In this document: positions 1 to 64,000 of the stretch, one piece after another
How the letters are laid out: each line of letters starts with the position of its first letter
Numbering within the stretch: position 1 is the stretch's first letter
Assembly (NCBI GenBank): GCA_944380635.1
Contig: CALWID010000001.1
Location: 88,374-152,373 of the forward strand
DNA length: 64,000 bases
Direction: 5' to 3'
From: an uncultured Eubacterium sp.
Lineage (GTDB): Bacteria; Bacillota; Clostridia; Oscillospirales; Acutalibacteraceae
Notes under the pieces: generated by a model
The model's database searches: none
What the model saw: only the letters and a program-made list of their open reading frames with translations
Told to the model about the DNA's origin: nothing
Made by a program: the position numbers and the translations under genes

Positions 1-538
1 TGCGCTGAGCGTCCGTTCTTTTATGGCGGAAACGGGAAATACCCGCCGCCTCTTCAAAAAGTTCACGCCTGTCCTCATTTTTGGCGGAAATAATTGAATC
101 TATTTTACCCTGGCCGACGATAGAATAGCCGTCCGCGCCGAGGCCGGTATCCATAAAGAGTTCGTGAACATCACGGCGCCTTACAACTTCGCCGTCAATC
201 TTATATTCACTTTCACCGCTTCTGTAATAGCAGCGGGAAACAGTAACCGTATCGCCTTTATCCTTAAGGGTTTTATCACTGTTATCAAGAGTAAGCCGCA
301 CCTGAGCAAAACCCACGGGCTTTCTTGCGGAAGTGCCGCCGAAAATGACATCTTCCATCTTGGAGCCTCTTAGATTTTTGGTGGAGGTTTCACCCAAAAC
401 CCAGCGCACAGCATCTGAAATATTACTTTTGCCGGAACCGTTAGGGCCTACGACGGCAGTTATTCCCCTGCCGAAAGCAAGCACTGTTTTATCCGGAAAG
501 GACTTAAAGCCCTGCATTTCAAGTGTTTTTAATATCAT
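1..538 (-). CDS. smc: Chromosome segregation protein SMC, N-terminal part (runs off the window start; absent from the ORF track)
   Basis: Manual translation from ATG at 538: MILKTLEMQGFKSFPDKTVL...GITAVVGPNGSGKSNISDAVRWVLGE (SMC Walker A region). The start overlaps the upstream stop (TAATG). Confidence 0.95.
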   Translation of the reverse strand, partial: MILKTLEMQGFKSFPDKTVLAFGRGITAVVGPNGSGKSNISDAVRWVLGETSTKNLRGSKMEDVIFGGTSARKPVGFAQVRLTLDNSDKTLKDKGDTVTVSRCYYRSGESEYKIDGEVVRRRDVHELFMDTGLGADGYSIVGQGKIDSIISAKNEDRRELFEEAAGISRFRHKRTDAQR

Positions 539-1518
539 TAAACTATCCTCAGTTCATTGGGCTTTAAAGCGTTGTTGTATTTAATATCTAACTTATAGCC
601 CGCTTCCTCCAGCGCGGCAAGATTTGATTTTTTATTGCCCAAAAGTTTTGAAATTGATTTTTCGTTTATAAATACCTGATGTTCGCCGGGCGGAGTTGCC
701 GTAATGCGGTTATACATCATTTTTGAAATTACCATTTCACCCAGACATTCGTGGTAGCCGCCGGCAAGCATATTATTCTTAATATCGCTGCTTGAATGAA
801 GCCCCACTCTGATAACCTCAATATCGTGGCTTTCAAAAAACTCAACAAGGTCAGCGCAAAGGGCAACGGTCTTTTTTAAAGAACTCGGCTTATATTTCCC
901 GCTTTCGTAAAGTTTTGCAAGATATGTATCTTTAAGCACAACGGTGGGATAAATTCTGACGGTTTTCGGTTTCATTTTTGCAAATTCCCTTGCCGTTGCA
1001 AAATCGAGCCCGCGGTTTGAGGTATAAAGGTCCGTCATCATCTGAAGTCCGAGATTAAAATCTCTTTTCTTTATAAGCGCCGCGGCAGTTCTTACATCTT
1101 CCGCAGTATGGCCGCGCATATTGGCGGCAAGCACTTTATCGCTCATATTCTGAGCGCCGAGTTCAATGGAAGTTACGCCGTATTTTTTCAGAAGCGAGAG
1201 AATTTCATCATCAATGAAATCAGGGCGGGTGGAAATCCTGATGCCGGACACTTTTCCGCTTTTAACATACGGGTAAGCCGCCTCAAGAAGAGACACCATA
1301 TAATCCCTGTCTATAGCGGTAAAAGAGCCGCCGAAAAACGCTATTTCGTATTCATATTTATTATCGCCGTTTGATTTAAGCGCCGTTTCAACCGTATCAA
1401 CAACATCCTGCGGGGTAGGCGCTTTCGTCTGCCCCGTTATTGTGTTTTGATTGCAAAAAGAGCATTTATGCGGGCAACCGATATGCGGTACGAAAATTGA
1501 TATATTGCTTTTTCTCAT
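538..1518 (-). CDS. Radical SAM protein, Elp3/YhcC-like, no GNAT domain
   Basis: CPHKCSFC (CxxxCxxC) motif; IAFFGGSFTA and IRISTRPD segments; located between rnc and smc. Confidence 0.85.
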   Translation of the reverse strand: MRKSNISIFVPHIGCPHKCSFCNQNTITGQTKAPTPQDVVDTVETALKSNGDNKYEYEIAFFGGSFTAIDRDYMVSLLEAAYPYVKSGKVSGIRISTRPDFIDDEILSLLKKYGVTSIELGAQNMSDKVLAANMRGHTAEDVRTAAALIKKRDFNLGLQMMTDLYTSNRGLDFATAREFAKMKPKTVRIYPTVVLKDTYLAKLYESGKYKPSSLKKTVALCADLVEFFESHDIEVIRVGLHSSSDIKNNMLAGGYHECLGEMVISKMMYNRITATPPGEHQVFINEKSISKLLGNKKSNLAALEEAGYKLDIKYNNALKPNELRIV

Positions 1519-2198
1519 AATCCCATTAATTGCAAAGCTTGCTTTGCAGCCTCCTGTTCTGCCTGTTTTTTACTTCTGCCCGTGCCTTTCCCGATGACAT
1601 TTGAATTGAGGTGCACTTCTATTTCGTAGCGCTTATCATGGTCCGGGCCGCTGACATTTGTTACAACATAATTCAGTGTTTCCTCGTGGCTTTCCTGAAC
1701 TATTTCCTGAAGTTTTGTTTTATAATCCTTAAAATTTATATGGTGTGTTTCAACCGAATTATCAAGAAAACGGAGAACGAATTTTCTTGCCTCTTCAAGA
1801 CCGCCGTCAAGATACACAGCGGCAATAACAGCCTCAAACGCATTTTCAAGGTTTGAATCCCTCTCGTTTCCGCCCGTTGCGAGTTCGCCCTTGCCGAGCA
1901 TTAGAAAATCGCCGAGCGACAACTGCCTTGCGTATTCGGAAAGCGAAGCCGTACAAACAAGGCTTGAGCGCAGTTTTGTAAGGTCCCCCTCAGCCATAGA
2001 GGGAAATTTATTATAAAGAAAATCCGCCGATATAAGCGACAAAACCGCGTCGCCGAGAAATTCAAGCCTTTCGTTAAAAGGGCCTGAATGCCTGTTTTCA
2101 TTGGCGTAACTCCTGTGAGTAACCGCCTGGCGCAAAAGCGATTTATTTTTAAATTTATGGCCTATTTTGTTTTCAAGCAAGGATAAATTTTTACTCAT
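1515..2198 (-). CDS. rnc: Ribonuclease III
   Basis: NERLEFLGDAVL signature and C-terminal dsRBD (DYKTKLQE...GTGRSKKQAEQEAA). Start moved to MSKNL at 2198; the ORF track starts at 2225. Confidence 0.97.
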   Translation of the reverse strand: MSKNLSLLENKIGHKFKNKSLLRQAVTHRSYANENRHSGPFNERLEFLGDAVLSLISADFLYNKFPSMAEGDLTKLRSSLVCTASLSEYARQLSLGDFLMLGKGELATGGNERDSNLENAFEAVIAAVYLDGGLEEARKFVLRFLDNSVETHHINFKDYKTKLQEIVQESHEETLNYVVTNVSGPDHDKRYEIEVHLNSNVIGKGTGRSKKQAEQEAAKQALQLMGL

Positions 2199-3186
2199 GT
2201 TCATCAAACGCCTTTTCAATTTCATTTATAAGATTATTTTCAAGGAACCACACCGCCTGCTTAATTGCATTTTTAAATGTTTTGGCATCCGAACTGCCGT
2301 GCGCCTTTATAACGGGCTTTTTAACACCGAGCATAACGGCGCCGCCGTATTCCTTATAATCAAACTGTTTTTTCATTTCGTTTATTCCGCCGAGCACGCC
2401 CACCGCCGAAAGCATTGTAAAAATGTTCCGCTTAAAAACGGATTTTATCCCGTTCATGAGCACCTTTGCAACACCTTCGTACATTTTTAAGATGAGATTG
2501 CCTGAAAAGCCGTCCGCAACAACAACATCAGCGTCCCCGTACGGAATCTGCCGCGCCTCAATATTGCCGATAAAATTATAATCGGCGTTTTTCATAAGCG
2601 CGTACGCCTCTTTAACGACGGGGGTGCCTTTTGTTTCCTCCGTGCCGTTATTTGCAAGGGCAACGCGCGGATTTTCATAGCCGAGTATATGTTTCATATA
2701 GAGGCTGCCGAGCATACCGAACTGGTACAGAAATTCGGCTCTGCACTCTGTATTGGCGCCGCAGTCCAGCATTAAAAACGGCTTTTTGGCGCTTGGCATA
2801 ACGGACGCGATACAAGGCCTTTTAACGCCTTTGATTCTCTTTGTAATAAGAGTTGCGCCGACTGTTATTGCGCCTGTATTTCCCGCTGAAACAAACGCGT
2901 CCCCTGCGCCGTCATTAAGAAGTTTAAATCCCGTGCCCATACTTGAATCGGCTTTTTGTTTAAGGACGCATTTAGCGTCATCCGTCATAAGTACATCATC
3001 GCCCGCACAATGCGCGATTTCCGTTTTTTTAAGGCGGATATTATTTTCTTTAACGCATTTTGCTATTCTGTTTTCATCGCCGACAAGAAGTATATCCGTG
3101 CCGAATTCCTCAACAGCCATCTGCGTACCTTTTATAATTTCAAGCGGCGCGTTATCTCCTCCGAACGCGTCAACAATAATCCTCAT
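2191..3186 (-). CDS. plsX: Phosphate acyltransferase PlsX
   Basis: MRIIVDAFGGDNAP, SAGNTGA, LDCGAN and KAHGSS motifs. Confidence 0.97.
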   Translation of the reverse strand: MRIIVDAFGGDNAPLEIIKGTQMAVEEFGTDILLVGDENRIAKCVKENNIRLKKTEIAHCAGDDVLMTDDAKCVLKQKADSSMGTGFKLLNDGAGDAFVSAGNTGAITVGATLITKRIKGVKRPCIASVMPSAKKPFLMLDCGANTECRAEFLYQFGMLGSLYMKHILGYENPRVALANNGTEETKGTPVVKEAYALMKNADYNFIGNIEARQIPYGDADVVVADGFSGNLILKMYEGVAKVLMNGIKSVFKRNIFTMLSAVGVLGGINEMKKQFDYKEYGGAVMLGVKKPVIKAHGSSDAKTFKNAIKQAVWFLENNLINEIEKAFDEHE

Positions 3187-4477
3187 CTTTTATTATCCTT
3201 TCCAGAGCGCTGAGCGCCCTTTCGGAAAAAGCGGCATATCGCTGCTTTTTATCCTTTATTTTCGGTTCTATGGGCGGCAGAATACCGAAATTTGCTCCCA
3301 TAGGCTGAAAATTCTTTACAGTTTCATCACTTATGTATGCTGAAAGCGCGCCGGTCATAGTAACAGCGGGAAGTGAAAGAAATTTTTTCCCGCGGGCAAG
3401 CCGCACGGCATTTTTGCCGGCTATTATTCCGGACGCCGCTGATTCCATATACCCTTCAACTCCGGTTATCTGCCCTGCGAAAAACACATTAGGCTGTTTT
3501 CTGAGTTGGAAAGCCGGACTGAGCAGGCGCGGCGAATCGAGAAAAGAATTTCTGTGCATAACTCCGTATCTTACAAATTCCGCGTTTTCAAGACCGGGTA
3601 TCATTGAAAATACTCTTTTTTGCTCGCCGAATTTCAGATTGGTTTGAAAGCCGACGAGATTAAACATTGTGCCCTGAGAATTTTCCCGCCTTAACTGCAC
3701 TGCCGCCCATGGGCGGCGGCCTGTTTTGGGGTCTGTAAGCCCAACGGGTTTCATAGGCCCGAACCGAGGAGCGTCCTTGCCGCGCTTTGCGAGTTTTTCA
3801 ATAGGCATACAGCCCTCGTACACATCAAAATCATGCAGCACTGCACCCTGAGCGTTCACAAGTTCGTGTATAAAATTCTCATACTGTTCTTTATTAAACG
3901 GGCAGTTTAAATAATCGCTCTCCCCGCCTCTGCCGTATCGGGACGCGCCGAAAACAATATTCATATCAATGCTGTCCGCCGTAACAATCGGGGCGGCGGC
4001 GTCATAAAACGAAAGATAATCACCGCAGAGATTTTTAATGCTGCCGCTCATTGCACCCTCTGTAAGCGGACCGGTAGCAACTATTGTTATTTCATCTTCG
4101 CTGAGCGGAATATCGGTAACTTCGGCGTTTTTCACCGTTATATTCGGGTGAGATTTGATTTTTTCGGTAACACGGGAAGAAAAGATATTTCTGTCCACCG
4201 CTAAAGCGCCGCCCGCCGCCACCGCACATTCCCTTGCCAAAGGAACGGTGAGCGAACCGAGGCGCGCCATTTCCTCTTTTAAAAGGCCGGCGGCTGAATC
4301 TATGCGCGCCGCTTTAAGGGAATTTGAGCACACAAGTTCCGCAAAATTATCAGATTTATGTGCGGGAGATTTTTTAAGCGGTTTTTGCTCATAAAGCGTT
4401 ACCTTTTCACCGGCAACGGCAATCTGCCACGCGGCTTCCGTGCCGGCAAGGCCTGCGCCTATAACATTAAACTTCAT
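3170..4477 (-). CDS. trmFO: Folate/FAD-dependent tRNA (uracil-54) methyltransferase TrmFO
   Basis: VIGAGLAGTEAA, ELVCSNS, YDAAAP and AGQITGVEGY motifs; downstream of topA. Confidence 0.97.
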   Translation of the reverse strand: MKFNVIGAGLAGTEAAWQIAVAGEKVTLYEQKPLKKSPAHKSDNFAELVCSNSLKAARIDSAAGLLKEEMARLGSLTVPLARECAVAAGGALAVDRNIFSSRVTEKIKSHPNITVKNAEVTDIPLSEDEITIVATGPLTEGAMSGSIKNLCGDYLSFYDAAAPIVTADSIDMNIVFGASRYGRGGESDYLNCPFNKEQYENFIHELVNAQGAVLHDFDVYEGCMPIEKLAKRGKDAPRFGPMKPVGLTDPKTGRRPWAAVQLRRENSQGTMFNLVGFQTNLKFGEQKRVFSMIPGLENAEFVRYGVMHRNSFLDSPRLLSPAFQLRKQPNVFFAGQITGVEGYMESAASGIIAGKNAVRLARGKKFLSLPAVTMTGALSAYISDETVKNFQPMGANFGILPPIEPKIKDKKQRYAAFSERALSALERIIKDEDYC

Positions 4478-4479
4478 AA

Positions 4480-6579
4480 TTATTCTTCGCTTTTCTTTTT
4501 CCTGGCGGCAGGTTTTGTAAATCCGCAGCCCTCAGTATCCGGGCAGTAGAGAACATTGCCCTTTCTTTTAAACAGCGATTTGCCGCAGCGGGGGCATACC
4601 TCATCACTCGGTACATCCCAGGTCATAAAATTACAATTCGGGTAATTTGAGCAGCCGTAAAACGACGCGCCCTTTCTTGTTTTCTTTTCAATAACATCGC
4701 CGCCGCAGCGAGGGCATTTTGCTTTTGTTTTTAAAACAAGCGGCTTTGTGTTTTTACATTCGGGATAGCCCGGGCAGGCGAGGAATTTGCCGAATCTGCC
4801 TACTTTAACAACCATATGCCTGCCGCATTTTTCGCAGATTTCGTCCGTTTCCTCTTCCTTTAATTTTATCTTTACGCCCTGCATTTCCTTTTTGGCTTTT
4901 TCAAGCGGCTTTTCAAAATCGTCATAATAATGGCGTATCATATCTTTATAATTTTTTTCACCGCTGTCTATCTTATCAAGATCCTCTTCCATTTTTGAGG
5001 TGTATTTAACATTTACGATATTTGGCATTTTATCCTTAAGCAGTTTTATTACAGCCTCGCCGAGTTCGGTGGGCACAAACTGCTTGCCCTCACGCTTAAC
5101 ATATTCACGGGCAACGATTGTTGATGTTATGGTAACATAGGTAGACGGTCTGCCGACGCCGTTTTCCTCAAGCGCTTTTGTTAAACTTGCCTCAGTGTAC
5201 CTTGCGGGCGGCTGAGTGAAATGCTGATTGCCGAGCAGGGATTTCAGGCGGAGTTTATCGCCTGTTTTTATCTCCGGAAGCGGGGCGGAAGTATCACCCG
5301 AGGACTCATCTTTTGATTCCTCGTAAAGAGCGGTAAAACCGTCAAACTTAACAGTATAGCCGGAAGCGTTAAAAGTATAATTGCCTGCGGTTATTTCCGC
5401 GCGTACCGTTTCCTGAAGGCAGTTTTCCATAAGGGAAGCGATAAATCTTTCCCACACAAGTTTGTAAATTTTATACTGGTCATTAGTGAGCGACGATTTT
5501 ACACGCGCCGGAGTTACGCCGGGCATTGACGGGCGGATTGCCTCATGGCCGTCCTGCACATTGCCCTTTGACTTAAAATATCTTGGCTTTTTAGGCAGAT
5601 ATTTTTCGCCGTAATTATCAAGAATAAACTGATTTCCGGCGGCGCGCGCCTCCTCTGAAATACGGAGCGAATCAGTACGCATATAGGTTATAAGACCTAC
5701 CGTGCCGAGCCCCTCTACATCAACGCCCTCATACAATTCCTGAGCGGCTTTCATTGTTCTTCTTGCCTGGAAAGAAAGCCTCCTTGACGCCTCCTGCTGT
5801 AATGTTGAAGTAATAAACGGAGGCGTAGGGCTCTTTTTACGGGTGCCCTTTTTGACGGAAGTTACGATATACTCTTCTCCGTCAAGGTCGCTCAAAATCT
5901 TATCGCTTTCTTCTTTGCAGGTAATTTTTATCTTTTTACCGTCTTTACTGTTTAAAGCGGCGGAGAAAGTCTTTTTTCCGGGAGGATTTGTGAATTTTGC
6001 GTCTATTGACCAGTATTCTTCCGGCTTAAAGGCTCTTATTTCCTCCTCCCTGTCCACAACAAGGCGAAGGGCAACTGACTGCACTCTGCCGGCGGATAGC
6101 CCGCGCCTTATCTTCTGGCTAATGAACGGGGAAAGTTTATAGCCTATAAGTCTGTCCAGAATACGGCGCGCCTGCTGAGCGTCAACCAAATCTATATCTA
6201 TGCATCTGGGGTGCTCCATGCCCTGCTCAACGCCGTGCTTTGTAATCTCATTAAAAGTAACTCTGTTTTTATCCTTAAGGTCAAGCCCAAGGATAGTTGC
6301 CAGGTGCCAACTGATTGCCTCCCCCTCTCTATCAGGGTCTGTGGCAAGATAAACATAATCGGATTTATCCGCTTTTTTCTGAAGTTCCTTAACAAAATTT
6401 TCCTTGCCTTTTATAATTGCATATTTAGGGGTGAAGTCATGCTCAATATCCACCGAGAGCCTTGCGGACGGAAGATCACGCACATGGCCCATTGAAGCCA
6501 CAACATCATAACCCTTTCCGAGATAACCTTTTATATTTTTTGCCTTTGCAGGGGACTCAACTATTACAAGTTTTGACAT
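4480..6579 (-). CDS. topA: DNA topoisomerase I
   Basis: LVIVESPAK, ATDPDREGE, SAGRVQS and LITYMRTD motifs; C-terminal zinc ribbons. Confidence 0.98.
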   Translation of the reverse strand: MSKLVIVESPAKAKNIKGYLGKGYDVVASMGHVRDLPSARLSVDIEHDFTPKYAIIKGKENFVKELQKKADKSDYVYLATDPDREGEAISWHLATILGLDLKDKNRVTFNEITKHGVEQGMEHPRCIDIDLVDAQQARRILDRLIGYKLSPFISQKIRRGLSAGRVQSVALRLVVDREEEIRAFKPEEYWSIDAKFTNPPGKKTFSAALNSKDGKKIKITCKEESDKILSDLDGEEYIVTSVKKGTRKKSPTPPFITSTLQQEASRRLSFQARRTMKAAQELYEGVDVEGLGTVGLITYMRTDSLRISEEARAAGNQFILDNYGEKYLPKKPRYFKSKGNVQDGHEAIRPSMPGVTPARVKSSLTNDQYKIYKLVWERFIASLMENCLQETVRAEITAGNYTFNASGYTVKFDGFTALYEESKDESSGDTSAPLPEIKTGDKLRLKSLLGNQHFTQPPARYTEASLTKALEENGVGRPSTYVTITSTIVAREYVKREGKQFVPTELGEAVIKLLKDKMPNIVNVKYTSKMEEDLDKIDSGEKNYKDMIRHYYDDFEKPLEKAKKEMQGVKIKLKEEETDEICEKCGRHMVVKVGRFGKFLACPGYPECKNTKPLVLKTKAKCPRCGGDVIEKKTRKGASFYGCSNYPNCNFMTWDVPSDEVCPRCGKSLFKRKGNVLYCPDTEGCGFTKPAARKKKSEE

Positions 6580-6595
6580 ATATGATTAATTCCTT

Positions 6596-7813
6596 TCAGG
6601 ATAATTTGTATCTTTTTCCGCCGGCGCTCTGAACAAGGTCTGAAATCTCAAGCGCGGTAAGGGCGGTAAGCACTGCCGCCGAATCAAGGGAAGTTGCGGC
6701 GGCAATCTCGTCAACATGCATATATTCCTCGCCGAGAGCACGGTAAACTGCAAGCGCGGTTCCGCTGAGCGCGGCAGCGGCGCTTTGCCTTGCCTCGCGC
6801 TTTTTTCTGCTTTCGCTCAGATTTTCAAATGAAATACTGCCGGAAGTATCCTTTGCGTTCACTGCCCTGTGTGCAGTTTCTTTCATTATGGCGCCTACGC
6901 CCTTAGCGCCGCTTAAATCAATTCCGAAACGCTCCGCATACGGAAAGATAAGGTCAAGCGGTTTGGTGGCAACGACTGCGCCCTCGTCAATAAGTTTGTT
7001 TGTGCCGGCGTATTCCGGCTCAAGTATAGAGCAGGGAACAGCATAAACATCCCTGCCCTGCTCCGCCGCGTAATGGGCGGTAATAAGGCTGCCGCTTTTT
7101 ATGCCCGCCTCAACAACAAGCACGCCGAGCGAAAGCCCGCTTATAATTCTGTTTCTTATGGGGAAAGTGTATCTTGACGCTTTTGTAAACGGCTGGAACT
7201 CAGTTACAAGCGCCCCGTTTGCGGCAACGGCGTCCCTAAGCGGTTTATTTTCCATAAGATATTTTGTGCCGAGCCCGCAGCCGAGCACCGCAACAGTTTT
7301 GCCGCCGCTTAAAACAGCCGCGTTATGGGCTGCGGTATCAACTCCGAGCGCGCCGCCGGAAACAACAACCGCGCCTAACTGAGCAATCCCGCGGCTCATA
7401 ACATCCGCCGCTTTAACAGCGTAATCGCTTGCTTTTCTTGTGCCGACTATGCCGATAACTACGCTTGAATCAATATCCGGCAGAGTGCCTGAAACATAAA
7501 GCGCCGCGGGCGGATTATCCGTTTCATAAAGGCGCAGAGGATAATTTTCATCATCCGGTGTTATAACCTGCCAACTGTTAAGGCGGCATGTGGTAAGAAT
7601 ATCTCTTGCCTCATCAAGCGAAGTGCATTTAAGGTGTTCTACCTGGCGGGGAACAAGCACGGGGCTCATTTTCCATTCTGTTTCGCCCGCGTTATAAACC
7701 TCTTTAACGCCGCCGAAATATTCAATTATTTCTTTTATTCTTGCTCCCGCGCCGAGCGCGCTTTGGAGCCATACCCAATATGGCGTATTACTGTTCAACC
7801 AAGCATCTCCCAC
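6596..7813 (-). CDS. dprA: DNA-processing protein DprA
   Basis: IGIVGTRKAS, VSGGALGVD, FPIRNRIISGLS and SGSLITA motifs; C-terminal winged helix; upstream of topA. Confidence 0.95.
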   Translation of the reverse strand: MGDAWLNSNTPYWVWLQSALGAGARIKEIIEYFGGVKEVYNAGETEWKMSPVLVPRQVEHLKCTSLDEARDILTTCRLNSWQVITPDDENYPLRLYETDNPPAALYVSGTLPDIDSSVVIGIVGTRKASDYAVKAADVMSRGIAQLGAVVVSGGALGVDTAAHNAAVLSGGKTVAVLGCGLGTKYLMENKPLRDAVAANGALVTEFQPFTKASRYTFPIRNRIISGLSLGVLVVEAGIKSGSLITAHYAAEQGRDVYAVPCSILEPEYAGTNKLIDEGAVVATKPLDLIFPYAERFGIDLSGAKGVGAIMKETAHRAVNAKDTSGSISFENLSESRKKREARQSAAAALSGTALAVYRALGEEYMHVDEIAAATSLDSAAVLTALTALEISDLVQSAGGKRYKLS

Positions 7814-8586
7814 ATTACAATAGCGGCGGCGACGGAGGCGTTTAGGCTTTCCGCCCTGCCAAGCATATTTATGGTTAAAAACCCCGAGCAGGCTTTTTTT
7901 ACTTCATCTGAAACGCCGTTTCCCTCATTGCCTATTACGCATATATCAGAGCCGTTAAACTCTATGGTTTTTATATCCGCGGCTGAAGAATCGGGAACGG
8001 CGGCATACACGCTGAAACCGCGCGTTTTTAATTTATTTATTTCCGCCGCCAAATCATCAACAATCAGCACCGGCAGGCGAAGCGCGCCGCCCATTGAAGC
8101 GCGCAGGACTTTTGGATTATAAAGGTCGCAGCAGCCGCTGAAAACAGCGCCGTCAATCCCCAAAGCCTCCGCCGTTCTGATAACGGCGCCGAGATTGGCA
8201 GGGTCCTGAATTTTATCAAGCGCAATATATTTTTTGCCGTTTTCGGGATAAAAATCTATCTTTCTTTGAGAGCAAACTGCAAAAACGCCCTGCGGATTTT
8301 TTGTTTCGCTTAAATATGAGGCAAGTTCACTGCTTATAAAATAAGCCTTTTTAAAACCGTTTATAAGCCGCCGGCATTTTTCGGGATATTTTTGAGCCGC
8401 GTCTTCCGTTAGCAGCAGAATATCCGCGCCGCAATCGGAATTCAAGGCATCAAAACAAAGCCTTGCACCCTCCAGCGCCAACTGAGAAAAACGGGCGCGG
8501 TCTTTATGAGAAGTGAAAAGCTTTTTGGTATGCTTTATTAAATTATTTGATTTGCTTGTGATTTTCTCCATACCGAATGACTCCAC
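7795..8586 (-). CDS. TrmH/SpoU-family RNA methyltransferase
   Basis: IQDPANLGAVIRTA, IGNEGNGVS and ESLNASVAA SPOUT motifs. Confidence 0.92.
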   Translation of the reverse strand: MESFGMEKITSKSNNLIKHTKKLFTSHKDRARFSQLALEGARLCFDALNSDCGADILLLTEDAAQKYPEKCRRLINGFKKAYFISSELASYLSETKNPQGVFAVCSQRKIDFYPENGKKYIALDKIQDPANLGAVIRTAEALGIDGAVFSGCCDLYNPKVLRASMGGALRLPVLIVDDLAAEINKLKTRGFSVYAAVPDSSAADIKTIEFNGSDICVIGNEGNGVSDEVKKACSGFLTINMLGRAESLNASVAAAIVMWEMLG

Positions 8587-8778
8587 GGCTCATAAAAAAT
8601 TTAAGTTTAAACAAAACCACTTCAAACTAAAACTATAATATAAATTATATATTTTAATATCTAACTTTAAGTTATAAATTATAATACATTATTATGCAAA
8701 AAAGTGCAACACAAAAATTAAAAATACAATGATTTTTTATAATTTTGTTATATTGCACAAAATTGCGCCAAATAAACG

Positions 8779-8805
8779 ACCCCGCCGTATGATTTACGGC
8801 GGGGT
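8779..8805 (-). terminator. Intrinsic terminator after rplT
   Basis: Perfect 11-bp stem ACCCCGCCGTA/TACGGCGGGGT just downstream of the rplT stop. Confidence 0.75.
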
Positions 8806-8825
8806 ATAAACGCAAATATAAAATA

Positions 8826-9179
8826 TTAAAGGGCAGCCTTTGCGGATTCAACAAGAGATGTGAATGCAGCCGCGTCTGAAACAGCGATTTCAGCAAGCAT
8901 TTTTCTGTTAAGGTCAATGCCGGCTTTTTTAAGGCCGTTCATAAATGTTGAATAATTTGTGCCGTTTGCTTTGCAGGCGGCGGAAATTCTTGCAATCCAC
9001 ATTCTGCGGAATTCTCTCTTCTTCTGCTTTCTTCCGATATAAGCATACTGACCGCTCTTCATTACAGCCTGTTTTGCTGTTTTGAAAAGACGATGTTTGC
9101 TGCCGTAATAGCCCTTAGCGGCTTTTAATACTTTCTTTCTTCTTTTACGAGTGGCCATAGCGCCTTTAATTCTTGCCAT
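8826..9179 (-). CDS. rplT: 50S ribosomal protein L20
   Basis: MARIKGA...[20 protein letters not shown]...[11 protein letters not shown]. Confidence 0.99.
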
Positions 9180-9253
9180 AACTTATTACCTCCGATATAA
9201 TTAACGAATTATCAATTATTTTTTATGCCCTGCGCAAAGCGCGCGGCGGAATT

Positions 9254-9451
9254 TTATTTATAAGGAACGAGCCTCTTCATCTGCTTTTGGTTCGTTACAT
9301 CGCCGACTGTTGTTTTGCGAAGATTTCTTTTACGCTTGGTTGTTTTCTTTGTAAGAATATGAGAGGTATAAGCATGAGCGCGCTTTACCTTGCCGCTTTT
9401 AGTTGTTTTGAAACGCTTTTTAGCGCCGCTGTGTGTTTTAATCTTTGGCAT
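9254..9451 (-). CDS. rpmI: 50S ribosomal protein L35
   Basis: [15 protein letters not shown]. Confidence 0.99.
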
Positions 9452-9480
9452 AATTTATTCCTCCAGAAATTTATTTTTAA

Positions 9481-9999
9481 TTATTTTGCCGGCTTTTTAG
9501 ACAGAAACATAAGAATCTGCCTGCCCTCAAGTTTGGGAGCCTTATCAACATTTATTTCCTCGCCGAGAGCCTGAGCAAATCTTTCCATATTTGCAACGCC
9601 GAGATCTGAATGAGCCATTTCCCTGCCGCGAAGGCGCAGTGAAACCTTAAGTTTATCCCCTTTTTCAAGGAACTTTTTAGCCTGATTTACCTTTGTGTTG
9701 AAATCGCCGATGTCAATATTAAGGGAAAGGCGAATCTCTTTGGTATCAATTGTTTTCTGCTTTTTACGATTTTCCTTTTCGCGTTTAGCCTGCTCATAGC
9801 GGAATTTGCTGTAATCCATTATCTTAACAACGGGCGGCTTTGCCTGAGGGGCAATTTTAACAAGATCCTGCCCTCTTAACTCTGCCTCATGAAGAGCGTC
9901 TTTTGCGCTCATAATGCCGAGCTGCTGACCGTCTGAAGTAATAACACGCAATTCCTTATCTCTTATTTCTCCGTTGAGCTGCGGAATTTCTCTGCTGAT
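9481..9999 (-). CDS. infC: Translation initiation factor IF-3 (probable non-canonical ATC start at 9999)
   Basis: IF-3 motifs (DLVKIAPQAKPPVVKIMDYSKF, KEIRLS). AAAGGAG ends at 10008, 8 nt before ATC; the ORF-track GTG overlaps the SD sequence. Confidence 0.95.
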   Translation of the reverse strand: MSREIPQLNGEIRDKELRVITSDGQQLGIMSAKDALHEAELRGQDLVKIAPQAKPPVVKIMDYSKFRYEQAKREKENRKKQKTIDTKEIRLSLNIDIGDFNTKVNQAKKFLEKGDKLKVSLRLRGREMAHSDLGVANMERFAQALGEEINVDKAPKLEGRQILMFLSKKPAK

Positions 10000-10039
10000 A
10001 AATAACACTCCTTTAAATTTAGGTATTTAACCTGCACAA

Positions 10040-10160
10040 ATAATTAAAAGCGCGAACATAATATGCCCGCGCTTCAACAAACCCAAATAAAAATTAAAGG
10101 ATATTGCCCTTTTCGCCTGCGCTTAAGGGGAGAACGGGATAAATGTTCTTCTTTGTTGTG
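10040..10160 (-). promoter_or_regulatory. Probable ribosomal protein L20 leader with terminator hairpin
   Basis: 5' UTR of about 150 nt ahead of infC-rpmI-rplT. Hairpin AAGCGCGGGCATA/TATGTTCGCGCTT (10048-10074) is followed by T's on the minus strand. The position is typical of the Firmicute L20 leader. Confidence 0.65.
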
Positions 10161-10165
10161 GAAAT

Positions 10166-10194
10166 ATATTAACACAGTAAAACTGCTTTGTCAA
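10166..10194 (-). promoter_or_regulatory. Sigma-A promoter of the infC operon
   Basis: TTGACA (10194-10189), 17-nt spacer, TAATAT (10171-10166). Confidence 0.8.
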
Positions 10195-10204
10195 CACAAA
10201 AATA

Positions 10205-10681
10205 TTATTTTTTTGTGTATAGCACATTAAAAAATTTAATGCCGTCTTCCTCGTTTTCGCCGATTACTTCACGAGTATACAGCGATTTATCAAACGAGGG
10301 GAAAAATGTATCTGCCTGCGGACATTCCGCGTCTATCTCAGTTAAGTAAATTTTATCCGCAAGCGGTAAAAACTGAGCGTATATGCGCCCGCCGCCTATA
10401 ACAAATATATTATCGCCTTTTGCGGCGTTCAGCGCCTCATTTACGCTGTGGACAACTTCTGCGCCGTCTATTTTAAGTTCTTTATCCGTTGAAATTACTA
10501 TATTTCTTCTGTTTGGCAAAACTTTCGGCAGCGACTCAAAAGTTTTTCTGCCCATAATAACGGTATTTCCCGTTGTTGTTTCACGGAAAAACTTCATATC
10601 GGCGTGAAAATGCCAGATAAGGTCATTACCCCTGCCTATTTCATTATTTCTGCCTACTGAAAGAATAAGCGATATGCTCAT
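10205..10681 (-). CDS. folA: Dihydrofolate reductase
   Basis: IGRGNDLIWHFHADMKFF, VIMGRKTFES and IGGGRIY motifs; adjacent to thyA. Confidence 0.96.
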   Translation of the reverse strand: MSISLILSVGRNNEIGRGNDLIWHFHADMKFFRETTTGNTVIMGRKTFESLPKVLPNRRNIVISTDKELKIDGAEVVHSVNEALNAAKGDNIFVIGGGRIYAQFLPLADKIYLTEIDAECPQADTFFPSFDKSLYTREVIGENEEDGIKFFNVLYTKK

Positions 10682-10699
10682 ATAATCTCCGCTTTCTTA

Positions 10700-11602
10700 T
10701 CACTGCGATAACGGAAATGAAATTTTTCCGAGATGCTTGTAATCTATAAGTTTTATATCTTTTATATCACGGCTGTTATCAAATTCAAAGAAGTCCTTAA
10801 CCTCGGGATTAAGCCAAAGTTTAGGAGCGGGAAGGTCGCCCTCCTCATTCAGCCTGCGAATCTGCTCTTTAATGCCGTCCACCTGATTTACATAAATATG
10901 AGCGTCTTTAATGCTCCAATCAATAGTGCCGGGCTTAAGCCCGGAAACATGGGCAAGCATTGAAAGCAAAACGGCATACTGAGTAACATTAAAAGGCAGA
11001 CCGAGCGGAACATCGCACGAACGCTGGTGCACCCAACAGTTGAGTTTGCCGTTTGTAACATCCCATTCGCTGCTCCATACGCAACTCGGCAAAACGGCGG
11101 TATCAAGATAATCGTTTTGCCACAAAGTCATTACCATACGGCGGTCCTCAGGGTGATTCTGAATTTTATCTATAAGATTTTGAGTAAGATTGAATTTTTT
11201 AACTATGTAGCCGTATGCCGTGCCGATAGTATGGGCATATTCCCTGCCGAAAAATTTGTGAACTTTCTGTTTAACAAGATTTCCGTTTTCATCCGGCAGA
11301 AGTTGGGTGGCGTTCCAATAGCCGTCCTCGTCTATCTCCCACTCGTTCCATATCTTTACATCGCGTTCCTGAAGCCATCTTACATCATTTGACTGCGCCT
11401 GATATATCCAAAGCATTTCAAGCACTGCCTGCCTTATAAAAAGTTGTTTGGTTGTTAATATGGGAAATTCCTCTTCAAGGTCAAAATGAAAATGATGAGA
11501 AGGCACTTTAATGGAATTTACACCTGTTCTATTTACAACTTCCGTACCCTCGGTGAGTATTCTGCTGCAGAGGGCAAGATAATCTTTATCCCATTTAGAC
11601 AT
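10700..11602 (-). CDS. thyA: Thymidylate synthase
   Basis: LPSCVW catalytic Cys, QRSCDVPLGLPFN and DAHIYVNQ motifs. Confidence 0.97.
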   Translation of the reverse strand: MSKWDKDYLALCSRILTEGTEVVNRTGVNSIKVPSHHFHFDLEEEFPILTTKQLFIRQAVLEMLWIYQAQSNDVRWLQERDVKIWNEWEIDEDGYWNATQLLPDENGNLVKQKVHKFFGREYAHTIGTAYGYIVKKFNLTQNLIDKIQNHPEDRRMVMTLWQNDYLDTAVLPSCVWSSEWDVTNGKLNCWVHQRSCDVPLGLPFNVTQYAVLLSMLAHVSGLKPGTIDWSIKDAHIYVNQVDGIKEQIRRLNEEGDLPAPKLWLNPEVKDFFEFDNSRDIKDIKLIDYKHLGKISFPLSQ

Positions 11603-11623
11603 TGATATTCCTCCAAATACAAA

Positions 11624-12658
11624 TTACTGCCACGGATACTGCTCTTTAAGGCGCTCAAACTCCTCGCCCGTTTCTGCAAAATGAAATTCTCCGTTTAGGT
11701 CAGAAAAGAAATACATATAATTCGTATCGGGATGATTTATTACGGCATCTATAATATTCATACCCGAATTTGCTATGGGCCCGCTTGGCAGCGCCGGGCA
11801 GCGATATGTGTAATACGAGTCATAAGTGCTGCGCGGAAATCCGTAATCAAGCAGTTTCTGAGCGTAATAATAAGTTACATCGCACTGAAGCCGAGTGCCG
11901 CTGTTAAGCCTGTTTATAAGCACGGAAGCGATATTTCGGGCGCTGTTTTCCGTAAGCGCCTCTTCCTGCACTATTGAGCAAAGAGTGATAAATTCGTAAA
12001 GGGTCATATCATTCTGCTCGCAGTAACTGAGCATATCATCGGTAAGGCGGTCGTCAAAAGCGGCAAGCATTTTATCTACCACCACTTCCGCGTCCGTATT
12101 CATACCGAAATCATAAGTTGCCGGGAAAAGAAATCCCTCAAGGATAAAGCCTATATTTTCCCTATCCTGCGGGAAATCGGCAAGCCAGTCATAATCATAC
12201 CCGTCCGTAGTGGACACAGCGTTATAAAAATCCTCTTTTGAGCATATACCGTTTTCCTCAAGAGTTTCGGCAATATCAAAAACATTATAACCTTCAGGTA
12301 TGGCAACGGAAACCACCTGGTGGCTTATATCGGGATTCTGAAGTTTTTGTGCTATTTCCGCATAGCTCATATGCGAATTGAGATAATACTCGCCGTTAAT
12401 ATAAGTAAAATTGGGAAAATGGCTGTCCATCCACATAGACCACACTGAATCATCAACAACTATATCATTATCGCTGAGCATTTTGGAAATCTCATACTGA
12501 AAATCCTGCGGCTCAATAACAAGAGTATATTCCTTTGCCTCGCCGGATTCGGTGCCGTTTATATCCCTTGAAATACGGGTGTAAACAAATGCGCCGGCGG
12601 CGATAAGCGCTATCACAACAACAGCGGCAATTATGACCTTTACGATTTTTTTATTCAT
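11624..12658 (-). CDS. mltG: Endolytic transglycosylase MltG (YceG-like)
   Basis: N-terminal TM helix; IPEGY, LEGFLFPATY, SIVQEEA, LQCD, YNTY-like YYTY and LPSGPIANSG motifs. Confidence 0.88.
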   Translation of the reverse strand: MNKKIVKVIIAAVVVIALIAAGAFVYTRISRDINGTESGEAKEYTLVIEPQDFQYEISKMLSDNDIVVDDSVWSMWMDSHFPNFTYINGEYYLNSHMSYAEIAQKLQNPDISHQVVSVAIPEGYNVFDIAETLEENGICSKEDFYNAVSTTDGYDYDWLADFPQDRENIGFILEGFLFPATYDFGMNTDAEVVVDKMLAAFDDRLTDDMLSYCEQNDMTLYEFITLCSIVQEEALTENSARNIASVLINRLNSGTRLQCDVTYYYAQKLLDYGFPRSTYDSYYTYRCPALPSGPIANSGMNIIDAVINHPDTNYMYFFSDLNGEFHFAETGEEFERLKEQYPWQ

Positions 12659-12672
12659 TACAAATCCTCTGT

Positions 12673-14109
12673 TTATTCAACAACATCCACCTTAAGCATA
12701 TTGGTGGTGCCGCTCTGACCGAGCGGTATGCCGGCGGTGATAACAACTAAATCACCTTTTTTGATATAGCCTGTCTTTTTAGCAACTTCAACCGCGTGAT
12801 TAAACAATTCATCGGTATTTGACTTTTCCTCGCACATAACGGGAAGAACTCCCCACGAAAGATTATTTTGGCGGCGCACCTTTTCGCTTGTTGTGGCGGA
12901 AATAATTAAGCAGTTGGGTCTGTATTTAGAAATCTGCCTTGCAGTATTGCCGCTTTTTGTAACTGTTATTATAGCCGCGGCGTTAAGGTCGTGGGCGGTA
13001 GTTACCGTTGCGTGCGAAATAGCGGAAGTAATATCGCCGGAAAGGTGCTTTTGCGCCTCTTTCTCAAATCTTTCAATATAATTTATATCCTGCTCAGTTG
13101 TACGGGCGATAAGCGCCATTGTTTTAACAGCCTCAACGGGATGAGCGCCCATAGCCGTTTCCCCTGAAAGCATAAGCGCGGAAGTGCCGTCATAAATAGC
13201 GTTTGCAACATCTGTAATTTCCGCTCTTGTGGGGCGGGGATTTTTAATCATTGACTCAAGCATCTGCGTTGCGGTAACAACAATCTTGCCTGCGGCAAAC
13301 ACCTTTTCAATTATCATTTTCTGAATTGAGGGAATCTTTTCAAACGGAATCTCAACGCCCATATCGCCGCGGGCAACCATAATTCCGTCCGCCTCACGAA
13401 TAATATCGTCTATATTTTCGACACCCTCGCTGTTTTCTATCTTTGCAATAATTCTAACATCGTTCCAGCCGAGCGCGTGGCAGTAATTACGCAGATATGC
13501 TATATCCGCGCCGGTGCGGCAGAAAGACGCCGCAATGAAATCAAACCCCATCTGCGCACCGAAATTAAGGTCCTGCATATCCTTATCTGAAATATACGGA
13601 AGTGAAAGCGAAACATTCGGCACATTTACACCCTTATGGTCGGTTACAACGCCGCCGTCTACTACTTTGCACACAATATCGTTATTTTTAATTTCCGTAA
13701 CTTCCATGGCGATAAGGCCGTCGTCAATAAGAATAGTAGTGCCCTTTTTAACCTCTTTCGGCAATCCTTTAAAAGAAACCGAACATCTTTCATTATTGCC
13801 CTTAATATCGTCTGTTGTAAGAGTAAAAATCTGCCCTCTTTTAAGAACTACGCCGCCCTCGTTCTCAAAAGCGCCTATTCTAATCTCCGGTCCTTTAGTA
13901 TCAAGCAGGGTTGCAACGGGAATACCGAGTTGCTTTCTGACTTCAACAACATTTGAAAACCATTTTTCAAACGCGTCATAATCGCCGTGAGAAAAATTAA
14001 ACCTTGCAACATCCATGCCCGCAAGCATAAGTTTTTTAAGCACTTCCTTATCGCAGGACGCAGGCCCGATAGTGCAAATAATCTTAGTTTTTCTTCTGTA
14101 TTCACTCAT
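12673..14109 (-). CDS. pyk: Pyruvate kinase
   Basis: RKTKIICTIGPAS, LDTKGPEIR, MVARGDMGVE and ATQMLESM motifs. Confidence 0.98.
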   Translation of the reverse strand: MSEYRRKTKIICTIGPASCDKEVLKKLMLAGMDVARFNFSHGDYDAFEKWFSNVVEVRKQLGIPVATLLDTKGPEIRIGAFENEGGVVLKRGQIFTLTTDDIKGNNERCSVSFKGLPKEVKKGTTILIDDGLIAMEVTEIKNNDIVCKVVDGGVVTDHKGVNVPNVSLSLPYISDKDMQDLNFGAQMGFDFIAASFCRTGADIAYLRNYCHALGWNDVRIIAKIENSEGVENIDDIIREADGIMVARGDMGVEIPFEKIPSIQKMIIEKVFAAGKIVVTATQMLESMIKNPRPTRAEITDVANAIYDGTSALMLSGETAMGAHPVEAVKTMALIARTTEQDINYIERFEKEAQKHLSGDITSAISHATVTTAHDLNAAAIITVTKSGNTARQISKYRPNCLIISATTSEKVRRQNNLSWGVLPVMCEEKSNTDELFNHAVEVAKKTGYIKKGDLVVITAGIPLGQSGTTNMLKVDVVE

Positions 14110-14317
14110 ATTTGATATGCCTCTTTATCTATAGTTTATTATTCAATGATATTATATCAGCAAATCAAATAAAATCAATATAATAAACGCCAAAAAATTA
14201 TTTTTTTATTGCCGTGATTTTTCCCCCATAACGAAAACTATTTCGGGCAGAAAACAGCGGCAATCAATTCGGTAATTCAGAGCGGAGCGCCGCTCTTTGC
14301 TGTAACGATTATAAAAA

Positions 14318-14367
14318 TATATGGTTTTGGAAAATTTTAAATTTATATGATTTTGGAAAATTTTAAA
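14318..14367. repeat. Tandem 24-bp direct repeat (period 26)
   Basis: TATATGGTTTTGGAAAATTTTAAA (14318-14341) and TATATGATTTTGGAAAATTTTAAA (14344-14367), 1 mismatch. Confidence 0.85.
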
Positions 14368-14391
14368 GCGGGCGGAATAATCCGCCCGCTT
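14366..14391 (-). terminator. Terminator hairpin closing the SCP2/aminotransferase/transketolase operon
   Basis: Perfect 11-bp stem AAGCGGGCGGA/TCCGCCCGCTT, 30 nt past the stop at 14422. Confidence 0.75.
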
Positions 14392-14421
14392 AATTTCATT
14401 AAATAATGAATTAAATATTTA

Positions 14422-15216
14422 TTATCTTGCAAGGTCGCCGACTATCATCATATAATCGCCTATCATTGCGCCGAATTCGGGAGCGCCCTCCATAATAAGC
14501 TGCTTATCCTTAACCATCTGGAGCATATCGCCCGTGCCGAGCAGTATCATAAGAGCGTGCTGGGCTGTATCAAACTTCATGCCGAAAAACGGCTTTGAGC
14601 GTTTATATTCGCCCCTGCCGGCGCGGGATTTGCCCGCTTTTATACGCAGGTATGCCGTACATTCCGGATGGCCTTCAATTTCCCACTGATAAACTCTATC
14701 CGGGCTTTTTGAAGTCCATTCATGAATTTCCGGGTGCCCCATTTTATTTAACTGGCTTATGCCGCTTGAAAGCAGATAGAAATATAATTTGCACAAAAGG
14801 AGAGCAAGAGTTTCGTCTTCCGGCGGTTCTTTTATTCCGAGCAGGCTGCTCATTTTAAGAAGCACCGCCATAAATTTAATAAATTTGGAGAAAGACTTAA
14901 TCTTCATCTTCGGAAGTTTCGTCATATCGCCCTTCATAAAGGCATTCATCTTTTCCATAGATGAAAACTGCAACTCAGCGTCTATTTTCTTTTGACCGAA
15001 ATATTCGCCGAGTTTGCACGACCACTCGCCGTTTTCAACTATAAAATGAACCGCTTCCTTATCCTGCGCGTTTACCATTGCGGACACCTGATAAACAGCG
15101 TCCACGCCCTCAAACTTTTTTGCAAGTTCGGGCACATCGGTGGCAATCGTTTTCATAAGCGGGAGCGCCGCCGCCATAAACACTTTATTTGTATAACGGG
15201 TTACATCGCTTGCCAT
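14422..15216 (-). CDS. Hypothetical protein, probable tandem SCP2 (sterol-carrier/lipid-binding)-like domains
   Basis: Two halves each end in an SCP2-like pattern: AELQFSSMEKMNAFMKGD and FGMKFDTAQHALMILLGTGDMLQMVKDKQLIMEG. Fold recognised by eye only. Confidence 0.6.
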   Translation of the reverse strand: MASDVTRYTNKVFMAAALPLMKTIATDVPELAKKFEGVDAVYQVSAMVNAQDKEAVHFIVENGEWSCKLGEYFGQKKIDAELQFSSMEKMNAFMKGDMTKLPKMKIKSFSKFIKFMAVLLKMSSLLGIKEPPEDETLALLLCKLYFYLLSSGISQLNKMGHPEIHEWTSKSPDRVYQWEIEGHPECTAYLRIKAGKSRAGRGEYKRSKPFFGMKFDTAQHALMILLGTGDMLQMVKDKQLIMEGAPEFGAMIGDYMMIVGDLAR

Positions 15217-15261
15217 AATAACACATTCCTTTCTTGATAAGATTGTAAAGAGAGCGCCTGT

Positions 15262-16275
15262 TTAGAACTCGTCGTCCCAAGCGTCATCCTCTTCAAAATC
15301 CTGATGCATTACTTCGGCAATTGCTTCGGCAATACCGTTTGCGTCTATCTTTGCGAGCGACATAAGATCCTCATGCAGACCGATAGTAGAGAAAGCGTCC
15401 TGATGACCGAGCATCTTAAACGCGCACGCTTTACCGCTTTTTGCCACAACATCGGCAACAGCGGAGCCAAGACCGCCGACAACAGTATGGTCTTCAACCG
15501 TGATAATTCTTCTTGTATCCATAACGGCGGACATAATTGCCTCTTCATCAATAGGCTTAATTGTGTGCATATTGATAACACGAACTTTTATGCCGGCGTC
15601 CGCATTTGCCATTTGAGCCGCCTGCATAGCCTGATATACGCATGAGCCGCAGGCAATAACGGTAATATCCGTGCCCTCGTTCATAATCTTTGCTTTGCCG
15701 ATTTCAAAATCGCAGTCCTCAATATTCTTATAAATAATCTGGTCAAATCCGCGGTTAATTCTGATATAAACCGGGCCGGGATACTCATAAGCCTTTTTAA
15801 CGGCATGATATGTTTCAACACCGTCGCACGGGCAAATAACCGTCATATGAGGAAGGCTTCTCATACAAGCCATATCAATAAGAGAATGGTGAGTTGAGCC
15901 TGCCTGACCGAAAGAAGTGCCGGCGTGGGTTGCTATAATCTTAACCGGAACATTCTGATAGCAAATATCGGTATGTATCTGGTCAAGCGAACGAGCCGCG
16001 GTGAAGATAGCAAATGTTGAGGCGAACGGAATAAGCCCGTTTTTAGCCATACCTGCGGCAACGCCAAACATATTCTGCTCCGCGATACCTACATTGAAAA
16101 ATCTATCCGGGAATTTCTCGCCGAACATACCGATTTTAGTAGATTTAGCAAGGTCGGCGGTAAGGGCAACTACATCCTTATGCTCCTCGCCGAGTTCGCA
16201 AAGCGCCTTTCCGTAATATTCAGCCGTGGAAAGCTGAGTGGTTTCCGTCATTGTATAAGTCATTCCGCTTGCCAT
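15262..16275 (-). CDS. Transketolase-family C-terminal subunit (pyrimidine-binding plus C domain), atypical active site
   Basis: RFFNVGIAEQNM, ADLAKST, GPVYIR, VINMHTIKPID and VEDHTVVGGLG motifs. The canonical GEDGxTHQ reads GQAGSTHH. Confidence 0.93.
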   Translation of the reverse strand: MASGMTYTMTETTQLSTAEYYGKALCELGEEHKDVVALTADLAKSTKIGMFGEKFPDRFFNVGIAEQNMFGVAAGMAKNGLIPFASTFAIFTAARSLDQIHTDICYQNVPVKIIATHAGTSFGQAGSTHHSLIDMACMRSLPHMTVICPCDGVETYHAVKKAYEYPGPVYIRINRGFDQIIYKNIEDCDFEIGKAKIMNEGTDITVIACGSCVYQAMQAAQMANADAGIKVRVINMHTIKPIDEEAIMSAVMDTRRIITVEDHTVVGGLGSAVADVVAKSGKACAFKMLGHQDAFSTIGLHEDLMSLAKIDANGIAEAIAEVMHQDFEEDDAWDDEF

Positions 16276-16278
16276 AGC

Positions 16279-17172
16279 TTACGCCTCCTTTTCCGCGCGA
16301 GCCACACGAGCCGCGTAATATTTATCAAGACTGTCATAGCACATTTTTGTTTTTTCATCATCAAGCGCGCCGTAATGCCAGTGATAATCATCTTCCATAA
16401 AGTTGATTCCGGCGCCTTTAATAGTATCCATAACGATACAATAAGGCTTATCTCCGCCGTTTTTATGGTTGTTGATAGCGTTTTCGATAGCGCCGTTAAG
16501 TTCTTTCATATTTTGGCCGTCAACACGCTCAACAAGGAAGCCGAAAGCCTCAAACTTCTTATCAATCGGCTCAACTTTCATTTCGTCGTCAACTCTGCCG
16601 TCTATCATGCACTTATTATTATCAACAAGCACAACAACATTTGAGAGTTTAAACTGCGCGGCAGTCATAGCAGCCTCCCAGTTGGAGCCTTCGTTAAGTT
16701 CGCCGTCGCCGGTAAGAACATAGTTCATATAGTCTATGCCCTTAACTCTGCCGGCAAGGGCAAATCCGCAGGCAAGCGACATACCGTGGCCGAGCGAACC
16801 GCTTGAGCAGTCCACGCCTTTAATCTTATTGCAGTCAAGGTGCATACCGAAAAGCGAACCGGTAAGGTTGAAATTATGAAGACCTTCAACATCCATAAAT
16901 CCGTAATCGCAGATAACGGGGCCGTAACCAACAGCGGCATGACCCTTGGAAAGAATAAATCTGTCCCTATCCTCCATATCCGGATTATTGACATCGAGTT
17001 TCATAAAGCGGTGATAAAGAATAGTCATAGCGTCCATAGCGCTCATTGCGCCGCCTATGTGGCCTGAGCCGCCCCAAACGGTAGTCTGAACGGTAAGGCG
17101 CCTGAGTTCATCCGCCTTTTTTTCAAGGCGGAGCCATTCTTCTTTATCAAATGGCTTGTAATTTGCTGGCAT
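16279..17172 (-). CDS. Transketolase-family N-terminal (ThDP-binding) subunit
   Basis: GHIGG, DRFILSKGH, SGSLGHG and the ThDP motif GDGELNEGSNWEA...DNN. Confidence 0.94.
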   Translation of the reverse strand: MPANYKPFDKEEWLRLEKKADELRRLTVQTTVWGGSGHIGGAMSAMDAMTILYHRFMKLDVNNPDMEDRDRFILSKGHAAVGYGPVICDYGFMDVEGLHNFNLTGSLFGMHLDCNKIKGVDCSSGSLGHGMSLACGFALAGRVKGIDYMNYVLTGDGELNEGSNWEAAMTAAQFKLSNVVVLVDNNKCMIDGRVDDEMKVEPIDKKFEAFGFLVERVDGQNMKELNGAIENAINNHKNGGDKPYCIVMDTIKGAGINFMEDDYHWHYGALDDEKTKMCYDSLDKYYAARVARAEKEA

Positions 17173-17213
17173 AAATTTACCTCCTTAAATAAATAACCGA
17201 ATAATTCTTACGA

Positions 17214-18488
17214 TTATTTGAGTCCCTCAATTTCCGGATGCCTTTCAGCAACAACGCCGAAAGCATCCTCAGCAATATCAACAGCAAGTTTAACATCATC
17301 AGGCGTTATAGCGGCATTGATGAAATGATTGTGGTGAGAAGCAAGGAAAAGTCCCCTTGAAACACATTCCGCAATCCATTCCTGATGAAGCATAAGGCTG
17401 TCGTCATTCGCAATTCTTAAATAGAACAGAGCCGGCTCGCCGGAAACAATAAGATTAAATCCGTGCTCCTCGGCGGCTTTTGTAAAGCCCTGAGTAACTT
17501 CAGTGCCGATTTTTCTGAACAGATTAGGCACATCAAGTTTTTTCATTTTATTGATACACGCGATACAAGCCGCGAACGGCTCAGCGCTCATCCAATATGA
17601 GCCCGTATATGTAACTGAAGACGCAGTGGATTTCATATGTTCGCCGCCGCATACAGCGGACATATTATAGCCGTTTGCAAGCGCTTTACAGAAGCAGATA
17701 AGGTCTGCTTTAATGCCATAATAATGGTCTGAACCGGCAAGGTCAAGCCTGAAGCCCGTGCGCACATCATCAAAGATAAGCACCATACCGTGCTCGTCGC
17801 AGAATTTACGCACTGCCTGCCAATAATCCTTGGTGGCGCACTCGTTATCCTTGAAATTGCCGTGGTCATAAGGCTGAGCGATAAGACCGGCAACATCGCC
17901 GCCGCACTCATCATAAGCCTGCTGAAGAGCGTCCAAGTCAAACCACGGGATAACAACATTATTTGCAACTTCCTCCGGCAGGATACCGGGGTAATCCACT
18001 TTCTGAGCCCACTGGAAATCGCCGTGATAATATCCCTGAAGGAAAAACATTTTCTTTTTGCCGGTATGCGCTCTTGCGCACATAACTGAAAAAGTGGTGG
18101 CGTCTGAGCCGTTTTTCATAAAGAAAGCCCAGTCCGCGCTGGCAACGGTATCTTTAAGAAGTTCCGCGCACTCAACCATTTTATATGACGGTGAAGTGGT
18201 GCAGTTGCCGCGCTTTAACTGCTCAATCGCGGCGGCGTCTACATCATCATCGCAGTAACCGAGAACATTCGGGCCGTAAGCGCACATAAAATCAAGATAT
18301 TTATTGCCGTCCACATCCCAAAAATATGTACCTTTGGCATGGTCGCTCATAAGCGGCCATTTTGTAATGGGAAGGAAAAGACCTTCGCTTGGGCCAAGGT
18401 GGCCGTATACGCCGGATGGTATAGCCGCAAGCGCCCTTTTAAACCATTCCTGGCTTTTTTCGTGTTTATATTCTGGAAATTTACTCAT
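17214..18488 (-). CDS. Class III PLP aminotransferase, FumI-like subfamily
   Basis: DFMCAYGPNVLGY, KNGSDAT, FDDVRTGFR and PLP lysine in DLICFCKALANG. Start moved to MSKFP at 18488 (AAGGAGG upstream); the ORF track starts at 18557. Confidence 0.88.
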   Translation of the reverse strand: MSKFPEYKHEKSQEWFKRALAAIPSGVYGHLGPSEGLFLPITKWPLMSDHAKGTYFWDVDGNKYLDFMCAYGPNVLGYCDDDVDAAAIEQLKRGNCTTSPSYKMVECAELLKDTVASADWAFFMKNGSDATTFSVMCARAHTGKKKMFFLQGYYHGDFQWAQKVDYPGILPEEVANNVVIPWFDLDALQQAYDECGGDVAGLIAQPYDHGNFKDNECATKDYWQAVRKFCDEHGMVLIFDDVRTGFRLDLAGSDHYYGIKADLICFCKALANGYNMSAVCGGEHMKSTASSVTYTGSYWMSAEPFAACIACINKMKKLDVPNLFRKIGTEVTQGFTKAAEEHGFNLIVSGEPALFYLRIANDDSLMLHQEWIAECVSRGLFLASHHNHFINAAITPDDVKLAVDIAEDAFGVVAERHPEIEGLK

Positions 18489-18507
18489 ATCCGTAACATC
18501 CTCCTTA

Positions 18508-19272
18508 TCAGCCGAGATAAACTGCAACTCTGTCAAGAATTCTGTTGAGATTATCAACCATTGAAATCATACCGGACATATAAATATTGCCCTCGCAGAG
18601 TTCCGCAATAGTGGACGCAGTTCCGTTAAACAAGCCGTGCGCAAGTTCTATGCTTGCAAATTCCATAATTGCCCTGGGGTTTGACGGCTTTTTCTTAATA
18701 GTGGTGAAGTGGTGGTTTTTAACTTGAATTGCCGCATAGCATTTATCTTTAATGCCCATAGAAACAACGCCGTCCACCGTGCTTTTTGCGGTAAACATTG
18801 AAATTGAATCCGAATTGGCAAGCGCTGAAATAGCGCCGGCAATTGTGTAGAAAGTGAGAATGGTGGATTCCTCAAAGAACGCCTTATCTTTTAAATCCTC
18901 TTCACTCGGCCTTAGAAGTTTTGTAAGCCTGTCAGTAAGTTTAGTGAATGTGCCTAACAGGAAAGACAGAACCTGCACAACACCTTTTGTGGGGATACCC
19001 GGCTTAGCGCTGTCTATAAGCGCATTGAATTTTTCCGGTGAAGAAAAGTTCATTTTGCAGGTGCAGCCTGCCGAGCCTTCCCTGAATTTACAGCCGCTTT
19101 TTGTAAAATGGAATGTGCCGCACGGCCCGTTTGCAACATCAAAGCACAGAGAAACGGGCGATTTCATTGCTGCAAGGATATTCTTTGCCTCATCGTCTAT
19201 TTCGCAGAGATTTTCAAGCGTTGCCAGAACGCCGTACATATTCACATATGCCATTGCTTTTGCTTCAGTCAA
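18508..19272 (-). CDS. Hypothetical protein, probable tandem SCP2-like domains (distant paralog of 14422-15216)
   Basis: TTG start after GGAGG. SCP2-like ends: CKMNFSSPEKFNALID and RAIMEFASIELAHGLFNGTASTIAELCEGNIYMSG. Confidence 0.6.
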   Translation of the reverse strand: MTEAKAMAYVNMYGVLATLENLCEIDDEAKNILAAMKSPVSLCFDVANGPCGTFHFTKSGCKFREGSAGCTCKMNFSSPEKFNALIDSAKPGIPTKGVVQVLSFLLGTFTKLTDRLTKLLRPSEEDLKDKAFFEESTILTFYTIAGAISALANSDSISMFTAKSTVDGVVSMGIKDKCYAAIQVKNHHFTTIKKKPSNPRAIMEFASIELAHGLFNGTASTIAELCEGNIYMSGMISMVDNLNRILDRVAVYLG

Positions 19273-19308
19273 AACAATTCCTCCTTTAAAGCAAAATTAC
19301 ACAAAATA

Positions 19309-19338
19309 ATTATACCACATTGTCTGCAACGCGGTCAA
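19309..19338 (-). promoter_or_regulatory. Promoter of the five-gene operon
   Basis: TTGACC (19338-19333), 18-nt spacer, TATAAT (19314-19309) preceded by TG (extended -10). Confidence 0.7.
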
Positions 19339-19431
19339 TTACAAAGAGTTACAAAATTAAAATTATCTTTTAGTTATATTTAATAAAGTATAAAACAAAT
19401 AGTATAAAATCGCCCTGCGGCGGCGCAAGTC

Positions 19432-20400
19432 TTAAACGCCCTGTTTTTCAAAGGGATAAACAAGACCGATTTGGCGGCGGCACTCATCCATAATGAGCAT
19501 ACAGTTCCTTGTTGCCTCAAACGGAATATACGCTGATTCTTTTCTGCCCTCTTTTATTTCCAGAGCGGCGCGGGTAAATTCCGTAAGATAATCTGTTTTG
19601 CCCTTAAACACCTGCCTGCCGTTTTCATTTTTAAGGACGGCTTTTGACGCCATATGAAAGAATGCCGGCAGACTTACCGTTCCTTTTTCTCCTTTGATAA
19701 GGCAGTTTTCCTTAAGCGTGCAGAGAGACATATGCAAAACGCAGTTGAATTTTTCATACTTCAAAGTAACTGTTTCGCTGATGTCAATACCGTTTTTAAG
19801 CCTGCCGCGGCATATTATTTCTTTTGGAAAGCCAAAAAGGTTATAACAGTAAGTAATGGGATAAATACCAATATCTAACAGCGCGCCGCCCGCCGTTTCA
19901 GGCATCAGCACGCGAGAATCTTTCGGCATCATTATCCCGGGAAAAGCATAATTTATGACAACTTCCTTTACTGCGCCTATTTCTCCGCCCTGCACCCATT
20001 TTTTAACGGTGAGGGCAACATCTGAAAACCAAGTCCACATAGCCTCGCAGAAATAAACATTTTCCTCTTTTGCGGTATTCACCAAGGCGTCAACATCGCT
20101 GACGCTTACGCCGACCGGCTTTTCACACAAAACGGGTTTTGAAAATTTCATTGCCCTTACGGCGTAATCAACATGTGAAGTATGCGGCGTTGCAATATAA
20201 ACGCCGTCCACATCCGTTCTGTTTACTGCGCTTTCAAAATCAATAAAACTTTGCGCGCCGTATTTTTGCGCAAAAGCGGCAGTTTTTTGGGGATTTCTGC
20301 CGAAAACCGAAACAATTTTATGATTGCCGCGAAGAATATCGCGGGCTGTTGAATTAGCGATATTTCCGCTGCCTATATACGCCCATCTGAATTTTTCCAT
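19432..20400 (-). CDS. Gfo/Idh/MocA-family oxidoreductase
   Basis: IGSGNIA Rossmann motif, YIATPHTSH, VLCEKP and GGALLDIGIYP. Start placed at MEKF (20400). Confidence 0.92.
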   Translation of the reverse strand: MEKFRWAYIGSGNIANSTARDILRGNHKIVSVFGRNPQKTAAFAQKYGAQSFIDFESAVNRTDVDGVYIATPHTSHVDYAVRAMKFSKPVLCEKPVGVSVSDVDALVNTAKEENVYFCEAMWTWFSDVALTVKKWVQGGEIGAVKEVVINYAFPGIMMPKDSRVLMPETAGGALLDIGIYPITYCYNLFGFPKEIICRGRLKNGIDISETVTLKYEKFNCVLHMSLCTLKENCLIKGEKGTVSLPAFFHMASKAVLKNENGRQVFKGKTDYLTEFTRAALEIKEGRKESAYIPFEATRNCMLIMDECRRQIGLVYPFEKQGV

Positions 20401-20610
20401 AATAATCACCATAGCCTTTCAGGCTGCAAAAAAATAAATTAAAATTATTAACGCCCACAACAGTTTATCTAAAAACATCAGCAGGATTTTTTTAATTTCA
20501 TTATAAAGCAAAACGCGCGCCGTATCAACAAAAAAGAAAAAGGGAGCGGCAAAAAAGCCTGCTCCCCATTGAGTAGCCTGATAAAATCAAACAAACAGTT
20601 TAATCTGACA

Positions 20611-21624
20611 TTAAACCAGAAAACCTACTTTTTTCATAACCTTGCCGAGCGTGCGTGAAGAAATGCGAAGCGCTTTTTCAGCGCCTTTCTGCTGACATTC
20701 CTTAAGATACTGTTTATCATTAAGAAATTCATTATACTTTTTCTGCACGGGCTCAAGTTCGGCAACAACTGCCTCGCCTACCGCCTTTTTGAAATCGCCG
20801 TAGCCTTTGCCGGCAAAATCGGACTCTATCTTTTCAAGGCTATCCCCCGTAACGGCTGAATAAATCGTCATAAGATTATTAATGCCGTCCTTGCCCTGCG
20901 CAAAGCGCACGCACATATCGCTGTCCGTAACGGCGGACTTAAACTTTTTCATAATTGTTTCAGGGGGGTCGGTAAGATAAATAGTGCCTTTTGGATTCGG
21001 GTCGGACTTACTCATTTTGCGTGTAGGATCCTGAAGGCTCATTACCCTTGCGGCGCCGGTTTTCGGTATATACGCCTTCGGAACAGTGAACACATTACCG
21101 TAAATGCCGTTAAAGCGTTCCGCAATATCACGGGTTATCTCAAGATGCTGTTTTTGGTCTGCCCCGACAGGGACTATATCCGCCTGATAGAGCAGAATAT
21201 CGGCAGCCATAAGGCAGGGATATGTAAACAGGCCCGCATTTACATTATCTTTATGCTGAGCGGCTTTATCCTTAAACTGAGTCATTCTTGAAAGTTCGCC
21301 GAACTGGGTGTAGCAATTCAGTATCCAGCCGAGTTGAGCATGGGTTGGAACCTGCGACTGAATAAACACAATGCCCTTATCCGGGTCAAGACCGAGAGCA
21401 AGGAGCATAGCGAAAAGTTCATTAGTCTGCTTTCTGAGTTTCTGCGGGTCCTGCCTTACGGTGATTGAATGTAAATCCGCAACGCCGTAAACAGTATCAA
21501 ACTCCTGCTGAAAATCCGCCCAGCCGCGCATTGCGCCCAGGTAATTTCCCAAAGTAGGAACAGAAGTAGGCTGAATCAGCGACAGACTTCTTTTTCTTTT
21601 TTCCGCAATTTGTTGTTCTGCCAT
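20611..21624 (-). CDS. trpS: Tryptophan--tRNA ligase
   Basis: TLGNYLGA (HIGH-like), YPCLMAADIL, VPVGADQKQH and KMSKS motifs. Confidence 0.97.
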   Translation of the reverse strand: MAEQQIAEKRKRSLSLIQPTSVPTLGNYLGAMRGWADFQQEFDTVYGVADLHSITVRQDPQKLRKQTNELFAMLLALGLDPDKGIVFIQSQVPTHAQLGWILNCYTQFGELSRMTQFKDKAAQHKDNVNAGLFTYPCLMAADILLYQADIVPVGADQKQHLEITRDIAERFNGIYGNVFTVPKAYIPKTGAARVMSLQDPTRKMSKSDPNPKGTIYLTDPPETIMKKFKSAVTDSDMCVRFAQGKDGINNLMTIYSAVTGDSLEKIESDFAGKGYGDFKKAVGEAVVAELEPVQKKYNEFLNDKQYLKECQQKGAEKALRISSRTLGKVMKKVGFLV

Positions 21625-21682
21625 AATTATCCGTCCTTTTTATTAATTTTCCTATGAATAGTTTTATCAGTTATTTATTATA

Positions 21683-22873
21683 TTACTTTTTAAAGTTTTC
21701 CGCAACTTCGCCCATTATTTTAACGCCCTTAACAATATCATCATCGCTCGGAGTTGAAAAATTAAGGCGAATATAACTGCACGGCGCGGTATCATCCGTC
21801 ATAAACGCGCTGCCCGGCACAACGGCAACCTTTCTTTCCAGAAGAGCGTTTACATATTTAAGCATATCAACATCATCCGGCAGTTTTGCCCAAATGAACA
21901 GACCGCCCTGAGGACGCACATAAGTGATAAAACCGGCGCAGTATTTATCAAGGCAGTCGCACATAAGATTAAGTTTGCGCCTGTAAATTTTTCTTATATT
22001 TTCTATATGGGCGTCAACATCATACTCATCAAACCAGCGTGAAACTATCATTTGATTGAGCACGCCGGTATGCACATCGGACACCTGCTTGCCGATTGTG
22101 AACGCGCCCGCCGCTTTCCCCGGAACAACGGCATATGCAACTCTTATGCCGGGGGCAAGTATTTTTGAGAATGAACCGGCGTAAAAAACAATACCCTGCG
22201 TATCCAGGCTTTTTATGGCGGGAACATCCTGACCCGCAACGCGAAGATTGCCGTATGGATTATCCTCCAAAATAGCAAGATTGTTTTGGAGCGCAAGACT
22301 ATACATTTTTTTGCGCTTTTCAAGGCTCATCGTTGTGCCGCCGGGATTTTGGAAATTAGGTATTGTATAAATAAATTTGGCGTTTGGATTTTCCTTTATA
22401 ACCCTTTCAAGGGCATCCATATTCATGCCGTCCTCATCAATGGGCACGCCGGCAAGTTTGCAGCCGTGGGAGCGGAAACAATTTAACGAGCCTATAAAAG
22501 ACGGCTCTTCGCAAATTACGGTATCGCCCTCTGAAGCAAGCACGCGGGTTGTTATATCCATAACCTGTGTTCCGCCTGCCGTGATGATTACAACATCATC
22601 GTCAGTGCCAACATTTTCACGCCTTTTAAGCCACTTTTTAACTGTTTCACGCAGCGGCTCATACCCCTCGGAAACTCCGTAAACAAGCGCCGAAACGGGA
22701 TTTTCGCCAAGAATCTCGGCAGTTATTTTTTTAACCTCCTCGCACGGGAAAGCGGCTGTATCGGGTGAGCCGCCGGCAAACGCTATCATACCCGGCTCAT
22801 TTGTAACCTTAAGTATTTCCCTTACTGCGGAGGGTTTTAAACTTGCAAATTTTGATGATAAACTATAACTCAT
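21683..22873 (-). CDS. Class I/II PLP aminotransferase (LysN/AroAT-like, no HTH)
   Basis: FAGGSPD, IYTIPNFQNPGG, ILEDNPY and GSFSKILAPGIR motifs. Confidence 0.9.
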   Translation of the reverse strand: MSYSLSSKFASLKPSAVREILKVTNEPGMIAFAGGSPDTAAFPCEEVKKITAEILGENPVSALVYGVSEGYEPLRETVKKWLKRRENVGTDDDVVIITAGGTQVMDITTRVLASEGDTVICEEPSFIGSLNCFRSHGCKLAGVPIDEDGMNMDALERVIKENPNAKFIYTIPNFQNPGGTTMSLEKRKKMYSLALQNNLAILEDNPYGNLRVAGQDVPAIKSLDTQGIVFYAGSFSKILAPGIRVAYAVVPGKAAGAFTIGKQVSDVHTGVLNQMIVSRWFDEYDVDAHIENIRKIYRRKLNLMCDCLDKYCAGFITYVRPQGGLFIWAKLPDDVDMLKYVNALLERKVAVVPGSAFMTDDTAPCSYIRLNFSTPSDDDIVKGVKIMGEVAENFKK

Positions 22874-22879
22874 TTTTCC

Positions 22880-24001
22880 TCACTTCAAAATTTCATAAAC
22901 AAATCTTTCACACGCTTTGCCGTCGCACAGCGAAACGAATCTTTTTTTGAAATCCTCAAGTTTTTCATTGCCGCGGCGCGCCCTTAAAACAGCGGGCGCA
23001 AGGCTTTCAAAATCTGACACAACCTCGCCGCACGAATAATCGGCATAATCGTAATAAAATCCCCTGCCGCCGTCATACTCGCTGAGGTCAGGAGCGTACA
23101 GCACGGCGGGGTTGCCGATAACGGCGTTTTCAAATATTACGGATGAATAATCCGTAACAAGAACATCTGTTATAAACAGAATATCATTTATTTCCCTTTC
23201 ATCAGAAAAATCAAAAACACGGCTTTTGATATTATCTGAAACGGGCAGTTTTTCCTTTATAAAAGGGTGCATTTTGATTATGAGCGCCCAATTTTCCGGC
23301 AGTGCGTTTATAAAATCTTCAGCATTAAAAAATTCAGCCGGATAATAGGCGTTATGCACATTTTCACCACGGAATGTAGGGGCGAAAAGGCATATTTTTT
23401 TGCCCTTAAGGCGCGGCTCTTTTTTATAAAGCCGTTCCTTTGCGCAGGATATATGGGCACGGTCAAAAAAACAGTCCGTTCGCGGAGAGCCGATTGCTTT
23501 AACACGGCTTTCGTCTATTCCGAACGCCTGGGCGTAAACAGGCACAATTTGCGGCGAGGAAACGATGGCGTCAGTATAATTCCTGTGTGTTATGGAATTC
23601 TTTTCTGCAGTTTTCCTGCCGTATCCAAACCGCTTAAAAGCGCCCATAGCATGCCATACCTGAACAAGCCTTTGCCCCTGCCGCAGGCGCAGAACATACA
23701 CGAGCGGCTCATAATCATCAACCAAAATGAATTTGCTTTGCGCCATTTCGGCGGCAAGTTCGTTTTGGGGCATAGGCTCAACGGAAGTTACGGCTTTTAT
23801 CTCATAATCAAGATTATTATTTTCTATATAATTTTTAATTGCAAGCAGGTTCCCGCCGAGTTTTCCCTTTGAAGATGAATACATAAGTATTTTTTTATCA
23901 TTCATAGGAAGTTTTTTAGCCTTTTCAAATTTGGCGGCAAAACCCGCGTATCTTGCCCTTTGCAGAACAGGATACAACAGCGATTTAATTTTGCTCATCA
24001 T
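22880..24001 (-). CDS. CDP-glycerol/ribitol glycerophosphotransferase family (TagB/TagF-like)
   Basis: QVWHAMGAFKRFG, LFAPTFRG, KMHP, LVTDYSSVIFE and DGKACER motifs. Confidence 0.9.
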   Translation of the reverse strand: MMSKIKSLLYPVLQRARYAGFAAKFEKAKKLPMNDKKILMYSSSKGKLGGNLLAIKNYIENNNLDYEIKAVTSVEPMPQNELAAEMAQSKFILVDDYEPLVYVLRLRQGQRLVQVWHAMGAFKRFGYGRKTAEKNSITHRNYTDAIVSSPQIVPVYAQAFGIDESRVKAIGSPRTDCFFDRAHISCAKERLYKKEPRLKGKKICLFAPTFRGENVHNAYYPAEFFNAEDFINALPENWALIIKMHPFIKEKLPVSDNIKSRVFDFSDEREINDILFITDVLVTDYSSVIFENAVIGNPAVLYAPDLSEYDGGRGFYYDYADYSCGEVVSDFESLAPAVLRARRGNEKLEDFKKRFVSLCDGKACERFVYEILK

Positions 24002-25310
24002 CTGTTTCTTCTTCGCTCACGGCAGTCTGTGGATTTTCGGCTGAATCATCGGCTGACCCGTCAGCCGTATCATTATCATCAGCAGCGCTTTCGGGCTCTT
24101 TTTCCGGCTGAACATCATCTGAAATAACGCCGTAATTATAACGCCCGTCATAAACACCGCGGGCGAGTTCGTCAATCAGTTTGCCGTATTCGGCGGTTAT
24201 GGAATCAAAGCGCTTATTTACATATGCCTTTTTAAACTTCTCTTCCTTTTCCCTGCCGGCACGCATTGAGCACGCGATAAATTCGCATATACCTTTTGCG
24301 TTCTTTGAATAAAGAGCGGGAAGTTCCGTCCAAAAATCAATATAAAATCCGCGCTCGTCTATATATTTATCGCTGTCAAAACAATAAATATAAATAGGCA
24401 AGTCTTTTAAAAGCGCCTCATATATAACGGAACTGTAATCCGTTACAACAAAATCCGCCGCGCACATAAAATCCATTGCGGTAAAATTTTCGCCCTCAGT
24501 CATATTCATACGCGAATCGGTATAAATCTGCTCTTTATTGGAATCCACAACATGATGCTTTACAATAAGGTTAAAATCAGAATAATTAACTTTATTTACA
24601 AGGTCCTCAGTTGCTTTTACAAGAGCCGCCTTATCCTCTTCAGTATCACGGAATGTTGGGGCATAAAGAATATTTTTGCGCCCGTTATCAAGCCCCGGAT
24701 ATTTGCGCAGAATATTGCCGCGCACCCTTGCGCTTTCCTCTTTATCCGTAAGATAATCCATACGGGGAATACCTATCGGAATAAACCTGCTTTCCGGCTG
24801 GCCGAAAGCCTGGGAAAAAAACGGCACGCACTCATCGCCGCTGGCAGCGATAAGGCTGTAATTTTTATGCATTTTAAACGCCTTGGCAGTCTTTGAGGAT
24901 TTGCCGCCCTCTTTATCAAGAACAGACCTTCCGAATTTTTTAAAAGCGCCGAGAGCATGCCAAATCTGAATAATTTTGAGTTCTTTTTTATGCTTTAGCA
25001 TTGACGCAAGAATGCAATATCCGTCAAGCACAACAACCTTTGAAGTTGCAAATGCTTTCATCTGGCGAAACATCTCGCCAAGATACTTAACTTTTCCGCT
25101 GAAAGAATCAGGTATCATTTTACACAGCACAACAACTTTATACTGCGGATAATTTGTTTTTATCTCATTTATAAGATAGCGGAAATCTATTGACGGCGTT
25201 TCGCTCTGGCGGGATATGAACGCGATTTTATCTTCCGTTTTGCGGTGCTTATAAAAGGAATAGAAAAATCCCATTACAGCGCCAAAAATTTTTGCAAAAA
25301 CACCTATCAC
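23985..25310 (-). CDS. CDP-glycerol/ribitol glycerophosphotransferase family with acidic C-terminal tail
   Basis: QIWHALGAFKKFG, LYAPTFRD and VVTDYSSVIYE motifs; about 45-aa D/E-rich tail. Confidence 0.88.
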   Translation of the reverse strand: MIGVFAKIFGAVMGFFYSFYKHRKTEDKIAFISRQSETPSIDFRYLINEIKTNYPQYKVVVLCKMIPDSFSGKVKYLGEMFRQMKAFATSKVVVLDGYCILASMLKHKKELKIIQIWHALGAFKKFGRSVLDKEGGKSSKTAKAFKMHKNYSLIAASGDECVPFFSQAFGQPESRFIPIGIPRMDYLTDKEESARVRGNILRKYPGLDNGRKNILYAPTFRDTEEDKAALVKATEDLVNKVNYSDFNLIVKHHVVDSNKEQIYTDSRMNMTEGENFTAMDFMCAADFVVTDYSSVIYEALLKDLPIYIYCFDSDKYIDERGFYIDFWTELPALYSKNAKGICEFIACSMRAGREKEEKFKKAYVNKRFDSITAEYGKLIDELARGVYDGRYNYGVISDDVQPEKEPESAADDNDTADGSADDSAENPQTAVSEEETDDEQN

Positions 25311-25335
25311 TTTTACACTTCCCGAAAATTATTTA

Positions 25336-26589
25336 TTATTCATAAAGCGGATATTTTGCGCAAATATCGGCAACGCCGCTTCTGATATAATCCTTTTTAT
25401 TGTCAAAATCAGTAATCGCAAGATAAATATACTCTGCGATTTTTTCAAAATCTTCTTTCTGAAGCCCTCTTGTTGTTGCGGCGGGAGTGCCTATGCGCAC
25501 ACCTGATGTAACAAACGGTGAAAGCGGCTCGTTAGGAACGGTATTTTTATTCAGCGTGATATGAACTTCATCAAGTCTTGCCTCAAGTTCCTTGCCCGTA
25601 ACGCCCGTTCCGATAAGAGAAAGCAGGATAAGGTGATTATCCGTTCCGCCGGAAACAAGATTCAGACCTTTTGCAATAAGAGCGTCTGCCAGCGCCTTGG
25701 CATTTTCAATAATCTTTTTTTGATAATCCTTAAATTCAGGTTTAAGCGCCTCGCCGAAACAAACAGCCTTGCCGGCGATAACATGCATAAGCGGGCCGCC
25801 CTGAGTGCCGGGGAATACAGCCGAATTGAGTTTTTTAATAAGATAAGGATTATTGCAAAGAATAAGTCCGCCCCTTGGGCCTCTTAAAGTTTTATGAGTA
25901 GTTGTTGTAACAACATCGGCATACGGCACCGGATTTTGATGAAGCCCTGCCGCAACAAGACCGGCGATATGCGCCATATCAACCATAAACATAGCGCCGT
26001 TTGCGTGGGCAATCTCACCCATAGTTTTAAAATCTATGGCGCGGGGATAAGCGGACGCGCCGGCAACTATAAGTTTTGGCTTAACTTTATTTACCTGCTT
26101 TGCAAAAGCGTCCAAATCAATAAATCCATCGTCATTTACACCGTAAGGAACGAAATTAAAATATTTTCCGCTGATATTAGCCGGTGAACCGTGGGTTAAA
26201 TGGCCGCCGTTATCAAGGCTCATACCCATAACGGTATCGCCCGGTTTAAGCAGGGCAAGATATACGGCTGTGTTTGCCTGAGCGCCCGAATGCGCCTGAA
26301 CATTTGCGTAGCCTGCGCCGAAAAGTTCACATGCTCTTTTTATTGCGATATTTTCAACAATATCAACATACTGGCAGCCGCCGTAGTAACGCTTGCCGGG
26401 CAGACCCTCGGCATACTTATTGGTGAGTACGCTGCCCATTGCCGCCATTACCTGCGGCGAAACAAGGTTCTCAGAGGCAATAAGTTCAATATTTTCCCTC
26501 TGGCGCTGAAGTTCAAGCTGCATAGCGTTTGCAACTTCAGGGTCTGTTTCGGCAACCTTTGCTATTGAATCATAGTAATCGGAATACAT
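25336..26589 (-). CDS. glyA: Serine hydroxymethyltransferase
   Basis: [20 protein letters not shown] and [14 protein letters not shown] motifs. Confidence 0.98.
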
Positions 26590-26749
26590 AATTTAATTTC
26601 TCCTTTAGTAAAAATTATACATTGATATAATAACATAATAAGTATAAATATACAACAACGATTTTGTTAAAAAACATTATAAAAAAACAGCGTTGTTTTA
26701 TGAACAGCGCCGCAAAATTATTCTTTTCGCCTTAATAAAAATAAAGATT

Positions 26750-27685
26750 TTATTCGTTTTCGTCAGGCGGGGCGGGGGTATCGTCGGCAGAGGCGGATTT
26801 TGATTTAACAGCGTGGCGAATGATAAAGCCGACGCCCGTTACGGCGAAAATTCCTGCAAGGACGAACATTGCTTTTGCCTGCGGCGAATAACTCACTTCT
26901 TTTTCTACAGGGACGGACAATACAGAGCCGTCCTCCGCACCGTTGGCACCGTCGTCGCTTTGTGATTGCAAATCGCTTTGCGTTGCGGAACTTTCTGAAT
27001 CTCCTGCGCTGTCCGCACGGAATTTTGTTGTGTTTTCACTGATTGCAGAGTAAGAATTGCCGCCGGAGTAGGTGAATTTAGTTGTGCTTTCCGCGGCGGC
27101 TTTTTCCTTTGCGCTCCCGTTTGAAGTCTGATTCTCCGCTTGTGATGTTGTTTCGCTTTTCGGCGGCTCCACCTGCGCTATGTAGTAATTTTTATCGTTG
27201 ACCGCAACCTGAATGACTGCTTTGTTTTGAGCATTCTTATCCTCTTTATCACTGAATTCAAGCATAAAATATATGTCCTGCCCAAACTGCGTGGCGTCTG
27301 AAAAATATTTTGTTACCCCGCAGGGCAGGTTATCGGAACTGTTCGCCGTAAATTTTACTGAATAACTTCTGTTTTCGTTTGAAATATCAACCGATACGGC
27401 GGTATTTTTTATTTGCGAAACACCGCTGAGCGAGTAACTTATGTGGCAGTATAACTGATTTTGGGCATAAAAAAAGCGCAGATAGCCGCCGAGTTCATCG
27501 CTTTGCACCTGCGCTGTTTCGTATTCGTTTTTGTTGAACCATTGTTCGCACTGTTCGGCGATTGATGAATCTGCCGCGGCGGCGGAATGTGCCGCGAAAA
27601 TAAGAGCCAGCCCCGCAATCATTGCGAAAATTTGTGAGAATACTGCCCTTATCCGCATCCTAACTCCCCCTGCAACGAAATTCAT
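26750..27685 (-). CDS. Hypothetical secreted, membrane-anchored protein
   Basis: Signal peptide (...AAHSAAA/ADS), beta-rich domain, Ser/Thr/Ala-rich linker and C-terminal TM helix (AMFVLAGIFAVTGVGFII). Confidence 0.7.
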   Translation of the reverse strand: MNFVAGGVRMRIRAVFSQIFAMIAGLALIFAAHSAAAADSSIAEQCEQWFNKNEYETAQVQSDELGGYLRFFYAQNQLYCHISYSLSGVSQIKNTAVSVDISNENRSYSVKFTANSSDNLPCGVTKYFSDATQFGQDIYFMLEFSDKEDKNAQNKAVIQVAVNDKNYYIAQVEPPKSETTSQAENQTSNGSAKEKAAAESTTKFTYSGGNSYSAISENTTKFRADSAGDSESSATQSDLQSQSDDGANGAEDGSVLSVPVEKEVSYSPQAKAMFVLAGIFAVTGVGFIIRHAVKSKSASADDTPAPPDENE

Positions 27686-27813
27686 TAAAACATGATAGTA
27701 TTTTACAAATTATTTCCTCAAAAGTCAATCTTTTGCCAAAAATTTTTTATTTTTTTATTGTTTAAACTAAAATTTGTTTCCGCCTTTTACTGCTCGGCGG
27801 CGGACTAAACGGA

Positions 27814-27847
27814 AAACGGCGGCACGCATTTTTGCGTGCTGCCGTTT
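27814..27847 (-). terminator. Terminator hairpin after the DUF5054-like gene
   Basis: Stem AAACGGCGGCACGCA/TGCGTGCTGCCGTTT. Confidence 0.75.
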
Positions 27848-27854
27848 ATAAATT

Positions 27855-29888
27855 TTATTCTGCTGTAATATTAAATTCAAAATAGGCGTTATCATCATAC
27901 CACAAGGGAAAATTGGTGCCCCAAACATTATCTTCAAGGATATATGTTATTCCGTTTTCGGCTATATTTTCAACCTTATTGTCATAATGCAGAATTTTGC
28001 CTTTACCGGGAGAGAGCAAAGGCGAATGGCAGTTTGTAAAAATATATTTACCGCTGTTTGTTTCAAGCCTTGCGCACTGAACGGCATGAATATTTTTGCC
28101 GCCGTTTTCAACAATATCATATGGGTTTATCCATTGGCCTATCTTTTTAATTTCAAACTTACCCGCGGCGGGCGTTAAATGGTAGTAAACTGCCTCCGTA
28201 AGGCGGTTTGCGTCTTTGCCGAACCACGAAAGTTCTGTTTTAAGCCCGTTTTCTCCGAGTGTGTAAACTATTTGTATAAGCCTCGGCGCGCCGAGTTCGT
28301 CGCGGGCGATTTCGGAACAGTTCAAACTGACTGCAACTTTATTTTTACCCGCGCTGTATGCGCCGCATAGATAATAGGGAAATCTGCCGCTTGGATATTT
28401 TCCGCTTACATATTTAAGCAGCGGGCGTGAAAAATCGGAAACCGCCCAGTGAGCGTTTTTATCTATATCCCTGCTGTAATGTTCTAACCAAAAATCATAA
28501 TCCTTATCGTTGAATCCTATGTATTCAAGCGCGGGGCAGTCATTTTGCCTTATTACTTCATCGCCGGAGTATGTCAGTTTTTCAATGCCGCCGGTTTTGC
28601 TTATTTTAAACTGCCATTTTCCGGCGGTAAGCGTTTGAGAAATATCAAACTTTTCTCCGCTTTGGGCGGGATATGCAGGTATGAGTTTTTTCAGCGCGGT
28701 TTTCGCCTCTGCCTTTTTTTCACCGCTCAGGCAATAAACTGCGTTTTTAATATATTCGCGCTGCTCCGCCCAACTTTTTTCCATAGCGTTATAATCCGCT
28801 TTTTTATTACAGCCGTATATCCTGCCGAGGGCAATTATCATATTCTGCGGATAATCGCGAAACGGATGGCGCAATTTTGAGGTGCCTTTTTTACGCGCTT
28901 TTTCAAAATCTTTTTTAAGGTAGTGTTCAAAATCCCCGAGGTATGTTTTCATATCCATACCGCAGGTGTGCTCAGCAACGCACAAAAGGTAATCTGTAAA
29001 TCTTATATATTCTTCTGAATTCCGTTTCATTTTGCCGCTCTTAAGCCATTCGCCCTTAAGGCGCATAAGTTCACGCAGAGCGGCGGATTTAAACGGGTCG
29101 GCGGCTGAGCCGTGAATCCATGTGTCCCCGAGTTCGCTTGTTACAACGGGCAGTTCGCCCCTCTTTTCCCATATTATATCCGCAAATTCATCCAGCGTAC
29201 CTGCCTCTGCTGTGTAGCCGGGAAATTCATTTTCAATCTTTTTCAGTTTTTCGGTTATGTGCTTTGCGGACGGCGTTCCGTGGTTATCAAGAGTATGGTC
29301 AAAATAAAGTACCTCATCAACTAAATCACTTTTAAACGCTCCGCCGTAATCGCCGGAATATACAACAACTACTTCATATTTTCCGCATTTCCAAAGAAAA
29401 CAAGGCGGCACTTTGCACAGCGCGGACGCACCGTTTACACCTATGTGCAAAAGTTTTACACCGTGCTTTGCAAGCAGGGGCACAATGGCTTTAGTGTGCC
29501 CGGGAACATCAGTCATCTTTGCCGCTGTGGTTTTTCTGCCGCGCAGTTTGTCAATCCCGTCAACTATTGAAAGACCGTATTCAAGAGTATCTTCGTCCAG
29601 CAGTTCCGTGTGTGTTGTAAACGGCATTGCGTGCGCAACTATATTGCCGTCCCTAATCGCTTCCTTTAGATTTTCGCGCTGAACGCTGTTTCCTTTTAAA
29701 AGCGCCTCTTTAAGTATCCATGAACCGGTAGTCCATATAAATCTTTTATGCCCGTCTTTGTTCAGCGCTTTTGCAAGTTCAATCGCGCCGGGTATATATT
29801 CGTTTATGTATTTTTTCTTAATTTCATACGCAAAATCGGTAAATCCAAGGTCAAGGTGTGTTTTTGATACTACTATAACTTTTTTCAT
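27855..29888 (-). CDS. DUF5054-like protein with GH38-type N-terminal barrel (putative glycoside hydrolase)
   Basis: VIVVSKTHLDLGFTD, DVPGHT nucleophile-like segment, ELGDTWIHG and NVWGTNFPLW. Confidence 0.72.
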   Translation of the reverse strand: MKKVIVVSKTHLDLGFTDFAYEIKKKYINEYIPGAIELAKALNKDGHKRFIWTTGSWILKEALLKGNSVQRENLKEAIRDGNIVAHAMPFTTHTELLDEDTLEYGLSIVDGIDKLRGRKTTAAKMTDVPGHTKAIVPLLAKHGVKLLHIGVNGASALCKVPPCFLWKCGKYEVVVVYSGDYGGAFKSDLVDEVLYFDHTLDNHGTPSAKHITEKLKKIENEFPGYTAEAGTLDEFADIIWEKRGELPVVTSELGDTWIHGSAADPFKSAALRELMRLKGEWLKSGKMKRNSEEYIRFTDYLLCVAEHTCGMDMKTYLGDFEHYLKKDFEKARKKGTSKLRHPFRDYPQNMIIALGRIYGCNKKADYNAMEKSWAEQREYIKNAVYCLSGEKKAEAKTALKKLIPAYPAQSGEKFDISQTLTAGKWQFKISKTGGIEKLTYSGDEVIRQNDCPALEYIGFNDKDYDFWLEHYSRDIDKNAHWAVSDFSRPLLKYVSGKYPSGRFPYYLCGAYSAGKNKVAVSLNCSEIARDELGAPRLIQIVYTLGENGLKTELSWFGKDANRLTEAVYYHLTPAAGKFEIKKIGQWINPYDIVENGGKNIHAVQCARLETNSGKYIFTNCHSPLLSPGKGKILHYDNKVENIAENGITYILEDNVWGTNFPLWYDDNAYFEFNITAE

Positions 29889-30142
29889 ATTTTTCTCCGT
29901 AACACATATTTGGGTATTAAAACCTTTTATAATTATACTGCATATATCGGATAATGTTCAACCTGTAATATTTAATAATTTTACACGCTGTTTTTTGTGC
30001 TATAAGACGAAAACGGCGCAATTTCTTTTCATATCGGAATAATGCGTTTTGTGTTTATTAATTTTTACATTTCAGCCGTGCTTTTTAATGTAAAAGGGGC
30101 GGATAAACTCCGCCCCACTTTTAGTATTGTTGTAACATTTTA

Positions 30143-32278
30143 CTATTCATAGTCCGCCGGATTTATAAGATTACCGTTTTCATCCCAACTTGTTTCAAAA
30201 GCCGGGGTAAACACTTCGCCCGCCGTGTTTTGGAAAGTCCCGTTTGAAGTTTTGCTGATACTGCCGCTTTCGTCAATTACCAGCCAACCGTTTTTATCTA
30301 TAAAACATTCATCGCTCGGGTATGTTTCGCCGTCTGTGTTTTTCAGGTAATAACTTTTTCTCGTTTCGGGGTCGGAATTATCACTGTCTACCGTTGAATA
30401 ATAGCAGTATGTTTCTCCGCTTTCGGTGTAATACCTGATTTTTTCGACAGTTCTGTAACAAAGCCCCTGTTTATCAAAGAAACAGCCGTTAAACGAATAT
30501 TTTATAAATCCGTTATCATCGGTGTAAATATCATACGGGTGCCTGCCGCTTAAATCCGTTTCGTCTATATATATATTTTGCGGCACGGCAAAGGCATCAA
30601 GTATAGGCATATCTTTTTCAAATACTGCCATATCAAAATCACTGAATCTTAAAACGGCAAACTGCCAATCTTCGTATTCGGATAATCTGTATAAAGTAAT
30701 ATAATCGTCTGCGTTTTTAAGTTTATCACTATAATAATATGCCATGGAAGTTCTGCCAATCCTGTTGGATAATGTGCCGATTTTAGCAGTGTATTCTTCC
30801 GCGGTGTATGTGCTTTGAACAGCGTCAAAGCCCGTAAGCCGCGCGATTTCGGCGCTGCTGTCAAGATTTGCGGTTTTAAGTATCTCGATTATCTCAGATT
30901 CTTTTTCTTTAATATCAAGCAGTTCCTGCGTTTCTCTGCTGATTTCAAAATAATGCATATCGCTGAACGCGCCTGAATCTTCAAGATATTGATATGTTAT
31001 TCTGCTTGTTGCAAGCCCCTGCTTATATTTAACAAATTTATATGTTACAGGCGTGTACTGATTATAATACTCTATCTCTTCCTGATTTGTGTGCTCATAC
31101 GGCTTAAAACTGTATAGTTCGGTTAACTCATCGTTATCCGTTTTTAAATTGTGCAGAGTAATTGAATCATATCCGTTTTCAAACGGTATGTCATCAATTG
31201 CCAAAGTTACCGAATATACAGTGCTTTCCGCCTCTGCGTCATTTTGGTCTTGAAGCAAATCAAGGTATATTCCCGGTATACCGCCTACTTCATCATACTG
31301 TATTCTATCTTCCTCATAGTAGAAATCAATCGCTATATAAAACAGGTTGCTGCTAAAACTGTAACCCGCGGTTTTCCCGTTTTCTTCGCTGCGGTAAAAA
31401 TTATACTGCGAATTTTCAATATATTCCGCCGCTTCTTCCTGCGTATCGCAGTTTTGCTCAAGTTGGGTCAAAAACTGAAACGCGCCGGTGTACTCGCTTT
31501 GCAGAGCCTGCACCCTGTTTATAGTGCTTATCCCAAAATATGCGCAAATTACAGCGGATACAGCAAACAGGGCAATACAAACGGCAATTAAGATTTTCGT
31601 CATTAAAATATCCGATTTTGTCCGTTTATCAAGTTCCTTTTTTATTGCAAGTATTAACGCGGCAACGGCTGTAACGCCGAATATTATTCCGAAAATCAAT
31701 ACAGTGGTATGAACAAGTGAACTGTCTTTAATATTTTGTGAAAAATCAATGCTGCCGTTAAAAATATATGTTTTAAGATTTTCAATGTTTTCGCCCGTAA
31801 GTTCATTGATTTCAGCCGCAAGTTCCCTGATAAGCGCCGTGCACATAAAGCCGCTGAGCAGGTAGCATGCGGCAAGCACGGTCTTTCTTGAAACAGCGTA
31901 AACTGCAAATAAAAAATATACTGCGCTTGCGAAAAAAATTCCGCACACCAGCAAAGAAATTACGCCCGGGTCGCCGAACGCATAACCGCTAAGCAGATAG
32001 TGAGCCGCGGAAATAGCCGCTATGGCTATAAGAAAAACCAGAAAATCAATCCAGTTGAATTTTGATTTGTGCAGTTCGGCAAGGTCTTTTGCTATTTCCT
32101 CAGCGTCCCCCATAGCGTCAACGGCTTTTTCCTCCGCCTGCTCTTCTGTGTAGCCCATTTCTTCAAACCGCTGTTCCTTAAGCAGGATATGGTCGTGCAG
32201 TTCAGCCGCAATTACCTGCTTTTTTCTAAAACTGTATATTTGTGAAGTAGCCTGTTTCAGAAATTCTTTTTCGTTCAT
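30143..32278 (-). CDS. Membrane protein with 'permease prefix domain 1' N-terminus and large extracytoplasmic region
   Basis: ELHDHI...EEQAEEKAVDAMGDAEEIAKDLAELH prefix motif, several TM helices, then about 450 aa hydrophilic; coupled to padR by an overlapping stop/start. Confidence 0.8.
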   Translation of the reverse strand: MNEKEFLKQATSQIYSFRKKQVIAAELHDHILLKEQRFEEMGYTEEQAEEKAVDAMGDAEEIAKDLAELHKSKFNWIDFLVFLIAIAAISAAHYLLSGYAFGDPGVISLLVCGIFFASAVYFLFAVYAVSRKTVLAACYLLSGFMCTALIRELAAEINELTGENIENLKTYIFNGSIDFSQNIKDSSLVHTTVLIFGIIFGVTAVAALILAIKKELDKRTKSDILMTKILIAVCIALFAVSAVICAYFGISTINRVQALQSEYTGAFQFLTQLEQNCDTQEEAAEYIENSQYNFYRSEENGKTAGYSFSSNLFYIAIDFYYEEDRIQYDEVGGIPGIYLDLLQDQNDAEAESTVYSVTLAIDDIPFENGYDSITLHNLKTDNDELTELYSFKPYEHTNQEEIEYYNQYTPVTYKFVKYKQGLATSRITYQYLEDSGAFSDMHYFEISRETQELLDIKEKESEIIEILKTANLDSSAEIARLTGFDAVQSTYTAEEYTAKIGTLSNRIGRTSMAYYYSDKLKNADDYITLYRLSEYEDWQFAVLRFSDFDMAVFEKDMPILDAFAVPQNIYIDETDLSGRHPYDIYTDDNGFIKYSFNGCFFDKQGLCYRTVEKIRYYTESGETYCYYSTVDSDNSDPETRKSYYLKNTDGETYPSDECFIDKNGWLVIDESGSISKTSNGTFQNTAGEVFTPAFETSWDENGNLINPADYE

Positions 32279-32604
32279 TACGCATAATTAAGTACCTTTG
32301 ATACGGAAACGCTGAATTCTTTGAATTCCTCCTTCTTTTCCGCAAGGCGCTTTGCTCCTTTCCTTGTAATGCGGTAATATTTTCTGTTGCGTCCGTCCGC
32401 CTTTACCCAGTAACTTTCCACAAGTTTTTCTTTTTCAAGCGCGTGCAGAATAGGATAAAGCGTTCCCTCTTTAAGTGAAAACACATTTTCACTTCTGATT
32501 TCAAGTTCTTTAATAATTTTATATCCGTACATATCTTCGCTGTTTATAACCGAAAGCACCATCATTGATATGCTTCCGCTTATAAGTTCTTTACTGATTT
32601 GCAA
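32278..32604 (-). CDS. PadR-family transcriptional regulator
   Basis: MYGYKIIKEL, KEGTLYPILHALEK and RKYYRITRKG motifs. Confidence 0.95.
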   Translation of the reverse strand: MQISKELISGSISMMVLSVINSEDMYGYKIIKELEIRSENVFSLKEGTLYPILHALEKEKLVESYWVKADGRNRKYYRITRKGAKRLAEKKEEFKEFSVSVSKVLNYA

Positions 32605-32649
32605 AATAAACCCTCCTTGAATTCATTTTAATTTTTGTGGGGAAGCCTA

Positions 32650-32699
32650 ATGCATAGACTTCCTATGTATAAAATATCATCTTGTTAATTATTTGTCAA
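32650..32699 (-). promoter_or_regulatory. padR promoter with inverted-repeat operator
   Basis: TTGACA (32699-32694), 17-nt spacer, TATTTT (32676-32671), followed at once by ATACATAG-N5-CTATGCAT (32670-32650). Confidence 0.7.
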
Positions 32700-32738
32700 T
32701 ATGTTTTTGAATTTTTTTAACATAAATTTTTTAAACAT

Positions 32739-32771
32739 AAAAAAAGAGCCGCACATTCCGCGCGGCTCTTT
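32739..32771 (-). terminator. Intrinsic terminator after cysK
   Basis: Stem AAAGAGCCGC/GCGGCTCTTT with a T run on the minus strand. Confidence 0.75.
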
Positions 32772-32815
32772 AAGCCCATATAATAATAGGTATTAAATTA
32801 AATATTTATTAAATA

Positions 32816-33745
32816 TCAGTCGTCAAACAGAACGGTGCTGAAATATCTTTCGCCTGTATCCGGCAAAACGGTAACAACGGTTTTGCCTTTGCCGAGCCTT
32901 CGCGCAAGTTTTATTGCCGCGGCTACATTTGAGCCGCTTGAAATTCCGCACATAATGCCTTCTTCAGACGCAAGCCTTTTTGCAGTCTGAATTGCCTCCT
33001 CATCTGAAACAACGCAGATATGCTCATAAATAGTTGTGTTCAGGTTTTCGGGAATAAGTCCGTCCCCGATACCCATTTGCAGATGAGTGCCAACCGAGCC
33101 GCCGCTGAGTATAGCCGCGTTTTCCGGCTCAACCGCCCATATTTTTATTGACGGATTCTGCCTTTTTAAAACTTCGCCTATACCGCTTATTGTGCCGCCG
33201 GTGCCTACTCCGCTGCAAAAGCCGTCTATCTCGCCGCCTACCTGCTCAAGTATTTCAACTGCGGTGTGATAAATATGCGCTTTCGGGTTATCCGGATTTT
33301 CAAACTGGCCGGGTATGTATACATTTGGGTCTTCAGCCGCCATTCTTTTTGCCGTTTCCATACATTCCTCTATGCATTTTCCTATATTGCCGTCATCATG
33401 TATCAAAATTACTTCTGCGCCGTAATTCTTAACAAGTTTTCTGCGCTCTTCGGAAACGGAATCCGGCATAATTATCTTTATTTTATATCCTTTTACAGCG
33501 CCGACAAGCGCAAGACCTATGCCCTGATTCCCGCTTGTAGGCTCCACTATAATAGTGTTTTCATTAATAAGTCCCTTTTCCTCGGCGCGCTTAAGCATAT
33601 TATACGCCGTGCGGGTCTTTATAGAACCGCCAATGTTTACGCCCTCATATTTAACGAGTATCTGCGCAGAATCAGGTTCACACATTCTGTGAAGCCTTAT
33701 CATAGGCGTGTGCCCAATGGCGTCAAGTATTGTATCGTATACCAT
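32816..33745 (-). CDS. cysK: Cysteine synthase (O-acetylserine sulfhydrylase family)
   Basis: GGSIKTR (PLP Lys), PTSGNQG, GVGTGGT and CGISSG motifs. Confidence 0.9.
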   Translation of the reverse strand: MVYDTILDAIGHTPMIRLHRMCEPDSAQILVKYEGVNIGGSIKTRTAYNMLKRAEEKGLINENTIIVEPTSGNQGIGLALVGAVKGYKIKIIMPDSVSEERRKLVKNYGAEVILIHDDGNIGKCIEECMETAKRMAAEDPNVYIPGQFENPDNPKAHIYHTAVEILEQVGGEIDGFCSGVGTGGTISGIGEVLKRQNPSIKIWAVEPENAAILSGGSVGTHLQMGIGDGLIPENLNTTIYEHICVVSDEEAIQTAKRLASEEGIMCGISSGSNVAAAIKLARRLGKGKTVVTVLPDTGERYFSTVLFDD

Positions 33746-33909
33746 AAATATCTCCCTCTCTTAAGCAGTTTTGTTATCATTTGCCAAATTATTATATCAC
33801 CGCTGTGCGCTGTTTTCAAGGAATTGATTTATATGTGGCATTTTACATACATTTATGTTACAATTTTATTTGTATAAAAATTAAAAATATGTTTGGAACG
33901 GCGGATAAT

Positions 33910-34626
33910 ATGGATATTTTTGAAAGAACGGCGCTCATAGTCGGAAAAAACGCTATGGAAAAACTCAAAAACAGCCGCGTGGCGGTGTTTGGCTTAGGCG
34001 GAGTCGGCGGATATGCCGCTGAGGCGCTTGTGCGAAGCGGTATCGGCGCTCTTGATTTTACGGACGCTGATACAATCAGCGAAACAAATCTGAACAGGCA
34101 GATAATAGCCGTAAAAAAAACAATCGGTATGCAAAAGACGGACGCTGCAAAGGAGCGTGCCCTGAGCATAAACCCAGATGTTAAAATATACACCCATAAT
34201 TTATTTTATTCGCCCGAAACAAGCGCTATGTTTGATTTTTCTGATTTTGATTATGTTGTGGACGCTGTTGACACCGTTACAGCAAAGGTTGAAATAATCA
34301 AAAAGGCAAAGGCTGCAGGCGTTCCGGTTATCAGTTCAATGGGCACGGGCAATAAACTGCACCCCGATTTGCTGGAGGTTTCGGATATTTACAAAACATC
34401 TGTATGCCCGCTTGCACGCGTTATGCGCTCCGCACTCAGAAAAGCAGGCGTAGATTCTCTTAAAGTTGTATATTCCAAAGAAAAGCCCGTAAGTATCAAC
34501 CCTTTGGATATTCAGGGCGAAATACCGCCCGGCAAACATACTATACCTGGCAGCACGGCGTTTGTGCCTGCCGCGGCAGGGCTTATCATCGCCGCTGAAG
34601 TTTTCAGGGACATCATCGGCAGTTAA
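33910..34626 (+). CDS. tcdA: tRNA threonylcarbamoyladenosine dehydratase (ThiF/MoeB family)
   Basis: VFGLGGVGG, ETNLNRQ, SSMGTGNK and CPLARVMR motifs. Start moved to MDIFER; the ORF track starts at 33781. Confidence 0.9.
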   Translation: MDIFERTALIVGKNAMEKLKNSRVAVFGLGGVGGYAAEALVRSGIGALDFTDADTISETNLNRQIIAVKKTIGMQKTDAAKERALSINPDVKIYTHNLFYSPETSAMFDFSDFDYVVDAVDTVTAKVEIIKKAKAAGVPVISSMGTGNKLHPDLLEVSDIYKTSVCPLARVMRSALRKAGVDSLKVVYSKEKPVSINPLDIQGEIPPGKHTIPGSTAFVPAAAGLIIAAEVFRDIIGS

Positions 34627-34665
34627 CCCAAGCAGTGCGGCTTTGACTTTTTCGGAGGAATATTT

Positions 34666-35475
34666 ATGTTATCCAAAACAACAGAAAAGGTTAGAATGCT
34701 TGACCGGGGATTTGAATCAAATCCGTTTGTTGTGCTCAACGCGGGCAGCAGCGTTTGCGGCAGTGACTTTTATATAGAACGAAAAGCCGTATCTTTTAAC
34801 GCCGCGGAGTTTGTGCTTTCCGGCAGCGGCTGTTTTGAAACAGGCGGTCAAATATATAATGTTGGTGAAAACGATATTTTTTTCTTTAAACATTCGCAGC
34901 CCCATAGGTATTACACCGCGGGAAACGAGCCGTGGGAAAAAATATTTGTTTCGTTTTACGGCAAAGCGGCGGATTTACTGACGGAGTGCTATCTTTATAA
35001 TAAAAGTCCGGTGATAAACTGTGCTGCGCTAAAAGGTAATTTTTTAAAAATACTGAATACTGCGTTTTCAGAAAACAGCGCGGAATATATCCAGTATGAA
35101 TGTATATCGCTTGTTTTCAACATTTTTAATACTATTCAGTTAAAAAATGTTAACAGAGACCTTGCCGGCAGGATTAAGGAATTTATAGACGGCTCTCTTC
35201 AAAACGATTTCAGCCTTGAAAAAATCTGCGAAAAATTTAATTACTCAAAAAATCATATTGTAAATGTGTTTTCACAAAAATACTCAGTTACGCCGTACCG
35301 CTATTATCTTGAATCAAAAATAGTGCTTGCGAAGAAATATCTTTCATTCACTTCATTAAGCGCCGCGCAGATAGCAAATTTGCTTGGATATTCGGACGCC
35401 TCTTATTTTTCTTATTCTTTCAAAAAGGCAACAGGTATGACGCCCGCCGAATACAGAAAAAGCAACTTATTGTGA
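34666..35475 (+). CDS. AraC-family transcriptional regulator
   Basis: Cupin N-domain (FFFKHSQPHRY) and C-terminal double HTH (IANLLGYSDASYFSYSFKKATGMTPAEYRK). Confidence 0.93.
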   Translation: MLSKTTEKVRMLDRGFESNPFVVLNAGSSVCGSDFYIERKAVSFNAAEFVLSGSGCFETGGQIYNVGENDIFFFKHSQPHRYYTAGNEPWEKIFVSFYGKAADLLTECYLYNKSPVINCAALKGNFLKILNTAFSENSAEYIQYECISLVFNIFNTIQLKNVNRDLAGRIKEFIDGSLQNDFSLEKICEKFNYSKNHIVNVFSQKYSVTPYRYYLESKIVLAKKYLSFTSLSAAQIANLLGYSDASYFSYSFKKATGMTPAEYRKSNLL

Positions 35476-35570
35476 TATTATTATATTTTTTGCTGATAAT
35501 CTCAATTTACATCACTCCTTTTATGTGATATTTGTAAATTGAGATTATTTTTTATGGGCGGTAATGCGAT

Positions 35571-37784
35571 ATGAAGAAAAAATTTTTTGCCGTGCTGTTT
35601 GCAGCGCTTATTGCGGCTGTTCCGGTTCAGGCGTCGGCAGAGGAGGCGACGGCGGTGGATAATGCCGCATATCATATTTATGTTTCCGCGCAGGCGGATG
35701 CAAACCTGCAAAACGGCAGCAAAGAATATCCTTTTGCGGATATAAGCGCGGCGAAGGATTATGTAAGAACGCTTGATAAATCAGGCGGAGATATAATTGT
35801 TGAGATAGCGGACGGCTCTTATTATCTTGACGAGCCTTTAACTTTCGGAGTTGAGGATTCAGGCAGTGAGAACTGCACGGTGCGCTATGTTGCCGCAAAA
35901 GGCGCGTCCCCCGTTATCAGCGGCGGAAGGCGTATTCAGGGCGAATGGCGCAGCGAAGGCGGCGGCATTTACAGTATAGAGTATAACAGAAACAGAAAAC
36001 TGAGGGCGCTTTATGTAAACGGTGAAAGAAAATATATGACCCATAACCAAATAAAAGGCAAAGGGTCTGACGGCGAACTCGTCATAAAAGCGGGCCAGGC
36101 GGACTGGGCGTGGACGAGCGGCACCGCTTACACGGGAGTGCTTTTCGGCAAAAATACTATTCCTCTTAACACAAGAAATGCCGACGATATTGAACTTATG
36201 ACAATGACTACCTGGAACACTTCAATAGTCTGCGTTGAAAGCCTTGAAAAAGCCGGCTCAAAGATATGTGCGCGCCTTCAGATGCCTTACGGCGCAATCG
36301 CCCAGACTCCGGGCTGGGGAAACGCTTACCAGCCAAAGGAAATGAACATTGTTTATAATGTTTTTGAATGGCTGGATGAACCGGGCGAATTTTATTTTGA
36401 TAAAGCAGAACACCGCCTCTATTATTATCCCGAACCCTCAGAGGATATAAATACGGCGGAGATTATTGCCCCGGAATTAGAAACAATACTGGATATAAAC
36501 GGTGAAAATATTGAAAACAGAGTGCGTTACCTTTCGTTTGAAGGGCTTACTTTTGCTCATTCAGACTGGAATTTATGCGAGGTGGACGGCTCTTTCGGCA
36601 GAGCGACAAACCAGGGCGCCTGCGTGCTGTATAATTATGATGATGTTGACTGGCACTCAGCCGTATACAGGGCATACGACCTTGCGCCCGCGGCGGTGCA
36701 GATGTCGTCCGCATGCAATATCTCTTTTTGCGGCAACAGCGTAATTAATACAGGCAACGAGGGCGTTTCGCTTATAAATGATGTCAGCGATGTTAAACTG
36801 AGCGGAAATATCATTTTTGATACAGGAGGTTCAGGGCTGCTCATAGGCCATCCTCAGCATATGTATATAGGGGATAAAAACAGCGGATACGGCAGATTTT
36901 CCGAAAAGGAAAAATATTCAGCGGATGTTGAGGCAAGCTGCAAGCGCCTTGATATAGATAACAATCTTATAAAAAGCACTTCCCGCCTTTTCTGGGGCGA
37001 TTCCGGAGTTATGGTCTTTGCCGCTGAGGAAATGAATTTTACACATAATCAGGTGGAGGACACCACTTATTCCGGGCTGAGCCTTGGCTGGGGTTGGTGG
37101 AATATGAACGGCTCGCCGGAATCCGCAGTTCCCGGCGTTCCTACCGAAACAACAAAAAATAATACCGTAACGGCAAACAGATTTATAAATACAATAACCG
37201 TGCTTGCAGACGCCGGCGCAATATATACCCTCGGCGATATGCCCGGCACAATAATCAGTTCAAATTATATCCGCCATATCGGAACGGACGGCGCTGAAGC
37301 GTCTTACCACATAAGGGGAATACATATTGACGAAGGCACAAAGCATGTGTTCGGCGAAAAAAATGTTATAGATATTGACCCGGATTTTACGGCAGTTGAC
37401 TGCGGAAACTGGGGAAATAAAGGCAGCAACGAATGGCGGGATAATTACTCAACTTCCGATAGTTATAAAACTACGGACGATTATGAGCCCGATACCGTAA
37501 TTGAATCAAATCACACCGTGGCCGACGCAAACTGGCAGGGAGAGGCGCTTGAAACGGTTAATAACTCTGGCATTGAAAGTGATTTTACAAATATTTTAAA
37601 CAGCGATTTTTATAAAACCCAAAATTACAATCTTCCCTATATACCTGAGCAAAGCGGTCTGAGCGCGCCTCAGATTGCAGGCATATGCGCCGGAGCGGTT
37701 GCCGCTGCGGCGGTTGTTTGCGCGCTGATAATTAAACTTATCAAAAAGAAAAGGGAAAAGAAAAACAGCGAACACTGCCGGTAA
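35571..37784 (+). CDS. Secreted, membrane-anchored right-handed beta-helix protein (GH141/pectate-lyase-fold-like)
   Basis: Signal peptide; YVS...GSKEYPF, ISGGRRI, LYVNG and LDEPGEFYFD motifs; repeated N-x-I beta-helix turns; C-terminal TM helix and basic tail. Confidence 0.75.
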   Translation: MKKKFFAVLFAALIAAVPVQASAEEATAVDNAAYHIYVSAQADANLQNGSKEYPFADISAAKDYVRTLDKSGGDIIVEIADGSYYLDEPLTFGVEDSGSENCTVRYVAAKGASPVISGGRRIQGEWRSEGGGIYSIEYNRNRKLRALYVNGERKYMTHNQIKGKGSDGELVIKAGQADWAWTSGTAYTGVLFGKNTIPLNTRNADDIELMTMTTWNTSIVCVESLEKAGSKICARLQMPYGAIAQTPGWGNAYQPKEMNIVYNVFEWLDEPGEFYFDKAEHRLYYYPEPSEDINTAEIIAPELETILDINGENIENRVRYLSFEGLTFAHSDWNLCEVDGSFGRATNQGACVLYNYDDVDWHSAVYRAYDLAPAAVQMSSACNISFCGNSVINTGNEGVSLINDVSDVKLSGNIIFDTGGSGLLIGHPQHMYIGDKNSGYGRFSEKEKYSADVEASCKRLDIDNNLIKSTSRLFWGDSGVMVFAAEEMNFTHNQVEDTTYSGLSLGWGWWNMNGSPESAVPGVPTETTKNNTVTANRFINTITVLADAGAIYTLGDMPGTIISSNYIRHIGTDGAEASYHIRGIHIDEGTKHVFGEKNVIDIDPDFTAVDCGNWGNKGSNEWRDNYSTSDSYKTTDDYEPDTVIESNHTVADANWQGEALETVNNSGIESDFTNILNSDFYKTQNYNLPYIPEQSGLSAPQIAGICAGAVAAAAVVCALIIKLIKKKREKKNSEHCR

Positions 37785-37852
37785 CACGGCGGGCACGCTG
37801 CTGATTTAGCGGCAAAACTTATATTTTTGCCGTATATTACAGATGTAAAAAG

Positions 37853-38323
37853 TTATATTTTGGCGTTAAAGCAGACTATACCCGCTTTGGTAATGTCCGC
37901 AATCCCGTAAACTCCGTCCCTTACCGCACCGGGGTTAAAATAGTAAATACCGTCAATATAATTCACACAAGGGGTGTGGGTATGTCCGTAAAGGGCAATA
38001 TCCGCGCCCTCTTTTTTTGCTTTTTCTTTCAGGTCAAGCAGTCCGAATTTAACCCCTAATGTGTGCCCGTGGCAAATAAATACTTTTTTGCCCGCAAATG
38101 AAATTGTCCGCTCGTCCGGCGCGTCGCCTGAAAAATCGCAGTTTCCGCTCACGCAAACAAGATTGAGTTTGCTGCCGAAATAAATCTGCGCGTTTTCAAG
38201 GTCCCTGCCTGAATTGCAGTCCCCAAGATTAACAAAAATATCGGCGTCGTCAATATGCTTTTGAATAATATCAAACAGCACTCCGGCCCTGCCGTGGCTG
38301 TCTGAAGTTACTATCATTCTCAT
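37853..38323 (-). CDS. YfcE-family metallophosphoesterase
   Basis: SDSHG, NLGD, GNCD, CHGH, GHTH and NPG motifs. Confidence 0.92.
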   Translation of the reverse strand: MRMIVTSDSHGRAGVLFDIIQKHIDDADIFVNLGDCNSGRDLENAQIYFGSKLNLVCVSGNCDFSGDAPDERTISFAGKKVFICHGHTLGVKFGLLDLKEKAKKEGADIALYGHTHTPCVNYIDGIYYFNPGAVRDGVYGIADITKAGIVCFNAKI

Positions 38324-38373
38324 TCATAACTCTCCTTTACCGTTCATAAATATTATTATACTTTGTTTAGCGG

Positions 38374-38634
38374 GTGATTACAATGAGCCAAAATAATTTT
38401 AATGAAAAAAATATTGATAAAATGCTTAAGGGCACTAAAAGCGGGTCAAAAATAGACGCGTCCTCGCTTAAATCCGCCGCCGAAAGCGGAAAACTAAACG
38501 AATACCTCAGTAAAAATCTGCCTCCGGACGCGCAGAAAAAAATAAACAGCGTTTTATCCGATAAAGAGGCGCTTAAAAAACTGCTCTCAGGCAGGGAGGC
38601 GCAGGAACTTCTTAAAAAATTCGGAAAGGAATAG
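38374..38634 (+). CDS. Small conserved hypothetical protein
   Basis: Helical; LPPDAQKKINSVLSDKEALKKLL; first of three co-oriented small genes. Confidence 0.65.
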   Translation: MITMSQNNFNEKNIDKMLKGTKSGSKIDASSLKSAAESGKLNEYLSKNLPPDAQKKINSVLSDKEALKKLLSGREAQELLKKFGKE

Positions 38635-38637
38635 AAT

Positions 38638-38994
38638 ATGGATAATTTAAACGATATAATCGCGAATCTTTCCCCGTCCGATATAAATATGCTCAAGGGC
38701 GTGGCGCAGTCTATTCTCGGCGGTGAAAACGAGGATAATCCCCCGGAAAAGGAAAGCCGCCCCGCGCCGGCGCAGGCAAATTCAAATCCGCTCGGCTTAG
38801 GAGCGGATGATTTTAAAATGATGATGAAAGCAAAAACTATTTTTGATAAAATGAATAAAGCGTCAAATAAAAATACAGACCTTATCCTTGCCCTGAAACC
38901 GCATCTCTCGCCCGAAAACAGGAATAAGGCGGATGTAGCCGTAAAAATACTGAAACTTTTTGATATTCTGCCTATGCTTAAGGATTTGTTTTAA
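38638..38994 (+). CDS. Small conserved hypothetical protein
   Basis: C-terminal LILALKPHLSPENRNKADVAVKILKL motif; GGA upstream of the start. Confidence 0.7.
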   Translation: MDNLNDIIANLSPSDINMLKGVAQSILGGENEDNPPEKESRPAPAQANSNPLGLGADDFKMMMKAKTIFDKMNKASNKNTDLILALKPHLSPENRNKADVAVKILKLFDILPMLKDLF

Positions 38995-39048
38995 ACGCCT
39001 GAATTTTCCCGCGGCGATATTGAGGAGGCTAAAAAAAGGGTAAGGGAG

Positions 39049-39324
39049 ATGCATGAAAAAGCGTCGTCATATGTTGGGCGCGGCTCGCCCGGCGCAAATG
39101 CGCGCGAATCAGCGCATAAACCGAATGACAAAACGGCGCCTGAAGGGCGGAATGATGACGACGGCTGTTTTTATAACGAGAAAAATGAAAACTCCCGCGA
39201 AGATGAATTACAGCAGGAAAAAAGCGGCGATTCAACTTTAATTCTGCTTATTATCCTGATTCTTCTTTCGCAGGGTGAAACTGATGACAAACTGCTGCTC
39301 GCGCTGCTTTATCTGCTGTTTTAG
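39049..39324 (+). CDS. Small hypothetical protein with hydrophobic C-terminal motif
   Basis: Polar N-terminus then LILLIILILLSQGETDDKLLLALLYLLF; GGGAG upstream. Confidence 0.65.
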   Translation: MHEKASSYVGRGSPGANARESAHKPNDKTAPEGRNDDDGCFYNEKNENSREDELQQEKSGDSTLILLIILILLSQGETDDKLLLALLYLLF

Positions 39325-39438
39325 CGGGCAGTTTTTTTATTATCCGGCGTTAAAAAATTGTTAAATAAATAATATATGGAAATAATTGTAATATTATGCT
39401 ATGATATATAAGTTAAAACAATAATACGGAGGTCTAAA

Positions 39439-40725
39439 ATGGCTGATTATAACATTTATGAGGTTTCAAACGGGGCGCTGGTTATAGCCGTCCCCGCAGA
39501 CCGCTTTAAAACGAATGAAATATCCATCTCCTTTTCAACGCCGCTTACCGCGCAGAGCGCTGCGGTAAATGCCGTTGTGCCGTTTATACTTTCAAGAACT
39601 TGTGCCGAATATCCGTCAATTCTTGAGTTAAACAGAAAACTTGCGTCTTTATACGGAGCGCAGACTGCGCCCGCCGTTATTAAAAGCGGGGAAATTCAGC
39701 AGTTAAAATTAGGTATGACCTGCCTTGACGACCGCTTTTCACTTGACGGCGGAAAGATAACTGCACAATGTGTTGAATTGCTGCTTTCAATGGCATTTGA
39801 GCCGTCGCTTGACGAAAACGGCGTTTTTCTGGCGGAAAATACCGAGAGGGAAAAAAGGGTGCTCATTGAAAAAATAGAGGGCGAGGAAAACGAAAAAAGA
39901 GTTTACGCCCTTAACCGCGCGCAGGAAATTATGTTTGAGGGCGAGCCTTTTGCCGTAAACAGATTCGGCACAAAGGAAAGCGTAAGCGCTGTAACGCCCG
40001 AATCCGCAACCGCCGCGTGGAAAAAACTGCTTCAAAATTCAAAGATAGTTATAACCGCGGTCGGCAGCGCAAACGCGCAGGAAATTGCGGATATGCTTGC
40101 AAACAGGCTGTCAAATATCAGCAGAAATTATCAGCCGCTTGCCAAAACGGTTATTAACAGCAGCGTTAAATCCGTAAAGCGTGTAACCGAAAGGCAAAAG
40201 GTGCGCCAGGGCAAACTTGTTATGGGCTTTAAAGTTAATTGTAACCCTGAAGACAAAGAAAAAACCGCGGCAATGCGCTCTTTTTGCGATATTTTCGGCG
40301 GCGGCCCGTATTCAAAACTTTTTGCGAATGTGCGTGAAAAGATGAGCCTTTGTTATTACTGCTCCGCCAGATTCACACGCCAAAAAGGCTTTGTAGCGGT
40401 GCAGAGCGGCTGTGAAGAGGAAAATATGGAAAAGGCTGAAAACGAAATACTGAATCAACTTGAGGAAATTAAAAAAGGCAATTTTGATTATGAGTTTACT
40501 TCCTCAAAGGCGGCGCTGACTGACGCGCTTGATTCCGTTTATGATTCGCCGGAATCAATAGAGGCGTGGTACGGTTTGCAAAGCCCTGAAAACGGCTATA
40601 CATCCCCTCAGGAAAGCGCAAAACTCAACAATGCCGTAACAAAAGAGCAGATTATTGATTGCGCAAACAGCGTAACGCTTGATACGGTGTATAAACTTGT
40701 TTCTGAACAGGAGGAAGATAAATGA
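39439..40725 (+). CDS. ymfF: M16 peptidase-family protein, non-catalytic (YmfF-like)
   Basis: DRFKTNEI and SKLFANVREKMSLCYY motifs; no HxxEH; paired with a YmfH-like gene. Confidence 0.75.
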   Translation: MADYNIYEVSNGALVIAVPADRFKTNEISISFSTPLTAQSAAVNAVVPFILSRTCAEYPSILELNRKLASLYGAQTAPAVIKSGEIQQLKLGMTCLDDRFSLDGGKITAQCVELLLSMAFEPSLDENGVFLAENTEREKRVLIEKIEGEENEKRVYALNRAQEIMFEGEPFAVNRFGTKESVSAVTPESATAAWKKLLQNSKIVITAVGSANAQEIADMLANRLSNISRNYQPLAKTVINSSVKSVKRVTERQKVRQGKLVMGFKVNCNPEDKEKTAAMRSFCDIFGGGPYSKLFANVREKMSLCYYCSARFTRQKGFVAVQSGCEEENMEKAENEILNQLEEIKKGNFDYEFTSSKAALTDALDSVYDSPESIEAWYGLQSPENGYTSPQESAKLNNAVTKEQIIDCANSVTLDTVYKLVSEQEEDK

Positions 40726-41990
40726 TTCACGAATCAAAAGAACTCAGAGAGCGCCTTTATGAAATAGACCATAGTTCAGGGCTTAAGATATTTGTTATGC
40801 CCAAGGAAAATTATAAATCCACTTATGCTGTTTTCGGCACAAAATACGGCTCCATAGATACCTGTTTTAAACGCAGTGATAAGGATGAATATACCCGTGT
40901 GCCTGAGGGTATTGCTCATTTTCTTGAGCATAAACTTTTTGAAAGCGAGGAACTGGACGCTTTTACAAGATATGCCGAAACGGGAGCGTCTGCAAACGCA
41001 TATACTTCGTTTGACAAGACCTGCTATCTTTTTCAGTGTTCGGACAGATTTGAGGACAGCCTTCGCATACTTCTTGATTTTGTTACTCACCCTTATTTCA
41101 CAAAGGAAACCGTTGAAAAGGAGCAGGGCATAATCGGGCAGGAAATAACTATGTATTATGATGTGCCCGGCTGGATGGGAACTTTTAACCTGCTTCGCTG
41201 TCTTTATAAAAACCACCCGGTCAGAATAGATATAGCGGGCACGGTTCAGTCAATTTCTCAAATTACGGACAAACTGCTTTATGACTGCTACAACACCTTT
41301 TATAATCTTAACAATATGGCGCTTGCCGTTGTGGGCAATGTTCAGCCTGAAGATGTTGTAAAAATCTGCGATGAAATGCTTAAAAAATCCGAAAATGTTA
41401 CTATTGAGCGTGTTTTTGACGAAGAACCGCGCGATATAGTTAAGCCGTATGAAGAATATCATTTGGCGGTTAGTATGCCGGTATTTTCTTTTGGATATAA
41501 AGAGGCGTGCAAAACACCTGTTCGCACTGTAAAAGAAACTGTTGAAATGGATATTTTGCTGGAGATACTTGCGGGTGAAACCTCAAATCTTTACAGTTCT
41601 CTTTTTGAAAAAGGGCTTATAAACTCATCTTTTTCAAAGGAATATTTTACCGGAAACGGGTATGAGGCTGTTATTTTTGAGGGCGAAAGCACAAACGCAA
41701 AAGCAGTATCACAGGCAATAAAAGATGAAGTTGCAAGGCTCAGAAAAGACGGCATTTCAGATTCTGCTTTTGAAGCGGCGCGCCGCAGCCTTTACGGGCG
41801 CGAAATAATGTCTTATAATGTAACGGACGATGTTGCAAACGCCATAATAGGCTGTTACTTTGCCGGATACTCAATTTTTGACTCGCTTGAAATTTATAAA
41901 AATGTTAAAAAGGAAGATATAGAAAAACTTCTTTGTGAAAAACTTGATGAAAGATACAGCGCTCTTTCAGTAGTAAAATCAGAGGAATAA
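40722..41990 (+). CDS. ymfH: M16 zinc peptidase (YmfH-like)
   Basis: PEGIAHFLEHKLF (HxxEH), NAYTSFDKTCY and VEKEQGIIGQEI motifs. Confidence 0.82.
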   Translation: MIHESKELRERLYEIDHSSGLKIFVMPKENYKSTYAVFGTKYGSIDTCFKRSDKDEYTRVPEGIAHFLEHKLFESEELDAFTRYAETGASANAYTSFDKTCYLFQCSDRFEDSLRILLDFVTHPYFTKETVEKEQGIIGQEITMYYDVPGWMGTFNLLRCLYKNHPVRIDIAGTVQSISQITDKLLYDCYNTFYNLNNMALAVVGNVQPEDVVKICDEMLKKSENVTIERVFDEEPRDIVKPYEEYHLAVSMPVFSFGYKEACKTPVRTVKETVEMDILLEILAGETSNLYSSLFEKGLINSSFSKEYFTGNGYEAVIFEGESTNAKAVSQAIKDEVARLRKDGISDSAFEAARRSLYGREIMSYNVTDDVANAIIGCYFAGYSIFDSLEIYKNVKKEDIEKLLCEKLDERYSALSVVKSEE

Positions 41991-42003
41991 CGGAGAATTT
42001 GTT

Positions 42004-42999
42004 ATGAGCAATTATACAGAGGTGTTTTTTGACGGGCTCGGCGTCAGTTTTAATATTCCGTCCGTAGCGTTTACCATCGGCGGATACGAGGTGCACTGGT
42101 ACGGAATAATAATCGCTTTCGGATTTGCTCTTGCCGTCCTTTACGGCGGGCGAACAGCGTATAAATGGAAAATGAGCCTGGACGGAATGACTGATGTTCT
42201 TATTTGGGGCACTCTTTTCGGCATAGTTTTTGCAAGGCTATATTATGTTGTTTTTGAATGGGATTATTTTTCGCAGAACCCGGGGGAAATAATTGCTATC
42301 TGGCACGGCGGTATCGCCATTTACGGCGGAATTATCGGCGCGCTGATAGGCGGCTGGATAGGCGCTAAGATAGGCAAGATAGATTTTGCAAACCTGCTTG
42401 ATGTAGGCGCGCTCGGTCTGCTTATAGGCCAGGGAATAGGCCGCTGGGGCAATTTCTTTAATCAGGAGGCTTTCGGCACTAATACGGAAACTGCTCTTTT
42501 CCGTATGTGGTCAACAAAAATACGCGATCAACTTGCCTCTAATCAATATGAACTCCTTCAAAAAGGTATGGAGGTTGACCCGAATGTTCCCGTTCACCCC
42601 ACATTCCTTTATGAAAGCGTGTGGTGTATAGCGCTGTTTTTAATTCTTCATTTCTTTGTTAAGAAAAGAAGAAAGTTTAAGGGCGAAATATTTTTGCTTT
42701 ACGGTATCGGATACGGGCTTGAAAGAATGGTTGTTGAGGGTCTCAGAACGGACAGCCTTTATATCGGCTCAACAACAATTCGCGTCAGCCAACTTCTTTC
42801 TGCCGTTATCGTTGTTTTGTTTACGGTATGGCTTATAGTTAATTTAAGAAAACTTAAAAAAGGCACTTTGCCAAGAAGGTATCTTATAAATCCGCCGCCG
42901 ATGCCGCCGGTGTATTGCCCGGTGCCGCAGAAATATAAGTATTCCGTATGCAAAACCGCTGCGGAAAATGATTTCTTTTTCAGCGTTAAAAAATCGTAA
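42004..42999 (+). CDS. lgt: Prolipoprotein diacylglyceryl transferase
   Basis: WYG, ARLYY, GGIAIYGG, GRWGNFFNQE, HPTFLYES and EGLR motifs. Confidence 0.96.
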   Translation: MSNYTEVFFDGLGVSFNIPSVAFTIGGYEVHWYGIIIAFGFALAVLYGGRTAYKWKMSLDGMTDVLIWGTLFGIVFARLYYVVFEWDYFSQNPGEIIAIWHGGIAIYGGIIGALIGGWIGAKIGKIDFANLLDVGALGLLIGQGIGRWGNFFNQEAFGTNTETALFRMWSTKIRDQLASNQYELLQKGMEVDPNVPVHPTFLYESVWCIALFLILHFFVKKRRKFKGEIFLLYGIGYGLERMVVEGLRTDSLYIGSTTIRVSQLLSAVIVVLFTVWLIVNLRKLKKGTLPRRYLINPPPMPPVYCPVPQKYKYSVCKTAAENDFFFSVKKS

Positions 43000-43026
43000 T
43001 TAAAAATTTATTTTAGGTGATGAGTT

Positions 43027-43878
43027 ATGAATATTATAGACGGAAAAGCCGTTTCGGCATCAGTGCGTGAGCGTGTAAGGCTTGAAACGCAGGAACTTAA
43101 AAAGCAGGGTGTAACGCCCGGCCTTGCGGTAATTATAGTGGGCGATGACCCCGCTTCGCAGGTGTATGTAAGAAATAAAGAAAAAGCGTGCGCCGAGGTG
43201 GGCTTTTACAGTGAAAAATATGCCCTGCCGTCAAGCACCACTCAGCAGGAACTTAATAATCTTGTAAAAGAACTTAATGCGCGGGAAGAAATAAGCGGCA
43301 TACTCTGCCAACTTCCGCTGCCGGGGCACCTTAATGATAAAGAAGTTATAGAACTTATTGACCCTATTAAAGATGTTGACGCTTTTCACCCGGTAAATGT
43401 AGGCAGAATTATGATAGGCGATTATAATTTTCTGCCCTGCACTCCCGCCGGGATAATGGAACTTATCCGTTCTGCCGGCGTTGAAACAAAGGGCAAAAAA
43501 GCCGTTGTAATGGGCAGAAGCAATATTGTGGGCAAACCTATGTCCATGCTGCTTTTGCACGCGGACTGCACTGTTGAAATAACCCATTCAAAAACCGAAA
43601 ACCTAAAAGATATAACAAAAACGGCGGATATACTTGTTGCCGCAATAGGCAGGGCAAAATTTGTTACCGCGGATATGGTAAAGGACGGCGCCGTGGTTAT
43701 AGATGTTGGTATGAACAGGGATGAAAACGGAAAACTCTGCGGCGATGTTGATTTTGACAGCGTTGCTCCAAAGTGCTCATTCATAACGCCTGTTCCCGGC
43801 GGCGTGGGGCCTATGACTATTTCTATGCTTATGCAAAATACTCTTACCGCCGCAAAACTTCAGAATAATATTAAATAA
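43027..43878 (+). CDS. folD: Bifunctional methylenetetrahydrofolate dehydrogenase/cyclohydrolase
   Basis: YVRNK, QLPLP, KDVDAFHP, PCTPAG, GRSNIVGKP and PVPGGVGPMT motifs. Confidence 0.98.
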   Translation: MNIIDGKAVSASVRERVRLETQELKKQGVTPGLAVIIVGDDPASQVYVRNKEKACAEVGFYSEKYALPSSTTQQELNNLVKELNAREEISGILCQLPLPGHLNDKEVIELIDPIKDVDAFHPVNVGRIMIGDYNFLPCTPAGIMELIRSAGVETKGKKAVVMGRSNIVGKPMSMLLLHADCTVEITHSKTENLKDITKTADILVAAIGRAKFVTADMVKDGAVVIDVGMNRDENGKLCGDVDFDSVAPKCSFITPVPGGVGPMTISMLMQNTLTAAKLQNNIK

Positions 43879-44000
43879 TATTTTAACTGTTTAATTATAT
43901 TAAGCGTATTTTTTACATAGAATTTACTCAATTGGGATATTAAAATAATATACTAAGTATTAATTATTAATCTTTGCTTGATATATAAAGGTATGGTCTT

Positions 44001-44831
44001 ATGGAAATTATTGAAATCATAAAAGCGTTGGTGCTCGGAATTGTAGAGGGCATAACTGAATGGCTGCCCATCAGTTCAACCGGGCATATGATACTCGTTG
44101 ATGAATTTTTAAAACTTAATGTATCAGAGGAATTTAAAAGTATGTTCCTCGTTGTTATCCAACTCGGCGCTATTCTTGCCGTTGTTGTGCTGTATTTCAA
44201 AAAACTTATTCCGCTTGATGTGCAAAATAAAAAACTGCACTGGAAAAAAGATACCCTTGTAATGTGGCTTAAAATAATCGTATCCTGTATCCCGGCGGCA
44301 ATAGTGGGCGTGTTTTTTGACGATGAACTTGAAGCCGTGTTTTATAATTGGCAAACGGTTTCCGCCGCTCTGATTATTTTCGGTATCCTGTTTATAATTA
44401 TTGAAAAGCGCAACCGCAGCAGGGAGCCTAAAATAAATTCCATAAATGATATATCGTATAAAACAGCAGTAATAATCGGTATCTTTCAACTTATAGCCGC
44501 AGTTTTCCCCGGCACTTCAAGAAGCGGCGCAACTATCGTGGGCGCTCTTTTGATAGGCGTTTCAAGGTCAGTAGCCGCTGAATATACTTTTTTCCTTGCA
44601 GTACCCGTAATGTTTGGCGCAAGCGCGCTTAAACTTGTTAAATTCGGCTTTAATTTTACTTCTCAGGAACTTGTTATTCTTTTTGTGGGGCTTGTTTCGG
44701 CGTTCGTCGTTTCAATCCTTGCTATAAAATTCCTTATGAATTATATCAAAAAACATGATTTTACCGCTTTCGGCTGGTATAGAATCGTGCTCGGCGCAGC
44801 AGTTATTCTCTATTTCGCTGTTGCCGGCTGA
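44001..44831 (+). CDS. uppP: Undecaprenyl-diphosphate phosphatase
   Basis: [17 protein letters not shown] and [11 protein letters not shown] motifs. Confidence 0.97.
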
Positions 44832-44843
44832 TATAATCTTTCC

Positions 44844-44875
44844 CGCGCCTGACTTTTGTCCGGCGCGTTTTTTTT
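44844..44875 (+). terminator. Intrinsic terminator after uppP
   Basis: CGCGCC-T-GAC/GTC-C-GGCGCG stem followed by a T8 run. Confidence 0.8.
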
Positions 44876-44896
44876 GCGCCAATTACCCTCATATCT

Positions 44897-45222
44897 CTCC
44901 CCTGTGTGAACTACCCCTTTTTAGCCTCCCCTGTGTAAGGGGAGGTGTCAACGGAGTTGACGGAGGGGTTGTTGTGAGCCGCCGAAACACATAAAAAACA
45001 AAAAAATAATTAACAATCCCTCAGTCAAAGCTGCGCTTTGCCAGCTCCCTTTACACAAGGGAGCCGAAACGGCGACCTTATTTCTTTAGTGCCTCCCCTG
45101 TGCAAGGGAGCGGTTTCAACGCAAGTCGCCCCCACTTCACCGCCTCCCCTGTGTGAACTATCCCTTTTTTGCCTCCCCTGTGCAAGGGGAGGTGTCAACG
45201 GAGTTGACGGAGGGGTTGTTGT
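44897..45222. repeat. Cluster of REP-like double-hairpin palindromic repeats
   Basis: 79-bp direct repeats at 44897-44975 and 45144-45222 (3 mismatches), an inverted diverged copy at 45013-45065 and a partial copy at 45091-45110. Core: GCCTCCCC-TGTGTAA-GGGGAGGT then GTCAAC-GGA-GTTGAC. Confidence 0.9.
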
Positions 45223-45282
45223 AGTCCGTGGGGGTTGTTCATAGTCCGTAGGGATTGATATAGTCCGTAAAGTTTGTTCATA
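45222..45282. repeat. Three degenerate 19-20 bp tandem repeats starting TAGTCCGT
   Basis: TAGTCCGTGGGGGTTGTTCA / TAGTCCGTAGGGATTGATA / TAGTCCGTAAAGTTTGTTCA. Confidence 0.75.
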
Positions 45283-45362
45283 AAAGGCATATTGTCAATA
45301 CTTTTTTAAAAAATAGCAAGTGCAAATTTTGTCATTTTCATAGCACATTTTTGTAATCTTGA

Positions 45363-45391
45363 TTGACAAAAATTTGTCGATATACTAAAAT
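45363..45391 (+). promoter_or_regulatory. Sigma-A promoter of the subtilase-LRR gene with overlapping palindrome
   Basis: TTGACA (45363-45368), 17-nt spacer, TAAAAT (45386-45391); GACAAA-AA-TTTGTC overlaps the -35. Confidence 0.7.
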
Positions 45392-45471
45392 TAAATTAAA
45401 GTAGTGAAAGTTTTTTTGGCTTTTCGCTGTATATACATATATGTTCATATTTAATAAAGGGGTGAAAACTT

Positions 45472-48400
45472 ATGAAAAAATTTCTTGCTTTGTTTTTGAC
45501 TTTGATGATGATAATATCATCCCTTAGTATTGCCTTTCCTGTATTTGCAGATACGGGAGCGGAAGTTGATACGGTAGTAGATGAACTTTCGGAACTGTAC
45601 AGAGACGAGGCGGAAGATGATAAAAGTATAGAAGATTCCGCTGCCAGCCGTGTAATCGTTAAGGCAAATATTAAGCCGGAAACTTACGGCGATGCTGAAA
45701 TGATAAAAGGTACAGATGATATTTACATTTATCAGTATGAAACAGCATCTGAAGCAGCCAGCGCCCTCGAATATTATGACTCCCTAAATTATGTTAAATG
45801 GGCAGAAACGGACGGTATTATGGAAGGTCAATCCCTTTCCTACGGCAACCAAATGGTCGGCGGAGACGAGGCAAAGACATATGTTTCTACCCACAATGTT
45901 GAGTTGAACGATGTGAATGTTGCGCTTGTTGATTCAGGAGTGCTGTTCTCAAACTCAATGTTCGACGGCAGAGTTACGGATTCGGGCGTGAATTTGTCTG
46001 ATACAGGTGATAAAAATACAGCTTCAGACGGTAATGGTCACGGTTCGCATATTGCAAGCATAATCATAGATAATACAACGGATAATGTGCATATAACGGC
46101 ATATAAAGTGCTGAATCAATATAGAGTGGGAACGCACCTTGCTGTTGCAACAGGTATAAATATGGCGGTAGATGATGGCGCAGATATAATCAGCCTTAGT
46201 ATAACATCAGAAGACAGATCCGAACTCATTATTGATGCCGTGAAAAATGCTTATGAAAATGGCGTAATAATTGTAAACAGCGCCGGCAATAATTCTGACG
46301 ATGTTGCAAATTATTATCCTGCTAATATGGATGAAGTATTTACTGTTGGCGCTACCGATGAATTTGGTCGTCGTGCGTTTTTTACTAATTTCGGTGAAGA
46401 AATAGACTTTGTTGCACCGGGACATGATATTGAGATGACCGGTTTCCACGAACTCATAGATACGAAAAATCCAACAGATAACGGAACATCTTTTTCAGTA
46501 CCTTATGTTACTGCGGCAGCTGCTATGGTATTAAGCGTTGATCCTAATCTGGGAATTGAGGAGGTAAAGCAAAGGCTTATTGATTCCTGCATACCTATGG
46601 AATCGCTGCAATTTAGAGATGGATTTCATCCGATTGAAGATTATGATCCTGTTACAGCTTGGTATTTGGCGGAAAGCGATCCTTTAACTGAAGAAGAGTG
46701 CTACGGCTACGGTATGCCTCAAATACTCAGAGCAATGCAGATAACGGAAAAAAACAGCCCCGTTGAGTTTTCCGTTCAGTCGGGTTCTTATCACGAAACC
46801 TTTGAGCTTACACTCACCGCCGATGAAGGTTCAGATATATATTACACAACTGAAGAAGTTTACCCCTCACCGGAAAACTCGACTCTATATACAGGTTCTA
46901 TTGAAGTATCTGAGACCATGTCCGTAAGGGCTATAGCAGTATCAGATGATAAATCAAAGAGTACACCGGTAGCCTGTGAATACAAAATGTCTTACTACGC
47001 AGATGAAGATGATTTTGAGATAGATGACAGAGGGTATATTACAAAATACACAGGTAATTTGCGTGAACTGATAGTACCGGAAACCATAGACGGAATAACC
47101 GTTAAAGGTGTTGCTGAATATGGTATTAGCAGACAATCTTTAAGGACCATTGTATTCCCGGATACAGTTGAAGAATTAGAAGACTATTCGTTATGTAATT
47201 GTTATTATATTGATTTTATAATAGGTCACGGCATAAAAAGAATAGGTACTGAAATGACCTGGAGTGAAATACTGGTTCTTGATACACCTGCGGTCGAAAC
47301 TATAGGAGAACTTGCATTTCAATATGTCGGTCGGGAATTATATCTGCCCGAACTGTGTGAAGCCGGTAATTATCTATTTAACGGTGCGCAAAATCTAAAG
47401 GAAGTTAACTTTCCTAAACTAAAAGCAGTAAGTTACAAAATGTTTTCGGATTGTTATATTTTAAGAACTGTTAAATTGGATAGTGTTGAATCCGTTGATG
47501 CAGATGCCTTTGCAAACTGTTATCTGCTAAAAAATATTTATATGCCCGAGTTAAAACATTTGATCAGTGTTAATAAACCGGACGAAGGAACTTTTTACAG
47601 ATGTTTTAACTTAACGGAAGTAAGCTTCCCTCTTGTTCAAGAGATCCCTGATCTTTGTTTTAATGATTGTGAAAAACTTGTTAAAGCAAATTTTGAAAGT
47701 GCCGTTTCCATTGGCTACAGTGCATTTGGTTATTGTTACGAGTTAAATGAAATACATTTCCCAAAATTGAAAGAAATAAATTTCAGAGGATTTTTGGACA
47801 CAGCTCTTTCTGAGGTAAATCTTCCATCATTAGTAACCATTGGTGAAGAGGCTTTTTGTAATTCTACAATCAGTTCGTTATACGCACCCAGTCTTGAAAT
47901 CATAGAATACAACGCCTTTTCATACCTTAGAATGGAAACACATATACAAAATCAAACTTTAAAGCACTTATATGCACCAAAACTCACAACATTATCCGAC
48001 GAGGCTTTGGCTTATACAGGCGGACTTACTGAACTTGATCTTCCAAACCTTAAAACCATAGGTGAAAACGCTTTTTATGAAAGCGGAGTAAATTATCTTT
48101 ACGCACCTGAACTTCAAACAGCGGAAAGTCTGCCTGTTGCTGAAAACGCAGTTGTGGTTGTATCTGATAAACTGACAAATTGTACCTTTGAGCCGACAGA
48201 TAAATCCTTAACTATCCAAGGTGTTAAAGACTCATACAGTCAGGAATATGCAGAATCAAACGGTCTTGAATTTATTGATGTTAACGCTATGGGTGGATCA
48301 ATAAGGGTTACAGACGCAGGACTTAGATTTGGATATTCATTCTATGACACGCAGAAAAAGAATGTTGAGGAATATGGCTTTGTCTATGCCGCCGGAGAGC

Positions 48401-48699
48401 AGGGCAGAAATGATTTAACGGTTGAGCAGATAGACGATGAAAGCGTATTGCAGCTTATTGCATACAATCGCTTAACGCATGAAGACGAAACCACAACATT
48501 TAATCTTGTGTTTACTGATATTCCACAGGCGTCATATGATACGGAAGTGTCTGCAAGGGCGTATGTAAAAATAGACGGGATTTATTATTATTCAGATGTT
48601 ACAACTCGCAGTTTCAACCAGGTTGCAAACGCCGTCCTTGCGGACGATGAAATAGACCAAAATACAAAAAACTCATTAAGTAATTTATTAAAGGCATAA
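45472..48699 (+). CDS. Secreted multidomain protein: S8 subtilase, Fn3/CHB_HEX_C-like domain, BspA-type LRRs and a conserved C-terminal beta domain
   Basis: Signal peptide; catalytic triad VALVDSG / HGSHIAS / GTSFSVP; IYYTT...P...STLYTGSI segment; repeated L..v.fP.L..I...AF units. Confidence 0.88.
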   Translation: MKKFLALFLTLMMIISSLSIAFPVFADTGAEVDTVVDELSELYRDEAEDDKSIEDSAASRVIVKANIKPETYGDAEMIKGTDDIYIYQYETASEAASALEYYDSLNYVKWAETDGIMEGQSLSYGNQMVGGDEAKTYVSTHNVELNDVNVALVDSGVLFSNSMFDGRVTDSGVNLSDTGDKNTASDGNGHGSHIASIIIDNTTDNVHITAYKVLNQYRVGTHLAVATGINMAVDDGADIISLSITSEDRSELIIDAVKNAYENGVIIVNSAGNNSDDVANYYPANMDEVFTVGATDEFGRRAFFTNFGEEIDFVAPGHDIEMTGFHELIDTKNPTDNGTSFSVPYVTAAAAMVLSVDPNLGIEEVKQRLIDSCIPMESLQFRDGFHPIEDYDPVTAWYLAESDPLTEEECYGYGMPQILRAMQITEKNSPVEFSVQSGSYHETFELTLTADEGSDIYYTTEEVYPSPENSTLYTGSIEVSETMSVRAIAVSDDKSKSTPVACEYKMSYYADEDDFEIDDRGYITKYTGNLRELIVPETIDGITVKGVAEYGISRQSLRTIVFPDTVEELEDYSLCNCYYIDFIIGHGIKRIGTEMTWSEILVLDTPAVETIGELAFQYVGRELYLPELCEAGNYLFNGAQNLKEVNFPKLKAVSYKMFSDCYILRTVKLDSVESVDADAFANCYLLKNIYMPELKHLISVNKPDEGTFYRCFNLTEVSFPLVQEIPDLCFNDCEKLVKANFESAVSIGYSAFGYCYELNEIHFPKLKEINFRGFLDTALSEVNLPSLVTIGEEAFCNSTISSLYAPSLEIIEYNAFSYLRMETHIQNQTLKHLYAPKLTTLSDEALAYTGGLTELDLPNLKTIGENAFYESGVNYLYAPELQTAESLPVAENAVVVVSDKLTNCTFEPTDKSLTIQGVKDSYSQEYAESNGLEFIDVNAMGGSIRVTDAGLRFGYSFYDTQKKNVEEYGFVYAAGEQGRNDLTVEQIDDESVLQLIAYNRLTHEDETTTFNLVFTDIPQASYDTEVSARAYVKIDGIYYYSDVTTRSFNQVANAVLADDEIDQNTKNSLSNLLKA

Positions 48700-48701
48700 A
48701 A

Positions 48702-48809
48702 ATGAAATTAAAGTATGAAAGACCCGAAACCGAAGTGAACGAATTTACAACAGTTGATGTTATATCAACCAGCGGCGATGATAACGATACTACATTCCCT
48801 GGGACATAA
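48702..48809 (+). CDS. 35-aa micropeptide MKLKYERPETEVNEFTTVDVISTSGDDNDTTFPGT (below the ORF-track cutoff)
   Basis: Manual translation. ATG lies 2 nt after the subtilase stop and the stop falls just before a terminator; YxxP...F...D(V/I)I-TS pattern. Confidence 0.72.
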   Translation: MKLKYERPETEVNEFTTVDVISTSGDDNDTTFPGT

Positions 48810-48818
48810 GTAATTGAA

Positions 48819-48845
48819 AAGCGGGAAGATTCAATCTTCCCGCTT
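48819..48845. terminator. Probable bidirectional terminator
   Basis: Perfect 12-bp stem AAGCGGGAAGAT/ATCTTCCCGCTT between convergent genes. Confidence 0.8.
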
Positions 48846-48869
48846 CAGTCTGTCATAGAACCCCTGTTT

Positions 48870-49226
48870 TTATTTAAGTTTTTCAGCCCATTCTTTTTCC
48901 TTAAAGCCTGTAAGTACAAAATTTTCTGAAACTATAAGCGGACGCTTAACAAGCATTCCGTTTGAGGCAAGAAGCCGAAGTTGCTCATCTTCGCCCATAT
49001 CAGGCAATTTATCTTTTAACTTCATAGATTTATAAATCATTCCGCTTGTATTAAAAAATCTTTTAAGTTCAAGTCCGCTCCTTTCATACCATTCTTTCAG
49101 TTCGTCATAAGTGGGATTATTTTCAACAATATGTCTGTCTGTATAATCGACGCCGTTTGAATCAAGCCATTTTTTTGCCTTTTGGCAGGTTGAACATTTA
49201 GGGTATTCAATAAAAAGCATAGTCAT
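48870..49226 (-). CDS. ArsC/Spx/MgsR-family protein
   Basis: YPKCSTCQKAKKWL, FFNTSG and GMLVKRP motifs. Confidence 0.92.
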   Translation of the reverse strand: MTMLFIEYPKCSTCQKAKKWLDSNGVDYTDRHIVENNPTYDELKEWYERSGLELKRFFNTSGMIYKSMKLKDKLPDMGEDEQLRLLASNGMLVKRPLIVSENFVLTGFKEKEWAEKLK

Positions 49227-49356
49227 TTTCCTTTCCTGTTAAAATTTATAGTATTTTTAACGGCAAAACAATATACTGATTTGCTTTTGATGATAATAGT
49301 GAGTTTTAAAATTTACTTAAAAATAATTTTAGACTGAAAATAAGATATTAAGTTAA

Positions 49357-51663
49357 TTATATAATTTTGATTTCTGACGATACGCCGTTTGCGGTTACCG
49401 TTACGGCGCCTGATTCACCCGCGCGCACTGCCGCGAGCGCTCTGCCGTAATAAGTTGTGTACTCACCGCTGTCAAACCTTTCCTGAGTTCTTGGGTTTGC
49501 GGAACCGAAAGCAAGAAGTTCGCCGCCGTTTACGCTGACTTTAACTTTTTCATCTGCGTTACATTCAACAATGCCGTTTTTATCCGCAACAACAATATTT
49601 ACATAGCAAATTTCATACGGTTTTACCGTACTTTTTTCGGGATAAACGCAAACTGAAATATCATCACCCGACGAAACAAGGGTATTTTCGGAAACCGCTT
49701 TTCCGAAATTATCATAAGCGACCGCTTTTACAACGCCCGGCTCATAATTCACTTTGAATACAGCCTTATTCAGTTTTGTTTTCTTTTTGGCAATCGGTTT
49801 TGAATTTATGAAAAGTTCAACGCTGAAAGCGTCAGTATACACCTCAACCACTGCCTTTTTACCGGCGCAGTTTTTCCAACTCCAACTGTCTATCGCATTT
49901 GAGCCGCGCCACACTGCTTTAGCCGGTTTTGTGCCGTGATTCACGGGCTGAACACCTATCCACGGCTTTTCGAGCATTCCCCACGCGGATTTTGCGTAAG
50001 CAACGGGTGCGCCGGCGTTGCCGAGAATATCAAAAGCGCCGCAATCTGCAAGCAGCCAAGGATAAGGCTTGTCAAAGCCTTTGCCGTCCGCAGTATAAGC
50101 CCACGCGCCCAAACCTACTTCGCCGAGATAATCCCAAGCAGTCCACATAAAATCGCCAACAAGATAAGGATATTTTTTAACCATATTCCAGTTTTTCACT
50201 ATATCCTGAGGGAAAGTTTCACTGCCGACTACAATTCTGCCCGGGTGTTCTTTTGGCTCGGCGGGATACCTGCCTGAGGCGTAGTTATACCCTGCTATAT
50301 CAAGGGTATCAAGCACCGGGGACACGGCTCTGTCCACACTTTTTAATTTGGAAAAATCATTCATAGCCGTGCCTGTAAAACTTGTGATAAGATTAAACAA
50401 AGTGCTGTTCATACTGCCTGTTTTATTTTTCTTATCATTTTTCCTGCCGCCCTCTTTATCATCATAAATGCCTTTGCCGCTTTTTGCCATTCTGAGTATC
50501 ATCAGATTTATTCCGGCGGTAACGGCTCTTGACGAATCAAGCGTATGGAGATAATCAGTCATTTCACGGGCGGCCGCTACACCGGTATCGGTTGCAGGCT
50601 CCGAAACTTCATTGCCTATTGAATACATTATTACGCTGGGATGATTATAATCCCTGTTTACCATTGCCTTTAAATCCGTAAGATGATTTTCTTTCCACTT
50701 TGACGCATAATCATATTTATTTTTGTGGTTATACCACATATCCCAAGCCTCGTCCATAACATACAATCCGAGAGTATCGCATGCCTCAAGCATTGCGCGC
50801 GAAACAGGATTGTGAGCGGAACGCACGGCGTTAAATCCGGCGTTTTTTAACATGCGCGCTTTGCGAAATTCGCTTTCATCAAAAGTTGCCGAGCCTAAAA
50901 TACCGCTGTCATGATGCAGGCATCCGCCGCGCAGCAAAACCTGCATGCCGTTTACAAAAAGTCCGCGGCTGTTCCACTCAACTTTTCTTATTCCGAAAGT
51001 GAATTCACATTCATCTGTATCCGTATACGCTTTGCAGGTATAAAGAAACGGTGATTCATCGCTCCATAGTTTACCGGACGGAATATCAAGTTCAAAATCG
51101 GCGCCTCTGCCGGACGCAACCACGGCGCCGCCGCAAGTAATTTCCACATTCACTACCCTATCGCTCGTTACTCTGATAACTGCGGGGCTGTATGAAACTG
51201 TTGAAATTTTAACGCTTTGAGGCTCAATACAGTCGCCCGTGCCGACATACATCCAAACAGGGCGGTATATTCCGGCGCCGGAGTACCAACGGCTGTCCGG
51301 CTGCTGAACATTATCACATTCCACACGAATAATATTTTCACCTTTTACAAGAAGTCCGTCCGCCTGAACAAAAAACGGAATATAACCGTAATCCGCACCG
51401 CCGGCTTCCCTGCCGTTAATAAAAACGCGGGCATTTTTATAAACGCCCTCAAACTCAAAAACTATGTGTTTTGAAAGCATTTCATCTGGCACATTAAAAG
51501 ATTTTTCATAAACATAACTGCCGCCGGAAAAATACGCCTGAGCGCCGCCACTTTCGGCATTAGTAGTGCGCAGGGTATGTATCATAGCGTCATGCGGCAC
51601 CAAAACTTCTTTTCCGTTACACTTCCAATTATCGTTAAAAGATATTTTTTGCATAAATATCAC
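49357..51663 (-). CDS. Glycoside hydrolase family 2 (beta-galactosidase-like), cytoplasmic
   Basis: RWYSGAGIYRPV, GGCLHHD, RSAHNP, NHPSVIMYSIGNE (acid/base Glu) and VGSE (nucleophile) motifs; no signal peptide. Confidence 0.92.
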   Translation of the reverse strand: MIFMQKISFNDNWKCNGKEVLVPHDAMIHTLRTTNAESGGAQAYFSGGSYVYEKSFNVPDEMLSKHIVFEFEGVYKNARVFINGREAGGADYGYIPFFVQADGLLVKGENIIRVECDNVQQPDSRWYSGAGIYRPVWMYVGTGDCIEPQSVKISTVSYSPAVIRVTSDRVVNVEITCGGAVVASGRGADFELDIPSGKLWSDESPFLYTCKAYTDTDECEFTFGIRKVEWNSRGLFVNGMQVLLRGGCLHHDSGILGSATFDESEFRKARMLKNAGFNAVRSAHNPVSRAMLEACDTLGLYVMDEAWDMWYNHKNKYDYASKWKENHLTDLKAMVNRDYNHPSVIMYSIGNEVSEPATDTGVAAAREMTDYLHTLDSSRAVTAGINLMILRMAKSGKGIYDDKEGGRKNDKKNKTGSMNSTLFNLITSFTGTAMNDFSKLKSVDRAVSPVLDTLDIAGYNYASGRYPAEPKEHPGRIVVGSETFPQDIVKNWNMVKKYPYLVGDFMWTAWDYLGEVGLGAWAYTADGKGFDKPYPWLLADCGAFDILGNAGAPVAYAKSAWGMLEKPWIGVQPVNHGTKPAKAVWRGSNAIDSWSWKNCAGKKAVVEVYTDAFSVELFINSKPIAKKKTKLNKAVFKVNYEPGVVKAVAYDNFGKAVSENTLVSSGDDISVCVYPEKSTVKPYEICYVNIVVADKNGIVECNADEKVKVSVNGGELLAFGSANPRTQERFDSGEYTTYYGRALAAVRAGESGAVTVTANGVSSEIKII

Positions 51664-51768
51664 CCCTGTATTTTTATACTGTATCAGTCAGTTTATATTT
51701 TTAACAGCGCTGTTTTAAAACAAATCCGTTTTTGGGCACTGAGGTTTTGCTTTAATTTTATCATAATT

Positions 51769-52458
51769 TTAATTATTAACAAGGCAATAAACGGAGCGCG
51801 CCGTTCTTTGCGCCGAATTTTGAAAATGATTGCCCGGATTGAGTTCAAAAACCGTTTTAATTCCGCAAAAGCGGTAAAATTCCTCTATATCACGGGTAGC
51901 CTGCTCAACAGTTTTCAGATACTGATTTCTTGTTTTACTCTCTTTACTTCCCAGCGAAAAATACAAAAAATCCGGCTTTGTTTTCAATTTATTATTAAAG
52001 ACAAATTCTTTCATTCCCGGAAACCAGAGAGAGCCGGAAACGCTTGCCGCCCGAGAAAATAAATCAGTTTTATAAAGCGAATAAACTGCAAACAGCCCGC
52101 CGAGCGAATACCCTGCAATGCCGCGCCAAACGGGTGAACCATTGATTTTTTTCTCCGCCGCAGGAACAATTCTTTGAATGAGCAGTGAGAGATAATCATC
52201 CGCGCCGCCTGTAAACGCTCCTGAGTTTTTCATAACCGGCGGGCAGTTCCACGGCGCCATATCGCGATTCCATTCAAAACCCGAAACCGCAACAAGATTA
52301 AAATCAGAACAGCCGATTTTGAGGAGTTCATCATACACCGATCCCCCTTCGCTGCCGTAAGTATTAAGATATATTACAGGTTTATTCGCCTTTTCACACG
52401 GATAAACGCAAATGATTTTATTTTCTGCTTTAAACTGAATCATCTTTATTCCCATCAT
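51769..52458 (-). CDS. Alpha/beta-hydrolase (putative esterase)
   Basis: GYSLGG nucleophile elbow, SVSGSLWFPG and NPGNH motifs; the true start may be MIQF at 52443. Confidence 0.88.
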   Translation of the reverse strand: MMGIKMIQFKAENKIICVYPCEKANKPVIYLNTYGSEGGSVYDELLKIGCSDFNLVAVSGFEWNRDMAPWNCPPVMKNSGAFTGGADDYLSLLIQRIVPAAEKKINGSPVWRGIAGYSLGGLFAVYSLYKTDLFSRAASVSGSLWFPGMKEFVFNNKLKTKPDFLYFSLGSKESKTRNQYLKTVEQATRDIEEFYRFCGIKTVFELNPGNHFQNSAQRTARSVYCLVNN

Positions 52459-52957
52459 TAATTTTCATTGCGTAATAATCAACATCAATTACGGTACCGT
52501 CAGGATACACTTCGCGGGCGGATTTTATATATTCATCAAATCCGAATTTTTGATAAATCAACAAATTTTTCAAATCGCTATGCTCAACGCCCAAAGTAAC
52601 CTTTGTATATCCCCTTTGCTTTAAATCGCGGAGCATAAATTCAAACAACCTTGAAAAATATCCTTTGCCCTGATACTTGCGTACTGTTCTGAACGCGCAG
52701 AGATAAGCCGTATTTTCATCAACTAAAAATTCGCTGTTTTGAACGCCTGATTTATCAAACAAAGCAGTAGCCTCTGTTATAATTTTACCGTTTAAAACGC
52801 CATAGTATGATAAACTTTTTCCTTCCCTTACGCGTTCAACAGCCTCATTTTTCCACTGAATCCAGTTGCTTTTATTTTTATGGCTTGAAATTTCATAATT
52901 CCATTTTTCTTCCATATCAAAAACGGTTGCTGTTTTGCATACAAATTCATTATTCAT
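52430..52957 (-). CDS. GNAT-family N-acetyltransferase
   Basis: FRTVRKYQGKGY acetyl-CoA motif and NLLIYQKFGF. Start moved to MNNEF. Confidence 0.88.
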   Translation of the reverse strand: MNNEFVCKTATVFDMEEKWNYEISSHKNKSNWIQWKNEAVERVREGKSLSYYGVLNGKIITEATALFDKSGVQNSEFLVDENTAYLCAFRTVRKYQGKGYFSRLFEFMLRDLKQRGYTKVTLGVEHSDLKNLLIYQKFGFDEYIKSAREVYPDGTVIDVDYYAMKINDGNKDDSV

Positions 52958-52988
52958 ATTTATTACCTTACGAAAATTTGAGGTGAAA

Positions 52989-53888
52989 TTAACTTTCAAA
53001 AGATTCCTTAAGCCTATCCAGAAACAACTGGGCGGCGGGCGAAAACACCTGATATTTTTTCCATATCACATTAAGCCCGGATTCGAGACGGGGGCTTAGC
53101 GGGCGAAAACAAAGGCTGCTGTTTTCGGAAGTGTTTGCAAGTTTATCAAGCGTTACAGCGCAGCCTATGCCCTCTTCCACCATAATTGCGGCGTTATAAA
53201 CAAGGTTGTAAGTTGTAACTATATTGAGTTTATCATAGTCTTTGCCAAACCACCGAGCAAAACTGTTTGGCGGTTGATTCGGCGCCACTACCTGCCGTGA
53301 GCAAATCAGCGGAATACCGAGCAAATCTTCTTTTTCTGCAAATTCCTTTTGAGCAAGCGGGCAATCACGCCGCATAAGAACACCCCACACATCTTTTGAC
53401 GGGAGATTTATATAATCGTATTTTGAAATATCCGCAGGCTGAATAAGTATGCCGAAATCAAGCAGACCTTTATCAATTCTATCCGTAACATCCTGGGCGT
53501 TGCCGCTGTGAAGATGATAATGAATTGAGGGGTATGTTTCACGCAGTTCCTTTATGATTTTTGCAATAAGGCGGACTGCCTGAGTTTCACCGCCGCCGAT
53601 ATAAATATCGCCGCTTACGGAATTTTCCATTGCTGAAAATTCTTCTTCGGTTTTATCCACCATAGCAATTATCTCTTCCGCCCGCTTTCTGAAGAGAACG
53701 CCCTGCTGAGTAAGCGTTACGCGGTGGCTCCCCCTTATCAGAAGTTGCTGACCGAGTTCATCTTCCAAATCATGTATCTGCCTTGAAAGAGTAGGCTGTG
53801 TAAGGTGCAGAAAATTTGCCGCGGCAGTTATGCTGCCCTCCCTTGCAACCGCAAGAAAATAACGAAGAACACGAATTTCCATGCTCAT
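52989..53888 (-). CDS. LysR-family transcriptional regulator
   Basis: N-terminal HTH LRYFLAVAREGSITAAANFLHLTQPTLSRQI. Confidence 0.96.
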   Translation of the reverse strand: MSMEIRVLRYFLAVAREGSITAAANFLHLTQPTLSRQIHDLEDELGQQLLIRGSHRVTLTQQGVLFRKRAEEIIAMVDKTEEEFSAMENSVSGDIYIGGGETQAVRLIAKIIKELRETYPSIHYHLHSGNAQDVTDRIDKGLLDFGILIQPADISKYDYINLPSKDVWGVLMRRDCPLAQKEFAEKEDLLGIPLICSRQVVAPNQPPNSFARWFGKDYDKLNIVTTYNLVYNAAIMVEEGIGCAVTLDKLANTSENSSLCFRPLSPRLESGLNVIWKKYQVFSPAAQLFLDRLKESFES

Positions 53889-53922
53889 TTCCCCTTTCTG
53901 ACCCTATTATACAATAATTTAT

Positions 53923-53939
53923 TATGCGTGTAAAGCATA
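53923..53939. promoter_or_regulatory. Probable LysR recognition box
   Basis: TATGC-N7-GCATA palindrome (contains T-N11-A) in the divergent intergenic region. Confidence 0.6.
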
Positions 53940-54016
53940 CCACAAAATAGAAACAAGGTATTTGCTATTTCTGCTTTTCGACGGTAAAATAAAAACGCAG
54001 AAAGGAGCGGCGGCGT

Positions 54017-54268
54017 ATGGGCATTATGCAAGACCGCGTATTCAGAATACGCAGAAATCTAAAAGACGCAGGCTGCGGCGATTCAGTAATTTACGAATTT
54101 TTTGAACTTGAAAAAAGCCACAGGCGAGCCCAGCAATACAAACTGCTGAGCAAACAAAAATCATTGCTTTTGAAAGAACTGCACCGAAATCAATATAAGA
54201 TAGACTGCCTTGACCATATGGTTTACACCATGCGTGAAGAGGACAAAAAAACGGAGGAATCAAAATAG
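54017..54268 (+). CDS. Small conserved hypothetical protein (NLxDAGC...IDCLD family)
   Basis: RNLKDAGC and LHRNQYKIDCLDHMVY motifs; divergent from lysR; AAAGGAG upstream. Confidence 0.75.
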   Translation: MGIMQDRVFRIRRNLKDAGCGDSVIYEFFELEKSHRRAQQYKLLSKQKSLLLKELHRNQYKIDCLDHMVYTMREEDKKTEESK

Positions 54269-54343
54269 TCTGCTTTTAATACGGCGGTAGTAAAACAATC
54301 TTGCCGCTGTGTATTAAGAATTTTTGAGAAAAAGCGCAAGACT

Positions 54344-54898
54344 ATGCCTGAGATTATGAAAAAAATAAAAATTTATATAAAAAACATTGCTGTTTTTGCG
54401 GCGGCGGTTTTGATTGCAGCGGCGCTTTGCTCGTGCGGCGCGGCAGGGGCGGCAACTCAGGAAACCGAAACCGTAACACAAAGCGAAACGGCGGCAAAAA
54501 CAACTGACGGTGAAACGCAGTCTGCCGAAAGCGGCGCGGAGGATAAAAATATGAGAGAAATAAAAATCATTGCGGGCGGAAAAACTTTTTACGCTGAACT
54601 ATACGATAACGAAACGGCGCGCGAATTTGCAAAACTGCTGCCGCTTACAGTTAATATGAGCGAACTTAACGCAAATGAAAAATATTATTATTTGCAGAAT
54701 TCACTGCCTGCCGATTCAAGCAGACCGGGCACAATTCACACGGGCGACCTTATGCTTTACGGTTCTGACTGCATTGTGCTGTTTTACAAAGATTTCAGCA
54801 CCTCATACAGTTACACACCTCTTGGGCGAATAAACGACCCTGCCGGACTTGCGGACGCGCTCGGCGGCTCAAGCGTTCAAGTAACTTTTGAATACTAA
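54344..54898 (+). CDS. Lipoprotein with cyclophilin-like-fold domain
   Basis: Lipobox LCSC, T/E-rich linker, then LYDNETAREF.KLLPL...GDLMLYG..CIVLFY...YSYTPLGRI. Confidence 0.85.
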   Translation: MPEIMKKIKIYIKNIAVFAAAVLIAAALCSCGAAGAATQETETVTQSETAAKTTDGETQSAESGAEDKNMREIKIIAGGKTFYAELYDNETAREFAKLLPLTVNMSELNANEKYYYLQNSLPADSSRPGTIHTGDLMLYGSDCIVLFYKDFSTSYSYTPLGRINDPAGLADALGGSSVQVTFEY

Positions 54899-55151
54899 AT
54901 TATAATCGGATGCCTTTCTGTTTTATGCGCTGAGGCGCAAAAGCGGGAAGGCTTTTTACTATGCCCGCTGTTTAATTATTAATTTACAACGGTTTGCCGC
55001 TGTGTTATAATAACCTCACGAACCACTTGCCAAATCATAGATTTGGAGTGCTTCGGAGAACATTGTATCATACCGCCTTACACTCCCGCGTTCGGCGATA
55101 TGGTATAATATTTTGTATTTTATTTTTGTAAAGCGTGGTGAAAAGCGGATA

Positions 55152-57743
55152 ATGAAAAAGATAGTTACGGGAATTCTTGCGCATGTTGACTCTGGCAAAA
55201 CCACTCTTTCCGAGGCGTTGCTGTATCTTTCCGGCAGTATAAACAAACTTGGCAGAGTTGACCACAAAGACTCTTATTTAGATACTTTTTCGCTTGAGCG
55301 CGACCGCGGAATAACTATCTTTTCAAAACAGGCGATTTTAAATTACAAAGGCGCGCAGTTTACGCTGCTTGACACGCCAGGGCATGTTGATTTTTCCGCT
55401 GAAACGGAGCGCACATTGCAGGTGCTTGATTATGCCGTGCTTGTTATAAGCGCAACAGACGGTGTTCAGAGCCACACGCAGACTTTATGGAAACTTCTTT
55501 CAAAATACAATGTACCGTGCTTTATTTTTGTAAACAAAATGGATTTGGACGGCGCCGATAAAGAACGGGTTTTAAAGGAACTGAAAGCAAAATTCAGCGA
55601 AGGCTGCGTTGATTTCGGGCATGACGGCGAGCCTGAGTTTTTTGAAAGCATAGCGCTATGCGATGAAAGCCTGCTGAACAGGTATTATGAAAAAGATTCG
55701 CTTGATAAAAAAGATATAATAAGCGCCGTAAAAAGCAGAAAAATATTCCCCTGTATGTTTGGCTCTGCCCTTAAACTGAGCGGCGTGGAAGATTTTTTAA
55801 ACTGCCTTTACAACTACACCGAAATGCCCGAATACGGCAGCGATTTCGGCGGCAAAGTATACAAGATTTCCGAGGACAAGGGGCAAAGGCTTACCTTTTT
55901 AAAAGTTACCGGCGGCAGTCTTAAAGTTAAAGAAGTGCTTAAAAGTGATAAAAATAAAAACTCAGAAAAAGTAAACCAGATAAGAATATATTCAGGCGGA
56001 AAATTCAGCACCGAAAACGAGGTGCAGGCAGGCACGGTGTGCGCTGTTACGGGAATAAATTTTGCGCGTCCGGGCGACGGGTTAGGAACGGAAAAAAATA
56101 CCCGAACGCCCATACTTGAACCGGTATTTACTTACAGGCTTATTCTGCCGGACGGCATTGACGCTCACACGGCGCTGCTTGATATGAAAGCGCTTGAAAG
56201 CGAGGACCCGCAGTTAAAAGTTGTATGGAATGAACGGCTGGGAGAAATACAGGTACAGTTGATGGGAGATATTCAACTTGAGATACTTCAATCTGTAATT
56301 GCCGAGCGTTTTGGTTTTAACGCGTCATTTTCCAAGGGAAACATAATTTACAAAGAGACGATAGCAGAGCCTGTTGAAGGTATAGGGCATTTTGAGCCGC
56401 TCAGGCATTACGCCGAAGTTCACCTGCTGATGAAACCGGGAAAAAGAGACAGCGGACTTGTTTTTAAAAGCGACTGCAAAGAAGATGTGCTGGATAAAAA
56501 CTGGCAGCGGCTGATACTGACACACCTTTACGAAAAAACACATATCGGAGTGCTTACAGGCTCGCCGATTACAGATATGGAAATTACGCTTAAATCCGGA
56601 AAAGCGCACCCGAAACACACTGAGGGCGGCGATTTCAGGCAGGCTACTTACAGAGCGGTACGGCAGGGACTTCGCTCTGCGAAAAGCATTTTGCTTGAAC
56701 CTGTATACGAATTCACGCTTGAAGTACCGAGCGAAAATACAGGCAGGGCAATGACGGATATTCAGCGTATGCACGGAAATTTCAGCGCGCCTGAAACACT
56801 GGGCGAATTTACTGTTATAAACGGCTCCGCCCCTGTTTCCGAAATGTATGATTATGCGCGTGAAGTAATGCAGTATACCCGAGGAAAAGGCAAACTTATG
56901 TGCACATTAAAAGGCTATGAGCCGTGCCACAACGCAGCGGAAGTGATTGCAAAAGCGGGATATGACTGCGACTCCGATACGGACAATCCCTGCGACTCCG
57001 TGTTTTGCTCACACGGCGCAGGATATGTTGTAAAATGGGATGAAGTAAAAAGCCATATGCACCTGCCGAGCGTGCTTTCCGCGCCGAAGAGTGAATACAC
57101 CGATACCGGTCGCAAAAAAATGTTTGCCGGTATTAAGAACACGCGCGACTTTTTTGCGCTTGATAAAGAACTGATGCAGATTTTTGAGCAAACCTACGGG
57201 CCGATAAAAAGCCGCTCGCACGATATTAACCGCAATCATTTCACTTTTACGGAAAGCGCGCAAAGCAAAAAGTACAAATCAAAAAGCACGCAGAGATATG
57301 ACGGCACGGAATATCTGCTTGTGGACGGATATAATGTTATTTTTGCGTGGGATAACCTAAGCGATTTTGCAAAGGAAAATATTGACGGCGCAAGAAGCGC
57401 CCTTATTAATATTTTATGCAACTATCAGGGTTATAAAAAATGCGAAGTTATCCTTGTTTTTGACGCATATAAGGTTAAGGGCGCTGTGCGTGAGGTTGAA
57501 AAGGTAAACAACATTACAATTGTTTACACAAAAGAGGCGGAAACCGCCGATATGTATATAGAAAAAGCGTCTTACAAACTTGCGAAAAACAATAAAGTAA
57601 GAGTTGTTACTTCGGACGCGCTTGAGCAACTCATAATTCTCGGAAACGGCGCGCTGCGCGTTTCCTCAAGGGAATTTTTGTTTGAAGTGCAGCAAGCCGA
57701 GGAAGAAATAAGAAATATTATAAGTGAAACTTATAAAAAATAA
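55152..57743 (+). CDS. TetM/EF-G-like translational GTPase fused to a C-terminal NYN (YacP/Rae1-like) ribonuclease domain
   Basis: G1 AHVDSGKTT, RGITI, DTPGH and NKMD; C-terminal LLVDGYNVI...VFDA...ETADMYIE...VVTSD. Start moved to MKKIV. Confidence 0.9.
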   Translation: MKKIVTGILAHVDSGKTTLSEALLYLSGSINKLGRVDHKDSYLDTFSLERDRGITIFSKQAILNYKGAQFTLLDTPGHVDFSAETERTLQVLDYAVLVISATDGVQSHTQTLWKLLSKYNVPCFIFVNKMDLDGADKERVLKELKAKFSEGCVDFGHDGEPEFFESIALCDESLLNRYYEKDSLDKKDIISAVKSRKIFPCMFGSALKLSGVEDFLNCLYNYTEMPEYGSDFGGKVYKISEDKGQRLTFLKVTGGSLKVKEVLKSDKNKNSEKVNQIRIYSGGKFSTENEVQAGTVCAVTGINFARPGDGLGTEKNTRTPILEPVFTYRLILPDGIDAHTALLDMKALESEDPQLKVVWNERLGEIQVQLMGDIQLEILQSVIAERFGFNASFSKGNIIYKETIAEPVEGIGHFEPLRHYAEVHLLMKPGKRDSGLVFKSDCKEDVLDKNWQRLILTHLYEKTHIGVLTGSPITDMEITLKSGKAHPKHTEGGDFRQATYRAVRQGLRSAKSILLEPVYEFTLEVPSENTGRAMTDIQRMHGNFSAPETLGEFTVINGSAPVSEMYDYAREVMQYTRGKGKLMCTLKGYEPCHNAAEVIAKAGYDCDSDTDNPCDSVFCSHGAGYVVKWDEVKSHMHLPSVLSAPKSEYTDTGRKKMFAGIKNTRDFFALDKELMQIFEQTYGPIKSRSHDINRNHFTFTESAQSKKYKSKSTQRYDGTEYLLVDGYNVIFAWDNLSDFAKENIDGARSALINILCNYQGYKKCEVILVFDAYKVKGAVREVEKVNNITIVYTKEAETADMYIEKASYKLAKNNKVRVVTSDALEQLIILGNGALRVSSREFLFEVQQAEEEIRNIISETYKK

Positions 57744-57972
57744 CTACTAAACAAAAAAGGCAATACTGTTTTACACCCGTCTTACATATTCTTTAAACTT
57801 TTTTAATGATTTTCTCATTAATCATATTTGGTTTATTTTGTATATTAAAATTACAATTATACAATTTAATTTTAGAATAAGAAATATAATTCGTTTCTTA
57901 TGTTTTAAAAGCGAATAAAATTGGACTATAATATGTTTGTAGAAATAAATTTTATAAAAATACAGTTTTCAC

Positions 57973-58001
57973 TTTACAAATTGCAAAAACTATGTTAAGA
58001 T
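57973..58001 (+). promoter_or_regulatory. tracrRNA promoter
   Basis: TTTACA (57973-57978), 17-nt spacer, TAAGAT (57996-58001) with TG extension. Confidence 0.65.
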
Positions 58002-58006
58002 TAAAT

Positions 58007-58100
58007 TGTTCTTATGCCATACCAAAGAACATAAGGTTACTACAAAAAGGTAGAAAACCGAAAAGCTCTGACGACTCGCATTTTGCGGGTCGTTATCTTA
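58007..58100 (+). ncRNA. tracrRNA
   Basis: Anti-repeat at 58011-58046 matches the CRISPR repeat at 30/36 positions; 3' hairpin GACGACTCGCA/TGCGGGTCGTT at 58070-58094. Ends approximate. Confidence 0.88.
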
Positions 58101-58118
58101 TATTAAGGGGTAATAAGT

Positions 58119-61100
58119 ATGAAATATTCAATAGGACTTGACTGCGGCATATCATCAGTTGGTTATGCCGTGATGGCGCTTGATTCAAAAGATGAACCAT
58201 TTAAGATAATAAGACTCGGCGCAAGGATTTTCAATGCCGCCGAAAACCCAAAAGACGGCTCTTCCCTTGCCCTGCCAAGGCGTGAGGCGCGCGGCAGCAG
58301 GCGGCGCATAAGAAGGCACAGGCATAGAATTGAAAGAATCAAGTATTTTATGATTAAAAGCGGACTTTTGACCGAACACGAACTCAGCATACTTTTTACC
58401 GGGCAGTTAAGCGACATTTACATGCTTAGAACAAAAGCGCTTGACGAAAAAGTTACTAACACTGAATTTGCGAGGATACTTATTAACCTTGCCGAAAGGC
58501 GTGGCTTTAAATCAAACAGAAAAACTGAGGCAAGCGACAAAGAAGCAGGCAAGCTGCTTACCGCTGTAAGCGAAAACGAAGCGCGAATACAGAAAAACGG
58601 ATGGCGCACCGTTGGCGAAATGCTTTACAAAGATGAAAAATTTGCCAATCAAAAGCGAAACAAGGGTGAAAATTATTCAAATACCGTTTCACGCAAGATG
58701 ATTGAAAATGAAGCCAAACTTATATTTTCTGCTCAGCGAGGCTTTGGTAATCCTTTTGCAACAGAGGAAAACGAGCGTTTGTACCTGGATATACTGCTTT
58801 CCCAGCGGCCGTTTGATGTTGGCCCCGGCGCAGGCAACGCAAATTCGCCGAGCCCATACGCCGGCGACCAGATTTACAGAATGATTGGCAGCTGCACTCT
58901 TTTTCCTGAAGAAAAACGCGCTGCAAAAGCATCGTATTCTTTTCAAATGTTTAACCTGTGGCAAAACATAAACCACCTTACCCTATCTGATGAGGCGGGA
59001 AACAAATTATCATTATCAAGCGAAGAAAGGCAAATAATATACAATCTTTGCCTTAAAACGGCTAATGTTACATATAAGCGTATCAGAAAAGAACTTGGAA
59101 TAAGCGATGAATACACTTTCAATTCGCTTTCTTACGGCAGCAAAAGCGCCGAAGAGATAGAGAGCAAGTCAAAATTCAATTATCTTAATGCTTATCATGA
59201 CATCAGAAAAGCGCTTGATAAATATGAAAAAAATTATATTAAAAAATTAACGCCGGATGAACTTGACATCATCGGTACGATCTTTACAGTTTATAAGAGC
59301 GATGACAATATTATTGAAAATCTTAAAAAAGCAGGTATTGACAAGGCGCTTTATGATTATTTGCTGGAACTGAAAGGCTTTTCAAAGCACGGGCATATAT
59401 CAATAAAAGCCTGCAAAATACTGCTGCCATATTTGCAGGAGGGAATGACATATGACAAGGCTTGCGCCGCTGCAGGAATAGATTTTAAAGCTCATTCTAA
59501 AAATGAGAAAAAAGATTTTTTGCCGTCTAAATCCGATGAACTTGATGACATAACCAACCCTGTTGTAAGAAGGGCTGTTTCTAAAACAATAAAAGTTATA
59601 AACTCCATCATACACGAAATGGGCACAAGCCCGGTGTATATAAACATTGAACTTGCGCGTGAACTTTCAAAAACCGCAAAAGAGCGCAAAGAGCTTGAAA
59701 AACGAAGCAATGAAAACCGCGCGGAAAATGAAAAAATAAAAGAACGAATAATCAACGAATTCGGCATAAGATACCCTACCGGGCAGGACATAGTAAAATT
59801 CAAGTTGTGGCTTGAGCAGGACGGTATATGCCCATATTCCCAAAAACAGATAAAGGCGGAAATGCTGTTTTCAGACGGTTATGTTGATATTGACCACATT
59901 ATTCCATACAGCATAAGTTTTGATGACAGTTATAATAACAAGGTGCTTGTTTTCTCTGCGGAAAACAGACAGAAAGGAAACAGACTTCCTCTTGAATATT
60001 TGAGCGGCAATGCAAGAGATAATTTTATTGTTTGGGTAGAAAATAATGTTAAACGATTAGCCAAAAAACGCAATCTTCTTAAGGAAAAGTTGGGCGAAGA
60101 AGACCTCAGCGGATTCAAAGAGCGCAATCTTAACGACACAAAATATCTTAGCCGCCTGCTTATGAATTTTATTTCAGATAACCTTAATTTTGCGCCTTAC
60201 AGCGATGGACGCAAAAAGCATGTTATATCTGTTAACGGGCAAGCAACAGCCTATATGCGCAAACGCTGGGGAATTTCAAAAATTCGTGAAAACGGCGACC
60301 TTCACCATGCTGCGGATGCGGCTGTTATTGCCTGCGTAACGCAATCCAACATTCAAAAAATATCGATTTATTCAAAACAAAAAGAAACAAGATATACCGA
60401 ACCCGGAGAAAACGGCTCTGTTGCATTCAATGCAAAAACCGGCGAGGTTAAGGATATTTTTCCTTTGCCCTATCCGGAATTCAGAAAAGAATTGGAATAC
60501 AGGCTAAGCGATGACCCGCGCTATTACCTGCGTTTAGCCCCTCTTGGCAATTACACTTCTGAGGAAATTGAAGAGGTTAAACCGGTGTTTGTTTCAAGAA
60601 TGGCAAACAGAAAAGTTACCGGCCCCGCGCATAAGGACACAATAAGATCAAGCAAAGAATACGAACACGGATATCAAATCTCTAAAGTGCCGCTTAATAA
60701 ATTAAAACTTAATAAAGACGGTGAAATAGAAAATTATTATAATCCGGAAAGCGACCGACTGCTTTATGAGGCTCTGAAAGCGCGGCTTAAAGAATTCGGC
60801 GGAGACGGGGCAAAGGCATTCGCGAATGATGAATTTCACAAACCAAAGGCGGACGGCAGCGAGGGGCCGATAGTAAAAAAGGTTAAAATAAAAGAAAAAG
60901 CAAACGGCCGCGAGGTTAAAGTGAGCGGCGGTATTGCCGATAATGACCATATGGTAAGAATTGATGTTTTTTATGTTGAAAACGACGGCTATTATTTTGT
61001 GCCGATCTATGTTGCAGATACGGTAAAACCTAAACTGCCGAATTGCGCGTGCGTTGCGGGACACAAGCCGTGGAAGCCTATGAACGACAAGGATTTTTGT

Positions 61101-61397
61101 TTTTCACTTTACGCTAACGACCTTATAAAAATCACGGCAAAAAAGGATATGAAACTAAATTTAGAATTTGAGAAAAGTACGCTGCCAAAGGAAAAATTCG
61201 GAAACGGTATGCTGCTGTATTACACCGGTGCAAATATAAACACCGCATCAATCAGTGTAATTAATCACGATGGAGCATATTTTGTTAAAGGATTAGGAAT
61301 AAAAACATTAGTAAAGATAGAAAAATACACTGTTGATACGCTTGGCAATATACATAAAGCGCCAGTTGAAAACAGAATGAGGTTTAATAAAAAATAA
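58119..61397 (+). CDS. cas9: Type II-C Cas9 (1092 aa)
   Basis: RuvC-I YSIGLDCG, bridge helix RREARGSRRRIRR, IELARE, HNH DIDHIIPYS...N, and RuvC-III HHAADA. Confidence 0.98.
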   Translation: MKYSIGLDCGISSVGYAVMALDSKDEPFKIIRLGARIFNAAENPKDGSSLALPRREARGSRRRIRRHRHRIERIKYFMIKSGLLTEHELSILFTGQLSDIYMLRTKALDEKVTNTEFARILINLAERRGFKSNRKTEASDKEAGKLLTAVSENEARIQKNGWRTVGEMLYKDEKFANQKRNKGENYSNTVSRKMIENEAKLIFSAQRGFGNPFATEENERLYLDILLSQRPFDVGPGAGNANSPSPYAGDQIYRMIGSCTLFPEEKRAAKASYSFQMFNLWQNINHLTLSDEAGNKLSLSSEERQIIYNLCLKTANVTYKRIRKELGISDEYTFNSLSYGSKSAEEIESKSKFNYLNAYHDIRKALDKYEKNYIKKLTPDELDIIGTIFTVYKSDDNIIENLKKAGIDKALYDYLLELKGFSKHGHISIKACKILLPYLQEGMTYDKACAAAGIDFKAHSKNEKKDFLPSKSDELDDITNPVVRRAVSKTIKVINSIIHEMGTSPVYINIELARELSKTAKERKELEKRSNENRAENEKIKERIINEFGIRYPTGQDIVKFKLWLEQDGICPYSQKQIKAEMLFSDGYVDIDHIIPYSISFDDSYNNKVLVFSAENRQKGNRLPLEYLSGNARDNFIVWVENNVKRLAKKRNLLKEKLGEEDLSGFKERNLNDTKYLSRLLMNFISDNLNFAPYSDGRKKHVISVNGQATAYMRKRWGISKIRENGDLHHAADAAVIACVTQSNIQKISIYSKQKETRYTEPGENGSVAFNAKTGEVKDIFPLPYPEFRKELEYRLSDDPRYYLRLAPLGNYTSEEIEEVKPVFVSRMANRKVTGPAHKDTIRSSKEYEHGYQISKVPLNKLKLNKDGEIENYYNPESDRLLYEALKARLKEFGGDGAKAFANDEFHKPKADGSEGPIVKKVKIKEKANGREVKVSGGIADNDHMVRIDVFYVENDGYYFVPIYVADTVKPKLPNCACVAGHKPWKPMNDKDFCFSLYANDLIKITAKKDMKLNLEFEKSTLPKEKFGNGMLLYYTGANINTASISVINHDGAYFVKGLGIKTLVKIEKYTVDTLGNIHKAPVENRMRFNKK

Positions 61398-62294
61398 GTG
61401 CCGTACAGAAATATTTTTATTGCCAACCGGGCAAAACTGCGCCTTAGCAACGGGCAGTTAATAGTTGATAACGGAGAGGAATATTCTTTTCCAATAGAAG
61501 ATATAAGAAGCGTTGTTATAGACAACCCCAATTCAGTTATAACGGCAAAACTGGCGGCTTATCTCGGAAACGAGGGCGTTTGCGTTATTCTTTGCGACGA
61601 AAAACATTTACCCTGCTGCCAGCTTTTGCCAACGGGCGCTTACTGCCGAATGTTAAAAAGAATAAACCTTCAACTTGAGCAGAGCAAGCCAAAACTAAAA
61701 AACATATGGCGGCAGATTGTTATAAGAAAGATAGAGAACCAGGCAAGATGTTTGCAATTATGCGGCAAAAACAGCGAACTGCTTTTAAACATATCAAAAA
61801 CGGTTCAATCCGGCGATGTTACAAACAGAGAGGGATATGCCGCCGGTATTTATTTTAAAGAGTTGTTTGGAAATGATTTTAAAAGAAGTGATGACCGCGC
61901 CGAAAACGCTGCTCTTAATTACGGATATGCAATAATGCGCTCTTTTATTGCAAAGACCATTGCCGCTTACGGGTTAGAACCATCTATAGGAATACACCAC
62001 AAAAATCAATTAAACGCCTTTAACCTTGCCGATGATCTTATTGAACCATTCAGACCGTTGGTTGATATTGCCGTATTCAAGCATATGGATCTGAGTAAAG
62101 GATTTACAACATATGAAAAAGCATTTTTGCAAAAACTTTTAAACAGCGTTTGCCGGGTTGGCAAAGATTCATGGAGCACGGCAAAGGCTATTGAGCTTGA
62201 AGTGCAGAGCCTCATAGAAAATTTTGAAAGCAAAGAGGCAAAAAAGTTAAAGCTTCCTGAAACTGTTGACACTTCTTTTTTTGATAATGAATAA
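61398..62294 (+). CDS. cas1: Cas1 (type II)
   Basis: GTG start; NREGYAAGIYF, NAALNYGYAIMRS and HHKNQLNAFNLADDLIEPFRP motifs. Confidence 0.97.
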   Translation: MPYRNIFIANRAKLRLSNGQLIVDNGEEYSFPIEDIRSVVIDNPNSVITAKLAAYLGNEGVCVILCDEKHLPCCQLLPTGAYCRMLKRINLQLEQSKPKLKNIWRQIVIRKIENQARCLQLCGKNSELLLNISKTVQSGDVTNREGYAAGIYFKELFGNDFKRSDDRAENAALNYGYAIMRSFIAKTIAAYGLEPSIGIHHKNQLNAFNLADDLIEPFRPLVDIAVFKHMDLSKGFTTYEKAFLQKLLNSVCRVGKDSWSTAKAIELEVQSLIENFESKEAKKLKLPETVDTSFFDNE

Positions 62295-62610
62295 AAGATT
62301 TATGAGAATTTTGGTGTTTTTTGACCTGCCGGTAAAAGAAAAAGCCGCTCAAAAAGCGGCAGCTAAATTCAGAAATTTTCTTATTAAAGACGGATTTCAT
62401 ATGATGCAGTATTCTGTTTATACCCGCATATGCAACGGATATGACAGTGTTAAAACCCACGAAAACAGAGTAAGCAAAAATCTGCCTCCAAACGGCTCAA
62501 TACGAATGCTTACCATAACCGAAAAGCAGTATGAATCAATGAAGATACTGCTTGGTGAGCGAAAACAGGCAGATGAAGAAGTTAGATATGAGCAGATAAC
62601 ACTGCTTTAA
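62287..62610 (+). CDS. cas2: Cas2
   Basis: RILVFFDLPV and GFHMMQYSVYTR motifs. Start placed at MNKRF. Confidence 0.96.
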   Translation: MNKRFMRILVFFDLPVKEKAAQKAAAKFRNFLIKDGFHMMQYSVYTRICNGYDSVKTHENRVSKNLPPNGSIRMLTITEKQYESMKILLGERKQADEEVRYEQITLL

Positions 62611-62614
62611 AATG

Positions 62615-62655
62615 ATAAAAACGAGAGATAAATAAAAATTATCCCTCGTTTTTAT
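62615..62655. terminator. Probable bidirectional terminator between cas2 and the array
   Basis: 17-bp stem ATAAAAACGAGAGATAA/TTATCCCTCGTTTTTAT (1 mismatch), with A/T runs on both sides. Confidence 0.7.
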
Positions 62656-62705
62656 TTTTTTATTCCCTTGATTTTCCGCTTGGCTGAGCCAAATTTGTTC
62701 CCTAT

Positions 62706-63071
62706 ATTATACCATACCAAAGAAAATAAGGGAACTACAACTCTGGTCTTGAATGGCTTTTTTACTTTTTTATTATACCATACCAAAGAAAATAAGGGAA
62801 CTACAACATATTTTGTCGAAAGGTGGTTGGCCGTTAGATTATACCATACCAAAGAAAATAAGGGAACTACAACTGATTTAATTGACAATGCTCTCGCTAT
62901 TATATTATACCATACCAAAGAAAATAAGGGAACTACAACTTTTGTTTTCGCAAGATCGCTCATGATCGTATTATACCATACCAAAGAAAATAAGGGAACT
63001 ACAACCTTCTTGACCGTGTTTCTCGTGCTGAAAGAATTATACCATACCAAAGAAAATAAGGGAACTACAAC
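62706..63071 (-). CRISPR. CRISPR array: 6 identical 36-bp repeats and 5 spacers of 30 bp
   Basis: Repeat (minus strand) GTTGTAGTTCCCTTATTTTCTTTGGTATGGTATAAT starting at plus-strand positions 62706, 62772, 62838, 62904, 62970 and 63036. Orientation inferred from tracrRNA complementarity. Confidence 0.99.
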
Positions 63072-63186
63072 TCAGTTTTAGCAATGTTTAATTTTCTTTT
63101 TGAGGATTCTTATTAAATGTTTGGTAAGCAAATTAAAGTTGGCACGGAAATAGTTAAACATAATTATTATTTCATAAAATATACTA

Positions 63187-63897
63187 TTAATAATTGATAT
63201 CGAGTTTTTCAACTCGAGAGCGAATGGCTCCCCTGCTGCGTTTCAAACTGGCGGCAATATCCGAAACCGAAACGCCTTCCTGAAACATTGTTTTCAGCAT
63301 GAAATCATCTTCATCCGACCACGGTTTGCCGGAATTTTCTTTTGAAGAGCCGTTAAACCCGCCGTCAATTACAGCCGTAAGATTATCAACAATAAAGCGC
63401 TGTGCCTTTTCGCTGTATAAAATTCGGCGATATATGCCGTTTTTGCCTTGATACTCTTCATCATTTATTCCGATTGCCCTGCCGTTTTGCGTAACGCGCC
63501 TTTCATTTCTGCCGTTTACAACAACGGTTTTAAGAGCGTCAATACTTGCAAGCCAATTGGTTACGGCGGTAACTTTCAGTTTTTTCATATTTTGCGGTTT
63601 TACGGCATTAATTCTTTCCGTAATAACGGAAACCGTAACATCATCCGAACTGAATTCAATCTTATTTAAGTCTATTTGAGAGGGGTCAAACGCTTTTTCC
63701 TTAATTTTCTTTGCGGGCTTTAGATCAGCATTTTCAGCCACCTTGCCGAGAACATCAGCAACATAAAACAGGCACCGCGATACACGAACATCATTTATAA
63801 CATCGTTTTGAGCCGCTTCTTCTTTTGTGATAGGATTAATTCCCCTTGCAAGGTCGTCTATATAATCCTTTGCGTGGAGCAATAATTTTATATCCAT
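63187..63897 (-). CDS. Hypothetical protein, probable multi-domain DNA-binding protein
   Basis: C-terminal Myb/HTH-like GKPWSDEDDFMLKTMF...IAASLKRSRGAIRSR; central winged-helix-like segment. Start moved to MDIKL after AAAGGGG. Confidence 0.7.
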   Translation of the reverse strand: MDIKLLLHAKDYIDDLARGINPITKEEAAQNDVINDVRVSRCLFYVADVLGKVAENADLKPAKKIKEKAFDPSQIDLNKIEFSSDDVTVSVITERINAVKPQNMKKLKVTAVTNWLASIDALKTVVVNGRNERRVTQNGRAIGINDEEYQGKNGIYRRILYSEKAQRFIVDNLTAVIDGGFNGSSKENSGKPWSDEDDFMLKTMFQEGVSVSDIAASLKRSRGAIRSRVEKLDINY

Positions 63898-63945
63898 AAT
63901 ATAGTCCCCTTTCATAAAAACAGGTTTCTTTGAATAAAGGAAATC

Positions 63946-63978
63946 GGTAAAGCGTTTACTTTGACTGAGGGATTGTTA
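63946..63978 (+). repeat. Partial copy of the REP-like repeat
   Basis: GGTAAAGCGTTTACTTTGACTGAGGGATTGTTA versus the reverse complement of 45011-45042, GGCAAAGCGCAGCTTTGACTGAGGGATTGTTA. Confidence 0.75.
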
Positions 63979-64000
63979 CTTATTTTTTGGGTTTTTATAT

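Follow-up and report, generated by a model that had tools for sequence, protein, structure and literature searches.

What might five tightly packed genes that combine a class-III aminotransferase, a split transketolase and two carrier-like proteins be doing among the housekeeping genes of an uncultured Eubacterium sp.? The window analysed here, a stretch of 64,000 nt (GCA_944380635.1, CALWID010000001.1:88374-152373), carries such an operon, and the original prediction had read it as a pathway for long-chain 2-amino-1,3-diols running in either a catabolic or an anabolic direction. Our analysis partly supports this reading. The operon probably serves the catabolism, less likely the synthesis, of sphingosine-like amino-alcohol lipids. 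To the proposal as a whole, a pathway that handles a hydrophobic amino-alcohol in the cytoplasm and in which each of two enzymes has its own dedicated double-SCP2 carrier, we assign a probability of about 0.42.

Layout of the locus

The operon occupies positions 14422-19272 of the minus strand, with the genes in the order A, aminotransferase, TK-N, TK-C, B and gaps of 19, 41, 3 and 45 nt between them. In the direction of transcription, the features are:

19309-19338, minus strand: promoter-like site, TTGACC, 18 nt, TG-extended TATAAT; best-matching site of the region (11 of 12)
18508-19272, minus strand: protein A, 254 aa, predicted tandem SCP2 fold (AF2 model and Foldseek)
17214-18488, minus strand: FumI-like class-III PLP aminotransferase, 424 aa from ATG; PF00202, E 7e-37
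16279-17172, minus strand: TK-N, ThDP-binding transketolase subunit, 297 aa; PF00456, E 7e-43
15262-16275, minus strand: TK-C, transketolase subunit with Pyr and C domains, 337 aa; PF02779 and PF02780
14422-15216, minus strand: protein B, 264 aa, predicted tandem SCP2 fold (AF2 model and Foldseek)
14366-14391, minus strand: terminator-like hairpin, 11-bp stem with 8 GC pairs, 4-nt loop

The picture of five packed, co-oriented genes with a promoter and a terminator of their own is borne out by the open reading frames, the 11/12 site, the 11-bp hairpin and the housekeeping genes on both flanks, which include pyk, a mltG-like gene and trpS. Because promoter-like sites are no more numerous across the region than in shuffled sequence, the promoter is called from its position and quality alone. 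The hairpin begins 30 nt past the stop codon of B and was scored on the plus strand; its stem is palindromic, and its continuation on the minus strand is TAAAATTTT. Protein A starts at a TTG with an AGGAGG ribosome-binding site 7 nt before it. The aminotransferase frame (17214-18557) runs without a stop as far as a TTG at 18557, and its true start is likely the ATG at 18488. Pfam searches confirmed Aminotran_3, Transketolase_N, and Transket_pyr with Transketolase_C in the three enzyme genes.

Two carrier-like proteins and a FumI-like aminotransferase

The flanking proteins had been described as SCP2-like, and structure prediction clearly makes both of them tandem SCP2-fold proteins. When the AF2 models (pLDDT 91.3 and pTM 0.89 for A, pLDDT 94 and pTM 0.90 for B) were compared with the PDB by Foldseek, the best 46 matches of A and the best 45 of B were all SCP2-fold proteins or domains, at a probability of about 1.0. 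SCP2, UbiJ, the SCP2L domain of MFE-2 and the SCP2 domains of alkylsulfatases lead these matches, with target-normalised TM-scores of 0.5-0.64 per domain, and the models and matches place two SCP2-like repeats in each protein, in keeping with the SCP2 architecture of helices against a five-stranded sheet. The window's own A and B gave no match to Pfam SCP2 (PF02036), even at E 10, and A matched nothing in Pfam or NCBIfam, whereas 17 of 20 distant members of the B family (33-38% identity) do match PF02036 (best E 2e-9). A and B are weak paralogues of each other (BLASTP E 5e-5).

In UbiJ and the alkylsulfatase SdsA1, SCP2 domains supply enzymes with hydrophobic substrates; the SCP2 fold alone is no proof of lipid binding. 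A and B have the alpha/beta fold in common with SCP2/SCPx, MFE-2 SCP2L, UbiJ and the C-terminal domain of SdsA1, and differ from these lipid handlers in fusing two repeats into one protein of about 260 aa. Their genomic partners are constant or nearly so: A adjoins the aminotransferase in every gene arrangement found, and B, whose family is small (162 clusters at 50% identity among 1.84 billion proteins), lies nearly always beside a transketolase gene. We propose that A is a carrier dedicated to the aminotransferase and that B is an obligate partner of the transketolase.

A and B might instead be structural or regulatory subunits, with the enzymes acting on a small amino-polyol, an amino-sugar derivative or an amino acid; serine or an aminotriol, for example, would become a ketose, to be channelled by the transketolase into sugar metabolism. 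The missing Pfam matches of the window's own A and B would agree with such a soluble substrate. We nevertheless hold it to be very improbable, since both proteins clearly have the SCP2 fold, relatives match PF02036 and soluble sugar pathways offer no parallel to enzymes that each have a dedicated carrier-like protein.

In the case of the aminotransferase, the prediction of a FumI-like enzyme agrees well with the comparisons made here. Its best PDB match is FumI (6hbs, E about 4e-79, full length), against 1e-46 for the GSA aminomutase HemL (3bs8), and its Schiff-base Lys, within CFCKALANG, aligns with that of FumI. Judged by these similarities it is FumI-like and not HemL-like, FumI being the closest characterised enzyme. 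It scores under the HemL and GntE NCBIfam cut-offs, and an identity as HemL was rejected (TIGR00713, 179.7 bits against a cut-off of 527.3; NF000818, 195 against 398).

FumI is the aminopentol (hydrolysed fumonisin B1) aminotransferase of Sphingopyxis sp. MTA144 (PDB 6hbs/6hbv) and shares the class-III PLP fold. It deaminates a long-chain amino-alcohol that is an analogue of sphinganine, with pyruvate as the acceptor (PMC3136697), a use of pyruvate that fits the alanine dehydrogenase of four variant cassettes. Its role is catabolic and its natural substrate is a 1-deoxy base (PMC3136697); its product is therefore a methyl ketone and not a transketolase-type ketol. As described, FumI comes without mention of an SCP2 partner or a transketolase, unlike the aminotransferase of the window.

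A split transketolase with an altered substrate site

The predicted split transketolase was recovered as two adjoining genes, TK-N (PF00456) and TK-C (PF02779 and PF02780), which divide the domains between two polypeptides. Their best PDB matches are 6yak, the split transketolase of C. hydrogenoformans, for TK-N and 6yaj for TK-C. Residues were numbered as in E. coli and aligned with human transketolase, that of C. hydrogenoformans and the paralogues of the same genome. TK-N keeps the His equivalents of H26, H66, H100 and H261, TK-C keeps the equivalents of S385, H461, H473 and R520, and the catalytic and cofactor motifs GSGH, SKGH, GMH, WHY, THAG and STHH are found together with the metal motif GDGELNEG. 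TK-C has Ala18 in place of R358 and Ala125 in place of D469 (GQAG, not GEDG), and TK-N has Asn at the position of R91. The same alignment extends these changes to the whole SCP2-linked clade, with R358 replaced by Ala or Thr, D469 by Ala, R91 by Asn or Gly and GHP by GMHLD, the catalytic His being unchanged. On this alignment, the transketolase has lost sugar-hydroxyl- and phosphate-binding residues (Asp, Arg).

The canonical split transketolases, that of Carboxydothermus hydrogenoformans (6yaj/6yak) and the housekeeping pair of the window's genome (contig C22), have the two-gene architecture, the domains and the cofactor and catalytic His in common with TK-N and TK-C, but they retain R358, D469 and R91, have no SCP2 neighbour and show only 43% identity to the SCP2-linked clade. 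C subunits within the clade are 56-61% identical to TK-C, against 43% and 35% for the other two split transketolases of the genome. An assignment as canonical sugar-phosphate transketolase (EC 2.2.1.1 equivalog) was rejected on the loss of D469, R91 and R358 and on NCBIfam scores of 226 and 287 bits against 488.

A hydrophobic substrate, rather than a sugar phosphate, is likely. The clade-wide loss of the sugar-hydroxyl Asp and the phosphate Arg speaks further against small soluble substrates, for which the three retained phosphate-site residues (equivalents of S385, H461 and R520) can be adduced; because these residues are kept, there is room for a phosphorylated partner.

Directed evolution of the E. 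coli transketolase lends weight to one of these changes. Replacement of D469 by Thr opened that enzyme to non-polar aldehydes (PMC5073344), so that the position changed in the laboratory is the one naturally altered in the SCP2-linked clade (PMC5073344, PMC5813273). The engineered transketolase-transaminase cascades, built from D469/R520 variants of the E. coli enzyme and omega-transaminases, use the reaction pair and ketodiol intermediate proposed here; they are artificial, accept short-chain or aromatic substrates, have no carrier proteins and run in the synthetic direction only.

Such cascades bring to mind a synthesis, in which a sphingoid-like base would be made without serine palmitoyltransferase by the net reaction of fatty aldehyde and serine to 2-amino-1,3-diol and CO2. 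The aminotransferase would turn serine into hydroxypyruvate, the transketolase would decarboxylate this and join the C2 unit to a fatty aldehyde that B brings to it, and the aminotransferase with A would aminate the resulting 1,3-dihydroxy-2-ketone at the expense of serine or alanine. The chemistry is that of the cascades to chiral amino-alcohols (PMC5813273, PMC8719814), and with D469 lost, aldehyde acceptors that are not hydroxylated are favoured. We consider this direction unlikely; FumI, the closest characterised aminotransferase, is catabolic, and no reductase that forms fatty aldehydes is linked to the cassette.

A natural precedent for a transketolase proposed to act on a hydrophobic ketol was missed in the original prediction. 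DesAB is a split transketolase encoded in a rare, cortisol-induced operon of C. scindens, desABCD, whose four genes are desA, desB, a Zn-dependent dehydrogenase (DesC) and a symporter, and it has been proposed to act on the ketol side chain of the steroid, cleaving it by transketolation (PMC3735941). The likeness, drawn from its description, would lie in a transketolase of two subunits, encoded by a gut Clostridium, and a hydrophobic HOCH2-CO-C(OH) ketol. In contrast to the operon of the window, desABCD is described without an SCP2 protein and without an aminotransferase. Conversely, the operon and the genes conserved around it include neither a DesC-type dehydrogenase nor a DesD-type transporter, in the window and in 80 related loci alike, and the Zn-dependent dehydrogenase is confined to aminotransferase-free environmental variants, where it is DesC-like and accompanied by a 3-beta-HSD-like extended SDR. 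The five-gene cassette itself is without described function in the literature; the broader claim that nothing similar had been described should be softened.

Could the substrate be hydrophobic but not sphingoid? With the chemistry unchanged, candidates would be steroids or isoprenoids that carry a side chain of the dihydroxyacetone type, aromatic 2-amino-1,3-diols, bases of sulfonolipids (capnine, for instance) and 1-deoxy amino-alcohols, among them hydrolysed fumonisin. We find this doubtful, even if several observations point that way: the link that DesAB makes between a split transketolase and steroid ketol cleavage (PMC3735941), the dehydrogenase and SDR of the aminotransferase-free modules, the SCP2 domains in the Foldseek match list, which bind sterols and quinones as well as alkyl chains, the presence of the cassette in the cholesterol-reducing Eubacterium coprostanoligenes, and the 1-deoxy base that is the real substrate of FumI (PMC3136697). 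No steroid-specific gene, however, is linked to the module in the gut cassettes. In transketolase structures H100 and H473 of E. coli are residues that we take to contact the C1-hydroxyl of the donor, and because their equivalents are kept, a 1-deoxy methyl-ketone donor is disfavoured. To our knowledge, steroids in which a carbinol stands beside a primary or secondary amine are uncommon in nature.

Conservation, proposed pathway and gene neighbours

Of 80 species-level loci, 72 carry all five genes and the remaining 8 end at a contig edge; the genes stay together when reordered to TKN-TKC-B-A-AT. Their co-conservation is far above chance, in agreement with what the original prediction had expected of a gene-neighbourhood comparison. 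What had not been recognised is a smaller core. In Desulfobacterota, Dethiobacteria and metagenomes, the TKN-TKC-B module is present in 69 of 70 distant loci, with B directly downstream of TK-C, often at 5-10 nt, in 69 of the 70, and the aminotransferase accompanies it in 23 of 30. The conserved core is transketolase plus B, and the aminotransferase with A is a frequent but optional add-on. The cassette ranges from gut Clostridia to sediment bacteria and is patchy, occurring in 4 of the 301 genomes that were sampled within the order; in the form seen in the window, it keeps its place among housekeeping genes in genomes of about 2 Mb.

Because of the SCP2 folds, the likeness to FumI, the residues lost from the transketolase and this co-conservation, a pathway from hydrophobic amino-alcohol through ketol to aldehyde is the most economical reading. 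Conversion of an amine to a ketol and then to an aldehyde plus a C2 unit is fairly probable as its chemistry; a sphingoid-type substrate degraded in the catabolic direction is a more tentative part of the proposal. Protein A would hold a long-chain 2-amino-1,3-diol resembling a sphingoid base, and the FumI-like aminotransferase would transfer its C2 amino group to pyruvate, leaving a 1,3-dihydroxy-2-ketone besides alanine. This lipid ketol would be presented by B to the split transketolase, the two proteins probably forming a stoichiometric complex, and the enzyme would cleave it between C2 and C3 to release a fatty aldehyde and keep a glycolaldehyde C2 unit on ThDP, to be passed to an aldose acceptor or released. 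The net effect would be to remove a membrane-active amine and let its chain enter fatty-aldehyde or fatty-acid metabolism. Stereochemistry is an argument against this pathway: canonical transketolases form and split ketols of 3S configuration, but natural D-erythro sphingoid bases have the 3R configuration.

In other phyla, the variable neighbours appear, from their annotation, to be lipid-related and mostly catabolic. They include TetR regulators and alanine dehydrogenase (the latter in the four variant cassettes), a FadL/TodX channel, an aldehyde:ferredoxin oxidoreductase and an acyl-CoA dehydrogenase, and the Zn-dependent dehydrogenase and 3-beta-HSD-like SDR named above belong here too. 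We favour a catabolic or detoxifying direction over synthesis; besides these catabolic-looking neighbours, the patchy occurrence within the order would be odd for a core membrane-lipid route, and we know of no report of sphingolipids from these Clostridia. On the other side stand a constitutive-looking promoter, a gut cassette in which no transporter, regulator or aldehyde dehydrogenase was found, and a fixed housekeeping setting in genomes of about 2 Mb, all of which would also suit biosynthesis. A PlsC-type acyltransferase 5 nt upstream of A (L098), a fatty-acid hydroxylase after B (L099) and a DAG/lipid-kinase-like gene near the module (L167) likewise look anabolic or lipid-modifying.

Two APC-type amino-acid/polyamine permeases, of a type usually moving soluble amines, lie with alanine dehydrogenase in one locus (L092), and a PIG-L-type N-deacetylase follows B in four others (L001-L004). 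Both would speak for a soluble substrate, but it is FadL, acyl-CoA dehydrogenase, PlsC, fatty-acid hydroxylase and TetR genes that recur beside the module.

Layout of the cassette and its conservation in gut lineages

The cassette consists of five co-oriented genes separated by gaps of 19, 41, 3 and 45 nt. Where a promoter and terminator of their own had been predicted from the sequence, a promoter-like site and a hairpin were found, together with the five ORFs.

Features of the operon (window coordinates)
19338-19309, just 5′ of A: promoter-like site (TTGACC, 18 nt, TG-extended TATAAT), 11/12 matches, the best of the region
18508-19272, minus strand: protein A, ORF of 254 aa
17214-18557, minus strand: class-III aminotransferase, ORF; likely start at ATG 18488, giving 424 aa
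16279-17172, minus strand: transketolase N subunit (TK-N), ORF
15262-16275, minus strand: transketolase C subunit (TK-C), ORF
14422-15216, minus strand: protein B, ORF of 264 aa
14366-14391, after B: GC-rich hairpin of 11 bp

If the aminotransferase started at the TTG at 18557, the upstream limit of its open frame, it would run 50 nt into gene A. A start at ATG 18488 (MSKFPEYK...) agrees with the point where homology to FumI and HemL begins, leaves a 19-nt gap and is probably the true one. As anticipated, the operon lies among housekeeping genes, its flanks carrying pyruvate kinase, an mltG-like gene, a GFO/IDH/MocA oxidoreductase, trpS and a class-I aminotransferase, and the GC content of the block gave no sign of foreign origin. 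A 26-nt AT-rich repeat in two tandem copies (85% identical) occupies 14308-14359, between the terminator hairpin and the promoter region of the pyruvate kinase gene.

A scan that took one genome per species identified at least 559 species-representative stretches encoding a relative of B. The best 80 of these loci belong to Eubacterium, Ruminococcaceae and CAG-341-type MAGs from the intestines of humans, chickens, rabbits and ruminants; all five genes were present in 72 of them, and the remaining 8 end at a contig edge. The five genes are thus co-conserved across gut Clostridia. Four loci (L076-L079) show the order TKN-TKC-B-A-AT (AT, aminotransferase), so the cassette has been rearranged while the AT-A and TK-B pairs and the whole set survived. 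Within the window's order the cassette is patchy, since only 4 of the 301 genomes sampled carry B. One complete cassette belongs to a cultured, cholesterol-reducing type strain, Eubacterium coprostanoligenes ATCC 51222 (L068; NZ_FUWW01000010.1), where identity is lowest for A (67%) and reaches 77% for B, 78% for TK-N, 84% for TK-C and 86% for the aminotransferase; this strain is a practical organism in which function can be tested directly.

Could other genes belong to the pathway? Beyond the cassette, the genes of the related gut loci are of housekeeping type and differ with phylogenetic distance, and no transporter, regulator or additional enzyme was consistently linked to the cassette in these flanks. 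The conserved neighbours were rejected as pathway members, all of them being housekeeping genes (trpS, class-I aminotransferase, mltG-like, pyk, infC, thyA, glyA). The upstream oxidoreductase (19432-20412) was considered as part of a rifamycin/kanosamine-type amino-sugar route with the aminotransferase and transketolase; it is probably not a cassette member, because its position is kept in only 6 of the 80 loci, all near relatives. A link with taurine or with a sulfoquinovose 'sulfo-TK' was likewise discarded, sulfo-sugar and sulfonate genes being absent nearby.

The SCP2 proteins, the aminotransferase and the transketolase pocket

Proteins A and B are weak mutual paralogues (E 5e-5), and neither matched any Pfam or NCBIfam model at E values up to 10. 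Because family scans gave nothing, their fold was approached through alignment-based AlphaFold2 models (pLDDT 91.3 and pTM 0.89 for A; 94.0 and 0.90 for B), each showing two successive alpha/beta repeats. When these models were compared with the PDB by Foldseek, SCP2-fold proteins filled the top 46 places for A and the top 45 for B, with a probability of about 1.0 and TM-scores of 0.5-0.64 per target domain. Among the matches are SCP2, MFE-2 (SCP2L domain), UbiJ, insect SCP2s, AF1534, TT1886 and the alkylsulfatases SdsA1 and Pisa1 (SCP2 domain). The family is small (162 clusters at 50% identity with E < 1e-3 among 1.84 billion representatives), and 17 of 20 distant members match Pfam SCP2 directly (best E 2e-9). 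The SCP2-like character proposed for A and B is therefore borne out as a tandem SCP2 fold and, if A and B serve the two enzymes as proposed, these domains would have found a new use as dedicated partners of soluble enzymes.

In the case of the aminotransferase (Pfam Aminotran_3), the expected resemblance to FumI held: the best solved-structure match is FumI (6hbs; E 4e-79, full length, with the Schiff-base lysine aligned), compared with 1e-46 at best for a GSA aminomutase. HemL and GntE functions were rejected, as the scores (180-195 bits against HemL cut-offs of 398-527, and 209 bits against 525 for GntE) fall far under the curated thresholds; indeed, none of the operon enzymes reached an NCBIfam equivalog cut-off. 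In Sphingopyxis, FumI serves as aminopentol aminotransferase: it strips the C2 amino group from hydrolysed fumonisin B1, a sphinganine analogue, with pyruvate as preferred acceptor (PMC3136697).

The transketolase subunits carry Transketolase_N (TK-N) and Transket_pyr plus Transketolase_C (TK-C) in Pfam, and score 226 and 287 bits with the NCBIfam transketolase models, against a cut-off of 488. Their top solved-structure matches are the split enzyme of Carboxydothermus hydrogenoformans (6yak, 6yaj), followed by human transketolase. In the residue alignment, the enzyme retains its catalytic and cofactor positions (counterparts of E. coli H26, H66, H100, H261, H461, H473 and the GDG...N motif) as well as the counterparts of S385 and R520, and has replacements at three substrate-pocket positions.

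Replaced positions (residue alignment; window numbering refers to TK-C)
E. coli R358; human R318; window Ala18
E. coli D469; human D424; window Ala125 (GQAG in place of GEDG)
E. coli R91, salt-bridge partner of D469; window Asn

Because a canonical split transketolase on another contig of the same genome (C22) keeps the equivalents of R358, D469 and R91, the operon enzyme is, as judged from its residues, an additional, specialised paralogue. In E. coli transketolase the D469-R91 salt bridge is normal, and directed evolution showed that D469T opened the enzyme to non-polar aldehydes (PMC5073344). The cassette may thus offer a natural transketolase pocket already suited to non-polar substrates, at the very position chosen by engineers.

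The genome further encodes a DXS and a third split pair outside the window (contig C8, 29879-31677), with GSLG at the D469 site, among genes for a sugar transferase, an aldo-keto reductase and a glycosyltransferase. Owing to its location in this glycosyltransferase-type cluster, the C8 enzyme is probably tied to polysaccharide synthesis and was dismissed as a cassette relative.

A core module and its variants in other phyla

A profile built from distant members located the family in Desulfobacterota, Dethiobacteria, Myxococcales, Nitrospirota-type and other MAGs. Neighbours were counted in these distant genomes and in 80 metagenome loci. B lies directly 3′ of TK-C in 69 of the 70 loci that extend far enough upstream, and a FumI-like aminotransferase occurs in 23 of the 30 that allow a judgement, mostly alongside an A-type protein; the invariant core is therefore TKN-TKC-B, with the aminotransferase and A as a common add-on. 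Since the spacing between TK-C and B is often just 5-10 nt, coupled synthesis of the two proteins is suggested. The distant TK-C proteins share 53-61% identity with that of the window and the same substitutions (46% for a more distant variant, L099).

Variable neighbours of the core module
TetR regulators: 5 variant loci
Alanine dehydrogenase: 4 variant loci
Zn-dependent MDR dehydrogenase: 9 loci, in aminotransferase-free modules
Extended SDR of 3-beta-HSD or epimerase type: 8 loci, in aminotransferase-free modules, with the MDR dehydrogenase
Others: acyl-CoA dehydrogenase; FadL/TodX outer-membrane channel; aldehyde:ferredoxin oxidoreductase; PlsC-type acyltransferase; fatty-acid hydroxylase-family enzyme; DAG- or lipid-kinase-like protein

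Almost all of these look like proteins that handle hydrophobic compounds, and the majority look catabolic. A Deltaproteobacteria MAG (L092, 1433-11383) encodes TetR, a class-III aminotransferase, a single-domain SCP2 (119 aa), a second aminotransferase, an APC permease, TKN, TKC, B, another APC permease and alanine dehydrogenase. With 21-24% identity, its two aminotransferases, both class-III and flanking the SCP2 gene, fall outside the FumI orthologues, so the aminotransferase-SCP2 pairing may have evolved on more than one occasion.

Substrate, direction and precedents of the proposed pathway

Four observations speak for a hydrophobic substrate and against a sugar phosphate: the two SCP2 carriers, the fact that the aminotransferase is closest, among characterised enzymes, to one for a sphinganine analogue, the loss from the transketolase of the Asp that binds hydroxyl and of one Arg that binds phosphate, and the lipid-type neighbours in other phyla. 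A soluble substrate, with the SCP2 proteins as structural subunits, appears very improbable. Transamination at C2 of a 2-amino-1,3-diol would yield HOCH2-CO-CH(OH)-R, which is the transketolase donor motif, and cleavage of this ketol by the transketolase would release a fatty aldehyde and leave a C2 unit bound to ThDP. This route from amine through ketol to aldehyde, put forward in the original prediction, is kept as the most likely chemistry. Canonical transketolases take 3S ketols and natural D-erythro sphingoid bases are 3R. Because of this mismatch, a threo base or a different lipid may be what the pathway really acts on; some other hydrophobic substrate altogether is a possible, if minority, reading.

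In which direction would the pathway run? A catabolic or detoxifying role is favoured, because alanine dehydrogenase would restore pyruvate, because TetR, FadL, aldehyde oxidoreductase and acyl-CoA dehydrogenase typify catabolic clusters, and because there is a catabolic precedent. In a cortisol-induced operon of Clostridium scindens, the split transketolase DesAB, adjoined by the Zn-dependent dehydrogenase DesC, has been proposed to cleave the dihydroxyacetone side chain of steroids by transketolation (PMC3735941).

An anabolic role, in which fatty aldehyde and serine would give the amino-diol via hydroxypyruvate, is unlikely and is retained because the gut cassette has no regulator or aldehyde-handling gene and sits among housekeeping genes, and because the PlsC, hydroxylase and kinase neighbours at other loci would fit biosynthesis. 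It is quite unlikely that the cassette is a natural serine-palmitoyltransferase-free route to sphingoid-type bases (fatty aldehyde + serine to 2-amino-1,3-diol + CO2), relying on a lipid transketolase fed with hydroxypyruvate, a single recycling aminotransferase and SCP2 chaperones; if so, sphingolipid-like lipids that have so far escaped notice would be produced by many anaerobic members of the Firmicutes and Desulfobacterota.

To our knowledge, the only established breakdown of sphingoid bases is phosphorylation followed by S1P lyase. These bases are abundant in the gut, where they derive from diet, host cells and Bacteroides, and they are both antimicrobial and signals to the host. The favoured catabolic pathway, if true, would be an oxygen- and ATP-independent alternative or, in reverse, a second way to build them. 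Cassette-directed searches of the open-access literature turned up no account of a lipid operon that joins a transketolase to SCP2 proteins or to an aminotransferase. The single reactions have precedents in FumI, DesAB and engineered transketolase-transaminase cascades, and the parts belong to known families. What is undescribed is how the genes combine, the obligate pairing of TK with SCP2 and the pathway proposed for them.

One lineage (L001-L004, 57% identity to B) carries a 146-aa SHOCT-like ORF between the aminotransferase and TK-N (about 7570-8010) and a PIG-L/LmbE-type N-deacetylase after B (about 10843-11583). The presence of the latter hints at an N-acylated precursor in this lineage.

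Follow-up and report, generated by a model that had tools for sequence, protein, structure and literature searches.

The locus analysed here raises the question of what a transketolase acts upon when two residues of its substrate site have been replaced and its genes are flanked by those for an aminotransferase and two putative lipid carriers. The locus lies in a window (the whole stretch of DNA under study) of 64,000 nucleotides. We conclude that the enzyme most likely acts upon a sphingosine-like lipid, which it would cut or build via an undescribed route, based upon the loss of an active-site Asp (and, nearly always, of an Arg) and upon an operon that combines a FumI-like aminotransferase with two lipid-carrier folds.

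A split transketolase encoded by adjacent genes

The enzyme is encoded on the minus strand by two genes that are separated by 3 bp. [quoted passage not shown] In Pfam searches, TK-N matched Transketolase_N at 147 bits (cut-off 22), whilst TK-C matched Transket_pyr at 152 bits (cut-off 27) and Transketolase_C at 100 bits (cut-off 25.9). The closest solved structures are 6YAK for TK-N (E 1e-57) and 6YAJ for TK-C (E 1e-79). As the initial annotation had claimed, the ThDP motif and the catalytic histidines are intact. The metal/ThDP motif, GDG…N, is present in TK-N as LTGDGELNEG…VDNN, and the cofactor-activating Glu (E. coli E411) is E66 of TK-C, in GIAEQ, a position at which all representatives have Glu. 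The ketol-binding and catalytic histidines are H38, H78, H111, and H266 of TK-N and H129 of TK-C, all of which are found clade-wide; the canonical set, in E. coli numbering, is H26, H66, H100, H261, and H473. All catalytic residues are retained in the 80 cassette-clade sequences described below, and the clade-specific changes in TK-N adjoin conserved histidines (GHIGG, GMHLD, GSLGHG, and WHYG).

With these domains, motif, Glu, and His residues, the pair is, as judged from its sequence, a member of the split-gene ThDP-dependent transketolase family. Against the NCBIfam transketolase equivalog NF004559, TK-N scored 226 bits and TK-C 287 bits, where the cut-off of 488 is set for a single 627-residue chain and is not suited to a split protein. 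We considered whether TK-C might be DXS-like, and rejected this reading given its score of 215 bits against TIGR00204, compared with 287 for the transketolase model, and the presence of two chains rather than a single chain of ~620 aa. A separate DXS-like frame of 618 aa is located on another contig (C15) of the genome.

Two active-site residues are replaced and other phosphate ligands are kept

The roles of R358, S385, H461, R520, and D469 in transketolase are established (PMC11387542, PMC7661550). In TK-C, the motif that normally reads GEDGxTHQ is GQAGSTHH (residues 123–130), and the motif that normally reads ATRxxYG is STAEYYG (residues 16–22). Ala125 (codon GCA; 15901–15903, minus strand) occupies the position of E. 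coli D469 and human D424, and Ala18 (codon GCT; 16222–16224, minus strand) that of E. coli R358 and human R318, a phosphate ligand. D469 is the ligand of the acceptor C2-OH or, equivalently, of the donor C4-OH. Both losses had been read by eye in the initial annotation, and the residue equivalence now goes beyond such a reading: in phmmer alignments, Ala125 aligns with the Asp of GEDGASHQ in 6YAJ and with human D424, Ala18 aligns with the Arg of IATREAYG in 6YAJ and with human R318, and at neither position is the canonical residue merely shifted. The spacings agree with those of the E. coli enzyme as well, with H117-A125-H129 equal to H461-D469-H473, and A18-D41-L42-S45 equal to R358-D381-L382-S385.

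The other phosphate ligands had been described as apparently retained in KST, THA, and RINR motifs, and we find each of them on the minus strand: Ser45, the equivalent of S385 (16141–16143), His117, the equivalent of H461 (15925–15927), and Arg175, the equivalent of R520 (15751–15753). His129, the equivalent of H473 (15889–15891, minus strand), is also kept; the next residue, Gln in canonical enzymes, is His130. Lacking the Asp and the full set of phosphate ligands, TK-C would not be classed as a canonical sugar-phosphate transketolase (EC 2.2.1.1).

Conservation of the replacements

Our clade set consisted of 80 related loci plus the window protein, and residues were tallied over these 81 sequences. 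The window protein shares 59–91% identity with the 80 other members, which span at least five phyla (Bacillota, Spirochaetota, Bacteroidota, bins labelled Thermodesulfobacteriota/Myxococcota, and one Actinomycetota bin). Ala125 is found in 81/81 sequences, and also in a distant variant, L089. Position 18 is Ala in 74/81, Ser in three, and Met, Asn, Thr, or Arg in one each; it is therefore non-Arg in 80/81, the sole Arg being that of locus L082, and L089 has Gly. Since both changes are fixed across the clade, chance is excluded as their source.

The retained ligands are equally stable. The S-T pair occurs in every listed clade variant of the motif D-L-x-x-S-T-K/Q-I/M, and YIRI(N/G)RGF surrounds Arg175 clade-wide. 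Together, S45, H117, and R175 are kept throughout the clade, whereas all three are found in only 9/51 other Asp-less transketolase-like representatives, from which the H461 equivalent is often missing. Two further features set the clade apart. One is an acidic C-terminal tail of TK-C (DFEEDDAWDDEF; 15265–15300, minus strand), whose residues W333, D335, and E336 are present in >90% of the clade and in 0/57 canonical representatives, and which may serve in docking. The other is the conserved G4, Y7, and T8 of TK-C, which are located in an N-terminal segment missing from most canonical representatives. We define a cassette-type lipid transketolase clade, which is not a curated family, by Ala at the D469 position, retention of the S385, H461, and R520 equivalents, an acidic W-containing tail, and a FumI-like aminotransferase and tandem-SCP2 proteins as flanks. 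On sequence grounds, the window protein belongs to it, showing every one of these features.

The same 2.0-Mb genome encodes three split transketolase-like pairs, one of which is canonical (ATRE and GEDGASHQ), and the window transketolase is thus not the housekeeping enzyme. The number of pairs, and the fact that Asp-less transketolase-like proteins are common, might be taken to indicate that the window pair is a decaying or redundant paralogue in which the substitutions are meaningless, or else an ordinary pentose-phosphate enzyme that tolerates them. We consider this very improbable, given the 59–91% identity across phyla with the catalytic residues and the two substitutions fixed (apart from the Arg in L082), a strictly conserved gene order (permuted in L017), and a housekeeping role that is already covered by the canonical pair. 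The related expectation, that ordinary split transketolases would rarely carry the two substitutions, was upheld in part. Both Asp and Arg are kept by the canonical pair of this genome and by 84/143 near-full-length representatives, but loss of the Asp is common to the whole non-canonical branch of split transketolase-like proteins, and by itself is therefore not diagnostic.

The five-gene cassette and its neighbors

In the 80 related loci, the genes are ordered as tandem-SCP2 protein, FumI-like aminotransferase, TK-N, TK-C, and tandem-SCP2 protein. The modules are permuted in L017 and lie on opposite strands in L089, and in L092 and L093 the carrier-aminotransferase module occurs by itself; enzymes and carriers travel as two modules, carrier-aminotransferase and transketolase-carrier. 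The Asp and Arg substitutions co-vary with the operon, in that the cassette is present in all 80 loci, with the caveat that L082 keeps the Arg. A literature search covering split transketolases with an aminotransferase, sphingoid bases, and FumI yielded no account of such a five-gene operon.

The class-III aminotransferase (17214–18488, minus strand; 424 aa from its ATG) adjoins the transketolase genes across loci. Its closest solved relative is the aminopentol aminotransferase FumI (6HBS; E 4e-79, 269 bits), compared with 162 bits for the best HemL. Directly upstream of it, at every locus, is a tandem SCP2-fold protein (18508–19254, minus strand), for which the AF2 model (pLDDT 91) gave Foldseek matches to SCP2, UbiJ, and the SCP2 domain of an alkylsulfatase. 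A second tandem SCP2-fold protein (14422–15216, minus strand; AF2 model pLDDT 95), always found directly downstream of TK-C, is a weak paralogue of the first, and its Foldseek matches are likewise of the SCP2 type. A Pfam search of the two proteins at E values up to 10 returned zero matches, and a profile search of PDB sequences returned none, so that fold comparison alone succeeded; one distant homologue does match Pfam SCP2, albeit below the cut-off. Binding of lipid is usual, but not universal, among SCP2 folds. The cassette is preceded by a promoter-like site (19309–19338, minus strand) with 11/12 matches to the consensus (TTGACC, 18 nt, TATAAT, and an extended TG), and a pattern match identified a GC-rich hairpin with an 11-bp stem just past the last cassette gene (14366–14391, no strand assigned).

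In non-gut lineages, the cassette is followed by a BaiCD/FadH-type Fe-S flavoenzyme of the C=C reductase family, which resembles enone/enal reductases (5 loci), an aldehyde dehydrogenase (3 loci; in L078 directly after the carrier), an aldehyde:ferredoxin oxidoreductase (2 loci), a VOC/glyoxalase-fold protein (8 loci), or a TetR regulator (14 loci). The aldehyde-handling neighbors are found at a minority of loci, and none lies within the 64-kb window. The cassette itself contains no ceramidase, kinase, or transporter gene, and its distribution is patchy (9/399 genomes of the class and 1/8 of the family). Several other genes in the window were considered as pathway parts and rejected, since their adjacency is not conserved in other lineages; these encode SHMT, two TagF-like glycerophosphotransferases, a class I/II aminotransferase, TrpS, a Gfo/Idh/MocA oxidoreductase, and pyruvate kinase.

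A possible ketol transfer to or from a long-chain lipid

The residue replacements, how widely they are conserved, the shared operon, the folds, and the closest relatives are observations; which lipid is handled, which sugar phosphate takes part, which way the pathway runs, and what the carriers do are inferred. In the reading that we favor, to which we assign a probability of roughly 45%, the enzyme reversibly moves a C2 unit between a sugar phosphate and a long-chain 1,3-dihydroxy-2-ketone, and in the cell the pathway serves mainly for degradation. The α2β2 ThDP enzyme would keep its catalytic machinery and have a re-specified substrate funnel: Ala at the D469 position would remove the hydrogen-bond partner of the hydroxyl beside the scissile bond, and a small residue at the R358 position would open the phosphate site on one side, at the mouth of the funnel. 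Its substrates would be a long-chain aldehyde without an α-hydroxyl or phosphate and the corresponding ketol, the long-chain 1,3-dihydroxy-2-ketone, whilst a sugar phosphate, bound by the retained S385, H461, and R520 equivalents, would form the other half of the ping-pong cycle. The FumI-like aminotransferase would first deaminate a sphingoid-type 2-amino-1,3-diol to the 2-ketone; the transketolase would then cleave the C2-C3 bond, pass the glycolaldehyde unit to an aldose phosphate (e.g., G3P to give Xu5P), and release a fatty aldehyde or 2-enal. Each enzyme would be served by one tandem-SCP2 lipid carrier.

The initial annotation had proposed that the enzyme is adapted to an unphosphorylated aldehyde lacking an α-hydroxyl, such as a fatty aldehyde, and that this fits the operon. 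The replaced Asp and Arg and the hydrophobic context are consistent with the first part; the retained S385, H461, and R520 equivalents, however, suggest that the partner substrate still carries a negative charge or a phosphate group. The sugar-phosphate partner is in turn not secure, since Ala at the D469 position should weaken the binding of Xu5P and F6P, which bear a C4-OH. As for the operon, the FumI-like aminotransferase and the SCP2 folds do point to a hydrophobic substrate, but the neighboring genes in other lineages favor an aldehyde that is the product of degradation rather than a building block.

The opposite direction would be biosynthetic: a C2 ketol from hydroxypyruvate or a ketose phosphate would be joined to a fatty aldehyde, and the aminotransferase would then generate a long-chain 2-amino-1,3-diol, a sphingoid base whose synthesis would bypass serine palmitoyltransferase. 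With serine as the amino donor, the resulting hydroxypyruvate could feed the transketolase, such that serine plus aldehyde would give aminodiol plus CO2. The residue, operon, and fold evidence is equal for the two directions, the self-contained cassette has no catabolic transporter, and the chemistry mirrors that used in engineered transketolase/transaminase cascades. A search of the genome found no α-oxoamine synthase, and hence no canonical route to such a base, and the aldehyde:ferredoxin oxidoreductase near two of the cassettes could make the aldehyde from an acid, as enzymes of this type are also able to run toward aldehyde formation. We nevertheless regard synthesis as rather doubtful. 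There is no linked aldehyde-forming reductase, N-acyltransferase, or other lipid-assembly gene; the patchy distribution is more in keeping with an accessory trait than with the synthesis of membrane lipids; hydroxypyruvate as donor would leave the conservation of S385, H461, and R520 without a reason; the linked aldehyde dehydrogenase, C=C reductase, and TetR regulator suit removal of an aldehyde product; and the expected 3S product would have the threo configuration, which is non-natural for sphingoids. We found no independent indication in the genome that the organism uses sphingolipids, and the genome does not by itself decide between synthesis and breakdown: in addition to the missing α-oxoamine synthase, a ceramidase model had no matches in the genome, but also none in the controls, which makes it uninformative, and the only ALDH-family frame is a weak one.

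Stereochemistry also bears on the degradative reading. Canonical transketolases make and cleave 3S ketols, and, by our own stereochemical reasoning, natural D-erythro sphingoid bases would yield a 2-ketone of 3R configuration, mismatched to the enzyme. In an alternative reading, the chemistry is the same and the partner is not a sphingoid; it could be, for instance, an aldehyde (aromatic, isoprenoid, or a medium-chain product of fermentation) or a 1-deoxy (methyl-ketone) aminopolyol akin to the fumonisin/AAL backbone. The FumI substrate presumably has the 2S,3S-threo configuration, which would suit the 3S preference of transketolase better than D-erythro sphingoids do, and it is a 1-deoxy aminopolyol (PMC3136697). 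Among SCP2 folds there are carriers of quinones (UbiJ) and of alkyl sulfates, transketolases engineered at D469/R358 take aromatic aldehydes as substrates (PMC7661550), and AniP/AniQ is a natural transketolase and aminotransferase pair that acts on an aromatic substrate. However, the H100 and H473 equivalents, which are ligands of the donor C1-OH, are strictly kept, arguing for a hydroxymethyl ketol over a 1-deoxy ketone; the His-rich motif retained here is missing from AniP-type enzymes; and there are no linked aromatic or isoprenoid pathway genes. We therefore consider a non-sphingoid partner unlikely.

Returning to the sphingoid reading, it may extend beyond this genome. Anaerobes of several phyla would share an undescribed route for sphingoid-type lipids that dispenses with phosphorylation, serine palmitoyltransferase, and sphingosine-1-phosphate lyase, in which aminodiol and fatty aldehyde are interconverted, the C2 unit is exchanged directly with the pentose-phosphate pool, and tandem-SCP2 carriers hand the lipid over. 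We put this forward tentatively, at somewhat less than even odds. If correct, natural transketolase chemistry would reach from sugar phosphates to substrates of membrane-lipid size and would provide a new means of making or breaking the C2-C3 bond of sphingoid bases. Clostridia of the gut and rumen could use it to detoxify or scavenge sphingoid bases of host, dietary, or Bacteroidota origin, which bears on how gut and rumen Firmicutes handle antimicrobial or dietary sphingolipids. It would also assign a function to two unannotated families, the tandem-SCP2 partners, and offer a parallel in nature to the engineered transketolase/transaminase cascade: a naturally evolved, cross-phylum scaffold for the biocatalysis of chiral long-chain ketodiols and amino-diols, a goal that engineers have pursued by mutating exactly these transketolase positions.

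Comparison with known systems

The closest solved relative of both subunits is the split transketolase of Carboxydothermus hydrogenoformans (ChTK; 6YAJ/6YAK; PMC7661550), with which the window enzyme shares the ThDP motif, the activating Glu, and the catalytic His residues. ChTK has both the Arg and the Asp (IATRE and GEDGASHQ), whereas the window enzyme has STAE and GQAGSTHH and adds the conserved G4, Y7, and T8, the acidic C-terminal tail, and a lipid-type operon. Variants of the E. coli and Geobacillus transketolases at D469, R358, R520, and S385 are described, in the papers that cite the work, as accepting aliphatic and aromatic aldehydes that are not hydroxylated, as well as substrates that bear no phosphate (Hibbert 2008; Payongsri 2012/2015, cited in PMC7661550, PMC10787763). 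Those variants are laboratory constructs with one to three substitutions in a sugar-phosphate enzyme, whereas the changes in the window enzyme are natural, extend across phyla, and occur with S385, H461, and R520 retained.

AniP/AniQ, from anisomycin biosynthesis, likewise pairs a transketolase-family ThDP enzyme with an aminotransferase in nature; it uses a non-phosphorylated substrate and has Trp at the D469 position (PMC11387542), which is thus replaced in both systems. In AniP-type enzymes, the transketolase His-rich motif is missing and Asp replaces R520 (PMC11387542); an AniP-type reading of the window enzyme was rejected since it retains both. AniP is, moreover, a single chain without the phosphate ligands, acts on an aromatic 2-keto acid, is unrelated at the clade level, and is found in antibiotic clusters with an SDR in actinomycetes, Chromobacterium, and Pseudomonas.

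FumI of Sphingopyxis sp. MTA144 (6HBS) removes the 2-amino group from a long-chain 2-amino-3-ol using pyruvate (PMC3136697). The likeness concerns the neighboring aminotransferase and not the transketolase itself, and FumI belongs to an aerobic fumonisin-degradation cluster. To our knowledge, that cluster has no transketolase or SCP2 partner. Finally, sphingosine-1-phosphate lyase breaks a sphingoid base between C2 and C3, leaving a two-carbon fragment and a long-chain aldehyde, hexadecenal or hexadecanal. The analogy is one of function only: the lyase is PLP-dependent, requires that the base be phosphorylated first, and yields phosphoethanolamine, whereas the route proposed here would deaminate the base and then pass the ketol, by ThDP-dependent transfer, into sugar-phosphate metabolism.

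Replacement of the pocket Asp and phosphate Arg

The split transketolase is encoded on the minus strand by two genes separated by 3 bp: TK-N (16279–17172; 297 aa), the ThDP-binding PP-domain subunit, and TK-C (15262–16275; 337 aa), which carries the Pyr and C-terminal domains. In transketolase, phosphate is bound by R358, S385, H461 and R520 (E. coli numbering), and D469 serves sugar hydroxyl binding and stereoselection and is an engineering hotspot (PMC11387542, PMC7661550); directed evolution towards aliphatic aldehydes is among the work cited in PMC10787763. The initial annotation proposed that the pocket Asp and a phosphate Arg are lost here, and that the enzyme suits an unphosphorylated aldehyde without an α-hydroxyl. 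Its motif and codon coordinates proved exact on re-reading: Ala125 (GCA, 15901–15903, minus strand) lies within GQAGSTHH (TK-C residues 123–130), and Ala18 (GCT, 16222–16224, minus strand) within STAEYYG (residues 16–22). In phmmer alignments to solved structures, A125 falls on the Asp of GEDGASHQ in the Carboxydothermus split transketolase (6YAJ) and on human D424, and A18 on the Arg of IATREAYG in 6YAJ and on human R318. Within TK-C, the spacing H117-A125-H129 equals that of E. coli H461-D469-H473, and A18, D41, L42 and S45 are spaced as R358, D381, L382 and S385. As the internal spacing agrees with the E. coli numbering, we concluded that both residues have been replaced, and not shifted. 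S45, H117, H129, R175 and the activating Glu (E66) are retained in TK-C, as are H38, H78, H111, H266 and the GDG...N motif in TK-N.

Its domains, its cofactor motifs and the set of catalytic residues make the protein a member of the transketolase family. An identity as DXS was ruled out by better scores with transketolase models, the two-chain split and a separate DXS in the genome; an AniP-like identity was ruled out since AniP lacks the His motif kept here (PMC11387542).

Besides one DXS-like frame, the genome (Clostridia; 2.0 Mb, 98.65% complete) has three split transketolase-like pairs. Contig C22 carries a canonical pair (CIATRESYG, THAGISVGEDGASHQ). The pair on contig C8 (C8:29879–31677; L095:6880–8678, L-numbers denoting loci) is surrounded by glycosyltransferases as part of a glycosyltransferase/aldo-keto-reductase cluster; its Arg is retained (AVRD), but its VGGGFTYGSLGMSHH lacks the equivalents of both H461 and D469, and its probable role is that of a ThDP enzyme modifying sugars for a surface polysaccharide. 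With a canonical pair in the same genome, the pair studied here, the third, is predicted not to be the housekeeping enzyme.

Conservation and distribution of the cassette

Relatives were sought by scanning one genome per species, and the best 80 of 596 (59–91% identity to the window TK-C) were kept. Their record titles include Oscillospiraceae, Acutalibacteraceae, Lutispora, Oceanirhabdus, Spirochaetota, Desulfobacterales/Deltaproteobacteria bins, Bacteroidota (Draconibacterium, Lentimicrobiaceae and one Flavobacteriaceae bin) and others, although metagenome bins may carry incorrect taxon labels. Wherever the contig was long enough, gene order in these 80 loci was constant: a ~250-aa protein, a class-III aminotransferase, TK-N, TK-C and a ~260-aa protein. 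The remaining neighbours in the window are not conserved beside this five-gene cassette elsewhere.

Position 125 is Ala in all 81 sequences (the relatives plus the window TK-C), whereas position 18 is mixed: Ala in 74, Ser in three, and Met, Asn, Thr and Arg in one each, the Arg at L082. In a more distant cassette variant (genome G009, L089), position 18 is Gly and position 125 is Ala. Consequently, Asp-to-Ala is the fixed signature, and the Arg is lost almost, though not quite, throughout. Co-variation with the operon, a check suggested by the initial annotation, held for the Asp substitution and nearly throughout for loss of the Arg.

A profile of the second flanking protein detected the cassette in ~9 of the 399 genomes sampled from the class and in one of eight from the family; it is a patchy accessory trait. 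In the TK-C tree, Bacteroidota, Desulfobacterota-type and Leptospirales sequences cluster together and a Bifidobacteriaceae bin falls within Acutalibacteraceae, a pattern that would fit horizontal transfer or mis-binning.

Place in the transketolase family

Among 1.84 billion representatives (50% identity clusters), the top scores were 407 and 375 bits, followed by 317 bits and less. Both Arg and Asp are present in 85 of the 150 neighbours listed; other pairs at the two sites include Arg/Leu (11), Arg/Ala (6) and Ala/Ala (5). A FastTree phylogeny of full-length representatives has two halves, one mostly canonical and the other without any Arg/Asp member. The cassette clade branches within the latter, beside Asn/Gly, Val/Ala and Thr/Ala sequences, with supports of 82–98 that are FastTree local (SH-like) values only. 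Loss of the Asp is thus an old trait of a whole branch of specialised transketolase-like proteins and, because that whole branch lacks it, is not by itself diagnostic of function. When set against ordinary split transketolases, as the initial annotation had suggested, the picture is divided: canonical ones keep both residues (the C22 pair; 85 of 150), but Asp loss is not unique to the cassette.

What sets the clade apart is a combination of features, not a single one. S45, H117 and R175, phosphate ligands that are often lost in related Asp-less enzymes, are strictly kept; all three occur together in just 9 of 51 other Asp-less representatives. Besides Ala125, the clade is marked by Phe122, His130, His101 and Ile48 of TK-C; by conserved G4, Y7 and T8 in an N-terminal stretch missing from most canonical representatives; and by more hydrophobic neighbours of the TK-N His residues (GHPGG to GH(I/L/V)GG; QGHP to G(I/M)HLD). 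An acidic TK-C C-terminal tail, DFEEDDxWDDE[F/V], is absent from 57/57 canonical sequences. In the window this conserved tail, with its invariant Trp, lies at 15265–15300 (DFEEDDAWDDEF), and the putative carrier encoded downstream contains a basic loop that is likewise invariant (RVKAGKSKAGRG-like); tail and loop may form a docking pair.

Aminotransferase, putative carriers and modules

The aminotransferase gene (17214–18488, minus strand) adjoins the transketolase genes. Its product matches the solved aminopentol aminotransferase FumI (6HBS) with E 4e-79 and 269 bits, compared with 162 bits for the best HemL (glutamate-semialdehyde aminomutase). FumI takes the 2-amino group off hydrolysed fumonisin B1, a long-chain 2-amino-3-ol, in a pyruvate-dependent reaction (PMC3136697). 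The two flanking proteins, weak paralogues of one another, had no match in Pfam or among PDB sequences. Their AlphaFold models, which are of high confidence (pLDDT 95 and 91), each contain two SCP2-type domains and match sterol carrier proteins, UbiJ and the alkyl-binding domain of alkylsulfatases. The sole sequence-level SCP2 link for this family is a sub-threshold Pfam match (E 7e-4) of a distant tandem-SCP2 homologue in another Clostridia genome (L090:7996–8814), which adjoins a phosphoglucomutase and a transposase.

Without exception, the first putative carrier gene stands ahead of the aminotransferase gene and the second behind TK-C; the order of the two parts is permuted at L017 and they lie on opposite strands at L089, which suggests that the cassette is built of two modules, carrier-aminotransferase and transketolase-carrier. 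L089:6059–13151 has TK-N, TK-C (Gly/Ala) and a 304-aa carrier on one strand and carrier-aminotransferase on the other, with a flavin-reductase/rubrerythrin fusion between them and a second, different split transketolase-like pair upstream. Since two other Clostridia genomes have tandem-SCP2 and FumI-like aminotransferase genes without transketolase (L092:7948–10952, L093:7678–9804), the carrier-aminotransferase pair looks like an independent module. At one of these loci a short-chain dehydrogenase gene directly follows the pair.

By pattern match only, a promoter-like site (19338–19309, minus strand) precedes the cassette and a hairpin (14366–14391) lies at the other end of the five genes. Just upstream of the promoter-like site is a Gfo/Idh/MocA oxidoreductase gene (19432–20412), not conserved there in other loci. 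Between glyA and trpS (21683–25310), two overlapping TagF-like CDP-glycerol glycerophosphotransferase genes and a class I/II aminotransferase form an arrangement partly conserved in close relatives (L009, L014) and unrelated to the cassette.

Non-gut lineages have further same-strand genes after the cassette, which encode a TetR regulator (14 loci, e.g., L079), a VOC/glyoxalase-fold protein (8 loci, e.g., L063, L046), an Fe-S flavoenzyme from a family (BaiCD/FadH/bilirubin reductase) that reduces carbonyl-conjugated C=C bonds (5 loci, e.g., L042, L046, L062, L063), aldehyde dehydrogenase (L078, L059, L067), an MFS transporter (L061, L062, L081) and tungsten-type aldehyde:ferredoxin oxidoreductase (L042, L061). 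The flavoenzyme (756–920 aa) and TetR genes follow the cassette in Lutispora, Oceanirhabdus and other non-gut lineages, including a Treponemataceae bin (L046:10800–14700; L063 from 10823; L042; L062), with the VOC gene ahead of the flavoenzyme in Lutispora, Oceanirhabdus and L042. The aldehyde dehydrogenase gene directly follows the carrier in Draconibacterium aestuarii (L078:10899–12350), and the oxidoreductase gene adjoins the cassette in a Peptococcaceae bin (L061:8877–10832).

Proposed reaction, direction and stereochemistry

Because the residues for dihydroxyethyl-ThDP formation and for binding the ketol C1 and C3 hydroxyls are all present, TK-N/TK-C should carry out true ketol transfer. 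Without the D469 carboxylate, the acceptor C2 (donor C4) hydroxyl would have no partner, and without the R358 side chain the mouth of the funnel would be opened; both changes would fit a partner with a plain hydrocarbon chain outward from that carbon. The three retained phosphate ligands suggest that the second ping-pong substrate is still a sugar phosphate. In the simplest pathway, a long-chain 2-amino-1,3-diol would be interconverted with its 2-ketone, and the ketone with a fatty aldehyde plus a C2 unit.

Transketolase and aminotransferase reactions are both reversible, and we found no clue to direction in the window itself. Cleavage would be expected to yield trans-2-hexadecenal from sphingosine and hexadecanal from sphinganine, after which aldehyde-consuming enzymes and an enal/enone reductase are expected. 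Since such genes follow the cassette in some loci, we favour breakdown or detoxification over synthesis, but only modestly: most loci lack these neighbours, and aldehyde:ferredoxin oxidoreductase can also work towards aldehyde formation. The window's genome has no α-oxoamine synthase, which leaves room for an alternative synthetic route and is also compatible with scavenging of foreign sphingoid bases.

A sphingoid-base substrate carries a stereochemical caveat. Transketolases make and break 3S ketols, such as L-erythrulose and D-xylulose 5-phosphate, whereas the natural D-erythro sphingoid bases have the 2S,3R configuration and stay R at C3 when C2 is oxidised; by our own reasoning, the resulting 3R ketone would be the opposite of the transketolase configuration. 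The fumonisin backbone accepted by FumI is 2S,3S (threo) and would match transketolase geometry. Given this mismatch, either facial selectivity is altered, or there is an epimerising step (candidates for it would be the VOC protein and the carriers' polar residues, whose conservation is striking), or a threo aminodiol is the true substrate.

Comparison with known systems

Literature searches returned no description of an operon combining a split transketolase, a FumI-like aminotransferase and tandem-SCP2 proteins. Two defining features of the canonical sugar-phosphate transketolase, D469 and the complete set of phosphate ligands, are missing here, and the pocket resembles those of D469/R358 variants obtained by laboratory evolution towards aliphatic and aromatic aldehydes. 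The pathway proposed here is akin to engineered transketolase/transaminase cascades; in function the enzyme would be like sphingosine-1-phosphate lyase, while using other cofactors and needing no phosphorylation.

Follow-up and report, generated by a model that had tools for sequence, protein, structure and literature searches.

A small gene directly behind a secreted subtilase gene of an uncultured Eubacterium sp. most likely encodes a precursor of linear phosphorylated peptides

The analysed window of 64,000 nucleotides (positions 88374-152373 of contig CALWID010000001.1, assembly GCA_944380635.1, here genome G000, contig C1) contains at 45472-48699(+) a gene for a 1075-aa secreted protein with a signal peptide, an S8 subtilase domain, an Fn3_assoc/CHB_HEX_C region and BspA-type LRRs, as assigned with Pfam. 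The region encoding its C-terminal domain (residues about 936-1075) spans 48277-48696. The TAA stop codon lies at 48697-48699, and an ATG-started ORF of 35 codons begins 2 nt later, at 48702-48809(+), encoding MKLKYERPETEVNEFTTVDVISTSGDDNDTTFPGT. A Shine-Dalgarno-like AAAGG at 48690-48694(+), 7 nt before the ATG, is located inside the end of the subtilase gene, consistent with translational coupling. Residues 1-24 (48702-48773; MKLKYERPETEVNEFTTVDVISTS) form a conserved, leader-like part with Y5xxP8, F15-x-T17, T/S22 and S24 and the sequence T23-S24-G25 at its end, while 48774-48809 encodes a variable acidic tail (GDDNDTTFPGT) and the stop codon. This tail is a shortened version of that of the paralog at C1:70388-70519, and the same short tail type occurs in other assemblies. 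The observation of an unannotated micropeptide gene at this position in the initial annotation is therefore confirmed, apart from the distance to the following hairpin, which is 11 nt and not 9 nt.

This hairpin, at 48821-48843, has a G+C-rich stem of 9 bp (dG about -20 kcal/mol, z about -6) and was not flagged by a consensus terminator scan. As its U-tract is on the minus-strand side, it is best read as a terminator of the convergent Spx/ArsC-family gene (48870-49226) that is used bidirectionally. A sigma-70-like promoter (TTGACA-17-TAAAAT, 11 of 12 positions) lies at 45363-45391(+), upstream of the subtilase gene, and no site of similar quality was found between the subtilase gene and the small ORF. 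This fits a bicistronic transcript, although it is only a consensus match and no expression data were obtained. The neighboring genes at 49357-51663 and 43027-44831 are ordinary, namely a GH2 beta-galactosidase-like gene, FolD and undecaprenyl-diphosphatase (UppP), and no RiPP enzyme lies in the part of the window that was examined (about 40-56 kb).

The absence of homologs with a conserved frame and motif had been named in advance as an outcome that would speak against the gene. A pattern scan of the 2.0-Mb genome instead identified nine paralogs of 35-45 aa, which share MK..Y..P..EIE.F..(D)V(I)TTSG followed by a variable acidic tail that usually ends near an aromatic residue. A profile search of a protein collection returned 160 clusters with E of 0.01 or less, all of 33-76 aa and none with a name, and a scan of one genome per species returned 70 loci in gut MAGs labelled Eubacterium sp., Ruminococcaceae or Clostridia. 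In total about 180 distinct sequences were collected. Of 60 sampled genomes of the genus, 55 carry 1-12 copies. In the order, recognisable relatives were found in 20 of 150 other sampled genomes (21 of 151 including this one), spread over 12 families, but in 0 of 7 from the other genera of the genome's own family. Searches of Pfam and NCBIfam gave no hit for the peptide or its paralogs. Third codon positions vary most, with 11.9 against 6.4 and 4.0 differences per pair over 24 codons in relatives and 14.3 against 10.6 and 8.6 in the genome's own paralogs; the relatives were retrieved with amino-acid patterns, which inflates the contrast for them. An SD-like core precedes 63 of the 70 copies, and the paralog at locus L010 has a full AAAGGAGG.

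All nine copies in the genome are located on the same strand, 2-20 nt and in one case 94 nt downstream of a large ORF with an N-terminal signal peptide. Eight of these ORFs encode 1073-2020 aa and the ninth is cut by a contig end, whereas the whole genome has only 38 ORFs of 1000 aa or more. Five of the partners are paralogous S8 subtilase - Fn3_assoc - BspA-LRR proteins, while the other four show no S8 domain. Among the 70 related loci, 58 peptides lie -38 to +136 nt downstream of a same-strand ORF of 300 aa or more (median about 1000 aa), two lie just upstream of such a gene, two are at contig edges and eight were scored as orphans. One of these eight, L078 (CP091724.1, Anaerotruncus sp. MAG, about 2824-6126), actually follows a subtilase-LRR pseudogene that is broken into at least four ORFs, while the 41-aa peptide ORF remains intact.

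The linkage of the peptide with the C-terminal domain, which had likewise been proposed as a test, was confirmed. The last 140 aa or so of the subtilase-LRR proteins form a domain that was found with an HMM in 5 of 5 own paralogs and in 33 partner proteins of relatives, always at the very C-terminus (type 1). A second group of partners ends in a related domain (type 2), and iterated profiles started from this group merge with the first. The C-termini of the two 1787-aa and 2020-aa partners match the profile with 91% hhalign probability, the 1507-aa partner with only 46%. AF2 models the domain confidently as a beta-sandwich, with two additional helices in type 1. Foldseek found only weak Ig/CBM-like neighbors (CBM56, the GNBP3 N-terminal domain and the PPAD Ig-like domain) with TM at or below 0.54. 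Two subtilase-LRR paralogs, L009 (C1:158676-162139) and L014 (C10:39862-43223), are 40% identical overall but share one single 690-bp block at 95% nucleotide identity, which covers only the C-terminal domain, the peptide gene and 85 nt downstream; the two peptides are identical. This indicates recent gene conversion of a module of domain and peptide. As an exception, a fragment of a type-2 domain at the end of contig C35 (17627-17977, minus strand), nearly identical to the one at the start of contig C13, is followed directly by a terminator-like sequence and no peptide ORF. Such repeats probably cause the contig breaks.

The leader resembles those bound by the RREs of lasso systems, as stated in the initial annotation, and it is also correct that no RRE lies in the window. 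However, the genome encodes two standalone PqqD-family proteins of 88-91 aa, whose best NCBIfam similarity is to lasso B1 chaperones, below the cut-off. One of them is directly followed by a PF14907 nucleotidyltransferase gene, an adjacency that is conserved in the genus. The second PqqD gene (C22:4980-5246) sits alone next to a HAD hydrolase gene, and a second PF14907 gene (C31:872-2083) follows an XRE-type HTH gene; it is unknown whether the two RREs divide the nine precursors between them. A 237-aa P-loop protein (C1:22770-23483) with an SGTGKST motif matches a profile derived from the gene clusters described below with E 9e-66. It is distantly similar to HprK-related kinases and ScmC. Further, a 160-aa S26/SipW-like peptidase (C9:24319-24801), with S34, H72 and D87 invariant in the alignment, is encoded by a gene that overlaps an ABC_membrane+ABC_tran exporter gene by 4 nt. 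The exporter gene is followed by a second ORF of similar size (570 aa), the domains of which were not checked. The peptidase gene and the ABC pair lie at C9:20902-24801. In this genome the genes are dispersed over contigs C1, C9, C21, C22 and C31 and do not form one cluster with the precursor.

The enzymes and the peptides are genetically associated. In the genus sample, the five genomes without the peptide (designated G157, G181, G184, G188 and G192) are exactly the five without a standalone PqqD, while all 55 peptide-positive genomes have one. The five also lack the kinase, with three further misses in fragmented assemblies, and the peptidase, with one further miss, and each has only one, weaker PF14907 copy. 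No species tree was built to test whether these five form one clade, and they may represent a single loss. Independent support comes from the order, in which 20 of 20 peptide-positive genomes have a PqqD with E of 1e-6 or less, against 41 of 130 peptide-negative genomes. In several other families of the order the genes are physically clustered (L097-L103). The clearest case is L097 in the complete genome G039 (C1:944000-960000), with two tandem large proteins, of which the first carries a weak match to the C-terminal domain, followed by a 32-aa peptide homolog, kinase, PqqD, ABC exporter, PF14907 and a response regulator. Genomes G019, G026 and G136 have the peptide with large secreted proteins, kinase, PqqD and S26 peptidase, plus PF14907 in G026. 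In G010 (L100:6651-7826) and G087 (L101:3-1166) the HprK-like kinase and the PqqD RRE are fused into one protein of about 390 aa, next to a peptide homolog and a PF14907 gene; the latter is inferred here from size and position, as Pfam confirmed it only in other clusters. These fusions are direct evidence that the kinase and the RRE work together.

The same enzyme set defines the linear polyphosphorylated peptides (LPPs) of Bacillota, described in 2026 for Paenibacillus alginolyticus (Popov et al., Nat Commun 2026, PMC13381572). Their gene clusters encode the precursor LppA, the HprK-like kinase LppK, the discrete RRE LppB, the archaeal-type signal peptidase I LppS, the MsbA-like pump LppD and the NTP transferase LppN, without a cyclase. 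LppB binds Y(-16)xxP(-13), LppS cleaves after F(-3)E(-2)T(-1) and LppK polyphosphorylates Ser3 of the core, whereas LppN was inactive in the host used; the final product and its role are unknown. The paper does not mention surface proteins or Clostridia in its text, although RRE-linked peptidases from Ruminococcus and Lachnospiraceae are found in minor clusters of its supplementary table. In agreement with an LPP leader, the peptide and all paralogs in the genome have the Tyr-type YxxP motif and a variable C-terminus. Among the 180 family sequences Y5 and P8 were fixed by our selection pattern, so their invariance there is not informative. F15-x-T17 is present as well (F in 172 and T in 110 of 180), but its spacing, P-x6-F-x-T, is three residues shorter than the published P-x9-F-x-[T/A], and this comparison leaves it undecided whether the element ends the leader as in LppA. 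The phospho-acceptor Ser of LppA at +3 after F-x-T is absent, the residue being Val. The best-conserved hydroxyl residues are T/S22 (178 of 180) and S24 (171 of 180), the latter at +7 from F-x-T but 19 residues after the Tyr against 18 in the LPP consensus, so that analogy alone does not fix the cleavage and acceptor sites. Many type-2 tails contain no Ser or Thr. The two PqqD proteins find LppB (9x8z_B) as their best PDB chain, but only with E 0.3-0.9, which leaves their membership of the LppB clade unsettled. Furthermore, the cores are only 10-20 residues long, against 45 in LppA, up to 12 scattered precursor genes occur per genome, each in an operon with the 3' end of a giant secreted protein gene, the enzyme genes in this genus are dispersed and do not form one BGC, the host is an uncultured gut Clostridia genus and not a member of the Bacilli, and there is no capsule-locus context.

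Two other systems are related. The phosphorylated lasso peptides of Bacillota of the paeninodin/pseudomycoidin type share a [Y/W]xxP leader bound by a discrete B1 RRE, an HPr-kinase-like kinase and a nucleotidyltransferase as tailoring enzymes, and an ABC exporter (PMC8498205). They differ by the macrolactam cyclase and the B2 cysteine protease, which were not found in this genome; the family described here has Tyr and not Trp in the motif, and its tails do not end in Ser. The HprK-related kinase A/B and SynChlorMet (ScmC/ScmD) cassettes of TIGRFAMs/NCBIfam resemble the system in that the kinase-like protein gives its best hits to ScmC, HprK_rel_A and HprK_rel_B and is paired with a PqqD-family protein. 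However, all scores are far below the curated cut-offs and no radical SAM partner is present.

Taken together, we consider it likely, with reasonable though not full confidence, that the ORF encodes an LppA-like precursor of an LPP-type peptide that is matured in trans. In this view, and by analogy with the LPP system, the Y5xxP8 leader would be bound by a standalone PqqD-family RRE, the HprK-like kinase would phosphorylate a serine, most likely the near-invariant Ser24, and the S26/SipW-type peptidase would remove the leader, either after F15-x-T17 or around T22. A PF14907 nucleotidyltransferase may add a further group, and an MsbA-like ABC exporter would release the short acidic tail peptide. 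In this genus the scattered enzyme genes would serve many precursor genes. As each precursor gene is attached to the 3' end of a gene for a large, anchor-less secreted protein, most of which share the C-terminal domain, the mature peptide probably acts together with that protein outside the cell, by an unknown mechanism. The existence of the family, its linkage to large secreted proteins, the presence of every enzyme and their co-occurrence and clustering are shown by our data, whereas the modified residue, the cleavage site, export and any interaction with the surface protein are inferred; polyphosphorylation and leader cleavage of the product were not measured. Since the enzyme genes are not next to the peptide in this genome, the assignment rests on co-occurrence. 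The interpretation in the initial annotation is partly supported: a leader-like micropeptide family linked to surface-protein loci and to a conserved C-terminal domain, with a lasso/RRE-type leader but no lasso product, was correctly proposed, while the RREs and the maturation and export set encoded elsewhere in the genome were missed.

The precursor genes of a recently described peptide class are thus multiplied and tied to genes for giant secreted proteins of abundant, uncultured human and animal gut Clostridia, which gives a concrete lead that LPP-type peptides may work with cell-surface proteins. It also shows that RiPP precursors can be scattered far from their enzymes, where genome mining centred on gene clusters will not find them, and supplies annotation for hundreds of unnamed small genes. 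More speculatively, and rather unlikely on present evidence, the matured phospho-(glyco)peptides could be dedicated extracellular partners of the otherwise anchor-less giant proteins, as a docking site, a cofactor or a wall-linked tether, each recognised by the conserved C-terminal beta-sandwich encoded just upstream. LPP-type RiPPs would then be components of a modular surface-display system in gut Clostridia rather than antibiotics.

Alternatively, the peptide could be an unmodified, chaperone-like or strand-donating binding partner of the C-terminal domain. The strict adjacency to the coding end of the domain, tail classes that follow domain classes and the joint conversion of domain and peptide would agree with this. 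To test for docking, which had been suggested beforehand as one possible role, two natural in-frame arrangements of domain, linker and peptide were folded with AF2, the stop being read as Gln: L010 (type 1, unpaired rows) and L039 (type 2, eight paired rows). In both the domain has a pLDDT around 90 (above 90 for L010), while the peptide stays below 50 and makes no contact. This argues against a simple complex with the unmodified peptide but is not decisive, as the linkers are short and the matured, phosphorylated fragment may still bind. An apparent similarity of the leader to a strand of the domain in a MAFFT alignment is an artefact, as the peptide HMM finds nothing in the domains. As the peptide also has no signal peptide while its partner is exported by Sec, and as the co-occurrence and clustering with kinase, RRE, peptidase and exporter would be left unexplained, we regard this explanation as unlikely. 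Equally unlikely appears a secreted signalling pro-peptide (pheromone) that reports expression of the surface protein, possibly still matured by the LPP enzymes. The conserved leader with a hypervariable short tail ending in an aromatic residue, the exporter and the response regulator in L097 would fit, but no receptor (RRNPP regulator or histidine kinase) is consistently linked, and up to 12 different peptides per genome, each tied to a structural gene, would be unusual for quorum sensing.

A role as substrate, pro-segment or inhibitor of the adjacent subtilase, as in LanP-type systems, is very unlikely. S8 proteases remove leaders in class I lanthipeptides and five of the nine partners are S8 subtilases, but the idea does not generalise to the other four or to the many type-2 partners of relatives without this domain, and a dedicated S26 leader peptidase co-occurs with the peptides. 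A lasso-peptide precursor, suggested by the YxxP leader and the Thr at -2 before Gly25, is effectively ruled out: in the genome, which is 98.65% complete, the only Asn-synthase homolog is an ordinary AsnB (TIGR01536 at 470 bits, against 232 bits for the lasso cyclase model with a cut-off of 525), no B2 protease was found, GDDNDTTFPGT has no Asp or Glu at positions 7-9, and the acidic residue is not at a fixed position 7-9 across the family. Export as a double-glycine leader bacteriocin was rejected as well, since no C39 peptidase-domain transporter (PF03412) was matched in the genome. Finally, a chance ORF, for which only its length of 35 codons, the weak SD of this copy and the lack of expression data would speak, is very unlikely given the homologs that keep frame and motif, the codon-position pattern and the SD-like cores in 63 of 70 loci.
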